A stretch of 64,000 nt of DNA, from assembly GCA_963719085.1 (NCBI GenBank), contig CAVRAL010000004.1, forward strand, positions 1,223,078 to 1,287,077. Reading direction: 5' to 3'. This stretch comes from a candidate division FCPU426 bacterium (GTDB lineage: Bacteria > Oederibacteriota > Muellerivitia > Muellerivitales > Muellerivitaceae). The notes under the pieces were generated by a model that saw only the letters and a program-made list of their open reading frames with translations, ran no database searches and had not been told where the DNA came from. The position numbers and the translations under genes were made by a program. Position 1 is the stretch's first letter. Every line of letters starts with the position of its first letter. Of this stretch, positions 1 through 64,000 are shown piece after piece.

Positions 1-2
1 TG

Positions 3-158
3 GGCAAGCAGCAGGTGGTTCTGAAGGAACTGGGCGAAAGCCTGCATGACCTGAAGGGCGTCCTGGGCGGGGCCATCTTGGGGGAAGGAAGAGTCGGGCT
101 CATCCTGGATATGGAATGGCTGGTTCGGATGATGAGCGGGGCGTCGTCGAGAAATTAG
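3..158 (+). CDS. cheA: Chemotaxis histidine kinase CheA, C-terminal CheW-like (P5) domain; 5'-truncated by the window edge
   Basis: Manual translation GKQQVVLKELGESLHDLKGVLGGAILGEGRVGLILDMEWL...* matches the CheA C-terminal motif; followed by che genes. Confidence 0.88.
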   Translation, partial: GKQQVVLKELGESLHDLKGVLGGAILGEGRVGLILDMEWLVRMMSGASSRN

Positions 159-175
159 CCGAAAGCGGGGATGTG

Positions 176-285
176 CGTTTGAGAAGCCAAGTCCGCTAAG
201 AACGCGTTGGAGTCCGGAAAAACACCCAGCCTCACCTTGGGGTTCAACGCTTTTGGTGTTCTTGGCGGATTTGGAGTCTCAAGCG
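176..285 (+). other. Long imperfect RNA hairpin between cheA and the TonB-dependent receptor gene
   Basis: cgtttgaga/tctcaagcg, ccaagtccgctaagaac/gttcttggcggatttgg and gcgttgga/ttcaacgc pair; most deviations are G-U wobbles on the + strand. Confidence 0.6.
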
Positions 286-320
286 GTCAAAAAAAGTAGT
301 TCAAACTTAAGGAGGCAGTC

Positions 321-2480
321 ATGAAGGTTCGAGGATTCAGGATGGGCGTGACGCTGGTTTTGGCCGGCGCGCTTTGTTTAGGGTCGGTTCAGGCGCAGGA
401 CGCCGCTCCGGCGGCCGCGGCCAACGGCGGTCATGATTTGACGGCGGTCAGTTTAGAAAGCCTGATGGGCTTGAACGTGGTGGTCACTTCGGCGTCCAAA
501 AAAGCCGAGTCTTTGCGGGACGCGACCTCCGCTATTTTCGTCATCACCCAGGACGACATCCGCCACAGCGGGTTCAAGACCATTCCGGACCTTTTGTCCA
601 TGGTGCCCGGGGTGCAGGTGGCGCGGCAATCGGGGGATGAGTGGGCCGTGAGCGCGCGCGGGTTCAACAGCAATTACAACAACAAGATGCTGGTGCTGGT
701 GGACGGACGCAGCGTGTACGATCCGGTTTTGGGCGGCGTCAACTGGGACGAGCAGGGCGTGATCCTGGAAGACATCGACCATATCGAGGTCATCCGCGGA
801 CCCGGCGGGACCCTCTGGGGATCCAACGCGGTCAACGGCGTCATCAACATCATCACCAAGGACGCCAAACTGACCCAGGGCCTTTATGTCTCGGCCCTGG
901 GCGGCGCCAATCTTTATAAAAACGGCGTCTCCTCCCCGACGGCCCTGAACGGCCAAGGCGAGGCGCGCTACGGCGGCCAATTGGGCGGCGACCTTTATTA
1001 CCGGGTCTACGGCAAAGCCGATAACCAGAACCCCTTCGAGAACCCGGATCAGGGAACCGCGGAACAGGCGCTGAACGGCCCCTGGCATGACGGTTCCTAC
1101 GATTTCCAGGCGGGTTTCCGCGGCGACCTGCACCAGGACAGCGACCAATGGACCTTCGAGGGCGCGGCCGAGCAAGGTCATTTCGACTATACCCGGTTGA
1201 ACACGACCGCCAGCCCTATTTTCGATCCGATCACCTTCACCAATGTCAACGACATCAACACCGACATCGACCAGAACGCCCATTTGCTGGCGGGCTGGAC
1301 CAAGGATTTCAACGACGACTCCGAAATCCAGGCGCAAGGCTATTACGACTTCAACCACCTCACGACCTCCAACGACGATCGCTTAAGCGACGTGGGCCAG
1401 GCCGACCTCCAGTTCCAGCACCGGTTCCATTTGGGGGATGTCAACGAGATCACCTGGGGCGGCAGCTGGCACAACGACACGGTGCGGTTCGCCAATCCGT
1501 TGAACTGGTATTACGTCCCGCAAAACCAAACCGTCAACATCTACTCGGGATTCCTGCAGGACCGGTTGACCCTGGAACGGGACCGCTGGAGCCTGACGGT
1601 CGGCACCAAGCTGGAGAACAACCCCTACACGGGGAACGAGTGGCAGCCTTCCGCCCGATTGCTCTTCACCCCCAACGAGAAGGACAGCTTCTGGGGCGCG
1701 GTGTCGAAGGCGGTCCGCATTCCGACCCTCAGCGCGGAGACCGGTTATGTCTACCTGGCGGGAGTTCCGGCCGGTACTTTCGGCCCCGGCTCCCCGGCGG
1801 AAAACACCTATGGCGCCCTGGTCCCCAATCCGGACCTGAAGGCGGAAAACCTGGTGTCCTACGAATTGGGCTACCGCACGAACCCGACCAAGGAAACCTC
1901 GATCGACCTGGCTTCCTTCTATAACCACTATGAGCAATTGATCAACATCCCGATCGTGCCGGGAAGCTTTTCCTCGCCCGCGGGCGGGGTCATCTCCGAG
2001 GGCGGCTACGGCTTGCCGGTTTTGCAGGAACAGAACACCGGCACGGGCGATATTTGGGGCTTGGAACTGAGCGCCACCTGGAACCCTTCGGCCCAATGGC
2101 GCGCGGCCTTGTCCTACAGCTATCAGGACTATGACCAAGCCATGATCCAGGCTTCCAGCACCAATCTGGGGGGGCCGCCGCCGCACAACTTGGCGAGCCT
2201 GCGCTTGGCCTACACGCCGGTGACGGGACTTTCCTTCAACGGGGAGATTTATTACACCGACGCGACTTTCTTGTACGACTTGAGCACGGACGACGGCAGC
2301 ATCACGCCCGACTATGTGCGCCTCAACCTGGGCGCGGACTGGAAAGCCACCGACAACCTGGAACTGGCCTTGGAAGGCCTGGATTTGGAAGGGGCCCACT
2401 CGGAAACCCTGCAAGCCTACGGCATCTCGCCGGTTCAAGTGGTGCCGAGCTTTTACGCCCAAGCCACGCTTCGCTACTAA
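321..2480 (+). CDS. TonB-dependent outer-membrane receptor (YfiR-associated type)
   Basis: Signal peptide, SLESLM..VVVTSASKK N-terminus, plug motifs (LVLVDGR, IEVIRGPGGTLWGSNAVNGVINIITK), C-terminal aromatic beta-strand ending in Y; RBS aaggagg. Confidence 0.93.
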   Translation: MKVRGFRMGVTLVLAGALCLGSVQAQDAAPAAAANGGHDLTAVSLESLMGLNVVVTSASKKAESLRDATSAIFVITQDDIRHSGFKTIPDLLSMVPGVQVARQSGDEWAVSARGFNSNYNNKMLVLVDGRSVYDPVLGGVNWDEQGVILEDIDHIEVIRGPGGTLWGSNAVNGVINIITKDAKLTQGLYVSALGGANLYKNGVSSPTALNGQGEARYGGQLGGDLYYRVYGKADNQNPFENPDQGTAEQALNGPWHDGSYDFQAGFRGDLHQDSDQWTFEGAAEQGHFDYTRLNTTASPIFDPITFTNVNDINTDIDQNAHLLAGWTKDFNDDSEIQAQGYYDFNHLTTSNDDRLSDVGQADLQFQHRFHLGDVNEITWGGSWHNDTVRFANPLNWYYVPQNQTVNIYSGFLQDRLTLERDRWSLTVGTKLENNPYTGNEWQPSARLLFTPNEKDSFWGAVSKAVRIPTLSAETGYVYLAGVPAGTFGPGSPAENTYGALVPNPDLKAENLVSYELGYRTNPTKETSIDLASFYNHYEQLINIPIVPGSFSSPAGGVISEGGYGLPVLQEQNTGTGDIWGLELSATWNPSAQWRAALSYSYQDYDQAMIQASSTNLGGPPPHNLASLRLAYTPVTGLSFNGEIYYTDATFLYDLSTDDGSITPDYVRLNLGADWKATDNLELALEGLDLEGAHSETLQAYGISPVQVVPSFYAQATLRY

Positions 2481-2504
2481 TGCCGAACGGTCAAGGAGAC
2501 CTTT

Positions 2505-3056
2505 ATGAAAAAGTTTAAACGCGTTCTTCTTCTGAGCTTGATGGGCCTGGCCTGGCCGGTGTTCGGACAGGGAGTGTCCGAATACACGGTCAAGGCCGCC
2601 TATCTTTACAACTTCGCCCAGTTCGTGGACTGGCCCAAGGGCGCCTTCGGGGGCGACGCCGCCCCCCTGGTGATCGGCATCGTGGGCGACGACCCTTTCG
2701 GATCCTCGCTGGATGACGCCGTCAGCGGCAAAACCGCCGGCGGCCACCCGCTGTCGGTGAGGCGCCTGGGGGCTTTTGACCCGGCCAAAGCCGCGGGGCT
2801 GGGCCGCTGCCAGATGCTTTTTATTTCTTACTCCGAAAAGGACCACCTGCGGGACATCCTGCAGGCCCTTTCGGGCGCGAAGACGCTCACGGTCTCGGAG
2901 ATCGACCGGTTTCCCATGAAGGGCGGCATGATCCAGTTCGACCAAGTGGGCGACAAGATCACCCTGGACGTGAACCCCACGGCCGCCAAACACGCGGGGC
3001 TTTCCCTGCGCGCGCAGCTGCTTCAGGTTTCCAAAATACAAGACTCGGAGGAATAG
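2505..3056 (+). CDS. YfiR-family (DUF4154) periplasmic protein
   Basis: Signal peptide; EYTVKAAYLYNFAQFVDWP, GDDPFG, LTVSE, GGMIQF motifs. Confidence 0.9.
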   Translation: MKKFKRVLLLSLMGLAWPVFGQGVSEYTVKAAYLYNFAQFVDWPKGAFGGDAAPLVIGIVGDDPFGSSLDDAVSGKTAGGHPLSVRRLGAFDPAKAAGLGRCQMLFISYSEKDHLRDILQALSGAKTLTVSEIDRFPMKGGMIQFDQVGDKITLDVNPTAAKHAGLSLRAQLLQVSKIQDSEE

Positions 3057-3058
3057 CC

Positions 3059-4573
3059 ATGAGGTTCGTTCATTTCAAGGGATTTTCCCTCCGGGACAAA
3101 ATCATCTGGATCACGGGACTCTCGACCACCGTCTCGCTTTTGCTGGCCTGCCTGGTGCTGGCCCTGAACGAGCGGATGTCGTACCCGAAAATTATGGCGG
3201 GACACTTGGGTGAGCTGGCCCAGGTGATCGGGGACAACAGCACGGCGGCCTTGAGCTTCAACGACGCCAAGACCGCGCAAACCTTGCTGGAGACCCTCAA
3301 GGGCAACCCCCATATCGTCTCGGCGCTGCTTTATGACGCGCAGGGAAAAATTTTCGCCCAGTATTCGCAAGACTCGGCCGCGCCCCTGCCGGTTTCGGCG
3401 GTCACCGCCCAGCCCCAGGGCTGGTCGCTTTCGGGCGGGTCGCTGGCGCTTTACCAGGACATCAACCTGGGCGGGCAAAAGGTCGGGACGGTGCGCCTGC
3501 AATCGGACCTCAAGGAAATGAGCGCCCGCATGGCCGCTTACAGCCTGGTGACCTTGGCGGTCTTGGTCTTGTCCGTCTTTGTTTCTTTCTTAACCTCCGC
3601 CACGCTTCAAAGGCAGGTGTCGGACCCCTTAAGGACGGTCATTGAGGGGTTGAACGACAGCGCCCAGCAAATGACCGCCAGCTCCGGGCAAATTTCCACC
3701 GCCAGCCAACAGCTGGCCGAGGGAGCGTCGGAGTCGGCCAGCAGTTTGGAAGAAACCATCTCGTCCTTGGAAGAGATGGCTTCCATGACCCGGCAAAACG
3801 CCGAGAGCGCCGGACGGGCTAAAAGGCTGATGGAGGAGACCCAATCCACGGTCTCCCGGGGCAACCAATGCGTTTCGGAGACCCTCGGTGCGATGCAAGA
3901 AATGAACGACAGCGCCCAAAAGGTCGCCAAAATTTTGAAGACGATCGAGGAGATCGCCTTCCAAACCAACCTGTTATCCCTCAACGCGGCCGTGGAAGCG
4001 GCCCGCGCCGGGGAGCAGGGGAGGGGTTTCGCCGTGGTGGCCGAGGAAGTGAGGAGCCTGGCCCAGCGCAGCTCCGCCGCGGCCAAGGACACCGCCAATC
4101 TGATCGAGGAAAACGCCCGCCGCGCGGCCCAAGGCCTCAAGGTCAGCGACGAGGCGGGACGGGCCCTGACCCAAATCGTGGATCAGTCCAAGAAGGTGTC
4201 GGGCCTCATTGAGGAGATCGCGGTGGCCAGCGAGGAACAATCCCGGGGCATCCAAGAAATCAACGGCGCCGTGGCCCAGATGGACAAGGTCACCCAGCGC
4301 AACAGCGCCAATTCGGAGGAATTGTCCTCCTTCAGCGAGGAAATGTCGGGCCAATCCAAGGGGCTTAAAGAAATGGTCGGCGGACTATTGCAAGTCTTGA
4401 ACGGCGTCAAAGCCGGCCTCGCGCCCGAGCCCTTCGCCGCGGCGCCGGCGCCGATAGCAAGTGTTCCGGCCAAACCAGCCGCCGCCCCGGCGTCGTCGCG
4501 CCGGGAAGCGCGCGTCAAGCGCGCCCCGGAGCGGGTGGTGGCCTTGAGCGCCGAGGAATTACGGAACTTTTAA
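3059..4573 (+). CDS. Methyl-accepting chemotaxis protein with CHASE8/YfiN-like periplasmic domain
   Basis: Two TM helices; periplasmic AQVIGDNSTAALSFND..A..LL..L..NPHI..A.LYD..G..FA.Y; signalling hairpin [37 protein letters not shown]. Confidence 0.92.
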   Translation: MRFVHFKGFSLRDKIIWITGLSTTVSLLLACLVLALNERMSYPKIMAGHLGELAQVIGDNSTAALSFNDAKTAQTLLETLKGNPHIVSALLYDAQGKIFAQYSQDSAAPLPVSAVTAQPQGWSLSGGSLALYQDINLGGQKVGTVRLQSDLKEMSARMAAYSLVTLAVLVLSVFVSFLTSATLQRQVSDPLRTVIEGLNDSAQQMTASSGQISTASQQLAEGASESASSLEETISSLEEMASMTRQNAESAGRAKRLMEETQSTVSRGNQCVSETLGAMQEMNDSAQKVAKILKTIEEIAFQTNLLSLNAAVEAARAGEQGRGFAVVAEEVRSLAQRSSAAAKDTANLIEENARRAAQGLKVSDEAGRALTQIVDQSKKVSGLIEEIAVASEEQSRGIQEINGAVAQMDKVTQRNSANSEELSSFSEEMSGQSKGLKEMVGGLLQVLNGVKAGLAPEPFAAAPAPIASVPAKPAAAPASSRREARVKRAPERVVALSAEELRNF

Positions 4574-4598
4574 CCTGGAACAAAGAATGGAGAAGGCA

Positions 4599-5096
4599 AT
4601 GACCGATCAAAAGGGTGAGGACAAGTACCTGACCTTCGCCGTGGGCCGGGAAGAGTACGGCGTGGAAATCCTCAGGGTGAAAGAAATCGTCGGGCTCTTG
4701 GATATCACGGCGGTCCCCATGACCACCACCCATATCCGGGGGGTCATCAACTTAAGGGGGAAGATCATCCCGGTCTTGGACCTGCGGCACAAGCTGGGGC
4801 TTCCGCCGGCCGCGAGCGCCAAGGAAAACTGCATCGTGATCGTTTCGGTTTCGGGCCGCCAGGGCGAGAGCCCGGTGGGCCTGTTGGTGGACAGCGTGAA
4901 CGAGGTCTTTAAGGAGGCGGACGCGCAAAAAGAGCCCCTGCCCGAGGTGGGGGAAGGCAAGAGCCTGGATTTCGTGAAGGGGCTGGCCAAGGTCAAAGGG
5001 CGGCTGGTGATTTTGCTCGATGTGGAAAAAACCGTCCTGCGGGAAGAGCTCGAGGGCTTGGAAGAACTTGAAAATTTGGCGAAGGCGGGCCGGTAA
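4599..5096 (+). CDS. cheW: Chemotaxis coupling protein CheW (alternative start 4587)
   Basis: KYLTF..G.EEYG..I..V.EI, GVINLRGKIIPVLDLR, GLLVDSVNEV. Confidence 0.95.
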   Translation: MTDQKGEDKYLTFAVGREEYGVEILRVKEIVGLLDITAVPMTTTHIRGVINLRGKIIPVLDLRHKLGLPPAASAKENCIVIVSVSGRQGESPVGLLVDSVNEVFKEADAQKEPLPEVGEGKSLDFVKGLAKVKGRLVILLDVEKTVLREELEGLEELENLAKAGR

Positions 5097-5098
5097 GG

Positions 5099-5935
5099 AT
5101 GGAAACCATGACAGTCAAGGAAATGCGGTTGGCGGAGTTTGAGAAGCTGGCGCGGCTGGTCTATGAGCAAAGCGGCATCAAGCTGGAGCTTCCCAAACGG
5201 GATCTTTTACAGGCGCGCCTGCGCAAACGGCTGAAGGCCCTGGGCTTAAGCGGGTTTAAGGATTATTTAAAGTTCGTGGCCCAGGATTCGACCGGCGGGG
5301 AAGTCATCCAGATGATGGATTGCGTGACGACGAACAAGACCGAGTTTTTCAGGGAAGGGCGCCATTTCGAGCATTTGGCCGAACAAGCCTTGCCGGCTTT
5401 GCTTCAGCGCCCGGACCGCCGGGAAGAGCCCTTGCGGCTTTGGAGCGCGGCTTGTTCCACGGGCGAGGAAGTTTACAGCCTGGCCATGACCGCCCTGGAA
5501 AGGGTGGGCGGGACCCGGGTGGTGAAGGTTTTGGGCACCGACCTGTCCACCCAGGTCCTTCAAAAGGCCTTGGAAGGGCGCTATGACGCCGACAAAACCC
5601 GGGGCGTGCCGGAAGCCTGGCGGGTGAAGTATTTCATCCAAGAAGAAGCCGAGGGCCGGTGGGTCGACCGCGCCGGGCATCTGCTAAAGCGGGTGACGCG
5701 TTTTTCCCGGCTCAACTTGAACGGCGGGGATTACGCGTTCCGCGCGCCGTTTGACGTGATCTTTTGCCGCAACGTGATGATTTATTTTGACGCGGCCGTC
5801 CAGCAAAAGCTGGTGGACCGCTTGACGGGCTGTTTAAAGCGGGGCGGCTATCTTTATACCGGCCTCTCCGAAAGCCTGCTTCGGGTCAAGCATGGGCTCG
5901 TCAATATCGGACCGTCGATTTATCAAAAACCATGA
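5099..5935 (+). CDS. cheR: Chemotaxis methyltransferase CheR
   Basis: TTNKTEFFRE, WSAACSTGEEVYSLAM, FDVIFCRNVMIYFD. Confidence 0.96.
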   Translation: METMTVKEMRLAEFEKLARLVYEQSGIKLELPKRDLLQARLRKRLKALGLSGFKDYLKFVAQDSTGGEVIQMMDCVTTNKTEFFREGRHFEHLAEQALPALLQRPDRREEPLRLWSAACSTGEEVYSLAMTALERVGGTRVVKVLGTDLSTQVLQKALEGRYDADKTRGVPEAWRVKYFIQEEAEGRWVDRAGHLLKRVTRFSRLNLNGGDYAFRAPFDVIFCRNVMIYFDAAVQQKLVDRLTGCLKRGGYLYTGLSESLLRVKHGLVNIGPSIYQKP

Positions 5936-6435
5936 AGCGGGAGATTTTAATGACGACGGACCAGAAGGTCATCGTGGGCGTGGGCGACTATTGGGTGACG
6001 AATGACCGGGCCAAGACCCTGGTGACTTATTCGCTCGGGTCTTGCGTGGGCGTGACGGCTTTTGACCCCCAGGCGGGGGTCGGGGGGATTTTGCACTTTA
6101 AGCTTCCCCACTCCGAGCTCAATCCCCGCATGGCGGCCGACAAGCCGGGGGTTTTTGGCGACACGGGATTGAAGGCTTTTTTGGAGGAGCTTTTCGGGCA
6201 GGGTGCCACCCGGCCCCAATTGGAAATCAAACTGGCGGGCGGGGCCCAGTCCCTGGGGACCGGTTCCTTCAATATCGGCCAGCGCAATTTGCTGCTCGCC
6301 CGGCGGTTTTTATGGATGAACGGCCTATTGGTTTCCCGCGAGGACACCGGCGGGCATGACTACCGCACCTTGCGTTTGGAAATGGCCACGGGGCGGGTTT
6401 TGCTGCAGGACCCGAGGGGCGCTTACGAGCTGTAA
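5932..6435 (+). CDS. cheD: Chemoreceptor glutamine deamidase CheD (alternative start 5950)
   Basis: LGSCVGV, GGILHFKLP, NIGQRN, EDTGG..RT motifs. Confidence 0.93.
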   Translation: MKREILMTTDQKVIVGVGDYWVTNDRAKTLVTYSLGSCVGVTAFDPQAGVGGILHFKLPHSELNPRMAADKPGVFGDTGLKAFLEELFGQGATRPQLEIKLAGGAQSLGTGSFNIGQRNLLLARRFLWMNGLLVSREDTGGHDYRTLRLEMATGRVLLQDPRGAYEL

Positions 6436-6443
6436 CAGAAGGG

Positions 6444-6472
6444 TGAGAAAGTCCCGAAACCGGACTTTCTCA
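6444..6472 (+). terminator. Perfect 11-bp hairpin between cheD and the CheY-like gene (terminator or mRNA-stabilising stem)
   Basis: tgagaaagtcc-cgaaacc-ggactttctca. Confidence 0.5.
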
Positions 6473-6589
6473 TATTAGCCAACGAGCCGCGAGGCGAAAT
6501 GAGGCGGCGCGTTTTAGCCCGGGGCTGTTTCGGGGCGGTTTCAAGATTTTTCGGGCGCCCCGTGATTTTTTAAAAATGAGGAGGATGGA

Positions 6590-6985
6590 ATGGCTTTTAA
6601 TTTCTTGATCGTGGATGACTCGACGACCAGCCGGGGCATCATCAAAAAAACGCTGAAACTGACCCGGCTGCCCCTGGGCGATATTTGGGAAGCGGCCAAC
6701 GGCCGGGAAGGCCTGGACCAGATGCGCTCCAACTGGGTGGACCTGGTTTTGGCGGACCTGAACATGCCCGACATGACGGGCCAGGAAATGATCGAGGCCA
6801 TGGGCCAAGATCCCCTGCTTTCCAAGCTGCAAGTGGTGGTGGTGAGCTCGGAAGGGAACCAAGCGGTGCTGGACTCGCTCTTTAAAAAAGGAGTCCGGCA
6901 GGTGGTGCGCAAGCCCTTCGAGCCGGCCTTGCTTCGGGACGTGATTGAGAAGGCGCTCCAAATTAAATCCGAGAGCCAAGACTAA
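6590..6985 (+). CDS. CheY-like single-domain response regulator
   Basis: LIVDDS, DLNMPDMTG, VSSE, KPF receiver motifs; within che cluster. Confidence 0.9.
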   Translation: MAFNFLIVDDSTTSRGIIKKTLKLTRLPLGDIWEAANGREGLDQMRSNWVDLVLADLNMPDMTGQEMIEAMGQDPLLSKLQVVVVSSEGNQAVLDSLFKKGVRQVVRKPFEPALLRDVIEKALQIKSESQD

Positions 6986-6998
6986 AAAGGGGGAGAGG

Positions 6999-7769
6999 AT
7001 GACGAACACACAGCTCAAAAACGTGCTTTTGATCGACGGGGCCGCGATGTCCCGGAAACTTTTGGCGGTACGCCTGCAGTCCATCGACTTGAACCCGGTG
7101 GAAGCCGCCAACGCGGCGGAGCTTCACAAGTTGACCGGACCCGGCCGTTCGTTTGATTTGGTCGTGACCGAGCAGACTTTGGAGGGAATGGAAAGGCCGG
7201 AGTTGCTTCAGAAATTAAGGGACTTGGGATGCCCCGTCCTTATCTTTACCGACCAACCGGTGACCGAGGCCCAAGAAAAGCCTTCTTATATAAGGGGAGT
7301 CTTTCACAAGAGCCAGCGCAATGACCTGCTGAAGGCCGTGGTGGTGGCCCTGGGCGCTGTGCCCGCCCGTGAAATGAAGGAAGTGGAACGCCATATCCTG
7401 GTGATCGAGGATTCGCCCACCATCCGCAATTTCCTGCGGCGCATTTTAGAGAAAAGTTTCCCCGGCAGCGTGATCCGGGAAGCCTCCGACGGACGGGAAG
7501 CCCTGTCCGAGATGTCGAATAAAAAGGTCGATTTTATCCTCACGGACCTTCAGATGCCGGGCATGGACGGCCACGCTTTTTTAAAGATGCTGCATTCCAA
7601 TCCCATCCTCAAGCACAAGCCCGTGGTGGTGCTGTCCTCTTCCATCACGTCCGAACTGCGCGAGCAGGTGAAAGGCTTTGAGAAGGTGCGGCTTTTGGCC
7701 AAGCCCTCCTCGGCCGAGGAAATTTCAAAAACCCTGGGCGAACTGATGGTCTTGTCGACGGCGGTTTAA
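6999..7769 (+). CDS. Tandem receiver-domain protein (degenerate REC + canonical REC)
   Basis: ATG at 6999 after ggagagg; N-terminal REC has VVTEQ in place of the phospho-Asp; C-terminal REC has IEDS, TDLQMPGMDG, KP. Confidence 0.85.
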   Translation: MTNTQLKNVLLIDGAAMSRKLLAVRLQSIDLNPVEAANAAELHKLTGPGRSFDLVVTEQTLEGMERPELLQKLRDLGCPVLIFTDQPVTEAQEKPSYIRGVFHKSQRNDLLKAVVVALGAVPAREMKEVERHILVIEDSPTIRNFLRRILEKSFPGSVIREASDGREALSEMSNKKVDFILTDLQMPGMDGHAFLKMLHSNPILKHKPVVVLSSSITSELREQVKGFEKVRLLAKPSSAEEISKTLGELMVLSTAV

Positions 7770-7789
7770 CCCTGGTTTTTTTAAAAGGC

Positions 7790-8368
7790 TTATAAAATGT
7801 AAAAAACCAGGCCGGCTTCCAGCGGCATGAAAACCGCCGGATTGGTGGTGCCGCCGCTGGAAATATTTTTGGAGATAAAGTCCACGTCTAACCGGCCTTG
7901 GGCGAAAAGGGCCGCGTTCGGAAAGGCCCGCCAAAGCACGCCCGCGCCCGGCGCCATCAACAGATCGGTCTGGGTCGTTGAAACAGTCGATACCTTCAGG
8001 GTATTGAAAGCCGCGCCGAACCCGAAGAAAACATAAGGTCTTAAATCCTCGCCGCCGAGGGTGATCTTGGTGACTTCCATCAAAGGCACGTAGGAAAAGT
8101 CATCTCCCGAAGGGGCGCTTTGAAGGTTGAATTGGTAATAGCCCGTCAGGATGCCTTCACTGAGATTGGGCGTAATCCGGTAGCTGATCCCTAAGTCGCC
8201 GCCGAAGCCGACTTGGTAGGCTTTGGACGCGTCGCCGCTGGAAGGGATGGCCACCGAACCGCCGATCTGTTCCACCCAATGCTCATCCGGGCCCAGGGTC
8301 GCCTGAGCGAAACTGAGGCCGCCCGAAAGCCAAGCCAGCGTCAAAGCCAATAAGCCTAATTTTTTCAT
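7790..8368 (-). CDS. Small outer-membrane beta-barrel protein (OmpA/OmpW-like)
   Basis: MKKLGLLAL signal peptide after aaggag; alternating beta-strands, RPYVFFGFG, aromatic C-terminal strand. Confidence 0.7.
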   Translation of the reverse strand: MKKLGLLALTLAWLSGGLSFAQATLGPDEHWVEQIGGSVAIPSSGDASKAYQVGFGGDLGISYRITPNLSEGILTGYYQFNLQSAPSGDDFSYVPLMEVTKITLGGEDLRPYVFFGFGAAFNTLKVSTVSTTQTDLLMAPGAGVLWRAFPNAALFAQGRLDVDFISKNISSGGTTNPAVFMPLEAGLVFYIL

Positions 8369-8634
8369 GATCGGCTCCTTAATGAGTATTGCGTCTTGGT
8401 GGTTATCTTCCCATAGTCTAAGCGGCTCCATTATGACGCCGGTCACCATGGGTTTGATAGGGAGGGCGTGGATAAAATTTGGGTCGTTTTTTCCCTTCTG
8501 GGTAAAAGGCGGCGGGGGCGCCGGTCCCCGCTTTACCCGGAATCCCTTGAAAACCCTTTAAAAAAACCGAAGGCCGGTTGGTACGATCCATGCTTTACAA
8601 CACCTGTCGTTAAATAAACCGGAGGTTGAATAGC

Positions 8635-8967
8635 ATGATCCCCAACCAGCTGAAATCCTGCGTGGAGCTCGAGAAGGAACTTTTCCGTTTGAAGGAACAT
8701 TTTGAGTACTTCAAGGACTCCGAGCCTAAAGAACTGTTGGATTGGGCCCTTTATTTCCAAAAGTGGGGCAAAAGGGTTTCCAACCAAGGATTGAGCTGGG
8801 TGCGGCCCTATTTGGAATTGGCCAACCTGATGGTGAGCAGCCTGAGCGGCCGCCGGGCGCCGGCGGGGGCCTTTGACTTGATGCTGCGGGCCATGCGGGG
8901 AGCGCAACGGGATATGCAGAGGGAAATCGACCAGCTGCAACACGAAAAGATCGCGGTGGGCTTCTAA
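8635..8967 (+). CDS. Hypothetical helical protein
   Basis: ORF with ggagg RBS that fills the gap between convergent neighbours. Confidence 0.6.
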   Translation: MIPNQLKSCVELEKELFRLKEHFEYFKDSEPKELLDWALYFQKWGKRVSNQGLSWVRPYLELANLMVSSLSGRRAPAGAFDLMLRAMRGAQRDMQREIDQLQHEKIAVGF

Positions 8968-8971
8968 ATCC

Positions 8972-10507
8972 TCATTCGGGCCGGGCGGGCCCCAACTTGG
9001 GAATCTTGTAAAGCGCCAGGGCCAAGGCCTTTCGCTCGGCGTGGTTGACGATGGGAGCGGGGTAACCGGCGGGGCGGTTCAAGCCTTCCGGGGCGTGGAT
9101 GGCCTTTGAATCAAGGCCGGCCAATTCAGGCACATACTCCCTTATATAGTGGCCTTCGGGATCAAATCTTTCGCTTTGAAGCTTGGGGTTAAAGACCCGA
9201 AAGTAAGGTTGGGGGTCGCAGCCGGTGGAGGCCGCCCATTGCCAGCCGCCGTTGTTGGGGGCCAGGTCCCCATCCAGCAAAGTTTCCATGAAATACTTCT
9301 CGCCCCAGCGCCAATCAATGAGCAGGTCTTTGGTCAAAAAAGAAGCGACGATCATCCGGACCCGGTTGTGCATCCAGCCGGTCTTTTTCAATTGGCGCAT
9401 GCCCGCGTCCACGATTGGATAGCCGGTTTTGCCTTCTTTCCAAGCCGCGAAATAATCCTTCCGGTTTTCCCACTTGAGGTTTTTATATTTTTCCAGGAAA
9501 GCCTCTTTTTCAACCCGGGGGCAGTGGTAAAGGATGTGGTAATAAAACTCCCGCCAAACCACCTCCATTAAAAAACGCGCGGGTCCGCCGGGCGCTTGGA
9601 ACTTTTCCCCGGCCAAGTCCATCTCGCCCAGGGCCAGGGCCGTCGTCAGCGATCCATTTTTAAAGTAAAGGCTCATCTTCGAGGTGCCGTCCTGCCCGGG
9701 GAAATCCCGGTCTTTGGAATAAGCGCCCAAGTGTTTTTTAAAAGCTTTCAGGCGCTCCAGCGCCGCCAGGGTCCCGGCGGGGGGGATGGGAACCGTCACT
9801 TTTTTTGAATTTTCTTCCGCCACCCGGTTGAAATGGTCTTTGACGGGACAGGCGCCGCCAAAAAGTTTGTCCCAGGTGAGGCTGAATAATTTGGGGGTTT
9901 CCCCCTGGGCCCGGGCCCGCAGATACTTTAAGGCCTGCTTTTGGGAGGAGACCCTTTGGCGCATCCGGTCGGATTGGAACAAGGCGAACCAGCGTTTGGC
10001 AAAGGGGGTATAGATCTGATAGTAGGAGCCGGGAGCCTCATCCTTGAAAATTTCGGAAGGCTCGATCAGCAGATGGTCCCGTTCGGTATGGACGGTCATG
10101 CCTAATTCTTTCGATAAAAAGCCGGTCATGGCCTTGTCCCGCTCCCGGGCGAAGGGCTCATAGTCCCGGTTAAAAGAGACGGTGGCGGGCAAGGGAATGG
10201 CTTTTTTTCTCAAGGCCTTCACCAGTTGATCGAAGCCTTCCTTTGGTCCCTGGTCCAAAACAATCAAGTCGCCTCCGGTTTGCCTAAGTTCTTTCTTTAG
10301 CTCTTTTAGGTTTTCCAAGAAAAAGGCAAACCGGTTATGGGAAAAATCGGGGCGGGATAGAAACTTGGAATCAAAACAAAAGACACCCAGAACCCGGCCC
10401 TGGTGTTCTTTCCAGCTCCATTGAAGCGAGGGATTCCCGGCCACCCGAAGGTCCCGGCGAAACCAATGAAGGCCATAGGATGGGGTGGACACGAGGGCTC
10501 CGATCAA
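8972..10507 (-). CDS. phrB: Deoxyribodipyrimidine photolyase (class I CPD photolyase/cryptochrome family); start uncertain
   Basis: WFRRDLR, WREFY, GKTGYPIVDAGMRQL..TGWMHNRVRMIVASFLTKDL, NNGGWQW, PYFRVFNP. Confidence 0.93.
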   Translation of the reverse strand: MIGALVSTPSYGLHWFRRDLRVAGNPSLQWSWKEHQGRVLGVFCFDSKFLSRPDFSHNRFAFFLENLKELKKELRQTGGDLIVLDQGPKEGFDQLVKALRKKAIPLPATVSFNRDYEPFARERDKAMTGFLSKELGMTVHTERDHLLIEPSEIFKDEAPGSYYQIYTPFAKRWFALFQSDRMRQRVSSQKQALKYLRARAQGETPKLFSLTWDKLFGGACPVKDHFNRVAEENSKKVTVPIPPAGTLAALERLKAFKKHLGAYSKDRDFPGQDGTSKMSLYFKNGSLTTALALGEMDLAGEKFQAPGGPARFLMEVVWREFYYHILYHCPRVEKEAFLEKYKNLKWENRKDYFAAWKEGKTGYPIVDAGMRQLKKTGWMHNRVRMIVASFLTKDLLIDWRWGEKYFMETLLDGDLAPNNGGWQWAASTGCDPQPYFRVFNPKLQSERFDPEGHYIREYVPELAGLDSKAIHAPEGLNRPAGYPAPIVNHAERKALALALYKIPKLGPARPE

Positions 10508-10630
10508 GTGACCGCCGATTTTAACCTTTGCCTCCGGCGGAAGGCAATTGGGCCAGCCCGTTGTAGCCCAAAAAAGGAGATGTTACACTAGTTCAGCTTC
10601 AATCCTGACCCGCTTATATAGAAAGCTCCC

Positions 10631-11809
10631 ATGTCCAAAGTCTATCTCGATCACGCCGCCACCACGCCCCTGGATGAGAAGGTCTTGGAAGCCATGCTTC
10701 CTTACTTAAAAGAGGAATTCGGCAATCCTTCCAGCGTCCACGCTTACGGCCGGGAAGCCCGCGCCGCCATTGAAAGGGCCCGGGAAAAGGTCGCCTTCAC
10801 CCTGAACGCGGACCTGAAAGAAATCGTCTTCACCAGCGGCGGCACCGAAAGCGTCAACGCGGTGCATAAGGGCGTGGCTTACGCCAGCCACGGCAAGGCC
10901 CGGCATTTTGTTATTTCCGCCATCGAGCACAGCTGTGTTTTGGAAACGGCCGAATGGCTGACCAACCAGGGTTTCCCCGTGACGGTCGTGGGCTGCAACG
11001 CCGAAGGCTGGGTCGACCCGAAAGAGGTCCAAAAGGCCATTCGGCCCGGGGAAACCCGCATGATCTCCATTATGGCCGTCAACAATGAGGTGGGAACCCT
11101 CCAGCCGGTGCGGGAAATCGGCAAGCTGGCCCGCGAGCAGGGCATTCTTTTTCACACCGACGCCGTGCAGGCTTACGGCAAAATCCCCTTGGATGTCCAA
11201 AAGGACTACATCGATTTTCTCTCGGTGTCGGGCCACAAAATTTACGGGCCCAAGGGCTCGGGCTTTTTTTACCACCGCCGGGGCCTGGACCTGGTGCCCT
11301 TGATCCACGGCGGCGGCCAGGAAAAGGACCGGCGGGGAGGGACGGAGAATGTGGCCGCCATCGTGGGGATGGCCGAGGCCGCTTGGATGATTTGCAACGA
11401 CCGAGCGGAGCACGCCCGCCTGACGGCCTTGAGCGAGCTGTTTCTGGCGGAACTGGGAAAAAGCCTGCCGAAGTTTAAACTCAATGGACCCGAGCGGGCC
11501 GAGCGCCGTTTGCCCGGTCTTTTGAACATCACCATTGAAGGCATTGAGGGCGAAAGCCTGGTCCACAGTTTGGATTCCAAGGGGTTCGCGGTTTCGTCGG
11601 GAGCCGCCTGCGCGGCCGGTTCGGCCCCTCCCTCCCACGTATTGGTGGCCATGGGACGCACCCCGAAAGAAGCCAAGCAAGGCCTGCGCTTAAGCTTCGG
11701 CCGCTCCACCGGCGAAACCCAAGTGAAGTTATTGGTGAATGTGCTCCCGGAGATCGTGGAACAGTTGAGGAAAATGGCATCTTTCTTTGACGAGGACCCC
11801 TCCAAATAA
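10631..11809 (+). CDS. iscS: Cysteine desulfurase (IscS/NifS family)
   Basis: YLDHAATTP, FTSGGTE, SGHKIYGPKG, SSGAAC catalytic Cys. Confidence 0.93.
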   Translation: MSKVYLDHAATTPLDEKVLEAMLPYLKEEFGNPSSVHAYGREARAAIERAREKVAFTLNADLKEIVFTSGGTESVNAVHKGVAYASHGKARHFVISAIEHSCVLETAEWLTNQGFPVTVVGCNAEGWVDPKEVQKAIRPGETRMISIMAVNNEVGTLQPVREIGKLAREQGILFHTDAVQAYGKIPLDVQKDYIDFLSVSGHKIYGPKGSGFFYHRRGLDLVPLIHGGGQEKDRRGGTENVAAIVGMAEAAWMICNDRAEHARLTALSELFLAELGKSLPKFKLNGPERAERRLPGLLNITIEGIEGESLVHSLDSKGFAVSSGAACAAGSAPPSHVLVAMGRTPKEAKQGLRLSFGRSTGETQVKLLVNVLPEIVEQLRKMASFFDEDPSK

Positions 11810-11834
11810 AAATTTAATCGAGGGGGGGCCGAAG

Positions 11835-11891
11835 CCCCCGCCATGTGTGACGATTCACGGAATATCTTGCCCGTGAATCGTCTGGCGGGGG
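11835..11891. repeat. GC-rich extragenic palindrome downstream of iscS
   Basis: cccccgcca/tggcggggg and gacgattcacgg/ccgtgaatcgtc arms. Confidence 0.65.
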
Positions 11892-11995
11892 AAGCTGGCG
11901 GGACGCGCCGATTTTTAACTTTATAAATCGACATTATTTCGATCTCTTTGACTGGTTTATATGAAATCGGAATAGGGCGATTCCGTTAACGCTTA

Positions 11996-12078
11996 CCCCT
12001 CACCCTGGCCCTCTCCCTCAAGGGGAGAGGGAAGATTCGTTAAAATTTAAGCCTTCAAAGAAGGTGCGGGGCGAGGGA
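11996..12078. repeat. REP-like element of the ccctcaccc..ccctctccc-N-gggagaggg type with a degenerate inverted partner
   Basis: cccctcaccctggccctctccctcaaggggagaggg at 11996-12031; aaggtgcggggcgaggg near 12061-12077. Confidence 0.65.
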
Positions 12079-12205
12079 TTTCGATTTAAAATATGGCCCC
12101 AGTGGACATCCAGGAATTGGTTCAACCCAAGACTGATTTTTCATCGGCGTTCATCAGAATTTATCAATGCAAAATGGGTTTTATTAAAGAAAGGTTTCCA
12201 AGTCC

Positions 12206-13870
12206 TTGTTCCCTAAAAAGCTGAGTTTCAAAATCGGTTTTTTCCTGGCCCTTTCGATCCTGATCATCGAGGCTTTGGTCATCTTTTCCACCGTGTTCCA
12301 GGAAAAGAACAAGCAGATTGACCAGAAGGTGGAACTGCTCAACCTGGTCACCCAAGCCCTGCAGGGGGATTTCACCCGGTCGATCCAGCATTCCCACTTC
12401 CTTTTACTTTCGGACACCCTGACCGAGATCACCCAGCAGTTCGGCGCCAGCTCGCTGATCCTTTTTGACGCCCATGGCAAGATCCTGGTTTTTGAAAAAC
12501 CCGATCCGGACGCCAATCCGGAAACCTCGGACCTGAGGACCGAGCTCATTAAGGCCAGCGTCCACAAAAAGCCCGAAGTCTCGGTGTTGAAGTCGGTTTC
12601 GGGCATCACCCTGCGCTACGTGAACGCCGTGCGCGACGCCAACGGCCAGTTGGTGGCCGGGTTGGCCGTGGAAATTCCCATGAGCGTGGTGAATGAGGCC
12701 GTGGGCGCCTACGTGCTGAAAAGCGTGGGCTGGGTGCTTTTGATCGTCTTGGGCGTGACCGGCTTTTTTATCTACGTGATGATCCGGCTGGTGGTGAACC
12801 CCATCAACGAAATGAAGGCGGAGCTCATCGCCGTGGCCAAGGGCGAGGGGGATTTGACCCACCGCATCAAGGTGCGCTCCAAGGATGAGATCGGCCAGAT
12901 GGCCGATTGGTTCAACGCCTTCATCGACAAGATCCGCGACATGGTGTCGGTCATCCAAAACCACTCGGAGCATCTCAATGAGGAAGTGCAGGGCATCACG
13001 CACTCCACGGCGGAGGTGAGCGCCATGAGCGATGACATGGCCACCACCATCCAGCAGATCGCCAAGGGCGCGGAAGAACAAGCCGCCAAGATCGCCGACG
13101 TCCATCACTTGATGCAGGAAATGCAGGAGAGCATGAAGGCCGTGGAGCAAAAGGCCCGGGAGACCGCGGGCTCGGCCGACCAAGCCACCCAAACCGCGCA
13201 GGCCGGCGGGCGCATGGTGCAGGAAACCATCCAAAAGATGGTGGACTTGAACGAGACCATCTTGAGCAACTCCACGCTGGTGCACCACCTGGGGGAAAAG
13301 AGCCAGCAGATTTCCCGGGTGGTGGATATTATTTCCGGGATCGCCGAGCAGACGAATCTTTTGTCCTTGAACGCCGCCATCGAGGCGGCCCGCGCCGGGG
13401 AACAGGGCAAGGGTTTCGCCGTGGTGGCCGAAGAAATCCGCGCGCTGGCCGACGGGGCCAGCAAGGCTTCCCATGAGATCGAGGACCTGGTCCAACAGAT
13501 CCAAGACCAAACGCAGGACACCGTGCGGTCCATGGAAAAAAGCGCCCAGGAAGCCGAGCAAAGCCGAGGCGGCATCCGGGTCATGGGCGATGCCTTGAAC
13601 GACATCATCCGGGTGATTGAGGAAGTGGAAAGCCAAAGCCGCGCCATTACGGAGCTCATGGCCCAGCAGACCCAGCGTTACAACCTGATCGTGAACGGCA
13701 TCCAAGACATCAACGCCGTGTCGGAAGAATCCGCCGCTTCCACCGAGGAAGTCTCGGCCAGCACCGAGGAACAAACCGCCAGCATGGAACAAGTGACCGC
13801 CACCTGCCGGGAATTGGCCCAAATGGCGCAAAACATGAAAATGATGGTGGAAAAGTTTAAGGTGAAGTAG
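12206..13870 (+). CDS. Methyl-accepting chemotaxis protein (TM-sensor-TM-HAMP-MA)
   Basis: [52 protein letters not shown]. Confidence 0.95.
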
Positions 13871-13884
13871 CTTCGCGATTTAGA

Positions 13885-14041
13885 TGTCATTGCGCGGAGC
13901 GTCTTTCATTGGTTTAAGCGACAAAGCAATCTCAGTTTATGAGTAGCCTTCAATCAGCTTTTTGAAGTTGCTTTGTTATAAAGCGAAAACAACCCATAAA
14001 CTGGGATTGCCGCGTCGCAAAGTCCGCTCCTCGCAATGACA
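13885..14041. repeat. Complete palindromic element of the gtcattgcg...gcaatc / gattgc...cgcaatgac type (non-autonomous, GIY-YIG-associated)
   Basis: Terminal IR tgtcattgcg/cgcaatgaca; inner IR gcaatctcagtttatg/cataaactgggattgc; left arm repeated at 15504. Confidence 0.8.
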
Positions 14042-14172
14042 AATCAACCCGAACCTAAGATTTGCCGATAAAAGTTACTTATAGTTACCGTGATTAGCCA
14101 TTGATTTCCGGGCGTTCCCTCCGTTAAATATTTCCCTCTAGACGTGAAATTACCGACCTAAAGAGGCCTGCC

Positions 14173-15489
14173 ATGTCCCAGCCGATTTCCCTCGATTTAA
14201 GCTATATCCACGAGTTGGTTTCCGAAAAAGAACTGATGGACGCCCGCCCCAAGGCCGAGGCCGCCCTGAAGACCCTGCTGGAGCACAAGGGCCGGGGCAG
14301 TGATTATTTGGGCTGGATCAACCTGCCGCTGGACGTTGAGAAACAATTGGCCGCCCTTCAAAAGACCGCCGCGGAACTGGCGAAGTTTGACGCCGTCATT
14401 TGCGTCGGCATCGGCGGGTCCTACTTGGGCGCCCGGGCCACCATCGAGGCTTTAGGCAAGGGCCAACCGGAGATCCATTACCTGGGCAACCACTTGTCCT
14501 CGACGACTTACGTGGACCTAATGGAAAAGCTCAAGGACAAGTCGGTCGGCATCTACGTCATTTCCAAATCCGGAACCACGACCGAGCCGGCGGTGGCTTT
14601 TCGTCTGCTGAAGACTTGGATGGAAAAAAAGGTCGGCAAGGCGGAGGCGAAGAAACATATCGTGGCCATCACGGACGAGTCCAAAGGCGCCTTGAAGACC
14701 CTGGCCGACGCCGAAGGCTATCCCAGCTACGTGATTCCCGACGATGTGGGCGGCCGCTACTCCGTCTTGACGCCGGTGGGGCTTCTTCCCATCGCCTCGG
14801 CGGGCGTGGACATCGCCCAGTTATTGAAGGGCGCCCAAGTGGCGATGAGGGACGGCGCCTCGACGGATTGGAACGTGAACCTGTCGCTTCGCTACGCGGC
14901 GGCCCGCCAGCTTCTTTATCAAAAGGGAAAAACCATCGAGGTCTTGGCGAACTTCCGGCCCGACTTTCATTACATCAGCGAGTGGTGGAAACAGCTGTAC
15001 GGGGAGTCCGAGGGCAAAGAGGGCAAAGGCGCGTTCCCCGCGTCGGTGGATTTAACGACCGACCTTCACAGCATGGGCCAGTATTTACAGGAAGGCCGCC
15101 GCGACTTGTACGAAACCATTTTGTGGGTGGCGAAAGAAGCCAAAGACATTCTCGTCCCCTCCGACCCGGAGGACCGGGAAGGCCTTAACTTTTTGGCGGG
15201 CAAGCCCCTGGCTTGGGTCAATGAGCAGGCGATGAAGGCCACCGCTTTGGCGCACAAGGACGGCGGACTGCCGGTGATGCGCGTCACGCTCAACCAGCTC
15301 GACGCTTTCACGCTCGGCTATCTTTATTATTTTTTCGAGATGGCCTGCGGCATCTCAGGAACTATGCTTGGCATTAATCCTTTCGACCAACCGGGCGTGG
15401 AGGCTTACAAAAAAAATATGTTCGCCTTGCTCGGTAAAAAGGGGTATGAACCCCTTCTTGCCGAATTACGGGCGAAGGGTGTTGAGTAA
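14173..15489 (+). CDS. pgi: Glucose-6-phosphate isomerase
   Basis: GIGGSYLG, SKSGTTTE, VGGRYSV, QLYGESEGK, DLHSMGQ, NPFDQPGVEAYK. Confidence 0.96.
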   Translation: MSQPISLDLSYIHELVSEKELMDARPKAEAALKTLLEHKGRGSDYLGWINLPLDVEKQLAALQKTAAELAKFDAVICVGIGGSYLGARATIEALGKGQPEIHYLGNHLSSTTYVDLMEKLKDKSVGIYVISKSGTTTEPAVAFRLLKTWMEKKVGKAEAKKHIVAITDESKGALKTLADAEGYPSYVIPDDVGGRYSVLTPVGLLPIASAGVDIAQLLKGAQVAMRDGASTDWNVNLSLRYAAARQLLYQKGKTIEVLANFRPDFHYISEWWKQLYGESEGKEGKGAFPASVDLTTDLHSMGQYLQEGRRDLYETILWVAKEAKDILVPSDPEDREGLNFLAGKPLAWVNEQAMKATALAHKDGGLPVMRVTLNQLDAFTLGYLYYFFEMACGISGTMLGINPFDQPGVEAYKKNMFALLGKKGYEPLLAELRAKGVE

Positions 15490-15503
15490 GCCTGTTCGTC
15501 ATC

Positions 15504-15560
15504 TGTCGTTGCGAGGAGCGTCTTTCATAGGTGTTAGCGACGAAGCAATCCCAGTTGATG
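15504..15560 (+). repeat. Left arm of the same palindromic element, abutting the GIY-YIG gene
   Basis: tgtcgttgcgaggagcgtctttcat...agcgacgaagcaatcccagtt, a close copy of 13885-13940. Confidence 0.8.
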
Positions 15561-15567
15561 GTGGTCC

Positions 15568-15849
15568 ATGCCTTTTTACGTCTATATCACTACGACTAAA
15601 TCAAACAAGGTCCTTTATACGGGCATGACTCGCGACCTGGGTCGGAGGATCCGGGAACATTGTTCGATGAAAAAGAACGGGTTCACCCAACGCTACGAGG
15701 TGAATAAATTGGTCTATTACGAAGTCTTGGAAACTTCCCAAGCGGCAAGGGAACGCGAAAAACAGATCAAGGCTGGTTCCCGGCAAAAGAAGGTTGATCT
15801 TGTCTGCGGATTTAATCCAAAGTGGGAAGATTTGGGCGGGAGTCTTTAA
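15568..15849 (+). CDS. Small stand-alone GIY-YIG nuclease family protein
   Basis: YVYI...LYTGMT.DL.RR..EH, FTQRY.V.KLVYYE, A..REKQIK, NPKWEDL. Confidence 0.92.
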   Translation: MPFYVYITTTKSNKVLYTGMTRDLGRRIREHCSMKKNGFTQRYEVNKLVYYEVLETSQAAREREKQIKAGSRQKKVDLVCGFNPKWEDLGGSL

Positions 15850-16028
15850 AATGGAAATAATTTTTTGAACAAAAGATGGCTCGGCAAAGGAGCGCCTCGC
15901 CATAACAAAAAGTTCTGTTGAAATTTTACGCAGTTACTTTTTGTTAACTTTTTTTTTACCCGGCTGAGATTTAACACGAACCCATTGAAAAATGGCCCTT
16001 TTCTACCGCTTCGTGAGTCACATTTCCT

Positions 16029-16082
16029 TTGACAACACTAAGGATGGTAGGTTATAAATCCAACACAGACTAAATGTGGGGT
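16029..16082 (+). promoter_or_regulatory. Sigma70 promoter of nrdJ overlapped by two tandem NrdR boxes
   Basis: TTGACA at 16029 and TATAAA at 16053; 16-mers acactaaggatggtag (16035) and agactaaatgtggggt (16067), 32 bp apart, upstream of an RNR gene. Confidence 0.75.
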
Positions 16083-16374
16083 AAAAACCATTATTTATCT
16101 GGTTTTTTTGGCGTCATGGGGAGCTGTGAAGGCGCCAGATCGACAACCTAAGGGGGACCAAAGCCGAACCAACACCGCGAAAGCCAGCCCTAACTACTTG
16201 TCAGCCAGCCTTAAGTTACTGCCTATACCATTCGACAACCCATTTTCCGATCATAAAGATAAGGGCACTCTTGCCCCTAAGGGACTGTTTTCCCTATAGG
16301 ACAGGCGTCACTCTTCAAGGGGTTTTTTCACCCCTGGACCACCTTGATCGGTCATCTATATAGAGGAGGACTTC

Positions 16375-19149
16375 ATGTCCACTAATCCGAACGCTTCGAC
16401 GAAAAGATCATTTGACCGGCCCAACACCTTCACCCGGGACGGTGGATTGAAGATTAAGCGCTATTTCACCAAGAAGGGCGTCCACCCCTTCGAGGACGTG
16501 GAATGGGAATTGCGCTCCGCCACCATCAGCGATGAGAAGGGCAAGGTGATCTTCGAGCAAAAAGACGTCGAGGTACCGAAGGGTTGGTCGCAGACCGCCA
16601 CCAATATCGTGGTATCCAAATATTTCCACGGGCTCATGGGAACCGAAGCCCGGGAGCGTTCCGTCAAGCAGCTGATCCGCCGGGTGGCCGATACCATCTC
16701 GGAGTGGGGCAAAGACATGGGCTATTTCGCCTCCGACGACGACGCGGAGATCTTCCACATGGAACTCACGCATTTGCTCGTTCACCAGAAGATGGCCTTC
16801 AACTCCCCGGTGTGGTTCAACGTCGGCATCGAGGAACGCCCGCAGTGCTCGGCTTGCTTCATCAACAGCGTCTCGGACAGCATGGAATCCATTTTGGACT
16901 TGGCTAAGACCGAGGGCATGCTCTTTAAGTACGGCTCGGGAACGGGCACGAACTTTTCCAACCTGCGTTCTTCCAAAGAAAAGCTCTCGGGCGGCGGCAC
17001 GGCCTCGGGCCCGGTTTCCTTCCTCAAAGGTTTTGACAGCTTCGCCGGCGTCATCAAGTCGGGTGGACGCACGCGCCGCGCGGCCAAGATGGTCATTTTG
17101 GACGCCGATCATCCGGACATCATCGACTTCGTGAAGTCAAAGTCGGATGAAGAGAAAAAAGCTTGGGCCTTGATCGACGCCGGCTATGACGGCGGGTTCA
17201 ACGTGCCGGGCGGGGCTTATGACTCCGTGCAATTCCAAAACGCCAACCACTCGGTGCGCGTGTCGGATGAGTTTATGCAAGCGGCCGCCAACGGCGGCAC
17301 TTGGACCACCAAGGCCCGCAAAGACGGCGCTCCCGTGGATACCTTCCACGCGAAAGATATTTTGCGCATGATCGCCGAATCCACTTGGATCTGCGGCGAC
17401 CCGGGCATGCAATACGACACCATGATCAACAAATGGCACACGTCGAGCAACACGGCCCGCATCAACTCCTCCAACCCCTGCTCCGAATACATGTACCTGG
17501 ATGATTCGGCCTGTAACTTGGCCTCGCTCAACCTCATGAAGTTCCGCAACGGCGAGAGCGAGTTTGATATCGACGCCTTCAAGCACGCGGTCGACATCAC
17601 TATCTTGGCGCAGGAAATCACGGTGGATAACGCCAGCTACCCCACGAAGCCGATCGAGCGTAACAGCCACGATTACCGGCCTTTGGGATTGGGCTACGCC
17701 AACCTGGGCGCGCTTCTCATGTCGCGCGGATTGCCTTATGACGGTGACGAAGGCCGCAACTACGCCGCCGCCATCACCGCTTTGATGCAGGGTGAGGCCA
17801 ACCTCATGTCGTCGCGCATCGCCAAAGAAGTGGGTCCGTTCCAGGGCTATGCCCGCAACCGGGAACCCATGCTCAAGGTCATGAAGATGCACCAAACGGA
17901 GGCCGCTAAGATCAAGCATAACCCCGTGACCGAGGGCCTCTACTTGGCCGCCCAGAAGGTCTGGAAAGAAGTGCAGGATCACGGTAAAGAGTGGGGTTTC
18001 CGCAACGGCCAGGTCAGCGTTTTGGCTCCGACCGGCACCATCGGTTTCATGATGGATTGCGACACCACGGGCGTTGAGCCCGATATCGCCTTGGTCAAAT
18101 ACAAGAAGCTGGTGGGTGGCGGGGTCATCAAGATCGTCAACCAAACCGTGCCCGAGGCGCTTCGTAACCTCAAGTACACCGAGTCGCAAACCGAGGATAT
18201 TTTGGCTTATATCAACGCCCACGACACGATCGAAGGCGCGCCGCATTTGAAAGCCGACCACTTAACCGTGTTCGACTGCGCTTTCAAGCCGTCCAACGGG
18301 ACCCGGTCCATCCACTATATGGGCCACATCCGGATGATGGCGGCGGTTCAGCCCTTCTTGTCGGGCGCGATCTCCAAGACCGTCAATTTGCCGACGGACG
18401 CGACCGTGGAAGACATCATGCAGGCTTATATCGAGTCCTGGAAGTTGGGCCTCAAGGCGGTCGCCATTTACCGCGACGGCTGCAAGCGCTCCCAGCCCTT
18501 GTCGACCAACCTGGATGGCGAAAAGGCCAAGGTTGCCAAGCCGGCGCGCCGGCGCCTGCCGGACGAACGCGAAGCCATTACCCACAAGTTTTCCATCGCG
18601 GGCCACGAGGGTTATATCACCGTGGGTAAGTTCGAGGATGGAACGCCGGGCGAACTCTTTATCTTGATGTCCAAAGAAGGCTCGACGGTTTCGGGGCTCA
18701 TGGACAGCTTCGCCACCGCGATCTCGCTGGCGCTTCAATACGGCGTGCCCTTTAAGGTACTCGTGGATAAGTTCAGCCACAGCCGCTACGAGCCGTCGGG
18801 GATCACGACCAACCCGGAAGTGCGCATTGCCAAGTCGATCACGGACTACATTTTCCGCTGGATGGCCTTGAAGTTCATGCCGAAGGGGGAACGCGGCGCC
18901 GCCGAAATTTCGGACGCTGTTGAGCGCCAAGCGGCCTTGAACAGCGCCTCACCCGCGCAAGCCTCGGCTCCTGCCGCCGCGCCGGCTCCCGTCAAGATGA
19001 CGGAAGCCCCGCAATCGGACGCCGCTGAAAAGCGCATCTTCGTGACCCAGGCGGATGCTCCGCCTTGTCCGGAATGCGGAACCATCATGGTCCGTAACGC
19101 CGCCTGCTATAAGTGTCTCAATTGCGGGTCGACGAGCGGATGCTCTTAA
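16375..19149 (+). CDS. nrdJ: Vitamin B12-dependent (class II) ribonucleotide reductase with C-terminal TSCPD-like domain and Zn ribbon
   Basis: FNSPVWFN, PQCSACFI, SNPCSE, CNLASLNL, APTGTI, GAISKTVN, CPECG...CYKCLNCG.TSGCS. Confidence 0.96.
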   Translation: MSTNPNASTKRSFDRPNTFTRDGGLKIKRYFTKKGVHPFEDVEWELRSATISDEKGKVIFEQKDVEVPKGWSQTATNIVVSKYFHGLMGTEARERSVKQLIRRVADTISEWGKDMGYFASDDDAEIFHMELTHLLVHQKMAFNSPVWFNVGIEERPQCSACFINSVSDSMESILDLAKTEGMLFKYGSGTGTNFSNLRSSKEKLSGGGTASGPVSFLKGFDSFAGVIKSGGRTRRAAKMVILDADHPDIIDFVKSKSDEEKKAWALIDAGYDGGFNVPGGAYDSVQFQNANHSVRVSDEFMQAAANGGTWTTKARKDGAPVDTFHAKDILRMIAESTWICGDPGMQYDTMINKWHTSSNTARINSSNPCSEYMYLDDSACNLASLNLMKFRNGESEFDIDAFKHAVDITILAQEITVDNASYPTKPIERNSHDYRPLGLGYANLGALLMSRGLPYDGDEGRNYAAAITALMQGEANLMSSRIAKEVGPFQGYARNREPMLKVMKMHQTEAAKIKHNPVTEGLYLAAQKVWKEVQDHGKEWGFRNGQVSVLAPTGTIGFMMDCDTTGVEPDIALVKYKKLVGGGVIKIVNQTVPEALRNLKYTESQTEDILAYINAHDTIEGAPHLKADHLTVFDCAFKPSNGTRSIHYMGHIRMMAAVQPFLSGAISKTVNLPTDATVEDIMQAYIESWKLGLKAVAIYRDGCKRSQPLSTNLDGEKAKVAKPARRRLPDEREAITHKFSIAGHEGYITVGKFEDGTPGELFILMSKEGSTVSGLMDSFATAISLALQYGVPFKVLVDKFSHSRYEPSGITTNPEVRIAKSITDYIFRWMALKFMPKGERGAAEISDAVERQAALNSASPAQASAPAAAPAPVKMTEAPQSDAAEKRIFVTQADAPPCPECGTIMVRNAACYKCLNCGSTSGCS

Positions 19150-19208
19150 GAAGAATGTAGAAAGATGTCATTGTCCCTTCTGCAAGTAGGGGCAACCTAA
19201 ATTAGGAC

Positions 19209-19242
19209 AAAGCCTCGCTCCCTGAAGGGGGCGGGGCTTTTT
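19209..19242 (+). terminator. Rho-independent terminator of nrdJ
   Basis: aaagcctcgctccc-tgaa-ggggcggggctttttt-like stem with U tract. Confidence 0.75.
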
Positions 19243-19262
19243 GCAATTTATTAGGAGTAAAT

Positions 19263-19907
19263 ATGTGTGAATTCCTTTGTGGAATTTATTTGTTATTAAT
19301 CGATCCCAAAACCTGGATAGAGGCGGTGATTGTTTTGGGTGGAACTTATCTTGGCGTTCTTTGGGCAACCAGGAAGAACAAAGAGGAATGGATTGAGCAT
19401 CAAGGGGAACTGGAAAGAAAATCCAAAGAGAACGACGAAAAACTATTAATTGTTCACTTGAGGCATTCCTATGCATTGACAAAAACAAACATAACAGTAG
19501 CGGAAGAAGCAATAAACAGACTTTCTGGAGCTGGTACGGCCTTGGCCGATTATTTGGGTTACATGGCAAAAATCAAAGATGGCTTATCAAATGATACCTA
19601 CTTAGAATTGCTTCACACAGGACTCCACAAGCAGCTTAGTAAAGATTTTCAAAACTCTTTATTGTTTGCGAGATTCAAGGTTAATGCAGTGAAAGTCTAT
19701 TGCTCTGCGAGCTATGCGCGTATCAATTCTTTCAAACACATGAGCACCTTTGATTCGACAGCGAGAGACGAATGGGCTATGGATGTAAATGAGATTCGTG
19801 ACTTGAAAAAAGATTCGTTGGAAGGGCTTTTGGAGATAACGAGAGAATATTTAGAAGGCAAAGGAGTTGTTTTTGACGTGGCTGGAGAGATCATTGATTT
19901 TTTATAA
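19263..19907 (+). CDS. Hypothetical AT-rich protein with N-terminal TM helix
   Basis: 214-aa ORF, aggag RBS, AT-rich codon usage. Confidence 0.65.
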   Translation: MCEFLCGIYLLLIDPKTWIEAVIVLGGTYLGVLWATRKNKEEWIEHQGELERKSKENDEKLLIVHLRHSYALTKTNITVAEEAINRLSGAGTALADYLGYMAKIKDGLSNDTYLELLHTGLHKQLSKDFQNSLLFARFKVNAVKVYCSASYARINSFKHMSTFDSTARDEWAMDVNEIRDLKKDSLEGLLEITREYLEGKGVVFDVAGEIIDFL

Positions 19908-19932
19908 ATCGATAAAAGAGATCGGTTATAGA

Positions 19933-20871
19933 TTATAAAGATTGCATAGGTTTCGTCGAATCCGCTTCAAAATGTCTCTTCACGTCGTTCGCGTAGTTTT
20001 TCCCTAATTCCCCCGCATTCAATTTCAGCCATTCGGTTACTGATTCCCGACCCAAGGGCTTTTGATCCGAACATAAAAGCTCCTGCTCAAGACCCAATAA
20101 TTCCTCTCGAGTAAGGATAACGTCCTGCAGGATTGGCTCAATCATTCGAAGCCCCGCCAATGAAACCCAATTGGGGGTTCCTATCAGAATTGGTTTCACC
20201 CCGCAAAAGCCCGCTAACAAACCAAGATATTCCCGGAAGGTGAAGGTACTTGGTCCTGCCGCGTCTACCGTTAGGTTTTCCTTTTTCTCGGCTGCATCGG
20301 TGATAATCCTGGCCGTATCAGTCAAGGTAACTGGTTGCAGACGGTAGTTGCCGCCTTGGGGAACTGGGAAAATAGGGAAGCGACGAAGGAACCAGGCGAT
20401 ATTATTGGTCAAGACGTCCTTGGGTCCCAGGATGAGGGTGGGGCGGACGATGGCGTAAGAAAGCCCGGAAGCGGCAATGAACTTTTCTAACTCATATTTA
20501 CCCCGGTAATAACCCAGGTTAGTGCCTTGCTCACAGCGGCTGACGCTGACATGGACAAACCTTGGCACTTTGGCGGCCGCGACGGCCTTCACCAATAATT
20601 GGGTATTGTCGATGGCGGTTTGGAAGTTGGTGCCTTTCCAGGGAAGCCGAACCCAATAGGTGTTGATGAAAAGATCAGCGCCCTGTAATTGTTCTTGGAG
20701 ATAGGGAAGATTGAATTTCAGAGGACTTGAGGTGATGCCCTGGGTCTCAGTCGGCGGGATTCGGTTGGTGAGGGTATGAACCTTCCAGCCACGACTCAGC
20801 AATTCCGCCGCCACGGCGGCTCCTGTAAAGCTAAAAGCCCCTGTGATTACCGCGCGTTTTTTTTTGGGCAA
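19933..20871 (-). CDS. NAD(P)-dependent epimerase/dehydratase (NDUFA9-like atypical SDR)
   Basis: ITGAFSFTG Rossmann motif, YYRGK, IVRPT.I.G, LQPV. Confidence 0.85.
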   Translation of the reverse strand: MPKKKRAVITGAFSFTGAAVAAELLSRGWKVHTLTNRIPPTETQGITSSPLKFNLPYLQEQLQGADLFINTYWVRLPWKGTNFQTAIDNTQLLVKAVAAAKVPRFVHVSVSRCEQGTNLGYYRGKYELEKFIAASGLSYAIVRPTLILGPKDVLTNNIAWFLRRFPIFPVPQGGNYRLQPVTLTDTARIITDAAEKKENLTVDAAGPSTFTFREYLGLLAGFCGVKPILIGTPNWVSLAGLRMIEPILQDVILTREELLGLEQELLCSDQKPLGRESVTEWLKLNAGELGKNYANDVKRHFEADSTKPMQSL

Positions 20872-20967
20872 TTAAAATTCCTGAATTGAAATAAAGTCGA
20901 CAAATCTTAACGCCATTGGCTTAAAATTTGGCAGAAATTATATTCCCGAAGTCTGGAGTATTTAGAC

Positions 20968-21183
20968 ATGAACGTCAAATATATTTTTTTTCTCATGTCA
21001 GTGTTTTTTGGAATTGTGGCCATTGTGGATCTTTATACGGGACATTCGACAAGTGGAACTCGATATGGAGGTTCTCTCGAGTACTATCGTGAGATCGATC
21101 CGACCATGTATTGGATAAGTGTCAGTTTTCATGTTTTTCTGGGGGCACTTTGTATTTATTGTTTCACGCGCATTAAAGATTAA
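20968..21183 (+). CDS. Small two-TM hypothetical protein
   Basis: 71-aa ORF with ggag RBS; Y.RE.DP..YW loop between two hydrophobic segments. Confidence 0.6.
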   Translation: MNVKYIFFLMSVFFGIVAIVDLYTGHSTSGTRYGGSLEYYREIDPTMYWISVSFHVFLGALCIYCFTRIKD

Positions 21184-21252
21184 TATTTGTCAAAGGGGTC
21201 AGGCTTGACGATTGACAAATTCCGAGTCGAATTGAAAAGTGTCAGACATAAA

Positions 21253-21341
21253 TTATAAAGATTAAACCGGTTTCGTCGAATCCCCTTCGAAATGCCGCTT
21301 CACATCGTTCGCGTAGGTTTTTCCCAAATTCCCCGCGTTCA
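21253..21341 (-). pseudogene. 3'-end remnant of a paralog of the SDR gene at 19933-20871
   Basis: Encodes LNAGNLGKTYANDVKRHFEGDSTKPV*SL* versus LNAGELGKNYANDVKRHFEADSTKPMQSL*; 1320-bp offset. Confidence 0.85.
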
Positions 21342-21641
21342 GTCTCGATTGTCCCGCCGCCCTTGAAAAGCCAATTCTGACCCGCTTGAAATGACGTCCA
21401 TAAAAGGGTTTCGGGCTGATGGGTCTGCGGCCAGCATCTACTCGAAATGTGTTAATATTTGACCTATTCGCTGGCGGCAATCTATGGTTTTGATCGTCTT
21501 TTATGGGGGAGTGGTTATTGAAGCGTCTTTATCTTTTTTTAGCCCTGCCATTTTTCCCTGAGCTCGCGATCATCCCCTCCGGTTGTTCCAGCCAAGGAAG
21601 CCTTTCTTTTTAAGAAAAGTCGTATAGGGAATTTTGTTTCT

Positions 21642-22901
21642 ATGCGTCGACATCCATATCTAAATCTAAAACGGGCCTTTCTGATTTTCGCCGCGCTAGG
21701 TTTGGGCTCCCGGGCGGCGGCCCAAAGCATTGTTGAAACCGACTTGGGGAGCCAATCCCCGTCGATTTTGGTACAAGCCCTCTTGGGTACGGGCGTTTCT
21801 TACAGCAACGTCACTTACCAAGGGGTCGGCACTTCGGCGGGAACCTTTACCGGCGGGAACGGGATCATCGGTTTCGATTCGGGGATCATCTTGAGCACGG
21901 GGGCCGCGGGCGGCGTGACGGGATCGCCCGGCTCCGCCAGCACCTGTAATTCGACGCCCGGGGACAGTGATTTATCGGCCTTGATCGGAGGGCAGGCCAC
22001 GAATGACGCCACCGTCCTTTCGTTCGATTTCGTGCCAGCCTACGGCACCCTTTCGCTCCAATATGTGTTCGCTTCAGACGAGTACAACCAGTATGTGGGG
22101 AGTATTAACGACGCTTTCGCCTTTTTCGTGAACGGCACCAACGCGGCCTTGATCCCCGGCACCAACACGATCGTTTCCATCGCCAACGTCAATGCCTGTC
22201 AAAATTCGGCTTATTTCATCAACAACACCGCACAATCAACCAATTTAGGGGCTTGTTCTTTGACCCTGCCTTCGAGCAACTTGAATACCTCCATGAACGG
22301 CTTGACCACCGTTTTGACGGTCAACGTGGCGGTCACCCCCGGGGTCAACAACCATATCAAGTTGGCCATCGCCGACGCGCTGGATTGTATCCTCGATTCG
22401 GATGTGTTCATCAAGGCTTCCAGTTTTGTCAGCGTTCCAACCGCCACCCCCACGCCGACTTCGACTCCCACCGTAACCCTGACTCCCACGGCCACCATTA
22501 CCCTGACGCCCACCGTGACCTTTACCCCCACGCCGACCCTGACTCCGACTGTGACCTTCACCCCCACGCCAACCTTTACTCCCACCGCGACCGTCACGCT
22601 CACCCCCACGCCGACCGCGACGCCCATCTGCCCCTTCCACGCCTGGCCTGACCCATTTGACCCGAGATACGCCTACGGAGGCACGCTCAAATTCGGCTGC
22701 CTGCCGCCGGATGCCTTGGTTTCGATCTATACGGTCTCCGGTGAATTGGTGCAGGGAGGCCTGGCACCTGTCAACGGCGAAGCGTATTGGAACGGCAAGA
22801 ACAGCACCGGGGCCCCTGCTTCCCCAGGTATCTATTACTACGTGGCCCTCGAGGGCCGGACCATTTATACGCGGGGCAAGTTTTTGATGGTCGGGCATTA
22901 A
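21642..22901 (+). CDS. Secreted choice-of-anchor L-like protein with Thr/Pro linker and FlgD/T9SS-like C-terminal domain
   Basis: GIILSTG, LSFDFVP, YVFASDEY, NDAFAFF, ALIPGT, KLAIAD..D...DS.VF; (TPT)n linker; IYTVSGELV..W.GKN..G..ASPGIY. Confidence 0.8.
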   Translation: MRRHPYLNLKRAFLIFAALGLGSRAAAQSIVETDLGSQSPSILVQALLGTGVSYSNVTYQGVGTSAGTFTGGNGIIGFDSGIILSTGAAGGVTGSPGSASTCNSTPGDSDLSALIGGQATNDATVLSFDFVPAYGTLSLQYVFASDEYNQYVGSINDAFAFFVNGTNAALIPGTNTIVSIANVNACQNSAYFINNTAQSTNLGACSLTLPSSNLNTSMNGLTTVLTVNVAVTPGVNNHIKLAIADALDCILDSDVFIKASSFVSVPTATPTPTSTPTVTLTPTATITLTPTVTFTPTPTLTPTVTFTPTPTFTPTATVTLTPTPTATPICPFHAWPDPFDPRYAYGGTLKFGCLPPDALVSIYTVSGELVQGGLAPVNGEAYWNGKNSTGAPASPGIYYYVALEGRTIYTRGKFLMVGH

Positions 22902-23001
22902 GGCGCGTACCAGGGGCAACCTCAGGGATTTCCTGGAGTTTGAGCGAGGAATGGCCTATAAAGTTTCTGTTATTCAATCGTAGTTTATTGGGAGTGAATT
23001 T

Positions 23002-24009
23002 ATGAAAACGGTTCGTATTTTCTTATGCTTTTTGTGGGTCATGGCTTTGCCCGTCGTTCAAGCGGCGCGGGCCCAATCCGACGCTGATCAGTTTAAAACC
23101 GGATTCCTGAAAGATTTGACTCCGCCCTCCGTCCTGCCTAGCGCCGTCACCATTTCCGATGATCAGCCCGTGTTTTTCGTCGTAGGGATCGACCATGGCG
23201 CTTCCATTGACGTGCGCCCGGAGGCTCAACGGGACCAAGTGCGCTTCAAACTTTTGCTGGGAAAAGGCCAATTCGCCTCGATGGATTCTCCGGTTCAAAA
23301 AAGCGAGGGAGGCATTACGGTGACGGTCGGTAACACGGATGTCGCGCCCGTCTTGTTTTTCCCCTCCGCGGGGGCAACCGCCTACCAAGTTGTGGCGGAA
23401 GCCCTGACCAAGGGGGATTCGGGTTCGGTGTCCTTCAGTTTTTCCCTGGGGGCTCCCGACAAAGCCGGCTTCTTAAAAGCGGCCCAATGGGGGGCCAAGT
23501 CCCAAGAGAAGTGGAAATTCGGGGACGCGGAAGTCATCCAGAAGACAACTATCCGTACTTTTGGGCTCGACGGCAAATCCACTTTGCCCGACCGGGTCAG
23601 CGCCCAGTACGAGAAATACCATGGAAGCAAAATTGAAGTCAGGGACAAGGATGCCTCCGGCAAAATCCTCCGGACGGTTTCACTGGATGAGGCCAAGATG
23701 GAAAAAAATTCAGATGTTTCGGTTTGGACGTCAAGTTGGGCCGTCGGTCCCTCGGATTATATTTTCCTTGAGAAGCACGAGCCGCCTCAAATGACCAGCT
23801 ACAACTTATTTTTAGTCAATAAAGACAAGGGTCTTCTGGACGGCCTGGTGGGCTTAAGCCAACTGGGATACAGCCTGTCCGAAAACCAATACGTGAAAAA
23901 AGGCGATGTCTATTTCCCTTTGCTTGTGAAAGACGACAGCTTCAGCTATCAAGGCAAACAGACGGGGAGCATGGAGAGCAATTACCAAATCCTGTCTCCT
24001 CATAATTGA
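23002..24009 (+). CDS. Secreted hypothetical protein
   Basis: Signal peptide, ggag RBS, 335 aa. Confidence 0.7.
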   Translation: MKTVRIFLCFLWVMALPVVQAARAQSDADQFKTGFLKDLTPPSVLPSAVTISDDQPVFFVVGIDHGASIDVRPEAQRDQVRFKLLLGKGQFASMDSPVQKSEGGITVTVGNTDVAPVLFFPSAGATAYQVVAEALTKGDSGSVSFSFSLGAPDKAGFLKAAQWGAKSQEKWKFGDAEVIQKTTIRTFGLDGKSTLPDRVSAQYEKYHGSKIEVRDKDASGKILRTVSLDEAKMEKNSDVSVWTSSWAVGPSDYIFLEKHEPPQMTSYNLFLVNKDKGLLDGLVGLSQLGYSLSENQYVKKGDVYFPLLVKDDSFSYQGKQTGSMESNYQILSPHN

Positions 24010-24065
24010 GCGCTTAAAAGATGTCGGGCCTAGATGATTAAAATTTAAGTCAAAAAGAGGGTTTC

Positions 24066-24596
24066 ATGAAAAGAACTTGTTTGGCGGCTTTGATTGGTTT
24101 GTTCCTTCTGGTCGGTAAGGCGCAGGCGGATTTTGGTTTAATTTCCTACATCATCTACACGGCGGAAACCCTTCCCAAAACCAGCGTGGACGTCAGTTGG
24201 AACGTACCGGAGAACACTTACCTCTATCCTCACGTCATCACCATGCATGACGCGGAAAGTAAGGCCTTTTACACTTCCTTGCTCGGACAACTCGCGGTAT
24301 TTAAGCCCAAGCTTTACGCCGGCGCCGTCATTATGGACCCCGCGCCTAAAGATGGGGCTGATCCGCAGTTCGTCTTGGTCAAAACAACGGTCACCAACGA
24401 GGCCGATTTTAAAACCCTCATGAGCGAGGTGGTTTACACCTTCGCTTCCGGTAGCTTTGTTGATCAAAACGTCTCGGTCTTGTTTCATTTCACGGATACC
24501 GCGCTTGAGGAAAAGTACGGGGGCGTGAAATATAGTGAATCGGATGTGCCCTATGCGGTTTTCGCTCTGAAGCATCCCGAGGCCGCGGCGCAATAA
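24066..24596 (+). CDS. Secreted hypothetical protein
   Basis: Signal peptide ending AQA, gagg RBS. Confidence 0.7.
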   Translation: MKRTCLAALIGLFLLVGKAQADFGLISYIIYTAETLPKTSVDVSWNVPENTYLYPHVITMHDAESKAFYTSLLGQLAVFKPKLYAGAVIMDPAPKDGADPQFVLVKTTVTNEADFKTLMSEVVYTFASGSFVDQNVSVLFHFTDTALEEKYGGVKYSESDVPYAVFALKHPEAAAQ

Positions 24597-24613
24597 GGGT
24601 CAAAAGGTTATTT

Positions 24614-24883
24614 CTATCTCGATTGCCCGGCCACGATTAGCAATACGATCAGTGCTTTAAACAACAGGAAGAAAACTATCACCAGGCAGACGGTGACCCA
24701 GAAGGGGAGCGGCTTTTTGCCCCAGGGCCAGAGGGCGAAAAAGACGAAAACAGCCGCCAGGCCGAAAGCGGAAACGAACCCTTCCGCGGCGAAGCGCTTC
24801 AAGGGATGAAGGATTAAAAGCGCGCCCCCAAATGCCGCCAGGGCGGCCATGACGCCGGCCATGTAGCGGAAGACATAAATCAT
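24614..24883 (-). CDS. Small three-TM membrane protein
   Basis: Hydrophobic 89-aa ORF with aagga RBS. Confidence 0.55.
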   Translation of the reverse strand: MIYVFRYMAGVMAALAAFGGALLILHPLKRFAAEGFVSAFGLAAVFVFFALWPWGKKPLPFWVTVCLVIVFFLLFKALIVLLIVAGQSR

Positions 24884-24960
24884 CTCGGGGTTCCTTAAAA
24901 TCAGCCGTTTTTAATAAGTGGTATAATTGAGCCTAATATTAATCCTCGGCGCAGGAAATT

Positions 24961-25521
24961 ATGAATAAATATCTCGTGGCACCATTGGTTGTCTTTTTAG
25001 GCTTGGCGCCTTTGGCTTGCAAACGGCCGACACCCTTAGCGCCGAATCCTGTCGAAACGCCGACTCCCACCCAAACCGTGACGGCCACTTCGACACCCCT
25101 ATGTGTTGGTTTTGCCCCCAATGCCTCACCCACAACCGTCGTTTCCGGTGGAATCACCTTGATTACTCAGCCGAATTTTTCGATTTCCACTCTTGTGTCC
25201 GCGCCAGGCAATACATTTGTGATTCATAACTTAACTGAGTGGCAAGCCATTTTTGGGTCGGCAAATCCTCCGTCCGGTATTGATTTCAATACCCAGATGA
25301 TCGTGGGAGGGGTTTTTCAAAGGACTTGCAGTACTTGTCCCATTGGCGGGGACAGCTTGGTGAGTATTTGCGAGGATTCCACCCAAGTCACGGCTGTGAT
25401 TTCCCGGCCCACGCTTTCGGCTGTTTGTTACCTCGTCGAATCAAGCGTGACCCAAATGCTGGTTGTTCCTCAGAGCAATCTGCCAGTGGTTTGGCAGGTT
25501 TACACCAGCCCCGGTTGTTGA
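24961..25521 (+). CDS. Lipoprotein with PrcB-C-like domain
   Basis: Lipobox LAC; TPT linker; P.GIDF..QMIV...GG...V pattern. Confidence 0.6.
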   Translation: MNKYLVAPLVVFLGLAPLACKRPTPLAPNPVETPTPTQTVTATSTPLCVGFAPNASPTTVVSGGITLITQPNFSISTLVSAPGNTFVIHNLTEWQAIFGSANPPSGIDFNTQMIVGGVFQRTCSTCPIGGDSLVSICEDSTQVTAVISRPTLSAVCYLVESSVTQMLVVPQSNLPVVWQVYTSPGC

Positions 25522-25630
25522 TGGCACCCGTAAAATTTTAATTGAACGGCGTTAGGGGTAAACTCCCGCTCCTCCTGGTTTTCCTATTATTTTCGTTGGC
25601 CCCGCTTCGTCCCCATGAGATGATTTCGCC

Positions 25631-27016
25631 ATGACCGACGCCCCGCTCGAAATGCGAATTGATCAACAAGAGCTGAACCTCATCGACGGGTTCCGGCAGA
25701 GCCGCAATACCTCGGTCCTGACCATCATGTTCACCGACATCCAAGGCTTCACCCGGCTGACGGAAGAGCGGGGGGACGCTTTTTCCAACGAAACGCGCCA
25801 GACCCACGACGGCATCTTGGTTCCCGTGATTGAACGGGACGGCGCGGGGCGCGTGATCAAGCATATCGGCGACGCGGTCATGGCCGTTTTTTCCGAGCCT
25901 TCCACGGCGGTCGCCCGCGCGCTGGAAATCCAGGAAGCGCTTCGCCAATACAATCAGACCCATTCGGATAGGCCGCCGATTTTGGTCCGTATCGGGCTTC
26001 ACATGGGCCAGGTGACGGTTGAGGACAAGATGAGCTTGGATGTTTTCGGCCGGCACGTGAACCGGGCTTCCCGGGTGGAAGGTCTGGCCGAGGGCGGTCA
26101 TGTTTATCTCACTTATAGCGTGTTTGATTCCGCCAAGGGATGGCTGTCGGGCAAGGGCCAGGAAGCGGCTTGGGTTTCGCATGGGCGCTATAGGGTGAAG
26201 GGAATCGACGAGCCCCTGGAAATTTTCGAGGTCTTTAAACCCGGCGGCGTCCCCCAAGCGCCTAAGGGCGCTAAAAAACAAACCGCGTTGCCGAAATTTT
26301 TGCCGGCCGCCGGTTTGGTCTTGGCCGGAGCCGTCTTGATGTTGGCACTGCTGATTGTCGCCAGAACCACCGTGATCTTTGAGGACTTGGGAGTGCGCAC
26401 CGACACGACGGACGTCTTGATCGACCAAGGCACCCGGCTTCAACTGGAAGGCAATCCGGACGATCATTTGCGCAAGTGCCTCACCCCCATTAAGCCGGGC
26501 CGCCACCTGATCTATTTCGACGTCAGCTATGTCACCCGCTACTATTCGCCCATCACGGTGAAACGCGGGAAAAATATCATCCGGCCCAAATTTGATTACT
26601 TCGGCATGCCGGGCCTGGAAGGGAATGCCAGCTACGAAAAGCACGGAAAGAATCAGGACGATTTCTCCAATAGCACCGACTATTCCACCTACGATGACGC
26701 CGAAGTCAAACATGACCACAAGGCGGCCATTTCGTTCACACTGAAGTCCGCTCCCGGAAATGTTGTGCCGGCGGCAAAGGGCGTTAAACGCCATACCACG
26801 CTCTTTTGGACCATCAACTGGACAGTGGTCCTGGATGGGCAAACCATCTCGAGCGATAAAGTCATCGTGGAACATGATCCCTTGGCGGCCGATGAGACCG
26901 CGGCCAAAAAAGACCTGTGGGCGGATTCCCGCCACCGCTATGTGCTTTCCTATAACTTGTCCGGCACTTCCGCCCAGTGCGAACTCCAAGCCCAATACGC
27001 CGAATATAAAGATTAG
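25631..27016 (+). CDS. Class III adenylate cyclase with one TM helix and C-terminal extracytoplasmic domain
   Basis: MFTDIQGFT, KHIGDAVMA, RIGLHMG, DVFG.HVN.ASR; TM segment after the catalytic domain. Confidence 0.9.
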   Translation: MTDAPLEMRIDQQELNLIDGFRQSRNTSVLTIMFTDIQGFTRLTEERGDAFSNETRQTHDGILVPVIERDGAGRVIKHIGDAVMAVFSEPSTAVARALEIQEALRQYNQTHSDRPPILVRIGLHMGQVTVEDKMSLDVFGRHVNRASRVEGLAEGGHVYLTYSVFDSAKGWLSGKGQEAAWVSHGRYRVKGIDEPLEIFEVFKPGGVPQAPKGAKKQTALPKFLPAAGLVLAGAVLMLALLIVARTTVIFEDLGVRTDTTDVLIDQGTRLQLEGNPDDHLRKCLTPIKPGRHLIYFDVSYVTRYYSPITVKRGKNIIRPKFDYFGMPGLEGNASYEKHGKNQDDFSNSTDYSTYDDAEVKHDHKAAISFTLKSAPGNVVPAAKGVKRHTTLFWTINWTVVLDGQTISSDKVIVEHDPLAADETAAKKDLWADSRHRYVLSYNLSGTSAQCELQAQYAEYKD

Positions 27017-27235
27017 GCTGCCTCTTTTTATAAGGCCTGGTTGAAGCCCGGGCCAACGGTCACAGTCGGAAAAGCGGAATGGTGATATGAAGGCTGACTA
27101 CCAAATCCTGCCGTCCAAGAGAGAATGGTTCTCTTGGGCTTAGGTGGACAATCGGGGACGAGCGCGCCATGAAATTGGGAGTGATTGGGTGTACCATTTG
27201 CCTCGCGTGCCACACACTTAACCGGAGGACTTACC

Positions 27236-27808
27236 ATGAAACTTGATCCTAAAAAAACAGCGGTTCTTACCTTGGATATGCAGGAAGGCCTATTGGCCTT
27301 CGCGCCGGGGGCGGCGGCGGTTTTTCCTGTGGCGGCCCAAGTGGTGGAAGCGGCCCGCAAGGGTGGTTTTTATCTGTTGCACGTGGGCATCGGCTTTGAG
27401 CCGGGTTATCCGGAGATCAGCCCCCTCAACAAACGATTCGCCATGGTCAAGGAACGGGGAATTTTTGTGAAGGGCTCGGACACGGCTAAGATTCATCCTT
27501 CGCTCTATAAAGAAGGCGATACGATCATTTACAAGCACCGCGTCGGCGCCTTCGCGGGCAATTCCCTTCACATGATCCTGCGGGCGCGGGGCATCGAGAA
27601 CCTGGTCTTTTTCGGCATCTCCACCAGCGGCATCGTCCTCTCGACCATCCGCGCGGCCGCCGACCTGGATTTTCAATGTTTCGTGGTTAAAGACGCCTGC
27701 TTTGATCCGGACGAGGAAACGCACCGGGTGCTGACGGAGAAAGTCTTCGCCAACCAAGGCACGGTGATCACCGTGAAGGAATTTGTGGCCGATTACGCCG
27801 GGGTGTAA
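27236..27808 (+). CDS. Isochorismatase/cysteine hydrolase family protein
   Basis: TAVL.LDMQ, KHRVGAF, G.STSG.VLST.R.AADLDF, DAC.D; ggagg RBS. Confidence 0.88.
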   Translation: MKLDPKKTAVLTLDMQEGLLAFAPGAAAVFPVAAQVVEAARKGGFYLLHVGIGFEPGYPEISPLNKRFAMVKERGIFVKGSDTAKIHPSLYKEGDTIIYKHRVGAFAGNSLHMILRARGIENLVFFGISTSGIVLSTIRAAADLDFQCFVVKDACFDPDEETHRVLTEKVFANQGTVITVKEFVADYAGV

Positions 27809-27844
27809 AGTCCGATTCAAGTTTTGAGAATGAAGTTATATCAA

Positions 27845-27887
27845 TAAAAAAGAGTCCGGTTTTTTTATCAAACCGGACTCTTTTTAT
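27845..27887. terminator. Bidirectional intrinsic terminator
   Basis: aaaaaagagtccggttt...aaaccggactcttttt between convergent genes. Confidence 0.85.
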
Positions 27888-27912
27888 TTAACGCTGATAA
27901 GAAGGTGATTGC

Positions 27913-28797
27913 CTACGGCATTTGGGGCGCGTAATCTTCGGCTGGGAATGGATTGGGCTCCTCCGCCTTGGCGAAGTCATAGTAAATCACCACCGCTTGG
28001 TCGGGTGAGTACATTCCCCGGTCAAAGTCAAAGGCCACCTGGATCGTGGAATGGGACTCGCTTTCGCCCATGCCGGTGCCAGCCAGTTGCTCATCCCGGG
28101 CTTCTTTTTTCATGTCCTTTTCCGGCGCGCAAGCCGGCGCTCCCTGGGCTAAGCTGTTCAGGGACTTCCTTTCGCAAGAGCGGTTTTGGGCGTTGTAAAA
28201 GATTGAGGGACTTGGGGTCACACGGTCAATCGGATGGCCATCCCAGTATTGATCCAGTTCCGCTTGGTTCCAAAAATAAGCCGCGCCGATCACGCCGCAG
28301 TTGGCCCAGAGATCTTGGCCCGTCGAATCCCCCCGCCATTTCGCGTAGGACTTGGGTTTTTCTGTGAAAAAGAAACGCCGGGCGCTGCCGTCGCTGACCT
28401 GCCAACCGGGAATGGTGATCGAGCTATAAGGGTCAATCATCCATTTTTCCCCGTCGGAGATTCCGCTGGGTTTGCCGGTAATCGAATTAAGCCCGTCCAC
28501 CGTCAGGTTGACGGCGACCCGGACCGGCAGGGGATTGTAAAGCCGCACCGAGTAGCGCTCGCCCTTCACGGCGGTCACCAAGGGCCGCCCGTCTTTTGAG
28601 CCTTCCGGCATGACCCCGGACTCATCATCCACCAATTCCACCCGGAACCCGAAAGACTGCCGGCGGGCTTGATGGGTCAAGCCATCGTCTTCTTGGATCG
28701 CCAGGCGGTATTGGACGGTCTGGTCCTTGACGGCGGCATGGATATGGGAAGCGGTGAAAATGAGCAGTAAGCTTAAAAATCGGATGTTCAATCGCAT
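27913..28797 (-). CDS. Conserved secreted uncharacterised protein
   Basis: Signal peptide; GERYSVRLYN..RVAV.LTVDG.N.ITG, I.GWQ.S..RRF.F, SYA, N.GVIG.A.F, GTG.GE motifs. Confidence 0.7.
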   Translation of the reverse strand: MRLNIRFLSLLLIFTASHIHAAVKDQTVQYRLAIQEDDGLTHQARRQSFGFRVELVDDESGVMPEGSKDGRPLVTAVKGERYSVRLYNPLPVRVAVNLTVDGLNSITGKPSGISDGEKWMIDPYSSITIPGWQVSDGSARRFFFTEKPKSYAKWRGDSTGQDLWANCGVIGAAYFWNQAELDQYWDGHPIDRVTPSPSIFYNAQNRSCERKSLNSLAQGAPACAPEKDMKKEARDEQLAGTGMGESESHSTIQVAFDFDRGMYSPDQAVVIYYDFAKAEEPNPFPAEDYAPQMP

Positions 28798-28893
28798 GAT
28801 CAGTCTCCTTGGTTTATTGGGCTTTTAACGCCCTTTCACCATAGGACACGGCTGATGGGGAAAAGTTCCCGCAAAAAAGGAAAGGCCTGGGAA

Positions 28894-30405
28894 TCAGGGT
28901 TCAGCCGGCAGGAAAACCGCTTGGCGGTCCAGGCTGAATAAAACGGCTTGTTCGGGCCGCTGGGGCGGCAAGTGATCAATCGGCTGAACCTGATAGTCGC
29001 TGTAAAATGCCAGAACGCGGGCGTCCGGTTCTTCCCCTAAAAACAACAAAGGCTGGCCCTTCACCTGGGCCGGATGGGCCAAGACCGCCGCCACCCAAAC
29101 ACGGTTGGGGTCGGGCGGGTGCCGCAAATAATCCTGCGCTTTCCAGCCAAGGCCTAAAATCCAGACCGCCGTGAGGGCGTAAACCCAGGATGCTTTTAGG
29201 GCCGGTTTTTTGGTTTCGGGGACAAACGGGATCAGGCCGACGAGAAGCGATAAGATGAAAATCTCAAACAGGTATTGGGTTGAGCTTAAAGCGCTTAACA
29301 GCCCCAGAAGCAGGGCGAGCCCCGAGGCCAGGCGGACTTTTGCCTCGGACTGGGCCTTCACGATAAAAGCCAGACTCAAGGCCGCGACCGGAACCAGCGG
29401 TAAAAGGTAATTGATCAAGGTCGCCATGAAAAAAAGAATGAAGATGGAATAATAAATAAAAAATACCGGCCCCAGGCCGTCGGTCCAGGTCTTTTTGGGA
29501 TTTGGGATTCGGGCCCAAAGTTCCCGGCCCCAAAGGGCGAACCCCAAGGGGACCAACGGCCATAAGTAGGGAAAGCTTTCTTGGGCTAAGACGGCGTAGA
29601 ACTTGAGCGCGTCGAGGCGCTTATCCATCGAGCTAAAACCGCCGCCCGCCAAGCGTCCCGCGAGATTAAAGCCCCATTCCCACGCGAAATAAGCTTTCCC
29701 AAAGGCGAGGCCATAAAGCAGAAGCCACGCGGCCAGGGCGGCGCCAATGGGAAGAAAAAAACGGATCCAAAGTTGTCTCGTCTTAAAGGGCCAGGGCCGC
29801 TTGATCAAAAGGGGCGCCAGCAAGGCGGGTAAAAAAATGAGACCGAACCAGGACTTCACCCAAACGGCGAGGCCCAGCCAGAGCCCCGCGGCTAAAAGAT
29901 GACGCGGCGCCTTCGGTTTTGGCGAGAGTTCAAAGGCCTGGGTCCACTGCCACCAAAAGCCGAGCAGGCAGCAAACCAGCGGCATATCCAAGGTGGCGAT
30001 CCGGGCCGAGAGGATAAAGTGCGGCTGAAGCAGGAGGCCGAGCGCGCAAACAAGCCCCGCCTTTTCGCTTTTCCCGAAATGGGCGCCCAAACGAAAAACC
30101 CAATAGACCGACAGGGAGGCGGCCAAGGCGGACCAAATTCTTAAAGAAATTTCATTCGCCCCGCCGATGAATAGGGACAAACCTTGGAGCCAAGGAATCA
30201 GGGGCGGTTTATCCCAAAAGGGATGATTTTGAAAATAAAGGGGGAACCAATGGCCGTCTTTCACCTCGGCCAAGGCCATGTCGCCATACCAGGATTCATC
30301 CAAACCCAGCAAGCGGTTTTTGCCCAGCCAGATGAGAAGCAGGAAAAAGTAGAAGACCGCCAAGGCGGAGGCGGGATCCCATTTGAGATGAAGGCGTAAG
30401 GTCAT
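28894..30405 (-). CDS. ArnT/PMT-family (GT-C) membrane glycosyltransferase
   Basis: DE..Y..MA motif, FWDKPPL..WL, R.A.LD, multiple TM helices. Confidence 0.85.
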   Translation of the reverse strand: MTLRLHLKWDPASALAVFYFFLLLIWLGKNRLLGLDESWYGDMALAEVKDGHWFPLYFQNHPFWDKPPLIPWLQGLSLFIGGANEISLRIWSALAASLSVYWVFRLGAHFGKSEKAGLVCALGLLLQPHFILSARIATLDMPLVCCLLGFWWQWTQAFELSPKPKAPRHLLAAGLWLGLAVWVKSWFGLIFLPALLAPLLIKRPWPFKTRQLWIRFFLPIGAALAAWLLLYGLAFGKAYFAWEWGFNLAGRLAGGGFSSMDKRLDALKFYAVLAQESFPYLWPLVPLGFALWGRELWARIPNPKKTWTDGLGPVFFIYYSIFILFFMATLINYLLPLVPVAALSLAFIVKAQSEAKVRLASGLALLLGLLSALSSTQYLFEIFILSLLVGLIPFVPETKKPALKASWVYALTAVWILGLGWKAQDYLRHPPDPNRVWVAAVLAHPAQVKGQPLLFLGEEPDARVLAFYSDYQVQPIDHLPPQRPEQAVLFSLDRQAVFLPAEP

Positions 30406-30462
30406 GGGTCATTTTAACAAAGTTGGTTGGAGCATCTTCTTAAAAGAATCACAGATGAAGCC

Positions 30463-31518
30463 TTAGTCCGGCTTTATCCCAAGCGCTTTGAGTTTTGACC
30501 GGGCCGCCGAATTTCCGTTTTTCGCCGCCTGGGTATACCACTGGATGGCCTGGGATTGATCCGCGGGAACACCTAATCCCTTTTCATAGATTCGGCCCAA
30601 GGAGCATTGGGCCCGGTCATCCCCTTGGTCGGCGGCCTTTTGAAACCATTGGAGCGCCAACGCATCATCCTGGGGAACAGACCGACCGTCTAAGTAAAGC
30701 TCGGCCAATTGACGCTCGGATTCGGGATCGCCGTATCGAGCGCCTGTTTGATAATAAGAGGACAACTGCGAATAGAACAGTCCTAGAAAAAGGCCGTAGA
30801 CCAACAAGCCGCCTCCTATAACCTGGTAGGTTTTGACCAGCGCTTTTTGGTCCGCAAGGACGACCGTACCGCCAAGATAATCGTTCAAAGTTTGTTTGCG
30901 GCGGCTCGAGAGAAAGGTCAAAACCCCCAATAAAGTCCAACCGGCGCCCAAAAAGGTAAAATGATGCTCAAGGGCTTTTAAACCGTCACTGGGAATTAAA
31001 AAAGAGCTGAAGGTGAGTACACCCTCATAAATCAGGATGAATTTAGTGATCGTCCATAGTTGAGTCAAAAGGGCGAAGAACATCCGAAGAAATATCGAAA
31101 TCCAAGTCAGGCCGGTGAAATCGTTTCTTACCATGCGAAGTCCCATCACCATGTAACCGGGTGTCTGCCCCCATCGTTTAAGCATGGCCATTTGTACGAA
31201 CAGAACCATCAGGGACAGAATCCCGAAAGCGAGCTTTTGGGCCATGAAATTGGGCGCGATAAAATATAAAATTCCGCTTGGGAAAAAAATGAAAGAACTG
31301 TCGATTAAATAACCCGCTAAACGCAACCCAAAACCTGCGTAAGGAACCGTTTGGGTTCTGGCTGGCTTCACGACCGTGACCGCCGTCGAAATTCGGAAAA
31401 AGGCCGTCAGAAATAATGAGACGCCGATCCAGAACCGGCCCGCCAGGATAAAGACAAAAGACATAAAGAAAATAAAAATCGCCTCATGCCGCTTATTCCC
31501 GGACTTAATCCAGCTCAT
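30463..31518 (-). CDS. RDD-family membrane protein fused to SEL1-like repeats
   Basis: YAGFGLRLAGYLID, GQTPG...GLR, QTLNDYLGGTVV; C-terminal LA.LY..G..VPQD...A..WFQKAA.QG repeats. Confidence 0.85.
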   Translation of the reverse strand: MSWIKSGNKRHEAIFIFFMSFVFILAGRFWIGVSLFLTAFFRISTAVTVVKPARTQTVPYAGFGLRLAGYLIDSSFIFFPSGILYFIAPNFMAQKLAFGILSLMVLFVQMAMLKRWGQTPGYMVMGLRMVRNDFTGLTWISIFLRMFFALLTQLWTITKFILIYEGVLTFSSFLIPSDGLKALEHHFTFLGAGWTLLGVLTFLSSRRKQTLNDYLGGTVVLADQKALVKTYQVIGGGLLVYGLFLGLFYSQLSSYYQTGARYGDPESERQLAELYLDGRSVPQDDALALQWFQKAADQGDDRAQCSLGRIYEKGLGVPADQSQAIQWYTQAAKNGNSAARSKLKALGIKPD

Positions 31519-31541
31519 GACAGGCTCCTGGTTTTCGTTGA

Positions 31542-32621
31542 TTAAAAGGTGAAGCCAAACCGGAATTCGGGAATGATGTAGGGGAACGGCACGACGGTGG
31601 TTCCCGGCGCTTCCGTGTTATTGGAATAGTTATAAACTTCCGAGTTGACCGAGATCACGGCGACGCCCATTTTCCATCCTAATTCCATCGTCATTCCATC
31701 CATGGGCAGGGTGCGGAACCCAAACATATAACCCAGGCCGAAGACGTCAAAGCTTGTGTATTGATAGCCGGTGCTGTCGACGCCCTGGTGCAGTCCGTAA
31801 TAAATGAAACTAAAGCCCTGGTAGGTCGACAAGCCGCTGGGGGAAGAATAAAACTTGATGCGGGGCTCGATATAAACCAAATCGCCGGGGATGGTGGCGT
31901 AGGTGTAGTCATCTTCGGTGGGTACGGGAAAGTAGCAGACCGCCACCCCAAGATTCGTGGTGGGATCCAGGAAAAGCCCAAGGTCCAGGTTTGCCCCGCT
32001 GGGCGTCAGGACGCCCCAGTCCAAGGTGAAATGGGGCTCATAAAAAGCGGACTTGGGGGCGCCATAAAGCGCGATTGACTCATCGTCCAGCGACAGGCTG
32101 TGGTCGGCGTCCAACTTTTTCAGCTCGTCCCGGCCCTTTTTTTCCAACGCTTTTCCCTGGTCGAAATCTTCGCGGGCTTGTTTTTCACCCGTTGGAATCG
32201 CGAGGGTGGGTTCGGCCGTGGGACTGCGGGTGGCTTGCGTGCCGGGGTCAAAAGTCGACCCGATCGCCGGGGTTGAGACGGCCGTGGGGGTCGCTGGGAT
32301 CGTGTTTCCCAACCGGGCGCGCAGGGAATCGGCGAAAGATCTTATGGAAGGGTTGTCCGGATGAAGCGCCAAGGATTCATCAAAGGCTTGAGACGCCTCA
32401 GGAAGCTGATGAAGCTGATAAAAACAAGAGCCGAGTCCTTGGTAAAGCTGCCAATTATTGGGGTCCGATTGAAGGGCGGATTGGTAAAGGCTGACGGCTT
32501 GGTTGTATTGGCCCTGTTGGTAAAGGGCGGCCGCTTGGTTGAGGACATCGTCGCTGGTCGCGGCCAGGACCTGGGTGGAAAAACTCGAGATAAGAATCAA
32601 CGCCAGCAGATGTTTTTTCAT
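31542..32621 (-). CDS. Secreted TPR protein with probable C-terminal beta-barrel-like domain
   Basis: Signal peptide, TPR motifs, Pro/Thr linker, ends EFRFGFTF. Confidence 0.7.
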   Translation of the reverse strand: MKKHLLALILISSFSTQVLAATSDDVLNQAAALYQQGQYNQAVSLYQSALQSDPNNWQLYQGLGSCFYQLHQLPEASQAFDESLALHPDNPSIRSFADSLRARLGNTIPATPTAVSTPAIGSTFDPGTQATRSPTAEPTLAIPTGEKQAREDFDQGKALEKKGRDELKKLDADHSLSLDDESIALYGAPKSAFYEPHFTLDWGVLTPSGANLDLGLFLDPTTNLGVAVCYFPVPTEDDYTYATIPGDLVYIEPRIKFYSSPSGLSTYQGFSFIYYGLHQGVDSTGYQYTSFDVFGLGYMFGFRTLPMDGMTMELGWKMGVAVISVNSEVYNYSNNTEAPGTTVVPFPYIIPEFRFGFTF

Positions 32622-32927
32622 AAAGTTCCTTTTTTATAAAGTCATTTGCCAACAACAAACGAGGGCCAAAAAATATGCGCTTATTTTGCGGAAGGGGACT
32701 CATTCGGTCAACCGAGAATTTTGAATGGATAGGCGATTTCTCGGGTCTTGGGAGATAGGGAGGAGCGTCGTTGGGATAAACAAAACCCGCGGAAATTACT
32801 CAAGTCCCTATTCGCCTCACCGCGGGGATAAGCGGAAATGGCGGCTCCCGCATTCGCATGGTTCGTGCGGGTGTTATTCAAAGGTCCTAGAGCGATTTCC
32901 TAAGGGCTCATCGCGGACATGGTGGGG

Positions 32928-33626
32928 CTATAAAAGTTTCGCAAATCCCTTAAAAACCTTCGCCGCCAAAGCCTCGAGCTGGATGGCGTTTGATTGAAGG
33001 TTTCCTTCCACCCGCGCCAATGGCGTGGGTCCTCCCGCCGGCACCAGTTCTTTGGCGTAAAGATGGGCCCAGTCCCTCACCATGCCTTCGGTCACTTCTA
33101 AGTGGCACTGAAACCCGTAAGCCTTGGCCCCGACCTTGAAAATTTGATGGGGAAACCAATCACTGCCGGCCAAAAGCTCCGCGTTCTTGGGCAAAGTAAA
33201 AGTATCGCCATGCCAATGGAAAACATTGAAAGTTTCCGGCAGTCCTTCCAACAACGGATCTTTTTTCCCCGCGGGGGTTAAGGTGATGGGGCGCCAGCCT
33301 ACCTCCGGCAGGGCGCCCCGAAAGACCTGGGCTCCGGCCGCGTGGGCCAGCATCTGGGACCCCAGGCAGATTCCTAACACCGGCAGGGAAGCGGCCAGCG
33401 CCTTTCGGATGGCGATGAGTTCCCCCGTCATCCAGGGATACTGGGCCTCCTCGTAAACGCCCATGGGGCCGCCTAAAACAAGGAGCCCATCCCCTAAGTT
33501 CTCGGGGATAGTGTCCCCTTTAAAGGGTTTCAAGATTTCGAGCTCAATGCCCAAGGATTTTAAAAGGGGCCCCAGGGAACCGGGGCCTTCGCAATCGATA
33601 TGTTGGAAGCAGGTCATTCGGGACAT
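32928..33626 (-). CDS. Type 1 glutamine amidotransferase (GuaA-like, stand-alone)
   Basis: LGGPMG, LGICLGSQ, WHGDTF, QCHLE triad. Confidence 0.9.
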   Translation of the reverse strand: MSRMTCFQHIDCEGPGSLGPLLKSLGIELEILKPFKGDTIPENLGDGLLVLGGPMGVYEEAQYPWMTGELIAIRKALAASLPVLGICLGSQMLAHAAGAQVFRGALPEVGWRPITLTPAGKKDPLLEGLPETFNVFHWHGDTFTLPKNAELLAGSDWFPHQIFKVGAKAYGFQCHLEVTEGMVRDWAHLYAKELVPAGGPTPLARVEGNLQSNAIQLEALAAKVFKGFAKLL

Positions 33627-33718
33627 GGCGGCTCCTCGAGGGTTATTTTGGGATTAAGATAATCCCCTCCCGGTCGTTTATGATAGGGGGAAGTTATTCC
33701 TAGATGGAGGGAAGCGAC

Positions 33719-34399
33719 ATGATTTATCACATCCCGGGGGTTTTGAAACCCCAAGAGGCCGCCGCGCTGCTTCAAAAGCTGGAAAAGGGCCGGTGGATCG
33801 ACGGGAAAAAAACCGCCGGGGTGTCCGCCTCCCCGATCAAGACCAACCAAGAACTGGCGCAGGATGACCCGGTTTTTCAGGAAGCCAACCAACAAATTTT
33901 GAAGGCACTCGCCCAAAGCAAGGGCTTCGCCTCCCGGTCCCTGCCGCTCATGACCTCCACGCCCCAGTTCAACCGCTACGAGGCGGGACAATTTTACGGT
34001 TTGCATTATGACAACGCCTTGGGGGCGACCACCGGACGGTCGGGACTGATGCGGGGCGATCTCTCCGCCACCTTATTTCTCTCCGAACCTTCGGATTATG
34101 AGGGCGGCGAGCTGAGCATTGAGGATACTTACGGATTCCATCAGGTGAAATTGCCGGCGGGCCATTTGGTGGTTTATTCGGGCGGAAGCCTGCATCAAGT
34201 GAAGCCCGTGACCAAAGGCGTCCGGATCGCGTGTTTTTTCTGGATCCAAAGCTTGATCCAGGATGAGCAGGAAAGATCCATTTTAACCGACTTGGACGGG
34301 GCCCTTCAGCAAATCACCCAGGAGAATCCTTTGCATCCTTCTCTGGCCCTCCTGACGAGGGCCTATAACCACTTATTAAGAAAGTGGTCCCAGGTTTAA
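33719..34399 (+). CDS. Fe(II)/2-oxoglutarate dioxygenase, PKHD type (PiuC/YbiX)
   Basis: W.DG..TAG, FNRY, H.DNA, DLSATLFL, YEGGEL, SLHQV.PVT.G.R. Confidence 0.9.
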   Translation: MIYHIPGVLKPQEAAALLQKLEKGRWIDGKKTAGVSASPIKTNQELAQDDPVFQEANQQILKALAQSKGFASRSLPLMTSTPQFNRYEAGQFYGLHYDNALGATTGRSGLMRGDLSATLFLSEPSDYEGGELSIEDTYGFHQVKLPAGHLVVYSGGSLHQVKPVTKGVRIACFFWIQSLIQDEQERSILTDLDGALQQITQENPLHPSLALLTRAYNHLLRKWSQV

Positions 34400-34477
34400 C
34401 CCCAAACCGCTTGCGGGCGTGAACCGGGTGCCTTAAGATTCGATAAGATTTTGGTTAATCGAACAGGAGAAGCGACG

Positions 34478-34852
34478 ATGGATAAATTTTTTTGGATCGC
34501 CTTCGGCGGCATCCTGGGGGCCTGGAGCCGCTATTGGATCGGCCTTTGGGCCGTTGAAAAATGGGGAAGCGCTTTCGCCGTGGGAACCCTTTTGATCAAT
34601 CTGGCCGGTTCTTTCGTCATGGCCTGGGTATTAACGATGAATATCGAGAAGGGCGTTTTCACGCCCAATGTCAGGCTTTTCCTAACCGTGGGTTTTTGCG
34701 CCTCCTTTACCACTTTTTCCACCTTCAGCTGGGATACCTTCCGCTATCTTTCAGAAGGTAATTTGAAATTAGCTTTGTTGAACATCACGTTAAGCGTGGG
34801 TGGTTGTTTATTCGGAACCTGGTCGGGTGTGTTGTTGGCCAGGGCTCTATAA
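34478..34852 (+). CDS. crcB: Fluoride channel FluC/CrcB
   Basis: GG..GA..RY, GTL.INL.GSF, GFC.SFTTFSTF. Confidence 0.93.
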   Translation: MDKFFWIAFGGILGAWSRYWIGLWAVEKWGSAFAVGTLLINLAGSFVMAWVLTMNIEKGVFTPNVRLFLTVGFCASFTTFSTFSWDTFRYLSEGNLKLALLNITLSVGGCLFGTWSGVLLARAL

Positions 34853-34862
34853 GGAGGGAATC

Positions 34863-35189
34863 ATGGCGGCTTCCAAAAAACAAAAGGTCCTTCGGATCTA
34901 TTTGGACGAGAAATTAAAGTATAAAAGCCAGCTTTTGTACCGGGCCTTGGTCGAAAAGCTGCTGAAGCGCGGGATCCCCGGCGCCACGGTTTTCCGGGGC
35001 CTGGAGGGGTTTGGCGCCTCGGCGCGAATTCATGACGCGCGTATCTTGGAAATGAGCGAAAACCTGCCGGTGGTGGTCGAAGTGGTGGGTGAGCCCAAGG
35101 TCGTGATGGCGTCCTTAAATGAAATCAAGGCCATTCTCCCCAAACATTGCCTGGTAACGGTTCAAGATATTCACGTTATTAAGCTTTAG
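34863..35189 (+). CDS. DUF190 (PII-like) protein
   Basis: LRIY..E, GATVFRG.EGFG, LPVVVE; typical crcB neighbour. Confidence 0.88.
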   Translation: MAASKKQKVLRIYLDEKLKYKSQLLYRALVEKLLKRGIPGATVFRGLEGFGASARIHDARILEMSENLPVVVEVVGEPKVVMASLNEIKAILPKHCLVTVQDIHVIKL

Positions 35190-35352
35190 CTGGGATTTTC
35201 AAAAGGTAAACTTTTGCCTCCTCGGGTGGGGACCTTGCCCCCTTGCGGGGACTTTGCCATGGTTTCTTTACCTTACAAGTTCCGGGGACTTTCCTTGCCA
35301 TTTGGGATGAAAAGTTGGAATATAAATCCCAACCCATTGGCCGGAGGACGAA

Positions 35353-36096
35353 ATGCCTCGTAAGAAAAAAGAACAAAGTTTAGAAACCACTTCCCGGCCC
35401 AAACGCAAGACCACGGCTTCCAAAGCTCCGGCTAAAAAGGCCAAGGCTCCCGCTTCCAAATCCCGGGCCGCCTCGAAACCCAAACTTTCTAAACCCCCAA
35501 AAACAAAAAGCCCCGCCAAAAAAGCGCCGGTGATTTCGATCCGCAAAGCCCTCAAGTCCAAGGATTCCTGGAAGCCGGCCAAAAATGGGGAGACCCAAGT
35601 GGTGGCGTTTATCCGGGACCCCAACTGTATCTTTGTTTATTGGGAAATCGCCTCGCAAAGGCTGGAGCAGGTCAAAAACGAGTTGAAAAATGATTACGCC
35701 AAGAGCCGGTTGATCCTGCGCATGTTCCGCAGCCAGGAAGACGGCAGCGCCGATTTGATTTATGAGATTGAGGTCAGCCCCGAGGATATGAACCGCTACC
35801 TGCCCGTGCATGAACCGGGCCGGGGTTATTTCGTGGAAGTGGCCCGCAAAACCCCCTCGGGAAAAGTGGTGGTCCTCGCCCGGTCGAATTCCTTGACCGC
35901 TCCCTTCGCCGGGTTCTCGCCGCGGGTGGAACCGGAGTGGGCGCCCTCGCCCGAATTGGAAGATTATCTGGCCGAGGAATTGGAAGTGGGTCCGGATAAC
36001 CTTCCCGCGCCCGGCGCCGTGGGCGGCGTTTCTTCCGCCGACGCCCAGCGAAGGCGCGCCAAGTTCCGCGACACATTCTCCAGCTTCGGGCGGTAA
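35353..36096 (+). CDS. DUF4912-domain protein with Lys/Ala/Pro-rich N-terminus
   Basis: RDP..IFVYWEI, LARSN...P; upstream of a GH57 gene. Confidence 0.8.
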   Translation: MPRKKKEQSLETTSRPKRKTTASKAPAKKAKAPASKSRAASKPKLSKPPKTKSPAKKAPVISIRKALKSKDSWKPAKNGETQVVAFIRDPNCIFVYWEIASQRLEQVKNELKNDYAKSRLILRMFRSQEDGSADLIYEIEVSPEDMNRYLPVHEPGRGYFVEVARKTPSGKVVVLARSNSLTAPFAGFSPRVEPEWAPSPELEDYLAEELEVGPDNLPAPGAVGGVSSADAQRRRAKFRDTFSSFGR

Positions 36097-36194
36097 AGCT
36101 AAAAGTCCGGATTCCCGCCCGCTCGTCTTGATTTTATTCCCGGCCCTCGGTATTTTGCGCCGGGTCTTCACATTCGACTCAAAAGGTTGCGCCC

Positions 36195-37820
36195 TTGCCT
36201 TCGCCCGCGGGATTTTTAGCGCTGGTCCTTCATTTTCATCTGCCCTTCGTGCGCCATCCCGAACAGGAAAATTTCCTGGAAGAGGATTGGTATTACGAGG
36301 CCCTTTACGAGACCTATCTTCCGCTCTTGGACCGGTTCGAGCGTTTGGCGGAGAAAAAGATTCCTTTCTGCCTGACGGTTTCCTTTTCACCCACCCTATT
36401 GGCGCTTTGGGCCGATCCTTTGCTTCAGCGGCGGGCGCGAAGCCACGGTGAGAAACTTTTGGCGCTGGTGGAAAAAGAACGGGAAAGGGTCAAAGATTTC
36501 CCCGAACTGGCGCCCGTGGTGGAGATGTACCACTCCCGGTTGACGGCTTATCACGAGGCTTTCACGGGCCGGTGGGGCCATAACCCGGTCAACGGATTTA
36601 AAAAGTTCCGCGACTTGGGCCACTTGGAAATCATCACTTGCGCCGCCACCCACGCCTTTTTACCTTTCCTGGAACCCTGTCCCCCGGCCCTGCGGGCCCA
36701 AGTCGAGGTGGCGGTGAAGTCTTTCGAGGCCCACTTGGGGGAGAAGCCGAAGGGTTTTTGGCTGCCGGAGTGCGCTTATCAGCCGGGCCAAGACTCGCTC
36801 TTAAAAGATTACGGGCTCCAGTATTTTTTTGTGGATACCCACGGGCTGGCGTTTGGAACGCCCCGGCCTAAATACGGGCCTTTTGCCCCCATTTACACGC
36901 CTTCGGGCGTGGCGGTCTTTGGACGGGATTTGGAAAGTTCCAAGCAGGTTTGGAGCTCAAAGGAAGGCTATCCGGGCCATCCGGATTACCGTGATTTTTA
37001 CCGGGACATCGGGTTCGACCTGGACCACGCTTACCTTTACGCCGACACAGATTCCAATGGATCGCCTGGGGAGGGAGAGGGCGGGACGCCCTCCAAAAAA
37101 TTCACCGGACTCAAATATTACCGGGTGACCGGGCCGGACCCCGAAAAAGAGATCTACGATCCTGAAAAAGGGCTGGCCCGGGCCCGCGTCCACGCGGCGC
37201 ATTTTATCGCCAAGCGCAAAACCCAAATGAAGACGCTCAAAGCCTGGATGGACCGTCCGCCCTTGGCGGCCTGTCTTTATGACGCGGAGTTGTTCGGGCA
37301 CTGGTGGTATGAGGGGCCGGATTTTATCGCCGCTCTTTTCGAGCAAAGCCATCTGGGCGATGAACCGCCGGTTTGGGTCACGCCCTCGGAGTATTTAAAG
37401 CTTTATCCCAAGAATCAAGTGTTGACGCCCTCGCTTTCTTCCTGGGGCGACCAGGGTTACGCCGATTTTTGGTTGAACCCGTCCAATGATTGGATTTACC
37501 CCCCGCTGCTCAAGGCCAGCCGCCGCATGGTCCAGATGGCGGACCAATTCATCCGGCCGGACGCGCTGAAGCAAAGGGCTTTAAATCAGGCGGCCCGGGA
37601 GCTGCTTCTGGCCCAGGCCAGCGATTGGGCCTTTATGATGAAAACAGGAAACCACCGCTCCTACGCCGAAAGCCGGGTGGACGGCCATTTGGATCATTTC
37701 CGCGTCCTGGCGGACCAGCTGAAGAGCGGGAAACTGAACGAGCCTTTCTTAAAGTCGCTGGAAGAAAGGAATAATCTTTTTCCCGAGCTGGACTACCGGG
37801 TTTATCAAAGCCGTCCCTGA
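36195..37820 (+). CDS. GH57 1,4-alpha-glucan branching enzyme (DUF1957)
   Basis: H.HLPFVRH, ETYLPL, GFWLPEC, DAELFGHWWYEG, LLAQASDWAF. Confidence 0.92.
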   Translation: MPSPAGFLALVLHFHLPFVRHPEQENFLEEDWYYEALYETYLPLLDRFERLAEKKIPFCLTVSFSPTLLALWADPLLQRRARSHGEKLLALVEKERERVKDFPELAPVVEMYHSRLTAYHEAFTGRWGHNPVNGFKKFRDLGHLEIITCAATHAFLPFLEPCPPALRAQVEVAVKSFEAHLGEKPKGFWLPECAYQPGQDSLLKDYGLQYFFVDTHGLAFGTPRPKYGPFAPIYTPSGVAVFGRDLESSKQVWSSKEGYPGHPDYRDFYRDIGFDLDHAYLYADTDSNGSPGEGEGGTPSKKFTGLKYYRVTGPDPEKEIYDPEKGLARARVHAAHFIAKRKTQMKTLKAWMDRPPLAACLYDAELFGHWWYEGPDFIAALFEQSHLGDEPPVWVTPSEYLKLYPKNQVLTPSLSSWGDQGYADFWLNPSNDWIYPPLLKASRRMVQMADQFIRPDALKQRALNQAARELLLAQASDWAFMMKTGNHRSYAESRVDGHLDHFRVLADQLKSGKLNEPFLKSLEERNNLFPELDYRVYQSRP

Positions 37821-37899
37821 TTTTTAAATTTGTTTTGATATTTCTTTTCTTTTCAAGAGGTCTTGCTACAATAACCCGATTTTCCTAGGGAGGAATCGA

Positions 37900-38829
37900 T
37901 TGAAAACGGTGATTGGGGTGGATTTGGGCGGCACCAACATTGTGTCCGCCGTGGTGGATGAAAAGGGAAAAGTCATCGGTAAGGACAAGCGCCCCACCCA
38001 GGCCGCCCTCGGCGCGGTGGGCGTGATGAACCGGATCGTGGACGGTATCCGCGCGGCCAGCCAAAATAGCGGCCTTCCTTGGAAATCCCACCGGGCCGTC
38101 GGTATCGGATCGCCCGGACCCTTGAACCCGAAAACGGGCGTCATTCTTTACACGCCCAACCTCAACTGGAAAAACGTTCATTTGACCGGTTACTTGAGCC
38201 GCAAAACGGGCAAAAAAGTCGTATTGGAAAATGACGCCAACCTGGCGGCCCTGGGAGAAACCTGGATCGGCGCGGGCCGGGGCGAGAAGTTCGTGCTTTG
38301 CGTGACCTTAGGCACCGGCGTGGGCGGGGGTTTCATCATTGACGGAAAAATTTACGAGGGCGCCTGGGGCGTGAGCAACCATATCGGCCACGTCGTGGTG
38401 GATCCCAAGGGGCCCAAGGCCCCTTACGGAAACCAGGGCATTTTGGAACAATATGTCTCCGCCACCGGTATTGTGCGTTTGGCGGCCCTGGCGGGCTTAA
38501 AGCCGGGACCAGGGGAAAAGCTTGAGGCTTACACCTTCCAGAAAATGGCCGAAAAAGGCAATGCCAAGGCCCGGGCGGTTTATCAGCAAGCCGGGAGCAT
38601 GTTGGGAGTCGGGCTTACCTCCACCATTCATCTTTTAAACCCCAGCATCATCATTTTCGCCGGGGGCGTTTCCGCGGCGGGGGATCTTTTGATGAAGCCC
38701 ATGCATCGGGAACTCAAAAATCGCTGTTTTGCCTCCCATTTAAAGGGTTTAAAGTTCAGGATCGCCAAATTAGGCGACAATATGGGGGTTGTGGGAGCGG
38801 CCCGGCTTGCCTGGCAAGCGCTTCGTTGA
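37900..38829 (+). CDS. ROK-family sugar kinase (glucokinase)
   Basis: GVDLGGT, GIGSPG, ENDAN.AA.GE, TLGTGVGGG. Confidence 0.9.
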   Translation: MKTVIGVDLGGTNIVSAVVDEKGKVIGKDKRPTQAALGAVGVMNRIVDGIRAASQNSGLPWKSHRAVGIGSPGPLNPKTGVILYTPNLNWKNVHLTGYLSRKTGKKVVLENDANLAALGETWIGAGRGEKFVLCVTLGTGVGGGFIIDGKIYEGAWGVSNHIGHVVVDPKGPKAPYGNQGILEQYVSATGIVRLAALAGLKPGPGEKLEAYTFQKMAEKGNAKARAVYQQAGSMLGVGLTSTIHLLNPSIIIFAGGVSAAGDLLMKPMHRELKNRCFASHLKGLKFRIAKLGDNMGVVGAARLAWQALR

Positions 38830-39087
38830 GGTCCAAAAAGGCTTAAAATAAGGGTTTTCCACCCTTTTTTTCTTTAAAAATGTTTGATTTCAAACAAACA
38901 GACCCCTAGAATGTCGCTTCCAATCCTTAAAAATTGGAACTATTTAGAAGGCTTATCCGTCCAATTAGCTGAACGTTGAAGTACTTCAATGCTCAACTAA
39001 TCGTTCGGCTACTTGGGTAGACGAGTGATTTTTTAATAGTTTAATAGATAGAGGGTCAACCACTATCTAATTTCAAGGAGGCGTTTC

Positions 39088-39273
39088 ATGAAGCGTTTTT
39101 TCGCGATGTTGATGACGGTTGCGTTCTTGGGTACTACTGCCATGGTTATGGCCGATGATGCTACCCCGGTTGCTACCCCGGCTGCCAAGGTTATGAAGAA
39201 ACACCACAAAAAGGCGAAGAAAGCGGCCGCTGCGGTTGCTACTCCGGTTGCTGCCACGACTCCTTCCAAGTAA
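39088..39273 (+). CDS. Small secreted basic low-complexity protein (acid-shock-protein-like)
   Basis: aaggagg RBS, signal peptide, KKHHKKAKK, own terminator. Confidence 0.75.
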   Translation: MKRFFAMLMTVAFLGTTAMVMADDATPVATPAAKVMKKHHKKAKKAAAAVATPVAATTPSK

Positions 39274-39323
39274 TCTTGGTCGAGTCTGTTTGAGTTTCAG
39301 GCTTTTGCCTGAGACTTTCTTGG

Positions 39324-39357
39324 TCGGGTGAGTCGAAAGACTCACCCGATTTTTTTT
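39324..39357 (+). terminator. Rho-independent terminator
   Basis: tcgggtgagtc-gaaa-gactcacccga followed by a T run. Confidence 0.88.
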
Positions 39358-39367
39358 GTTCAAATAG

Positions 39368-39402
39368 AAAAAGCCGGGGGGAATTTTCCCCTCGGCTTTT
39401 TT
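39368..39402. terminator. Bidirectional terminator hairpin
   Basis: aaaaagccgggggg-aattt-tcccctcggctttttt. Confidence 0.75.
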
Positions 39403-39424
39403 GTTGGCGAAAACGGCCTCTGAA

Positions 39425-39632
39425 AGGCCTATTTCAGGTTTTCATCCGTGACGGCGACCAGGTCCCGGGCAACCGTTCGCAGAGCTCACGGTAAGGCGCC
39501 CGGGATTAACATTCGACCCGTAGCGGATGGGTTTCCCTTCGAGGCTTATTTTAGGTTTTCATCCGTGACGGCGCCCAGACCCCGGGCAACCGTTCGCAGA
39601 GCTTGCGGTAAGGCGCCCGGGATCAACACTTG
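39425..39632 (+). ncRNA. Two tandem copies (117-bp period) of a ~91-nt structured RNA candidate of unknown family
   Basis: Copies at 39425-39515 and 39542-39632 differ at 10 of 91 positions by manual alignment; stem cccgggc/gcccggg with G-U to A-U/G-C changes. Confidence 0.6.
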
Positions 39633-39662
39633 GATAGGGTTTATCCCGTAATCCTCTCAAAG

Positions 39663-41351
39663 TTATCCCAGAGATTCGTCGGTCACCGCGCCTAGGCTAG
39701 CCGAAGCGACAAGATAAGCGTATTTGCCCAGGACGCCCTTGGGATAAGGATTTTTCCGGGGTTTCCATTTGGACTTGCGTTTTTTCAATTCCGCGGCGCT
39801 GACATGCAGTTCCAATTTCTTTTTCTTGGCGTCGATCGTGATTTTGTCGCCGTTTTTAATCAGCCCGATGGGCCCGCCCACTTGGGCTTCGGGGGCGATA
39901 TGGCCCACGACCAATCCATGGGTTCCGCCGGAAAAACGGCCGTCGGTAATGAGCCCCACACTTTCACCCAGTCCTTGGCCCACCAGCGCCGCGGTGATGG
40001 CCAGCATTTCCCGCATGCCGGGACCGCCCTTGGGGCCTTCGTAGCGGATGACCACCACGTCCCCGGCTTTGATGGCGCGCTTCTGGATGGCTTCAAAGGC
40101 CGCTTCCTCGCCGTCATAAACCTTAGCCGGGCCCGTGTGAACCACGCTTTTTAAACCTGAAATTTTTGCCACCGCGCCTTCGGGGGCGAGGTTGCCCTTC
40201 AAGACCACCATGGGGCCGGTGGCATAAAGGGGCTTTTCCAAAGAATGAATAATGGGCTGGTTTTTGGAAAGCGGAGCGGCTTCTTTTAAATTTTCCGCGA
40301 CCGTTTTTCCGGTAACGGTCAAACAATCCCCATGCAGGAGCTTGGCCTCTAAAAGCAGTTTCATCACGGCGGGGATTCCGCCGATGCGGTCGAGGTCCGC
40401 GGCCACGTACTTGCCGCTGGGCTTGAGGTCCGCCAAGTGGGGCACCTTGTCGCTGATGCGGTTGAAATCATCCAAGGTCAATTTGACACCGACCGATTTG
40501 GCGATGGCGATCATGTGAAGCACCAGGTTGGTCGAGCCGCCCAAGGCCATGCCGACGGCGATGCCGTTCTCGAAAGCCTTCTTGGTCATGATGTCCTTGG
40601 GCCGGATGTTCTTTTGAATCAGATTCACGACCGTTTCGCCGGCCTTGTCGCACAAGAGGCGCTTGGGTTCGCCCACGGCGGGCTGACAGGAATCGTGGGG
40701 CAGGGCCATGCCCATGGCCTCAATGGCGGAGGCCATGGTGTTGGCCGTGTACATGCCGCCGCAGGAGCCCGCGCCCGGACAGGCGCTGCACTCAATGTCC
40801 TTCAAGGTTTGTTTGTCGATCTTGCCGGTGCTGTATTGTCCCACGGCCTCGAAAACCGACACGATGTCGATGTCCTTGCCGTTATATTTACCCGGTAAAA
40901 TCGTCCCGCCGTAAATGAAGACCGCCGGGATATTCAAGCGGCCGATGCCCATCAGGGCGCCCGGCATGTTCTTGTCGCAGCCGCCGACCGCGACCAATCC
41001 GTCAAAGCGCTGGGCCGAGGAAACGGTCTCAATCGAGTCCGCGATGACCTCGCGCGACACCAGGGAGAACTTCATGCCTTCGTGGCCCATGGCGATGCCG
41101 TCGGAAACCGTGATGGTGCCGAAAGTTTGACCCATGGCCTGGGCGCGGGTGAGGCCGCCCTTGACCCGCTCGGCCAATTCATTGAGGTGCATGTTGCAGG
41201 GGGTCACTTCGCTCCAGCCGGAGGCGATGCCCACGATGGGCTTTTGAAAATCAGCGTCTTTAAATCCGACGGCCCGAAGCATGGCCCGGTTGGGGGCCCG
41301 CTTGTCGCCTTCGGTCATCATGGAGGATCGGGAATTGAGTTTGTTTTTCAT
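39663..41351 (-). CDS. ilvD: Dihydroxy-acid dehydratase
   Basis: [52 protein letters not shown]. Confidence 0.97.
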
Positions 41352-41407
41352 GGCAACCTTTCATTGGCTTATAAATTAGGAACTTTAAGAAGAAACCAAA
41401 GCCCCCG

Positions 41408-41848
<441 letters not shown>

Positions 41849-41912
41849 TAAAGTCTCCTAAAAGTGAGATTGAAGAAGGGCATTGTATTCACTTTGGGGA
41901 TGGGAGACAAGC

Positions 41913-41940
41913 GAGGGGCTTTGAAAAAGCCCCTCTTTTT
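41913..41940. terminator. Terminator hairpin downstream of dapF
   Basis: gaggggcttt-gaa-aaagcccctc. Confidence 0.6.
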
Positions 41941-42001
41941 AAGGAGTTTTTAAGGGGAATTTGAAAGAAATGGCTCCGGCGACATTGGGGCCGACTTTGG
42001 T

Positions 42002-42898
42002 TTATTTTTGTTTTTCCAAGAAAGCCAATAAGTCCGTTGAAATTTCTCCCACGCAGATTTCTTCCACGGGCCCCCGCATGGTCAGGTCAAAATTTTCCGA
42101 GACCTTGATCGAAAGGTCCCCGCCCGGCATATGCAGGGTCAGATCCCGGCCCGTGCGTTGGGTCTTCACGCAGGCGGCCGCCACCGCGCAGGATGAGGAT
42201 CCCGAGGCCAGGGTGTAACCGGCGCCGCGTTCCCAAATCCGGAGGGTGACTTCCTTATCATTGTCCACCTTCACGAACTGGACATTGCTGCGGTTGGGAA
42301 AAGCCGGATGATGTTCCAGCAAGGGGCCCCAAGTTTGGATGCGTTTGTCCATCTCGTCCAAATGATCGAAAAAGACCACGCAATGCGGGTTGCCCACGGT
42401 GACGCAGGTGACTTTTAAGCTTTCCACCTTGCCCTCAGCCGGGACGCTCAAGGCAAGGGGGATTTCCACGGCTTCGCCCACGACGTTTTTGACCGGAATT
42501 TTGGCCGCGTCAAAACTGGCCCGGCCCATCTCCACCGTCACCATGGGCGCCTTTCCCAAAACCAAGTGCAGTTGGGCCTGCACCTTGCCGCCGGCGGTCT
42601 CAATCTCAAAATAAGATTTTTCGGTGTAGCCATGCTCAAAAAGGAATTTACAGAAGATGCGCAGGCCGTTGCCGCTTTTTTCCGCCTCACTGCCGTCCGG
42701 ATTATAAATGCGCAATTTGGCTTCCGAGGAAGCTGATTTTTCCAGGGCCAGGATGCCGTCGGACCCGACGCCCGTATTGCGGTTGCAGACGCGGATGATG
42801 TTCGCGGGCGTCAGCGCGAAGGACAGGGTGGAAGGATCCATCACCAAATAATCGTTGCCCAAGCCATGGGAACGCACAAACTGGTTTTTCTCGAGCAT
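42002..42898 (-). CDS. dapF: Diaminopimelate epimerase
   Basis: HGLGNDY, NPDGSEAEKSGNG, GNPHCV, WERGAG.TLASG. Confidence 0.9.
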   Translation of the reverse strand: MLEKNQFVRSHGLGNDYLVMDPSTLSFALTPANIIRVCNRNTGVGSDGILALEKSASSEAKLRIYNPDGSEAEKSGNGLRIFCKFLFEHGYTEKSYFEIETAGGKVQAQLHLVLGKAPMVTVEMGRASFDAAKIPVKNVVGEAVEIPLALSVPAEGKVESLKVTCVTVGNPHCVVFFDHLDEMDKRIQTWGPLLEHHPAFPNRSNVQFVKVDNDKEVTLRIWERGAGYTLASGSSSCAVAAACVKTQRTGRDLTLHMPGGDLSIKVSENFDLTMRGPVEEICVGEISTDLLAFLEKQK

Positions 42899-42899
42899 A

Positions 42900-43760
42900 T
42901 TATTCCTTTACGCAGAAAAGATTGGTATAGCCCTCGTCCCCCGGGGGGAATCTTTGGGAAAGCTCGGACAAGTCCACCGCTTTGAGTTCGCCCGAAGCCT
43001 CATGGATCTCGCGGATTCGAAAACCCAGGGAGGCCAGTTCTTTCAAATAATTTCCGGGATCCGCGCCGAAGCGCCTTAAGCCCTCGGGCCCGAATTCGCT
43101 GACGAGAATCAGTTGGGGGCAGCGGGACAAAAGATTCCGCATGCCCTGGAGGGCCGCGGATTCGGCGCCTTGGATGTCCATTTTAATGAAATGGGGGAGG
43201 GGTTCCAGTTTTTTGAAATAATCCTCCAAGGTGGTTTGGGGGACGGTCACGGCGGCGCGGCCGTCCTTGGAATCGTAAAGCCGGTGGTCGCCCCGGTTGA
43301 GCGGGTTCAGGAAGAGCCGGGCCTCGCCCACCCGGTTGGAAAGGGCTTGGGGCGACAGGGTGACGTTGGCGTAACCATTGAGGGCGATGTTTTTTTGGAG
43401 CAATTTGAAATTATCCGGATCGGGTTCGAAGGCGAAGACCCGTCCGGCCGGTCCCACTTGCCTGGCCGCCAGCAAGGTGTAATAGCCGATATTGGCGCCG
43501 ATATCCACGAAGGTCTGGCCGGCTTTGAGGCGCTCCAAGAGCAGGCGGGTTTCGGCCGGCTCATAAATTTCGCGCGTCGCCAGTTCCAGGGTGTCCCGGT
43601 CATCCAAGAACATCCGGTGGCCCTGCACGCTCACCCAGTTGGGTTTGAGGGCCTGGTAAAGCCGGTCATAAGCCCAACGCAGGGGCTTGATTCGGCCCAG
43701 CCCATGGCCGCTGACGGCCTTCGCGCTGTCTTTTAAAAGTTTTAAAAGGGGGTTTCGCAT
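42900..43760 (-). CDS. FkbM-family SAM methyltransferase
   Basis: DIGANIGYY, FEP, IKMDIQGAE; ATG overlaps the upstream stop (TGATG). Confidence 0.9.
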   Translation of the reverse strand: MRNPLLKLLKDSAKAVSGHGLGRIKPLRWAYDRLYQALKPNWVSVQGHRMFLDDRDTLELATREIYEPAETRLLLERLKAGQTFVDIGANIGYYTLLAARQVGPAGRVFAFEPDPDNFKLLQKNIALNGYANVTLSPQALSNRVGEARLFLNPLNRGDHRLYDSKDGRAAVTVPQTTLEDYFKKLEPLPHFIKMDIQGAESAALQGMRNLLSRCPQLILVSEFGPEGLRRFGADPGNYLKELASLGFRIREIHEASGELKAVDLSELSQRFPPGDEGYTNLFCVKE

Positions 43761-46000
43761 CAACGCGCCTTCCGGGGACGGCCAAAAAGCCAGAAGCCCG
43801 TGGACGCCGTGAGGAGCCAAGGCAGGAATATCCAACCTTTCCACCAGGGTCGGTAATCAAAATCCACCCGGTGGGAACCCGCGGGGACCAGGACGGCCCG
43901 CAGCGCGTGGTCGGCCGTGAACCATTGGGCGGGATGGCCGTCCAATTGGGCCCGCCATCCCGGATAAGCGACTTCGCAAAAGACCACCAGGCTGTCCTGG
44001 GCCAGGTTGAGTTGGAACGATTGGGACGAGGGCGCGTCCCGAAGCAGTTGGTATTGAAGCTGGGCGGGTTTTCCCGTCAGCCGGGAAGCGTCGGCGGGGG
44101 ACAGGGCCTGGGATAGAAGGCCCTGTTGGTAGGGATCGAACCCGGGATTCTGAAGCGCTTGCAATTGATCGGACGATTTTTCCAAAACTTGCCAGCTTCG
44201 GGGGGCAAAAGCCAACCGGCCGGAAAAGCGGCTGACGTAGAGATGAAGGAAGGTGTCGGTTTTTTCCTCAAAGCCCGGGAGGGGTCCGGCGTCTTCCCCG
44301 ACCAAAAAACCGCCAATGGCCATCAGCTTGAAAATTTTGTCCGAGGGAATGTACCGCAGGTCGTCCACCGCGCGCAGGCTCAAGGGATTGTAACCGCCGA
44401 AGTCCTTCAACCGAAGGGCGGCGAAGGCGTTTTCCGGATAAAAAGAAACGTAGCGCAGGCCCCCGACCTGGATGGGATAGGGCACGCGCCGGGGATCCAA
44501 CATGACGCGGGCGGGGGCGAGGGGCGCCGACAGGGCGGTCACGGCGCGGGAATTGGCGGCGAAATCAAAGTTGGAGGCGGGAGCGGGCATGAAAACCTCC
44601 CAGCCGCGCAATAAGAGCGGCAGCAGCAAGGCGGCTTCCCACAATCCCAGGCCCAGGGCTTTGTTTTTTTCCCGCAGGGCCCATCCGGCGCCCAGGAAGC
44701 CCAGCAGCAGCGCCGACATTTCCCAAAGGGTCCGGGCGGGCTCCCAGGCCGAGACCCCCAGCGCGGCCAGGCCGTAGCCGGCGGCGGCCCAAACCCATAC
44801 CGGCGACGTTTTTGCATTTTGGGACAGGGCTTCCAGGGAGCGCCATCCGGCCGCCGCCAAGGCCGCCAAGCTGAAAGCCCAAAAATAGGAAAAACGGTAA
44901 GGCGCTCGCAGGTCCGCGAAGCCGGGGACCCAGCGGGTCGTCCAGGCGTGGAGAAAAAAATAGCCCCCGAAACAAACGGTCAAGGTCAGCAGGGCGGTCG
45001 AAAGTAAAAACCAAGAAAGCGGGAAGGGGTTGTTTCCTTTTTTCCGAAAGGCGAAAGCCGCCAAGACCGGCATCCAGATCCCCAGATAAAGGATATTCGC
45101 CAGAAAATCCCGGTCGTTCTGGACGGCGTGATCCATCTTCACGCCTTCGGAAAGGCGCAGGGCCGGAAAAAGGGCGTGGTCCAGCGTGGCCGGGTTCAAG
45201 GAATAAAGGGCGTTGAAGTTTTGATAATCCTGGGTTTCGGTCTGGCGGTGGGAAAGGGAGAAAAACTCGAGCGACGGAATGAACTGGCCCCCAAGGGGGA
45301 GACTGCCTGCCAGGAAGAAAAAAAAGACACGGAGGACGGCCCCGGCCCGGATTTTTTTGGGACGGTTTTGAATCAAACGCAGTCCGAAATAGCAAAGCCC
45401 CCCGTAAAAGGCGCCCAAGGCGACTTGGAAACTTCCGCATAAAAAAAGCAGGGCGAACACCAACCCGGCCCAGAAGGCGGATCGGGGGCTTGGATCGCGG
45501 CTTAACTTTTCCAGCCGGGCGAACCACCAGGGGAGCCAGGCGAAGGCCGCCAAAACCGGAGGGTGGATCAGCTCCATCCAGAAAAAACCCGAGAGCGCGA
45601 AGGTAAGCGCGCCGATCCGGGAGGCCCGGGGACCCAGGCCTAAGGCCCGCAGCCAAGCGTCCATTCCCCAAGCGGCCCAGGCCCAATGGAGCGCGATGAA
45701 AAGCGTGAGGCCCAGGGGGACTGAAAAGGGGAGGGTCAGGTAATTCGGGGGATACAACATCATGTTTTGAAGATCGGCGAGAAAGGGCTGGCCGCCCAAA
45801 AGATAGGGGTCCCAAAGCGGGAAGCGGCCCAGGGCCAGTTCTTGTTTTAGAAAAGCCCGCCAGGGGCCGAACTGGGCCAGCAGATCGCTGTCAAAGTAAG
45901 CCCGGCCCGTGAGGAGGCAGGGGCTGAAGACCAGCAAACTTAACAGCGGGGCCCAAACCCAGGCGGGGGCGCCCTTTGCCTGCGCGGGTGATTTCGTCAA
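43760..46000 (-). CDS. YfhO-like GT-C membrane glycosyltransferase (start uncertain; TTG overlaps upstream stop)
   Basis: D...QF.P, PLWDPY..GG.P..AD, R.P.RF, YPGWRA..DG, VPAG.H.V.F.Y.P. Confidence 0.85.
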   Translation of the reverse strand: MTKSPAQAKGAPAWVWAPLLSLLVFSPCLLTGRAYFDSDLLAQFGPWRAFLKQELALGRFPLWDPYLLGGQPFLADLQNMMLYPPNYLTLPFSVPLGLTLFIALHWAWAAWGMDAWLRALGLGPRASRIGALTFALSGFFWMELIHPPVLAAFAWLPWWFARLEKLSRDPSPRSAFWAGLVFALLFLCGSFQVALGAFYGGLCYFGLRLIQNRPKKIRAGAVLRVFFFFLAGSLPLGGQFIPSLEFFSLSHRQTETQDYQNFNALYSLNPATLDHALFPALRLSEGVKMDHAVQNDRDFLANILYLGIWMPVLAAFAFRKKGNNPFPLSWFLLSTALLTLTVCFGGYFFLHAWTTRWVPGFADLRAPYRFSYFWAFSLAALAAAGWRSLEALSQNAKTSPVWVWAAAGYGLAALGVSAWEPARTLWEMSALLLGFLGAGWALREKNKALGLGLWEAALLLPLLLRGWEVFMPAPASNFDFAANSRAVTALSAPLAPARVMLDPRRVPYPIQVGGLRYVSFYPENAFAALRLKDFGGYNPLSLRAVDDLRYIPSDKIFKLMAIGGFLVGEDAGPLPGFEEKTDTFLHLYVSRFSGRLAFAPRSWQVLEKSSDQLQALQNPGFDPYQQGLLSQALSPADASRLTGKPAQLQYQLLRDAPSSQSFQLNLAQDSLVVFCEVAYPGWRAQLDGHPAQWFTADHALRAVLVPAGSHRVDFDYRPWWKGWIFLPWLLTASTGFWLFGRPRKAR

Positions 46001-48285
46001 GCGCGGGCCGGTTTCCATTTCCAAACCAGAAATAGAACCGGGAGGGATAAGAGCCAGAGGAAAATAAACCGGATGAGTAATTTCCACCAGGCGGGTTGGT
46101 ATTTAAAATCCACTTGATGGGTCCCGGCGGGCAAAACCAGGGCCCTAAAATCATAGTTCGCCCGGAAAATGGGCGCCGGCTGGTTGTCGATAAAGGCTTT
46201 CCAGCCGGGGTAATAAACCTCGGAAAAAACCACCAAACCGGGATGGTCCAAGGTGGTTTTAAAGGATTGGGCGTCGTTCCCATCGCTCAGCCACTCGTAT
46301 TGAAGATTATTTTTTTTGTCCGTTAATTCAGAGGCCAGATCCGCCGGAAGGGGCGCTGACAAAAAGGCCTGCCGCTTGGGATCAAAGGAGGGGCTTTTCA
46401 TGGCCGCCAGGCACTGGGGATCATCCGGGATCACTTGAATTTCGGAGGGCGCCAACAGATGGGAAGTGGCGATTTTTAAACCGTAATATTGGGCGGTCCC
46501 GATGGTTTGACGGTCGAACTGCGGATCCTCGCCCCGGTCTTGACCGAAGACGAGGCCGTGGATGTCCCAAAGCTGGGCGTAAATGGGGAGCGCGATTTGA
46601 GTCTGCTGTAATTCCTGGGTCCGGCCGATATTAAAGGTGTCATAGCCGTTGACCAGGCGGACCCGGTAGTCCAAAACCTCGTCTTGGGGCATGGGAAAGG
46701 TCAGCTCCTGTCCGTTTTCAGCCACGGGATAAGGGATTTGAAAATCCATGAAGAACCGGGATCCGGCCGGGGCTTTTTGCATGAAAGAAAAAACGGGCGC
46801 GTTTTGATCAAAATCAAAGTTCGAGGCGGGGCCGGTGCCGAAATCGGACCATCCGCTTAAAAGCAAAGGCACTACCAGGCCGGCCTGAAACAACAGCCGT
46901 CCCATTTTTTTCCATCCGGGGACGATTCCCCAGTAAAAAAGACCCAGAACGCCTAAAGCCAGCCCCAGCATTTCCCGCCAATTATTGGCGGCTTGGAAAA
47001 GACCGATGACCAGAAAGAACAGGCCGTAAATCGCTCCCGCGAAGACCCAGGGTTTCACATCCTCTTTTTCATCGGCGAAGGCCCGCTCCAGAAACTGATA
47101 GCCGTAAGCGACCATAACGCAGACAAAAAGTATATAGACGTCCAGGAAGCGGAAAGGCGCGCGGCTGAAACTGATGCCGGGCAGCACCTCGCAGAAAATT
47201 CGGTGAACGGGGAAATAGCGGCCCCAGGCGGTGAAAAGCGAAAGCAGGGAAAAGAGCGAGAGGAAATAGAGGAAACGTTTGTCCTTGCGTTTGAAGGCCA
47301 AGTAAACCAAAAAAGGAACCCAGATGCCTAAGTAGCCGAAATCACCCAAGAAGTCGTTGTCGGTGTAAGGCGGATTAATTTCTTGGATCGCTTGTTCCGC
47401 GGATTTGCCGGCGGGAAGGCCCATATAGGGAAAAAGAAACTGATAGGTACTGGCTGGATGCATGGAAAAGGTTCCGCTGACCTGGTCGTAATCGCTTTTG
47501 TGCCGGGACGAAAGGACCGAGAACTCGTAAGAGGGGACGAATTGCAAAACCATGGGGGCGGCGGCCCAAAGGCCCAGCACCACGATTGGGATCCATTTTT
47601 TCCAGGAAAAACGGTCGGACCAGGAAATAGTTTTCTCGACGGACGACCAATGGTACATACGGTAAAAAAGAAAAACCAAGCCGCCATAAACCGTACTGCT
47701 GATCAATTGGAAGTTCCCCGAGCAGCCAATGAAGGCCAAAACCAGCCCGGTCCAAAAGGCTTGGCGCACATTCCAGTCCCGGCTGAGTTTTTCCAGGCAG
47801 GCCGCGAACCAGGGCCAAAAGGCCAAAACCGTCAGGATGGGCGGATGGATCAATTCCCACCAGATGTCCCCGGACAAGGCGTAAATCAGGGCGCCGATCC
47901 GGGCGGTGGATTCGGAGAAGCGCAGGGTTTTTAAGAGGGTGTGGGTGCCCCAGGCCGCGATGAACATATGCAGAATGAAATAAATGGAAAATCCCGCCGG
48001 AATGGGGAAAAAGTAGAACAGGTACCAAAAGGGATTACAGCGCATGTAGTTTAAATCGGCGAAGAGGGGCTGGCCGCCCATGATATAGGGATTCCAAAGG
48101 CCGATATGCCCTTGGCTTAAATCGCTTTTAAGCAGTTTTAAGAAAGGGTAGCACTGGCTGATCAGGTCGTTGGCGAAATAGTAATTACTGGAAAATAAAA
48201 AGGTTTGGCCGAAGGCGATAAAAGCCACCAGTAAAAAAAGAAGCAGGGCCACGTAAGGTTTCGGCGCGTTGGGTTCGGCGTTCAT
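45997..48285 (-). CDS. YfhO-like GT-C membrane glycosyltransferase
   Basis: LWNPY..GGQPLFAD, RAPFRF, YYPGWKAFID, LPAG.H.V.F.YQP. Confidence 0.87.
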   Translation of the reverse strand: MNAEPNAPKPYVALLLFLLVAFIAFGQTFLFSSNYYFANDLISQCYPFLKLLKSDLSQGHIGLWNPYIMGGQPLFADLNYMRCNPFWYLFYFFPIPAGFSIYFILHMFIAAWGTHTLLKTLRFSESTARIGALIYALSGDIWWELIHPPILTVLAFWPWFAACLEKLSRDWNVRQAFWTGLVLAFIGCSGNFQLISSTVYGGLVFLFYRMYHWSSVEKTISWSDRFSWKKWIPIVVLGLWAAAPMVLQFVPSYEFSVLSSRHKSDYDQVSGTFSMHPASTYQFLFPYMGLPAGKSAEQAIQEINPPYTDNDFLGDFGYLGIWVPFLVYLAFKRKDKRFLYFLSLFSLLSLFTAWGRYFPVHRIFCEVLPGISFSRAPFRFLDVYILFVCVMVAYGYQFLERAFADEKEDVKPWVFAGAIYGLFFLVIGLFQAANNWREMLGLALGVLGLFYWGIVPGWKKMGRLLFQAGLVVPLLLSGWSDFGTGPASNFDFDQNAPVFSFMQKAPAGSRFFMDFQIPYPVAENGQELTFPMPQDEVLDYRVRLVNGYDTFNIGRTQELQQTQIALPIYAQLWDIHGLVFGQDRGEDPQFDRQTIGTAQYYGLKIATSHLLAPSEIQVIPDDPQCLAAMKSPSFDPKRQAFLSAPLPADLASELTDKKNNLQYEWLSDGNDAQSFKTTLDHPGLVVFSEVYYPGWKAFIDNQPAPIFRANYDFRALVLPAGTHQVDFKYQPAWWKLLIRFIFLWLLSLPVLFLVWKWKPARA

Positions 48286-49304
48286 TTTTTTCTCCCCGGG
48301 GTCTTTTGAACCGGAACCAATCGATAGGACCGGCCGCTTGATTTTACTTTATATTTGGCGATGGGGGCGTTGGATAACTGGGGGAAGGTCCTTAAAAATC
48401 CCGAGCCCAGCCCCAATCCATAGAAAAACTGGCGCAGGAAAATGAGGGCGGGCACGAATAAAAGATCCCGCCATTGGCGGTTCCAGGAAACCGCCGAAAG
48501 GGCGGTCCCCAAACACAGGGCCCAGAACAAGCCGAAGGGCGCCCACCAGACCCAGGATTTTAAAAAGGCGGGGCTGACCGGCAAGAGGGAGGCCGCCAGG
48601 GACAAGACGTAAAAAACAAAAAAGGCCGGGATCAGGTGCACCAAATCCGAAAGGCAGGGGTAAACCTTGATCTGCCGGGCCCGGCCTTGGCCGTAGCGGA
48701 AAGCCTGGTAGCAAAAGGCCCAGAGGTTTTTGCGCCGGTGGCGGTAGATGACGGCGCCGGGGTCATAGATGAGCCGGGCGGTGGAGTGAAGCAGGCGGTT
48801 TAAAAACTCGTTTTCCTCGTTGGGGTATAGGTCCACCCGGAAACCGTTCATTTTTTGGAAAACTTCCCGGCGTACCATCATGTTGCACAAAATCAAATCT
48901 TTTTCCGTGGCCTCCTTCACCGAGCCCACGGAGGAATAGCGGCTCCTCACCTTGAAACTGCCCAGCCAGGAGGCCAGGACCGCGCTGACGGTTTTCTCGA
49001 ATGGCGCGGCGTCCGGCGGATGCAGGTTCGGCCCCCCGGCCACCGAGGTGCGGGGATTCTCGAAATGGCCCGCCAGGCGCTTGGGCGTGGGGGAAACCAC
49101 GCAGCTGTCATCGTCCAGGAAATAAACCAAGGGGCTTTTACAAAGGGCCACGCCCTCGTTGCGCTGTTGGGAGGGGTTGCGGCCCACGCAGACAAAAATG
49201 TCGCGCGGCTTTTCGGCCGCCGGAAGCTTTAAAAGCCAATCCACGCTGGCGAGTTTTTTGTCCGCGCGGTCCACCGCCACCACGACGTCATAGCGAAGGC
49301 TCAT
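48282..49304 (-). CDS. Family 2 glycosyltransferase with C-terminal TM helices
   Basis: RNEG, FLDDD (DxD), GF...LYPNEE, YG.GR. Confidence 0.85.
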   Translation of the reverse strand: MSLRYDVVVAVDRADKKLASVDWLLKLPAAEKPRDIFVCVGRNPSQQRNEGVALCKSPLVYFLDDDSCVVSPTPKRLAGHFENPRTSVAGGPNLHPPDAAPFEKTVSAVLASWLGSFKVRSRYSSVGSVKEATEKDLILCNMMVRREVFQKMNGFRVDLYPNEENEFLNRLLHSTARLIYDPGAVIYRHRRKNLWAFCYQAFRYGQGRARQIKVYPCLSDLVHLIPAFFVFYVLSLAASLLPVSPAFLKSWVWWAPFGLFWALCLGTALSAVSWNRQWRDLLFVPALIFLRQFFYGLGLGSGFLRTFPQLSNAPIAKYKVKSSGRSYRLVPVQKTPGRKK

Positions 49305-50266
49305 GATTTTTTATCCAAGAGAGCGCTGAGGCGCAAGGCGCAGGGGATGCCGACGATCGAGGTTAAAAGCGGCCCGGCCAGGACATTGAGCAGGGAAAAG
49401 GACAAAAGCGCTGAATTGGAAACTTCCGGTGAAGCGAAAAACAAGAAGAGCGCCGCCTCGCGGGTGCCGAACCCCAGAATGGTGACCGGGATGAATTCTA
49501 TCACGACCACGACCGGCATCAGCAGGGCGATCTTGCCGAAGGACAAGGGGATGCCGAGGGCCAGGGCGCAAAAATAAGCCCGCATCCAGACCGTCAACCA
49601 GGCGCCCAAGGACAAAGCGAAGGGAAGCAGGACGCGGTTGAACGAATGAAAGATGCTCAGCAGGTCCGCGTAAAATTCGCTGCCGTGGGTCTTCAATTGC
49701 TTGGAAAGCTTTTTCGGCGCCAAGGCCAAAAGCGCGGGTTTGACGATGGAGCGCATCCACTGGGGGTTTAAAAAAAGCGCCATCGCCAGGATTCCCAGCG
49801 CGATGCCCACCAACGCCACCAAAGCCGGGGTCTCGTTCTCATTTTGGGCGATCAGCGCCATCAGGCCGGTGGAGGCAAAAAGGCCCAAGGCCAGCAAATC
49901 ATAAACCTTATCCGCCACATGAACGGCGAAAGCGCTGGTGAGCTTCAGTCCGCCCCAGCGGCTGATGCCTAAGACCCGCACGATGTCCCCCAGCTTCGCC
50001 GGGGTCACGGCCGAAAGCGGCTGGCCGGATAAGTAAATCCAATTGCCCTGGAGAAAAGTGAGATGGGACCGGAAAAAATGGCTTAAGGCTCTCAACCGAA
50101 GGGCCTTGAAAAAAACTTCCGGCAGCACAAACAGGAAAGCCATGGCGATCCAAAAAGGTTGGGCGGATTTTAAAAGGCCCCAGGACGTGGGAAGGTCCAC
50201 GGTTTTTAAGAGAACGACGAAAAGAATCAGCCCCAGAATGAAGGTGAAAGAACCAAGACGCCGCAT
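49301..50266 (-). CDS. Lysylphosphatidylglycerol-synthase TM-domain (UPF0104, flippase-like) protein
   Basis: TPAKLGD..R, IPVTILGFGTRE; multi-TM. Confidence 0.8.
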   Translation of the reverse strand: MRRLGSFTFILGLILFVVLLKTVDLPTSWGLLKSAQPFWIAMAFLFVLPEVFFKALRLRALSHFFRSHLTFLQGNWIYLSGQPLSAVTPAKLGDIVRVLGISRWGGLKLTSAFAVHVADKVYDLLALGLFASTGLMALIAQNENETPALVALVGIALGILAMALFLNPQWMRSIVKPALLALAPKKLSKQLKTHGSEFYADLLSIFHSFNRVLLPFALSLGAWLTVWMRAYFCALALGIPLSFGKIALLMPVVVVIEFIPVTILGFGTREAALFLFFASPEVSNSALLSFSLLNVLAGPLLTSIVGIPCALRLSALLDKKS

Positions 50267-50303
50267 GAAGTTGTGGGATTCCTTTTTGAAAGTTTCCCGG
50301 GAA

Positions 50304-50933
50304 CTACCGGGCGCCGCCGTCCAAGCGGTATTTGGCGAAAGCGGCCTGGGCTTCCGAATTGGCGGCGTCCCGCAGATCCTGCCAACGCTGGGATTTGGAG
50401 TCATAGTCCAAATCCCGGAGGGTCATCTCGGTTTTTTGATCGTTGAAATACCATTCCTCGAGATTGATTTTATCGCCCATCGTTTGGCTTTGCTGGCCTT
50501 GGCTTCCCCGGGGATTCCAACGCCGGTATTGATGGATCCAGTCCTTCAGTGGGACGGCTTGGGCCGCGGTCCCGTCCCAGAGGACGGAGAAATAGTAAAG
50601 TTGGCCCTTAAAGAAAAGCAGTGAAAGGGTCGACCATCCGGACTCAATCCCATCCGCATCGCTCAGGTCGGCGATTTGAAACGAAGGGTCATTGTTGAAG
50701 GGCCGAAGCTTCTTTTGAACCTTGGGATAAAGCTGCAAAATCTGGGCTTCGGGCATCCCTAAACTTAAGGGCCCGTTTTGCCGGGGCAGGGGAATATTCG
50801 GGCCGGCGAAAAGATTTTGCCAAAACCCGCCGACCCAAAGGGCCGCCGCGATCAAAAGAAGGACCAAAAGAACCAAGACCGTGGCCCGGCTTTTGGCCCC
50901 CAAGCGGGGGGAGAGGCTTTTCGCGTTTTTCAT
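50304..50933 (-). CDS. Membrane-anchored hypothetical protein
   Basis: N-terminal TM helix; lies inside the operon. Confidence 0.65.
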   Translation of the reverse strand: MKNAKSLSPRLGAKSRATVLVLLVLLLIAAALWVGGFWQNLFAGPNIPLPRQNGPLSLGMPEAQILQLYPKVQKKLRPFNNDPSFQIADLSDADGIESGWSTLSLLFFKGQLYYFSVLWDGTAAQAVPLKDWIHQYRRWNPRGSQGQQSQTMGDKINLEEWYFNDQKTEMTLRDLDYDSKSQRWQDLRDAANSEAQAAFAKYRLDGGAR

Positions 50934-50943
50934 GTTGGTCGGC

Positions 50944-52479
50944 TCAGTGGATCGCGGCTGGTTGTGGCGTGGCATGGCTTTGAGCGCTTTCTGGCAAGGG
51001 ATCCCCGTAATCCTTCACATGGCCTAAAAGAGAGTGGAGTCCCCGCCAAAGGAGGTTAACTTCCCGCAAAGAACGAACCGTCGTGACTTGACCTAAAACA
51101 AACTTGGGCTTTTTCATCAAATTCCAGGTCTTGGTCGCCCATTCGGAGGCGTTGATCTGGGTTTTCAAGATCGGATGGCTCATGTCGTATTTTTCGTAAT
51201 CTTTTTCCCCGATCAAAAGCCAGCCTTTGCGGGTGGCTTCCTTCCAAAGAGGGGAACCGGGATAAGCGATGACGACGGAGGCCTGCATACAATCGCCGGC
51301 GCGGACCTTATAAAGCAGCAGGTCCTTGGTCACCGCGTAAGTTTTTTTCACGTCCTCCTCGGTTTCCCAAGGATAACCCATCATGGTGGTCAAAAGGACC
51401 CTGAGGCCCTTGTCCTTGGCCATCTTGACGCCGCGGCTGATCAAATCCACCGTCTCGCATTTGGCCAAGTGCTTGATGCTGTAGTCGGAGCCCGATTCCA
51501 AGCCGATCTTAAGCAAGCGCCAGCCGCACATCACCAAAAGATCTACGACTTCCTCGTTGAGGTTGTCGGCGCGGCAGTTGGATGAGAACTGGAAGCGGCC
51601 CAGCAGGTTGCGGGCCTTCAGTTCTTTGTAAAATTCTTTCAACCATTCCTTGTTGTAAATCGGGCCGGATTCATTGTCGTCGAAGAATTCCCAAACTTTG
51701 TACTTGTTGACGCAAATTTCCATCTCCGCGGCTACGTTGGCGGGCGAGCGAAGACGGGCGGTTTTTCCCCAAAGGGCGTGCTGCCAGATACAGAAGGTGC
51801 AGAGTCCCACGCCGCCGCCGGACTCCTTGGGCGCGCCGCAGCCCCGGCCGGTCAAGATATAAGCGGTGGGGCGCAGCAGGTAAGCCTCGCCGTAATCCAA
51901 GAACCGGGTCAGCTCCCGGTCAATGAAAGGAAGCGAGTCCAGGTCGTCGGTCAGTTTGTGGGGGCCCGTGCTCTTGATCTTGCCTTCGGCGTCCCGGTAC
52001 CAGACCCCGGGTCCTAATTCGGCTTTGCCCGCCAAGTGTTCCACCAAGTTGCGGCCCACGATGTCATAGTCGCCGCCGGTCATCACGTAATCCACCACGG
52101 AGTTTTCAAGAGACTCGCTGGGGAAATAAGAGACGTGGTCGCCCATCAGCACCGTCTTCATGTCCGGGAAGCGGTTCTTTAATTCTTGGATATAAGCCCA
52201 GTGGCGTTTCACCACGGGCGCTTTGGTTTCTAAAAAGACGATGTCGGGCTTGAAATCAATCAGGTGCTTATCGAATTCCTCATCGCTCATGCGGCGGTTG
52301 ATGCCGTCGAGCCACAAGACTTCATGTCCCAAATGCTGGAGGTTGGTGGCCAAGTGCCCGGGAACCAGGGGGAAAATCCGGACTTCCAGGGTTTTGGAGA
52401 ACTTCAGGTGACGGTTCTGGGTGAGAAGCGGGAGTTCCCCGTCTTTACGGAAAGGAGGATAAAGAATGGCGGTTTTCAT
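50944..52479 (-). CDS. Cobalamin-binding radical SAM protein
   Basis: N-terminal B12-binding-like domain (G.H, DYV..G..D), LPF.DR, GRGC-X12-CTFC, GLESGS, GYPWET. Confidence 0.85.
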   Translation of the reverse strand: MKTAILYPPFRKDGELPLLTQNRHLKFSKTLEVRIFPLVPGHLATNLQHLGHEVLWLDGINRRMSDEEFDKHLIDFKPDIVFLETKAPVVKRHWAYIQELKNRFPDMKTVLMGDHVSYFPSESLENSVVDYVMTGGDYDIVGRNLVEHLAGKAELGPGVWYRDAEGKIKSTGPHKLTDDLDSLPFIDRELTRFLDYGEAYLLRPTAYILTGRGCGAPKESGGGVGLCTFCIWQHALWGKTARLRSPANVAAEMEICVNKYKVWEFFDDNESGPIYNKEWLKEFYKELKARNLLGRFQFSSNCRADNLNEEVVDLLVMCGWRLLKIGLESGSDYSIKHLAKCETVDLISRGVKMAKDKGLRVLLTTMMGYPWETEEDVKKTYAVTKDLLLYKVRAGDCMQASVVIAYPGSPLWKEATRKGWLLIGEKDYEKYDMSHPILKTQINASEWATKTWNLMKKPKFVLGQVTTVRSLREVNLLWRGLHSLLGHVKDYGDPLPESAQSHATPQPAAIH

Positions 52480-52537
52480 TACGTTAAGCCTTTTTAGATT
52501 CGATTTTGAGGCGGCTTATATTAAGACGACTGAAGAC

Positions 52538-53512
52538 TTATATTCTACTCCGATAATATTCAATTGTCTGCCGAAGCCCTTCTTTTAAGGGAATCCGGGG
52601 TTCCCAGGCCAGGGTCTTTTTAGACTTAGAAATATCCGGCTTTCGGCGGACCGGATCGTCTTGGGGCAGGGCTTCATGGACAATTTTGGCCCCCGGAGCT
52701 CCGCACAACTCAATCACGACCTTGGCGAAGGCCTTAATGGTCGTTTCCTGAGGATTGCCTAGGTTGAAGACCTCGCCCATCGTCTTTTCTTTTGAAATGG
52801 CGGCCCAAATACCCGCCACCAAATCGGTCACAAAGCAAAAACTCCTTGTTTGGGAGCCGTCCCCATAAATCGTCAGGGGTTTGCCGTGCAGGGCCTGGGT
52901 AATCATATTGGAAACCACCCGGCCGTCGTTTTCGTTCAGCCGGGGGCCGTAAGTGTTAAAGATGCGGATGACCCGGGCGTCGACCTTGTATTTATGGATG
53001 TACTCGTAAACCAGGGCTTCGCCCAAGCGCTTGCTTTCATCGTAGCAGGAGCGCGGACCGAAGGAATTCACGTTGCCCCAGTAGGTCTCCACCTGGGGAT
53101 GAATCGAAGGATTGCCGTAAACTTCCGACGTGGAAGCGAATAGGAATTTGGTTTTGCGTTTACGGCAATATTCCAAGAGCTGAAGGCTTCCCATGGAATT
53201 GGTCAAAATGGTCTCGATGGAATTTTTCATGTAGCCCACGGGCGAGGCGGGGGAAGCCAAATGAAAAACGTAATCGGCGCGGGGCAGGAATCCGAGGAAC
53301 CCTTTGGTCAGGTTTCGGGAAAACCGGGGAAGGCCCTTTGTCACGTCCCGGCGCACGAAACGGAAATGCGGGTTTTTACGAAGGTGGGCGATGTTTTCTT
53401 TTTTTCCGGTAATCAGATTGTCGACGCAAGTGACCCGATGATCTTGGGCCAACAAGTAATCGCACAGATGGGATCCGACAAATCCCGCCCCGCCGGTCAC
53501 GATGGAGTGCAT
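52538..53512 (-). CDS. UDP-glucuronate decarboxylase (UDP-xylose synthase) family SDR
   Basis: TGGAGFVGSHL, HLASPASP, ASTSEVYG, RSCYDESKR, RIFNTYGPR, DDP.RR.PDI. Confidence 0.9.
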   Translation of the reverse strand: MHSIVTGGAGFVGSHLCDYLLAQDHRVTCVDNLITGKKENIAHLRKNPHFRFVRRDVTKGLPRFSRNLTKGFLGFLPRADYVFHLASPASPVGYMKNSIETILTNSMGSLQLLEYCRKRKTKFLFASTSEVYGNPSIHPQVETYWGNVNSFGPRSCYDESKRLGEALVYEYIHKYKVDARVIRIFNTYGPRLNENDGRVVSNMITQALHGKPLTIYGDGSQTRSFCFVTDLVAGIWAAISKEKTMGEVFNLGNPQETTIKAFAKVVIELCGAPGAKIVHEALPQDDPVRRKPDISKSKKTLAWEPRIPLKEGLRQTIEYYRSRI

Positions 53513-53606
53513 AAAGCCTCGTCTTAAGTGGATTGGAAAGCGTTTTTCAAGTCAAGTTAAGGCAAAGGAGTTTAACACAGAGCGCCGAAGGGCGCCACGC
53601 GCGCCT

Positions 53607-54758
53607 TTAACGGATGGGATAACCCCCGCCGCTGAAGGGGGCGGCGTCCGCGGGAGTGGGCGTGGGAACCGGCGTATCCAGAAGTCCGGGTATTTTTTGG
53701 GCGGTGGGCTTTAACCGAAGCAGCACGCTATTTTGCATATCCGTAACATAGAGATTGCCGTCCTTGTCCGCGGCCATGCCCCGGAAATGGGGCGTGTAAT
53801 CTTTGTTGACCATATCGTCCTTGGCGCGCCAGCGGCCGACGTACTCGAAACGGTTGTTGAAAAATTCCACCCGGCCCGTCAATCCATCCGTGAGCGCGAT
53901 CATTCCGCTGGGAAGCACCACGACGCCGGCGGGTTCCTTGAACTGGTAGGGCCCCACGCCATACCACCCTTGGGAAGTCACCGGCGCGCCATTGGCGTTG
54001 AAAACTTGAAGCCTGAAATTTCCCGTGTCGGCCACGATGAATTGATCGATGAAATTAAGGTCCATGCCCAGCGGCAAATTCATCAAACCTGGATTGTTGG
54101 TATCGGTGCCGGTCCCGAACGAGCCCCAGACTGAGACGAAGTCCCCCAAGGAACTGAAAGACTCCAACCGGTTGTTTCCGCTGTCCAGCACCCAAATGTT
54201 CCCAAAGTGATCCTTGGAAATCGTGCGGGGTAAATTAAAGGAGCCGTTGGCGGTTCCTTGCCCGCCCCAGGAAGACAGGAATAATCCGTTCTCGTCCAGC
54301 ACCACCACGCGGTTGTTTTGCGTGTCGGAAACAAGAATTTTGCGCGGCGGCAGGATCAATAAAGCGGTGGGATGGTTGAATTGGGGAGGGTTGCGCCAAG
54401 TGCCTAAGGTTCCGAAGGCGCCATAGGCGGTCACGGGCCTTCCGTCGCTGGTCCATTCCACCACGCGGTTATTACCCGTGTCGGCAATATAAATATTTCC
54501 GTCCGGACCGATGGCCACTCCCTCAGGCGCGTTGAGTTGGTCCGGGCCTGAGCCTAAGGAGCCCCACATCGCGTCGAAGGTGTAAAGCGGTTTCGTGTTA
54601 TCGGGAACATCCGTGGGGGTGGGAGTGGCGGTGGGGGCGATTGGGCTTGAAGTCGGGGTGGGAGTGGGAGCGTGATGTTTGGCCCAGACGGGCGCCGTGG
54701 AGGAAAAACTAAAAACCAGGAACAAGAAAAGAGTAAGGACAAGACGGGAATAGGTCAT
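53607..54758 (-). CDS. Secreted NHL-repeat beta-propeller protein
   Basis: Signal peptide, PT linker, repeated F..P.G.A...G.I.V.DT.N.R. Confidence 0.87.
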   Translation of the reverse strand: MTYSRLVLTLFLFLVFSFSSTAPVWAKHHAPTPTPTSSPIAPTATPTPTDVPDNTKPLYTFDAMWGSLGSGPDQLNAPEGVAIGPDGNIYIADTGNNRVVEWTSDGRPVTAYGAFGTLGTWRNPPQFNHPTALLILPPRKILVSDTQNNRVVVLDENGLFLSSWGGQGTANGSFNLPRTISKDHFGNIWVLDSGNNRLESFSSLGDFVSVWGSFGTGTDTNNPGLMNLPLGMDLNFIDQFIVADTGNFRLQVFNANGAPVTSQGWYGVGPYQFKEPAGVVVLPSGMIALTDGLTGRVEFFNNRFEYVGRWRAKDDMVNKDYTPHFRGMAADKDGNLYVTDMQNSVLLRLKPTAQKIPGLLDTPVPTPTPADAAPFSGGGYPIR

Positions 54759-54843
54759 GGGTTAAATGCTATCGAGGTGCGGGGCTTCCGTCAACTGCGG
54801 CCTCGGGGGTTAAACGCCCGAAAAAAGTCCCGAAATCGTTGAG

Positions 54844-55353
54844 TTAAAAACCTTCGGCCCGGCTTTGGCAAGTGATGCAGCGGGTCGCCCAGGGAATCGC
54901 CTTGAGGCGGGCCATGGGGATGATTTTTTGGCAAACCTCGCATTGGCCGTAAACGCCTTCCTCAATGCGCAGGATGGCTTTTTCAATGCGCTCCAATTCC
55001 ACCCGGTCATTTTCCATCAAGGTAACCGAGAGGTGCTGGTTGAGCTCACCCGAACCATGGTCGGCCATGTCGCCGGGCATGTTTTGGTTATCGGCGATGT
55101 CCTCGCGTAAATCCTGTTCCAAGTGGTTCACCTGGCCGGTGATTTCGTTGCGCCGGTTTTGGAGTTTTTTCAAAAGGGGTTGGAAGGCGGGGTCGATCTT
55201 TACTTTCTTTTTAACGGTGGGTTTCGCCGGAAGGGTGATGACCTTGCCCATCAGACGGGCCGGGATTTTATGGGTCTTTTTGGGTTTGGCGGCTTTCGCC
55301 TTGGTGTTGGGGGCTTTTTTCTTCGTGACCGTTTTTTTCTTAGAGCTGGCCAT
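54844..55353 (-). CDS. DksA/TraR C4 zinc-finger protein
   Basis: Coiled coil with DMAD, AI.RI..G.YG.CEVC...I...RL.A.PW...CITC. Confidence 0.9.
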   Translation of the reverse strand: MASSKKKTVTKKKAPNTKAKAAKPKKTHKIPARLMGKVITLPAKPTVKKKVKIDPAFQPLLKKLQNRRNEITGQVNHLEQDLREDIADNQNMPGDMADHGSGELNQHLSVTLMENDRVELERIEKAILRIEEGVYGQCEVCQKIIPMARLKAIPWATRCITCQSRAEGF

Positions 55354-55566
55354 GGGCTGCCTCCTAGTTTGATCCGGTAGGGTTGGAACCGGAAAAGGAT
55401 GGAAGAATAACGAAGGCCTTGAGGCCTGTCAAGAATTTTGAGCATGGCGGGGTCCGGGAACGGCGCTCCTTTTGGCCCTTGGGAGGCCTATTATTTTGAG
55501 AGCGGGGGCCTGGGAAGGTTGATAAAATGCCCCCGCATTTATTTCCTTCGTGAACAGGAATTCTTC

Positions 55567-56118
55567 ATGGTCCTCGGATATTCCCTTTTGAGCGTGGCTG
55601 TCATTTTGGGGCTTTACGCGATCGTGATTTACAACCTGCTGGTGAAATATAAGGTCGAGGTGGATAACGCCTGGAGCCAGATGGATGTCCAGCTGAAGCG
55701 CCGCCATGACCTTATTCCCAACCTGGTGGAAACCGTCAAGGGCGTGATGAATTTCGAGAAAGACACCCTCACCCAAGTGATGCAGGCCCGGTCCAACGCG
55801 ATGGGCGCGACGAACCCGGCGGACCGGGTCAAGGCCGAAAATGAGCTTTCGGGCGGGGTGGGCCGGCTTTTGGCGGTTTGGGAAAACTATCCGGACCTGA
55901 AGTCGAACCAAAACGCTTCCGAGCTTCAGGAAGAGCTGACCTCCACGGAAAACAAAATCGCCTATTCCCGGGGTTATTACAACGATATCGTGGCGAATTT
56001 CAACGCCTTGATCCAGCAGTTTCCCTCCAACCTGATCGCGGGGCCTTTCGGCTTTCAACCGCGGGAATTTTTGAAAGCCGCCGACTCCGAAAAAGAAGTC
56101 CCGCAAGTCAAGCTCTAG
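55567..56118 (+). CDS. lemA: LemA family protein
   Basis: YN.LV, AWSQMDVQLKRR.DLIPNLV, ENYPDLK, TENKIA..R..YN, FPSNLIA. Confidence 0.95.
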   Translation: MVLGYSLLSVAVILGLYAIVIYNLLVKYKVEVDNAWSQMDVQLKRRHDLIPNLVETVKGVMNFEKDTLTQVMQARSNAMGATNPADRVKAENELSGGVGRLLAVWENYPDLKSNQNASELQEELTSTENKIAYSRGYYNDIVANFNALIQQFPSNLIAGPFGFQPREFLKAADSEKEVPQVKL

Positions 56119-56127
56119 GCCGGGCCC

Positions 56128-57789
56128 GTGTTTTACGCACTGCCGGCCTCAACGGTTTTTGAGGCGAAGGAGCGCAATCGCCGGGCCACTTTCTTTTTAT
56201 TTTTTTCCCTGATTCTTATTTATGTCGTTTTTTTTAATTTATTGGCCGCGCCCTGTTATTGGTTTTTAAATTCAATGCGGGTGGCCCTGCCTACGTCTTG
56301 GACGGCCGCCGGTGATACCACCTTTTTAGCCGTGATTCTGGCGGCCGGGCATTTTTGGATCGCCCGCCGAAGAACCCTGGATTCTTTGCTTTCCCAAATC
56401 GGGGCCAGGGACGCGGACCCCGCGGATCAGTTGCACGCCCAATTCATCAACGTGGTTTCGGAAATGGAATCCGCCGTTGGTTTTCAGGGGATCCGCCCGG
56501 TTGTCCTCGCCACGACGGGATTGAACGCCTTTTCCATGGAGGATGGAAAACACCAGAGGGCCATCGGCATCACGGAAGGATTGCTCGCCAAGCTCAACCG
56601 GGCGGAACTTTCAGCCGTCGTCGCCCATGAGGCGGCGCATCTTGTCCACGAGGACGCCCGCCTGGTGACCACGGCTTGTTTTTTATTCGGCGTCTTCGCC
56701 ACCTTGCAGGTGGTTTTTGGCAAAGCGGTTTACGGCCCCGCCCGGTCGTCCACGGCCGTTTCCGGATGGGGAAGGTCCCGCGTGAACGGGGGCGGCGTGA
56801 CCGGCCTCGTCGTTTTGCTTTGGCTTATCTCGGGCGCGGGTTACCTCATCACCAAATTGATTTTTATGGCGATCTCGCGGGAGAGGGAATATTTGGCCGA
56901 CGCGGATGGGGTGCAAATGTGCAAGGACCCACTGGCGCTGGCGGAAAGCCTTTATAAAATCTCGAATCGCTACCGGGGGGGATTGTCTTCCACCTTTTCG
57001 GCGCTGTTTATCATGAACCCGAATGAATCGGGTTTGGATGACGGCGAAGGCTGGCTGTCGGATCTTTTCAGCACCCATCCGCCGGTGGACAAACGGTTGA
57101 AAAAACTATTGGACTGGGCCAAATCCGATTTGGCCGCTTTACAGTCGATCGACGCCCGGGAAGAAAAGGATTCCGCGGCCCCGGTGTCCGCACCAAGCCG
57201 GGCCGCCGCGCCGGCCTTCATGGCCTATCAAGCGGGCCAATGGGTGGGCCCCTATACGCCGGATCAAATGACCTCGCTGGGGCTTTTAGCCCCCGCCAAC
57301 TGGGTTTGCGCGGTGGGCAGTCAAGACGTGACCCAAGTTTCCCAAAACCCATTTTTATTGCCGCTGTTGCAAACCGCGTCCGCGACGACGGTGGGCCAGG
57401 TTTGTCCCCGCTGTAAAGTGCCGTTGTTATCGTCTGAATATGAGGGCGCCCAAATTCTGAAGTGCGGTTTTTGCCAGGGTACTTTATTGAAGGGCGGCGT
57501 CTTGGAGCGGTTGATCAGCCGGGATTCGCGCGCTTTCACGGCGGATGAAATCGCGAAGGCCAAGGTCTGGCGGAACTCCCAAAAAGGATTTATCCCGGAG
57601 CGGGATCATTTCCCCCCGATCCTTTGTCCCTTGTGCCAGGGCCATATGGGAAAGTTTATTCATTCTTTATTAACGCAGGTGGTGATCGACCGTTGTTTTA
57701 ATGAGGCTTGCGGGGCGGTTTGGTGCGACGGCGGTGAATTGGAAACGATCCAGATGTTAATCGAAGATGCCCATTCCGCGGCACAGTGA
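56128..57789 (+). CDS. M48 (HtpX-like) metalloprotease fused to GYF_2-like and two TFIIB-type zinc-ribbon domains
   Basis: NAF, HEAAH, SREREYLAD, STHPP; GPY motif; CPRC..CGFC and CPLC..C...C.AVW.D.GEL. Confidence 0.87.
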   Translation: MFYALPASTVFEAKERNRRATFFLFFSLILIYVVFFNLLAAPCYWFLNSMRVALPTSWTAAGDTTFLAVILAAGHFWIARRRTLDSLLSQIGARDADPADQLHAQFINVVSEMESAVGFQGIRPVVLATTGLNAFSMEDGKHQRAIGITEGLLAKLNRAELSAVVAHEAAHLVHEDARLVTTACFLFGVFATLQVVFGKAVYGPARSSTAVSGWGRSRVNGGGVTGLVVLLWLISGAGYLITKLIFMAISREREYLADADGVQMCKDPLALAESLYKISNRYRGGLSSTFSALFIMNPNESGLDDGEGWLSDLFSTHPPVDKRLKKLLDWAKSDLAALQSIDAREEKDSAAPVSAPSRAAAPAFMAYQAGQWVGPYTPDQMTSLGLLAPANWVCAVGSQDVTQVSQNPFLLPLLQTASATTVGQVCPRCKVPLLSSEYEGAQILKCGFCQGTLLKGGVLERLISRDSRAFTADEIAKAKVWRNSQKGFIPERDHFPPILCPLCQGHMGKFIHSLLTQVVIDRCFNEACGAVWCDGGELETIQMLIEDAHSAAQ

Positions 57790-58021
57790 AATGGGCTCCT
57801 TTCGGGAGTCCCCTACCAAATGTTGTGGGTACTGAGCTTTTATGCCCCTTTCGGACCCCGCCGAAACCAGTCCTTCTACCCTAAGATTTCAATAAAAAGG
57901 TATAATTCGAAACGCGCTTTTTACAACACCTCCAATTTGGGAAAGGGAAAAACTCAAAGGTTCCGGCCCCGGTTTTTGAAATAAACCAGGACCCCAGGGT
58001 TTTTTTATAGAAGCTTATTTA

Positions 58022-60859
58022 ATGAAGAGCCATAAGCTGTTTAATATATCGAGACCTTTTTCATTCCTTCTCGCTTTTTGTTTTTGGACAGGGCTGGGAG
58101 CTTTTCATTCCTTGTGCGCCCAAACTTTCCTTCAAAACCCCGTGAACGTGGCCAACGCCTCGCCGGGCGCGCCGATCACTTATAGCTTCAGTTTCTCAAA
58201 CGCTGCCGCCTTGGCCAATTGCACTGATAATTTTGAGGGCTATACGGTGGGAGGCTCTCCTTCCAATTCGAACTGGGTCAGTTCGGGTGGAACTTGGACG
58301 GAGGTAACGGACAACGGTCCTACTTCCACCGGGACGCAAGCGGTCAGCGGCGTGGCCGCGACCAGCACCTTTCCCAACTTGCTCGATGTTTGCGCCGGGC
58401 AAGTGGGGGATGGTTCCATCCAAGCCGACGTCAAAATCGGCGCTCCGGTTACTCAACAGGCCACGCTTCTTTGGCGATTTACGGGCAGTGATACGCCTAC
58501 CTTTACAAACGGTTCCAGTTACCAGTTGATCGTCGGGATTGGGTTCCTTGTTGTGGGCTATTACGACGCTTCAGCCAATCTTTTTACCTCCATGGGTACG
58601 ATCCCCGAGGCATCCATCACGACCAATAGTTGGCATACCGTCAAGTTGCAAGCGACTGGATCGGGCACGGTGACCCTGGCCATTTCCCTGGATGGCGCGG
58701 CGGTCACGACGGTGGTGTCGGGCACTGTCGCGGGCAACACGCCGACCAACCCCATCAATTCAGGCTTCGCCGGTCTTCAGGTCAATTCGGGCAGCGACGT
58801 GGAATTTGATAATGTCATCATCCAGCGATCGCCGCAAATTTACGGGGCCACCATCACGGATACCTTGCCGGCTGGTTTGACTTATGTTTCTTCCGGGCAA
58901 TCCACCGGAATACCCGCGCCGACGGTAACGGGCCAAAAGGTTATTTGGAATTTGGGGAATCCAGCGGCCAGTTTCACGGGGGCGGTCACGGTTTCGGGAA
59001 CCGTTAATAATTGCGGCGTGACCCTGACCAATACGGGGGAAGCGGATACCAATACGCCCCGCTACAACATCGTTTCCAACGCGGTGGCGACCACTATCAT
59101 CGCTTGCACTCCGACGGTAACCTTGACACCCACGACCACCCCGACCCCGACGGCTTCCGCGACCGCCACGCCGACAGCGACGCTGACACAGACCTTTACG
59201 CCGACCATTACCTTAACCGCCTCCTCAACCGCTACGCCCACAGTGACGCCGACGGTCACCTTGACCTATACACCAACGCCTACCGTGACATTGACTCAGA
59301 CTTCAACGCCAACGGTAACGTTTACGCCAACCGCCTCGCCTACTGTTACGGCGACGGCGACCCAAACGAACACCCTAACGTCCACGGTTACGCCAACCCT
59401 AACCTTCACGCCGAGTTTTACGGTTACGCTGACGCCTACCGCGACCTTCACGAACACGCCGACACCTACCGTGACACCCACTCAGACGTTTACGCCAACC
59501 GCCTCGCCTACCGTTACGGCGACGGCGACCGTAACGAACACCCTAACGTCCACGATTACGCCAACCCTAACCTTCACGGCGAGTTTCACGTCCACGCCGA
59601 CGCCTTCCGCGACCTTCACAAACACACAGACACCTACAGTAACCGAGACTCCGACATTTACGCCAACCGCCTCACCTACGGTTACTACGACGGCGACCCT
59701 AACGGCCACGGTTACTCCAACGCTGACCTTCACGCCGATTTTCACGGCCACGTTGACAACGACCGCGACTTTCACGAACACGCCGACACCTACCGTGACG
59801 CCGACTCAGACGTTCACACCAACCTCCTCGCCTACCGTTACGTTGACAGCGACCTTGACGAATACTTTAACCGCCTCCGACACAGCGACACTGACTCAAA
59901 CCCCAACGCCGACTGAAAGCGCGACATTTACGCAGACCTTGACCCAAACCCCGACGGTCACGCCAACCGACTCCACTACTTTTACACCGACGGTGAGCGA
60001 TACAGCGACCCTCACTCAAACTCCAACTGCCTCGCCTACGGGTTCGGCAACGCCGACGACAAGTTTGACGATGACGGCGACCAACACACCCACCATGACT
60101 TGGACCCCGACGGTTACCCGCACGGGCACTGTGACTTGGACGCCAACCGATACGGCGACAGTGACCAGGACTCCTTCGGTGACTTCGACGGCGTCGCCCA
60201 CGGCGACGGCGACCGTTACGCCTCCGGGGGGATTGACCTTTACGCCCACTCCCACCGGGATTTTTCAGTTGGTTCAAATTTTTGATACCCGGGGCGAATT
60301 GATCCGGCAACTGTCCGGAACGAATCTTTATTCAAACCCCTCCCAGTTGACTTTGTTTCTTTCGATCTTCACGCCGAATCCCTCGGGCCAGGGGGGGAGC
60401 GTGACCATTTCGCTGGACCAGCAAGTGGTGACGGTTTGGGACGCCCGCGACGCGCAAGGCCATTGGGTCGCGAACGGGGTTTATCAGATTTTGGTCGAGG
60501 AAAAATCGGGGTCGAACAGTTATTTCTATTCCCAAAATATTTCAATCATGGCTCAAAGCCAGGTTTCTCAATCGGGGTTAAAGGCCGCGCCTAATTTGGC
60601 CTATTCGGGGGATCAGGTCCATTTGACTGCGACGATTGAGGGTCAACCGGCGAACGCGCCGGCCGTCATCAAAATCTACACCTTGTTCGGCGAATTGGTT
60701 CGAACTTTGCCTTTAAGCGGGGGACAAGCGGTTTGGGACCTTCAAACCCGGGCGAACGCGTCCGTGGCTTCAGGTTTATATTTCGCGGTCTTGGACGGGG
60801 TGGACAGTTTGACGGGTCGTCCGATCGAAAAATCGGTTAAAATCATCGTTCTTCGCTAG
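58022..60859 (+). CDS. Large secreted surface protein: beta-sandwich and DUF11-like domains, long Thr/Pro repeat, FlgD/T9SS-like C-terminal domains
   Basis: Signal peptide; [14 protein letters not shown]; ~380-aa TPT repeat; WDARD..G..VANGVY and [15 protein letters not shown]....ASGLY. Confidence 0.85.
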
Positions 60860-61064
60860 CGGGCCCTCTTTTCATCACTTGTACCCAAAAAAATCAACAT
60901 TTTTGACTTTTTGACCTTCAGAAATGGGCTATTTATATGGGTTTTATTTAAGGTAAACTTTTACCCTTTTATTTTGAAAATCTTCTGATATTATTTTCCC
61001 CAGGTTAATAGTTTAACATTAAACTCTTTCGACATCTCTCGACACTTTTTGAAGCTGGGTAGCC

Positions 61065-64000
61065 ATGACGAAACGATTTAAAAAAAATTTGAGTTTCCTT
61101 TTTTCGCTCTTTGAGGTTTTCACTTCAAAGTCCCTAAAATCGTTTTGTTCCTTTTCCTCAATTAAAAAAATATCCATTTTAAAAACAGCAATGTTTTTGT
61201 CCGCTGTTTTTTTCGCTTGTTCCCCGGTGAAAGCGCAGACCTGTCCCAATTGGATTTTAGTGGGAGACTCGACGGGTTCCGGTACGGCGGTCACCTTGAC
61301 GACGGCCGCCGCAGGCGAAAGCGGAGCCTGCTGGAACAACACTCCCATCGACCTGACCCAAAATTTCACGATGAACTTCACGGCTTATTTTGGAGCCGCC
61401 GGCGGCGCGGACGGAATTAACTTCGTCCTGCAGGATGACCCACGGGGAACCTCGGCCATCAGCGGGAACGGACAACCTTGCGGCGCTTGCCGCGGCTATA
61501 CGGGTGTCAGCCCCATCGCGCCCTCGGTGGCTTTTGGAATCGCGGATTACCAAACCAACGGCGTTTTGCAGCCGTTGGAAAATGGGTTGACGAACAGCGT
61601 TTGTGGTTTTGTGGGGACGGGCGTTTCGTGCCCCTATACCTTTACCAGCAGCATCCAAAATTCGGGAACCCACGCTTACACGGTGAGCTGGGACCATGTT
61701 AATAAAATACTCACGCTTCAAATTGTGGATTCGGCCGGCGTCACTCGTACCATGACTTACGACCGGGATTTGATCAATGCCGTGTTTGGCGGACAGACCC
61801 AGGTCTTTTATGGTTTTACCGCGGGCACAGGCGGCTCGGACAATATCCAATACATCGCGGGCGGCACCTGCTCCACTCCGACGCCGACCCCGACCTGTTC
61901 CGCGGCCACCACGGTTGGTTTGTCAACCGTCGGCGCGAATAACAGCACGAACCTTCAAGGAAATATAAACGCCAATCCGTGCACACTGGCCACCGGCATG
62001 GCTTTTTCGGCGATGTCCCTCGAGGTGGTCGGGGCCACGGCGGCGACGGAGGTCTTGGGCATTTATACCGATAACGGCGGCGTCCCCGGAAATCTCATCA
62101 CCCAGAGCGCCCAAAAAGCGGTAACGGTTGGTTGGAACACCTTTAGCATTCCCCCGACAAATCTTAACGCCGGCACCTATTGGCTGGCGTTTTATTCCGC
62201 TGGAACGGCCGTGACGGTGGCTTACGCCACGGGTGGAAATAGTCAATCGGTATCGGTGACGAACGGGCCTCTGAACGGCATGACAACCTCTTTTGGAACC
62301 GGCACCGCGGGAACTAACGCTTATTCACTTTACGCCGTCAGCTGTCCCGGGGGGCCTTACGCCACCTGGACCCCGACTTTTACCTATACGCCCACGATTA
62401 CTCAAACCCCAACCGTTACGCTGACGCCCACCAATACGCCTTATATTACTTGTCCGACCAGCTTCAATGAGGCGGTTAGCTTTAACAACGGCGGAAATAA
62501 CACCACCAACAACGCCACGTTGGCCTTGACGATTCCCACCACCCTGGTCAATCCGATTTTGATTGTTCAAATGACCACGCAAAACAACGCTACCGGAATC
62601 AGTTCTTGCGCCTATAACGGGGTTGCCTTAACGCCTGCCATGGCGGTTTCGACTGGAACTGGCGGCGACGCGAATTATACCTATTACCTACCGGGATCCC
62701 AGCTTCCCACCGATGGCTTGAGCCATAATCTCGCGGTGACTTTTAGTGGAAGCCATCGGGTCGCTGTTGGTGCCATGGTTTTTGGGGGAGTGAGTCAAAC
62801 CAATCCTATCGGCAATACATCTAATTTGACGGTTGCCAGTTTGAATCCCAGCATGGCTTTTCAAACCAGTCAGAAAAATAGTTTCATCATCGCGTTCGCC
62901 CATTCTTACAGCGCGACAGCGATTACCCCGGCGGGCGCTCAAACCCAGGCCTGGATTGAACCCAATAATGGAAATAGGGATTCAGAAGGCGATTATCAAA
63001 CCGCTGGGGCGGTTGGCTCTTATTCAGTAACCTATACTGCCGGAAACGCCAATTGTGATATCCAGGCCATCGAGTTATACCCCGCCAATTGTAATCCGAC
63101 CGCGACGCCCACGCCCACCCAGACACTCACTCCGACGATTACGCCGACCTTCACTCAGACTTTGACGCCGTCCTCAACCCCCACCCTCACGCCGACGGCG
63201 ACGCCGACAGTGACGATGACAACGACCTTCACGACCACGCCGACCCAAACCCCCACCCTCACGCCGACGGTGACTTTGACGGCGACGAAGACTCCGACCA
63301 TCACCCTCACGCCGACCTTGACGCCGACGGTGACCTTAACCCAGACTCCGACCTTCACCGTGACGCCGACTCCAACAGTGACTTTAACCCAGACTCCGAC
63401 GGTTACCCTGACTCAAACCCCGACCGTCACGAATACGGCGACCTACACGCGCACTAGCACACCGACGGTCACCAATACTTTAACGAATACCCCGACAGTG
63501 ACCAACACGCCAACCGGCACGCCTACGAATACGCCGACCGTCACCAACACTCCGACGAGTACGCCGACTAAGACGCCGACGGTGACGAATACGCCGACAA
63601 ACACTCCGACGGTTACCAATACGCCAACGAACACACCTACGAATACCCCCACTGTGACGAATACTTTGACGAACACGCCCACTAGCACACCGACCGTGAC
63701 CAATACTCCGACGAACACACCGACGAATACTCCAACGGTCACGAACACTCCGACCAACACACCCACGAATACGCCGACAGTCACCAATACTCCAACGAAC
63801 ACACCTACCAATACGCCGACAGTAACGAACACCCCAACTAAGACGCCTACCAACACACCGACGGTAACCAATACTCCGACGAACACGCCTACGAACACTC
63901 CAACGATCACCAATACGCCGACCAGCACGCCGACGAATACGCCGACAGTGACGAACACCCCAACCAACACGCCTACGAACACTCCGACGGTTACCATCGC
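61065..64000 (+). CDS. Large secreted surface protein with N-terminal L-type lectin-like domain and Thr/Asn/Pro repeats; 3'-truncated by the window edge and absent from the ORF track
   Basis: Manual translation from ATG 61065: [13 protein letters not shown]...[28 protein letters not shown]; the same frame carries the TNTP repeats up to 64000. Confidence 0.85.
63103..64000 (+). repeat. Coding low-complexity tandem repeat (TPT.. then [10 protein letters not shown])
   Basis: Directly visible acNaayacNccN repeats with synonymous variation. Confidence 0.9.

Follow-up and report, generated by a model that had tools for sequence, protein, structure and literature searches.

The three genes inside the chemotaxis operon of the window (the whole 64,000-nucleotide stretch of DNA that was analysed) represent a widespread, already catalogued cassette in a rare form, with a chemoreceptor where a histidine kinase is usual. 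They encode a TonB-dependent receptor (TBDR), a periplasmic YfiR-like protein, and a methyl-accepting chemotaxis protein (MCP) with a CHASE8 sensor domain, and the three proteins probably work as one sensory unit. A new detail is a conserved 'SLExLM' segment of cassette TBDRs, located where FecA-type receptors have their signalling domain. Overall, we lean towards a trans-envelope unit that feeds the adjoining CheA, in which the N-terminus of the TBDR would capture the YfiR-like protein.

A trio of genes within a chemotaxis operon

The window opens in the 3' end of cheA (positions 1–158, plus strand, with the stop codon TAG at 156–158); the whole gene (G000:C4:1221154-1223235) encodes 693 amino acids (aa) with Hpt, H-kinase_dim, HATPase_c, and CheW domains. 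On the same strand follow the genes of a TBDR of the TOL_0244 kind (P0001, 719 aa; 321–2480), a YfiR-like periplasmic protein with a DUF4154 domain (P0002, 183 aa; 2505–3056), and a CHASE8 MCP (P0003, 504 aa; 3059–4573), and then cheW (4587–5096; Pfam CheW, 6e-35), cheR (5099–5935; Pfam CheR and CheR_N), and cheD (5932–6435; Pfam CheD, 4.5e-24). The original prediction had placed the trio, with spacings of 24 bp (TBDR to YfiR-like gene) and 2 bp (YfiR-like gene to MCP), between cheA upstream and cheW-cheR-cheD downstream; the spacing and the coordinates of the reading frames hold, and the Pfam domains agree with both the placement and the three gene identities (TBDR, YfiR/DUF4154, CHASE8-MCP). 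The operon may end at a hairpin with an 11-bp stem directly 3' of cheD (6444–6472), found by a match to the consensus alone. A response regulator of 274 aa (6945–7769, plus strand; receiver domain at aa 151–263), homologues of which (257–274 aa) are carried by related clusters, is possibly the output of the window's che pathway.

NCBIfam already models all three parts of the cassette, as NF053590 (TOL_0244 family TBDR), NF053591 (TOL_0243 family YfiR-like periplasmic protein), and NF053592 (sensor histidine kinase, YfiR-like protein-associated). P0002 scores above the NF053591 cut-off (142.9 vs 125 bits). NF053590 is the best NCBIfam family for P0001 (466.7 bits; runner-up family, 122 bits), and P0003 matches NF053592 with 141.8 bits, its output being MCPsignal and not a kinase; both scores lie under the equivalog cut-offs (645 and 194 bits, respectively), which counts against our preferred reading. 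A second cassette in the same genome (L008) is above all three cut-offs. The proposed replacement of YfiB by a TBDR is not special to the locus, being the rule across the NF053590/NF053591/NF053592 family, whose members occur in many phyla and nearly always have a kinase as output. In our literature searches, a proteomics paper on TOL_0244 was the sole match, and no study of the cassette's function turned up. The original prediction knew of no characterised example with MCP output; YfiN-like sensors with such an output had already been noted in silico in passages of PMC3375315 (the Discussion and a row of Table S4, 'Polaromonas: YfiN has MCP output domain').

The source genome carries three cassettes: one leads to a histidine kinase, and the other two each lead to an MCP, in separate che clusters. 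(An apparent gene fusion in the second che cluster was rejected as a one-base frameshift.) Our survey set comprised 80 loci of YfiR-like genes from many phyla. Of the 72 that could be assessed for a TBDR gene, 63 have one no more than 600 bp upstream (57 in the same orientation, 6 divergent), and a CHASE8 gene lies downstream in 74 of 77, both of which favour a sensory unit; the output of the CHASE8 gene is a kinase in 69/77 and an MCP in 1/77. Neighbouring cassette reading frames across the 80 loci often overlap by a few bases. Kinase-type cassettes, which are common in soil phyla, occur in Verrucomicrobiota, Acidobacteriota, Gemmatimonadota, and Bacteroidota (taxa as given in record titles). 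Within the family of the source genome, three further genera have MCP-type trios, as do five metagenome loci (L115, L116, L126, L129, and the stand-alone trio L133), and the trio proved to be conserved in che clusters of other genomes (G010, G021, and G024). The trio, which in the window has the order TBDR, YfiR-like protein, CHASE8 sensor on one strand, moves as one unit irrespective of output type, as a single sensory device should.

These data bear on the possibility that the TBDR is a mere neighbour with a transport task of its own and that the YfiR-like/CHASE8 pair senses the periplasmic or envelope state alone. The pair stands without an adjoining TBDR in 9 of the 72 loci (including L034, which has MCP output), G002 has an orthologous CHASE8-MCP directly 3' of cheW without a TBDR or YfiR-like gene, and passages of PMC3375315 report many YfiNR pairs without YfiB. 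We nevertheless find this account improbable: the TBDR is kept beside the pair in the other 63 loci, across phyla, and accompanies it into two different che clusters and a stand-alone trio; cassette TBDRs have a private N-terminal segment in common; and the two disulfides behind the redox sensitivity of Pseudomonas YfiR are absent. Moreover, since the Che pathway has no transcriptional output, a TBDR in a che operon cannot be its regulated target. A search for natural proteins in which DUF4154 is fused to a TBDR or to CHASE8 found none, which is weak evidence against the three proteins forming one unit.

Folds of the YfiR-like protein and the CHASE8 receptor

Sequence and fold both agree that the middle gene encodes a YfiR-type protein, as had been predicted. 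P0002 matches the Pfam family DUF4154 'YfiR/HmsC-like' (1e-41), and the best PDB matches of its predicted model (pLDDT 88.6) are all Pseudomonas YfiR (target-normalised TM 0.71–0.78, with 17–20 per cent identity); the profile match to solved YfiR reaches only E = 2e-7, and the family NF053586 ('sequestration protein YfiR') was not matched at E ≤ 1e-5. P0002 lacks the two disulfides of Pseudomonas YfiR: it has one Cys, and in the alignment other residues stand opposite Cys71, Cys145, and Cys152. The YfiBNR model is therefore not transferable in its redox aspect. The residues that alignment A1 shows to be most conserved (alpha1, W43-P44, G140-G141-F145, N157, L166, S169, and L172-L173), when mapped by alignment, fall on the YfiB-binding surface of Pseudomonas YfiR, which is also the predicted site for YfiN (passages of PMC4655355), and this placement favours our preferred reading.

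An HMM scan of 3059–4573 bore out that the sensor domain of P0003 is CHASE8 (PF17152, 4.7e-19; aa 50–147, 3206–3499). Two hydrophobic segments, TM1 (aa 14–38) and TM2 (aa 155–184), flank this domain and thereby place it in the periplasm, and an MCPsignal domain follows (1.6e-47; aa 258–412, 3830–4294); Pfam gave no HAMP and no GGDEF match. With its signalling domain, two transmembrane segments, and a gene within a cheA/cheW/cheR cluster, P0003 qualifies as an MCP. The model of its periplasmic domain (pLDDT 88.4) has a PDC/extracytoplasmic-PAS fold, and its near structural neighbours include WalK and LapD-type periplasmic domains, which are regulated by partner proteins; the likeness favours a docked partner here as well. 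The stretch 'SALLY' of P0003 ('AACLY' or 'AALY' elsewhere) lies within the best-conserved part of CHASE8 and, compared by eye and not through an alignment to YfiN, resembles the YfiN motif 'AAVVF', which binds YfiR (passages of PMC3375315); this too speaks for docking.

It is very improbable that the module is decaying or unexpressed. Decay would suit the missing HAMP domain of P0003, the absence of cheB from the window's che cluster (unlike that of G021, which has it), and the scores of P0001 and P0003 under the NCBIfam cut-offs, but the reading frames of P0001, P0002, and P0003 are all intact, orthologues of 53–97 per cent identity share both the junction without HAMP and the motif at the C-terminus ('EELRNF' in P0003), and the periplasmic folds of P0002 and P0003 are predicted with a pLDDT of 88.

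The receptor N-terminus and a candidate signalling route

P0001 has Plug (9e-22) and TonB_dep_Rec_b-barrel (2e-32) domains and, by eye, a signal peptide at aa 1–25; Pfam gave no STN or other signalling-domain match at E ≤ 0.1. The 'SLExLM' segment (aa 39–51) lies immediately N-terminal to the putative TonB box: the stretch 'DLTAVSLESLMGL' is followed by the TonB-box-like 'NVVVTSASKK' (435–503, plus strand; aa 39–61), of which 'NVVVTSA' resembles a TonB box by eye. We propose it as a candidate mini signalling segment, a feature outside the curated NCBIfam definition. The segment can be aligned in 59 of 59 cassette TBDRs, with L48 invariant. Within the source genome it is present in all three cassette TBDRs and in none of the four other TBDRs, and among relatives 25 of 27 assessable matches to the segment profile fall inside DUF4154 cassettes; the remaining two segment-bearing TBDRs, on contigs without a DUF4154 gene, count against our reading. 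Tandem TBDR paralogues within one cassette (L010, L021 with three, and L072) all keep the segment, as would be expected if several receptors docked to one relay. Sigma and anti-sigma genes were not found among the trio's neighbours, and none of the five TonB_C frames of the genome adjoins a cassette.

To our knowledge, the known trans-envelope signalling by TBDRs goes through pairs of anti-sigma and ECF sigma factors, and chemoreceptors are thought to detect only compounds that reach the periplasm. We hypothesize that here the TBDR would be the outer-membrane input, the YfiR-like protein a soluble periplasmic relay, and the CHASE8 domain of the MCP the inner-membrane docking site for this relay. 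Ligand on the TBDR would free its extreme N-terminus, as is known to happen for TonB boxes and FecA-type signalling domains; the amphipathic 'SLExLM' segment would then capture the YfiR-like protein through its conserved groove, which would correspond to the groove of Pseudomonas YfiR for contacts to YfiB and YfiN. Occupancy of CHASE8 by the YfiR-like protein would thereby shift, and with it kinase control, the MCP handing its state to CheW and CheA. Observed in this scheme are which genes are present, how their products fold, that linkage and order are conserved, and that the motif is specific; we infer all protein contacts, whether signalling is raised or lowered, what the ligand is, and which process is controlled. 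Partner switching and a ligand too large to diffuse in, as the original prediction had it, are likewise conjectures, and we offer direct contact of the TBDR through its N-terminal segment only tentatively, as a step that may well fail.

An alternative, which we consider unlikely, is that the TBDR brings a compound into the periplasm, where the YfiR-like protein acts as its small binding protein and, in loaded or empty form, docks on CHASE8, with no contact between the TBDR and the YfiR-like protein. Such docking has parallels in maltose-binding protein on Tar and LuxP on LuxQ. The YfiR-type fold, which looks like one half of a binding protein of type I, is also compatible with this model, and an invariant, family-specific loop, 'GDDPFG', comes after the first strand of the YfiR-like protein, where binding proteins often hold their ligands. 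According to passages of PMC6304351, TOL_0244, the namesake TBDR of NF053590, rises sevenfold on n-C28 alkane, and the authors took it to function in uptake. However, a relayed ligand gives no role to the cassette-specific segment ahead of the TonB box, and with two to four tandem TBDRs per single YfiR-like gene, one small protein would have to recognise several ligands.

If the preferred wiring from TBDR through YfiR-like protein to MCP is true, it would permit navigation towards actively imported substrates, whether large, chelated, or hydrophobic. The cassette also presents the YfiR-CHASE8 core as a portable module that takes YfiB or a TBDR as input and a cyclase, kinase, or MCP as output, and it offers a short peptide as the candidate contact. 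Because kinase versions are so common in soil phyla, one worked-out cassette would account for many unannotated operons. In its most far-reaching form, which is speculative and which we would not expect to hold in full, 'SLExLM' would be a minimal signalling domain that passes the ligand signal to the soluble YfiR-like relay, on a third, sigma-factor-independent TBDR route that serves mostly kinases in many phyla and lets the chemoreceptor array here reach non-diffusing ligands.

Comparison with known systems

The trio is like the NCBIfam cassette NF053590-NF053592 in its three parts and their order, but the output of the cassette is a kinase, whereas the trio has an MCP inside a che operon. 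As in YfiBNR (TpbB/DgcN; P. aeruginosa, E. coli), the counterpart of which in Yersinia is HmsCDE, a periplasmic DUF4154 protein of the YfiR fold is encoded beside an inner-membrane CHASE8 protein, and both systems have three tiers (outer membrane, periplasm, and inner membrane). They differ in the outer-membrane partner, which is the OmpA/Pal-like lipoprotein YfiB in YfiBNR and a 22-strand-type TBDR in the trio; at the level of the locus, a YfiB-type lipoprotein gene is not among the trio's neighbours (TBDR and che genes only). They also differ in output, which is CHASE8-HAMP-GGDEF in YfiBNR and a CHASE8-MCP leading to CheA in the trio.

The FecA-FecR-FecI transducers share with the trio a conserved TBDR extension N-terminal to the TonB box, which in P0001 is putative, and a gene placed beside signalling genes. 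FecA-type systems have an STN domain and a sigma/anti-sigma pair, whereas the trio has about 13 conserved residues, neither an anti-sigma nor an ECF sigma gene, and a soluble YfiR-like partner. MBP-Tar and LuxP-LuxQ resemble the scheme proposed for the trio in that a transmembrane receptor is modulated by a soluble protein of the periplasm, but the periplasmic protein of the trio has a single-lobe YfiR-type fold and is linked to a TBDR gene. According to passages of PMC9788540 and PMC6304351, OmpS of Alcanivorax dieselolei is a sensor and chemotaxis trigger for extracellular alkane, and it has 40.3 per cent similarity to TOL_0244 (PMC6304351). Like the TBDR of the trio, OmpS is an outer-membrane TBDR-like protein, and a role upstream of chemotaxis has been reported for it.

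The trio in the window and two further cassettes in the genome

As originally predicted, genes for a TonB-dependent receptor (TBDR), a YfiR-like protein and a CHASE8-bearing methyl-accepting chemotaxis protein (MCP) lie between cheA and cheW-cheR-cheD, and open reading frames and Pfam matches place all three where they had been called. Specifically, the TBDR gene (321–2480, + strand; 719 aa) matches the Plug (9e-22) and barrel (2e-32) domains, the YfiR-like gene (2505–3056, + strand; 183 aa) matches DUF4154 'YfiR/HmsC-like' (1e-41), and the MCP gene (3059–4573, + strand; 504 aa) matches both CHASE8 (4.7e-19, aa 50–147), the family proposed for its sensor domain, and the MCP signaling domain (1.6e-47). 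The genes are separated by 24 bp and then 2 bp. Upstream, the gene for a 693-aa CheA ends at 158, and cheW, cheR and cheD follow downstream (Pfam). The CHASE8 domain is bracketed by two hydrophobic segments, and Pfam found no HAMP domain in the MCP. A consensus scan found no promoter-like sites upstream of the trio on the + strand, and terminator-like matches were near expectation (19 vs 11.9 expected from shuffles, sd 3.3). Among public sequencing runs, five DNA runs with the sequence are listed (two with at least half of its words), and no RNA runs.

Several features of the surroundings were recorded separately. The MCP ends (4424–4573) in an Ala/Pro-rich linker and a conserved '(L/M)(R/K)NF', found in 10 of 12 sequences of its type; this end is reminiscent of the CheR/CheB-tethering pentapeptide of Escherichia coli receptors, but lacks its Trp. 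A 274-aa response regulator (6945–7769) has a C-terminal receiver and an N-terminal half with no assigned family. Its protein-atlas neighbors are response regulators of 247–267 aa (FleQ family in 58 per cent of one cluster's members), and homologs are present in related che clusters. The cheB gene is absent from the window's che cluster and present in that of one relative (G021). Upstream of the window (L007:8488–12501), HisKA forms the C-terminal end of a 1169-aa multi-PAS protein, and a separate 164-aa HATPase_c frame comes 15 bp later; this reflects either a kinase whose catalytic halves are encoded separately or a break in the sequencing. A sigma-54 activator gene is next.

DUF4154 and CHASE8 each occur at three sites in the 3.04-Mb genome and are always adjacent. 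The window trio constitutes module A. Module B (L008:6442–12310, contig C4, − strand) encodes a TBDR, a YfiR-like protein and a 993-aa CHASE8-HAMP-PAS-kinase, followed by receiver proteins; in its TBDR, a long run rich in Pro, Thr and Ser separates the signal peptide from the segment conserved among cassette TBDRs. Module C (L009, contig C1, − strand) lies in a second che cluster with the order cheA, cheW, TBDR, YfiR-like, CHASE8-HAMP-MCP, cheY-like, cheB, cheR and cheX. Its YfiR-like and MCP genes read as a single 701-aa DUF4154+CHASE8+HAMP+MCP frame (L009:7939–10041, − strand), which we treat as a one-base error or mutation (one extra base) and not as a domain fusion, because the +1 frame after '...LSAQ' gives back the usual YfiR C-terminus, with a stop and then the same 2 bp before the MCP start, because the topology of a fused protein would be impossible, and because a Logan contig of one run (X1) is one base shorter at L009 9504, although its depth of only 3.5 makes this last point weak. 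A search for longer fused DUF4154 proteins returned one 338-aa protein with DUF4154 only, which is weak evidence against fusions. As to what the pathway may control (flagella, pili or something else), the genome has four che clusters, FlhA and seven T2SSE-type ATPase matches; Flagellin_N was not found in the genome search. The genome has five TonB_C frames; on contigs C1 and C4, three of them lie within a few kb of non-cassette TBDRs, and none of the five adjoins a cassette TBDR.

Distribution of the cassette and of its MCP output

A profile of the YfiR-like alignment, searched against contigs of one genome per species, retrieved 567 relatives, and the best 80 of these loci, which by record title span many phyla, were surveyed for neighbors using six-frame ORFs and phmmer with the source genome's own proteins as queries. 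Because the survey patterns include 'GDDPF', the survey covers the TBDR-linked kind and not all DUF4154 proteins; within it, 72 loci offer 1.5 kb or more of sequence upstream of the YfiR-like gene, and at 63 of these a TBDR lies no more than 600 bp away on that side, 57 in the same orientation and 6 divergent. The nine loci without an adjacent TBDR are L015, L032, L034, L044, L046, L051 (TBDR 2 kb away), L053, L088 and L089, and their upstream genes, where Pfam names them, are unrelated (TPR, PAS kinase, FIST, REC-GGDEF-EAL and phosphoglucomutase). A CHASE8 frame follows within 600 bp downstream at 74 of 77 assessable loci (exceptions L032, L076 and L087). The outputs of 77 CHASE8 frames, called by Pfam for 40 plus 2 and by phmmer for the remainder, are kinases in 69 and an MCP in one (L034); seven are cut or split and could not be called. 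Two loci carry tandemly doubled cassettes (L120 and L070), and at L032 the YfiR-like gene stands after a CHASE3-MCP and before four TBDRs.

With the sensor region of the window's MCP as query, a word-limited search yielded 54 CHASE8 proteins, of which 41 have kinase domains, 8 MCPsignal (47–97 per cent identical to the query), 3 GGDEF-EAL and 2 PAS only. Full-length matches to the MCP occur in 4 of 40 relatives' genomes (G010, G024, G021 and G002), all belonging to the source family (4 of the 24 other genomes there). In G010, G021 and G024, TBDR, YfiR-like and MCP genes lie together within the orthologous che cluster, and the neighborhood survey thus bears out conservation of the trio in che operons of other genomes. 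G002 has the CHASE8-MCP straight after cheW in the orthologous cluster (L105:9461–11526) without a TBDR or YfiR-like gene; its sole DUF4154 match is about 79 kb away, inside a kinase-type cassette. The corresponding neighborhood in G016 is degenerate.

A metagenome scan added 24 loci. All five MCP-output loci with assessable upstream sequence (L115, L116, L126, L129 and L133) have TBDR and YfiR-like genes directly upstream, and cheW comes next in four of them; at L133 the trio stands alone among unrelated genes. Two further loci (L127 and L138) start too near a contig end for an upstream call. A quick maximum likelihood tree of 86 YfiR-like sequences places the five MCP-linked proteins of the source family in one clade (SH-aLRT 99) with two that are linked to 468-aa kinases; the L034 protein falls outside the family's MCP-linked clade, and well-supported branches require at least two changes of output.

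Predicted folds and the path of the signal

The model of the YfiR-like protein (pLDDT 88.6) has Pseudomonas YfiR as all of its top solved matches (TM 0.71–0.78 on target, 17–20 per cent identity), and a profile-to-sequence comparison links the two at E 2e-7; the positions aligned with Cys71, Cys145 and Cys152 of Pseudomonas YfiR are not cysteines in the YfiR-like protein. The model of the CHASE8 periplasmic domain (pLDDT 88.4), with two helices and five strands, matches extracytoplasmic PAS/PDC sensors, namely the kinase PAS domain 3cwf, a LapD-type periplasmic domain, WalK and CitA (TM 0.6–0.7 on query). Docking of the YfiR-like protein on the CHASE8 domain of the MCP is to be expected from homology with YfiR–YfiN, as treated in PMC3375315 and PMC4655355 (passages).

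Our reading is that the trio makes up a single sensory unit whose input is the TBDR, because it is kept together across phyla, because it moves en bloc into two different che clusters and stand-alone positions, because a Che pathway is unable to regulate a transporter gene transcriptionally, and because cassette TBDRs have a private N-terminal segment in common. This segment, '(V/M/L)SLE(S/N/Q)L(M/A)', immediately precedes a TonB-box-like 'V.VTS' in all three cassette TBDRs of the source genome and in none of its four other TBDRs. It aligned in 59 of 59 cassette TBDRs, with L48 of the window's TBDR invariant. Across 41 genomes with 183 Plug matches, a 25-position profile of the segment gave 32 matches, counts that are non-independent since the genomes are kin: 24 precede a same-strand DUF4154 match by about 2 kb, one is a tandem TBDR of a DUF4154 cassette, five are frames cut at contig ends and two are full-length frames with no DUF4154 on their contig. 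Eight more TBDRs adjacent to DUF4154 escaped the profile; by eye, they show a degenerate 'SLExL..TEVVY' form. In FecA-type transducers a signaling domain lies N-terminal to the TonB box, the place occupied here by the segment; Pfam found no STN-type domain in the window's TBDR.

How the TBDR would address the YfiR-like protein can be envisaged in two ways. The TBDR may import a ligand that the YfiR-like protein then binds, and the resemblance of the YfiR-like fold to binding proteins leans toward such a relay: the next structural matches after YfiR are small 'substrate-binding proteins', in entries titled 'Rhodothermus marinus substrate-binding protein' (~155 aa), which may themselves be solved YfiR-like members under a different name. 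Some cassettes (L021, L032 and L010) place two to four TBDR paralogs beside one YfiR-like gene, and tandem paralogs that all retain the segment next to a single YfiR-like gene lean instead toward signaling by direct contact. A putative direct contact is our preferred model, with the cassette-specific N-terminal segment as the concrete candidate contact.

Relation to known systems

NCBIfam has curated models for all three cassette parts. Module B exceeds every cut-off, and module A scores 467 bits for the TBDR model NF053590 (cut-off 645), 143 for the YfiR-like model NF053591 (cut-off 125) and 142 for the sensor model NF053592 (cut-off 194). A literature search found no paper combining 'DUF4154' with 'TonB-dependent', none of the 11 papers with 'CHASE8' is, judged by title, about chemoreceptors or TBDRs, and 'TonB' is absent from the text and eight supplementary files of PMC3375315.

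The window trio is a real, conserved module. With its MCP output it represents a rare form of a TBDR/YfiR-like/CHASE8 cassette that is already catalogued and for which literature searches found no functional study. The present analysis adds the two MCP-type copies that one genome carries, the unmasking of a false fusion, a stand-alone trio, variants lacking the TBDR, and, as a candidate contact, the N-terminal segment specific to cassette TBDRs. Among known systems, an MCP output appears in a Polaromonas entry in Table S4 of PMC3375315, TOL_0244, the namesake of the TBDR family, from the cultivable Thalassolituus oleivorans, rises sevenfold on n-C28 (PMC6304351), and OmpS of Alcanivorax dieselolei (B5T_01485) is described, in passages of PMC6304351 and PMC9788540, as sensing alkane and triggering chemotaxis.
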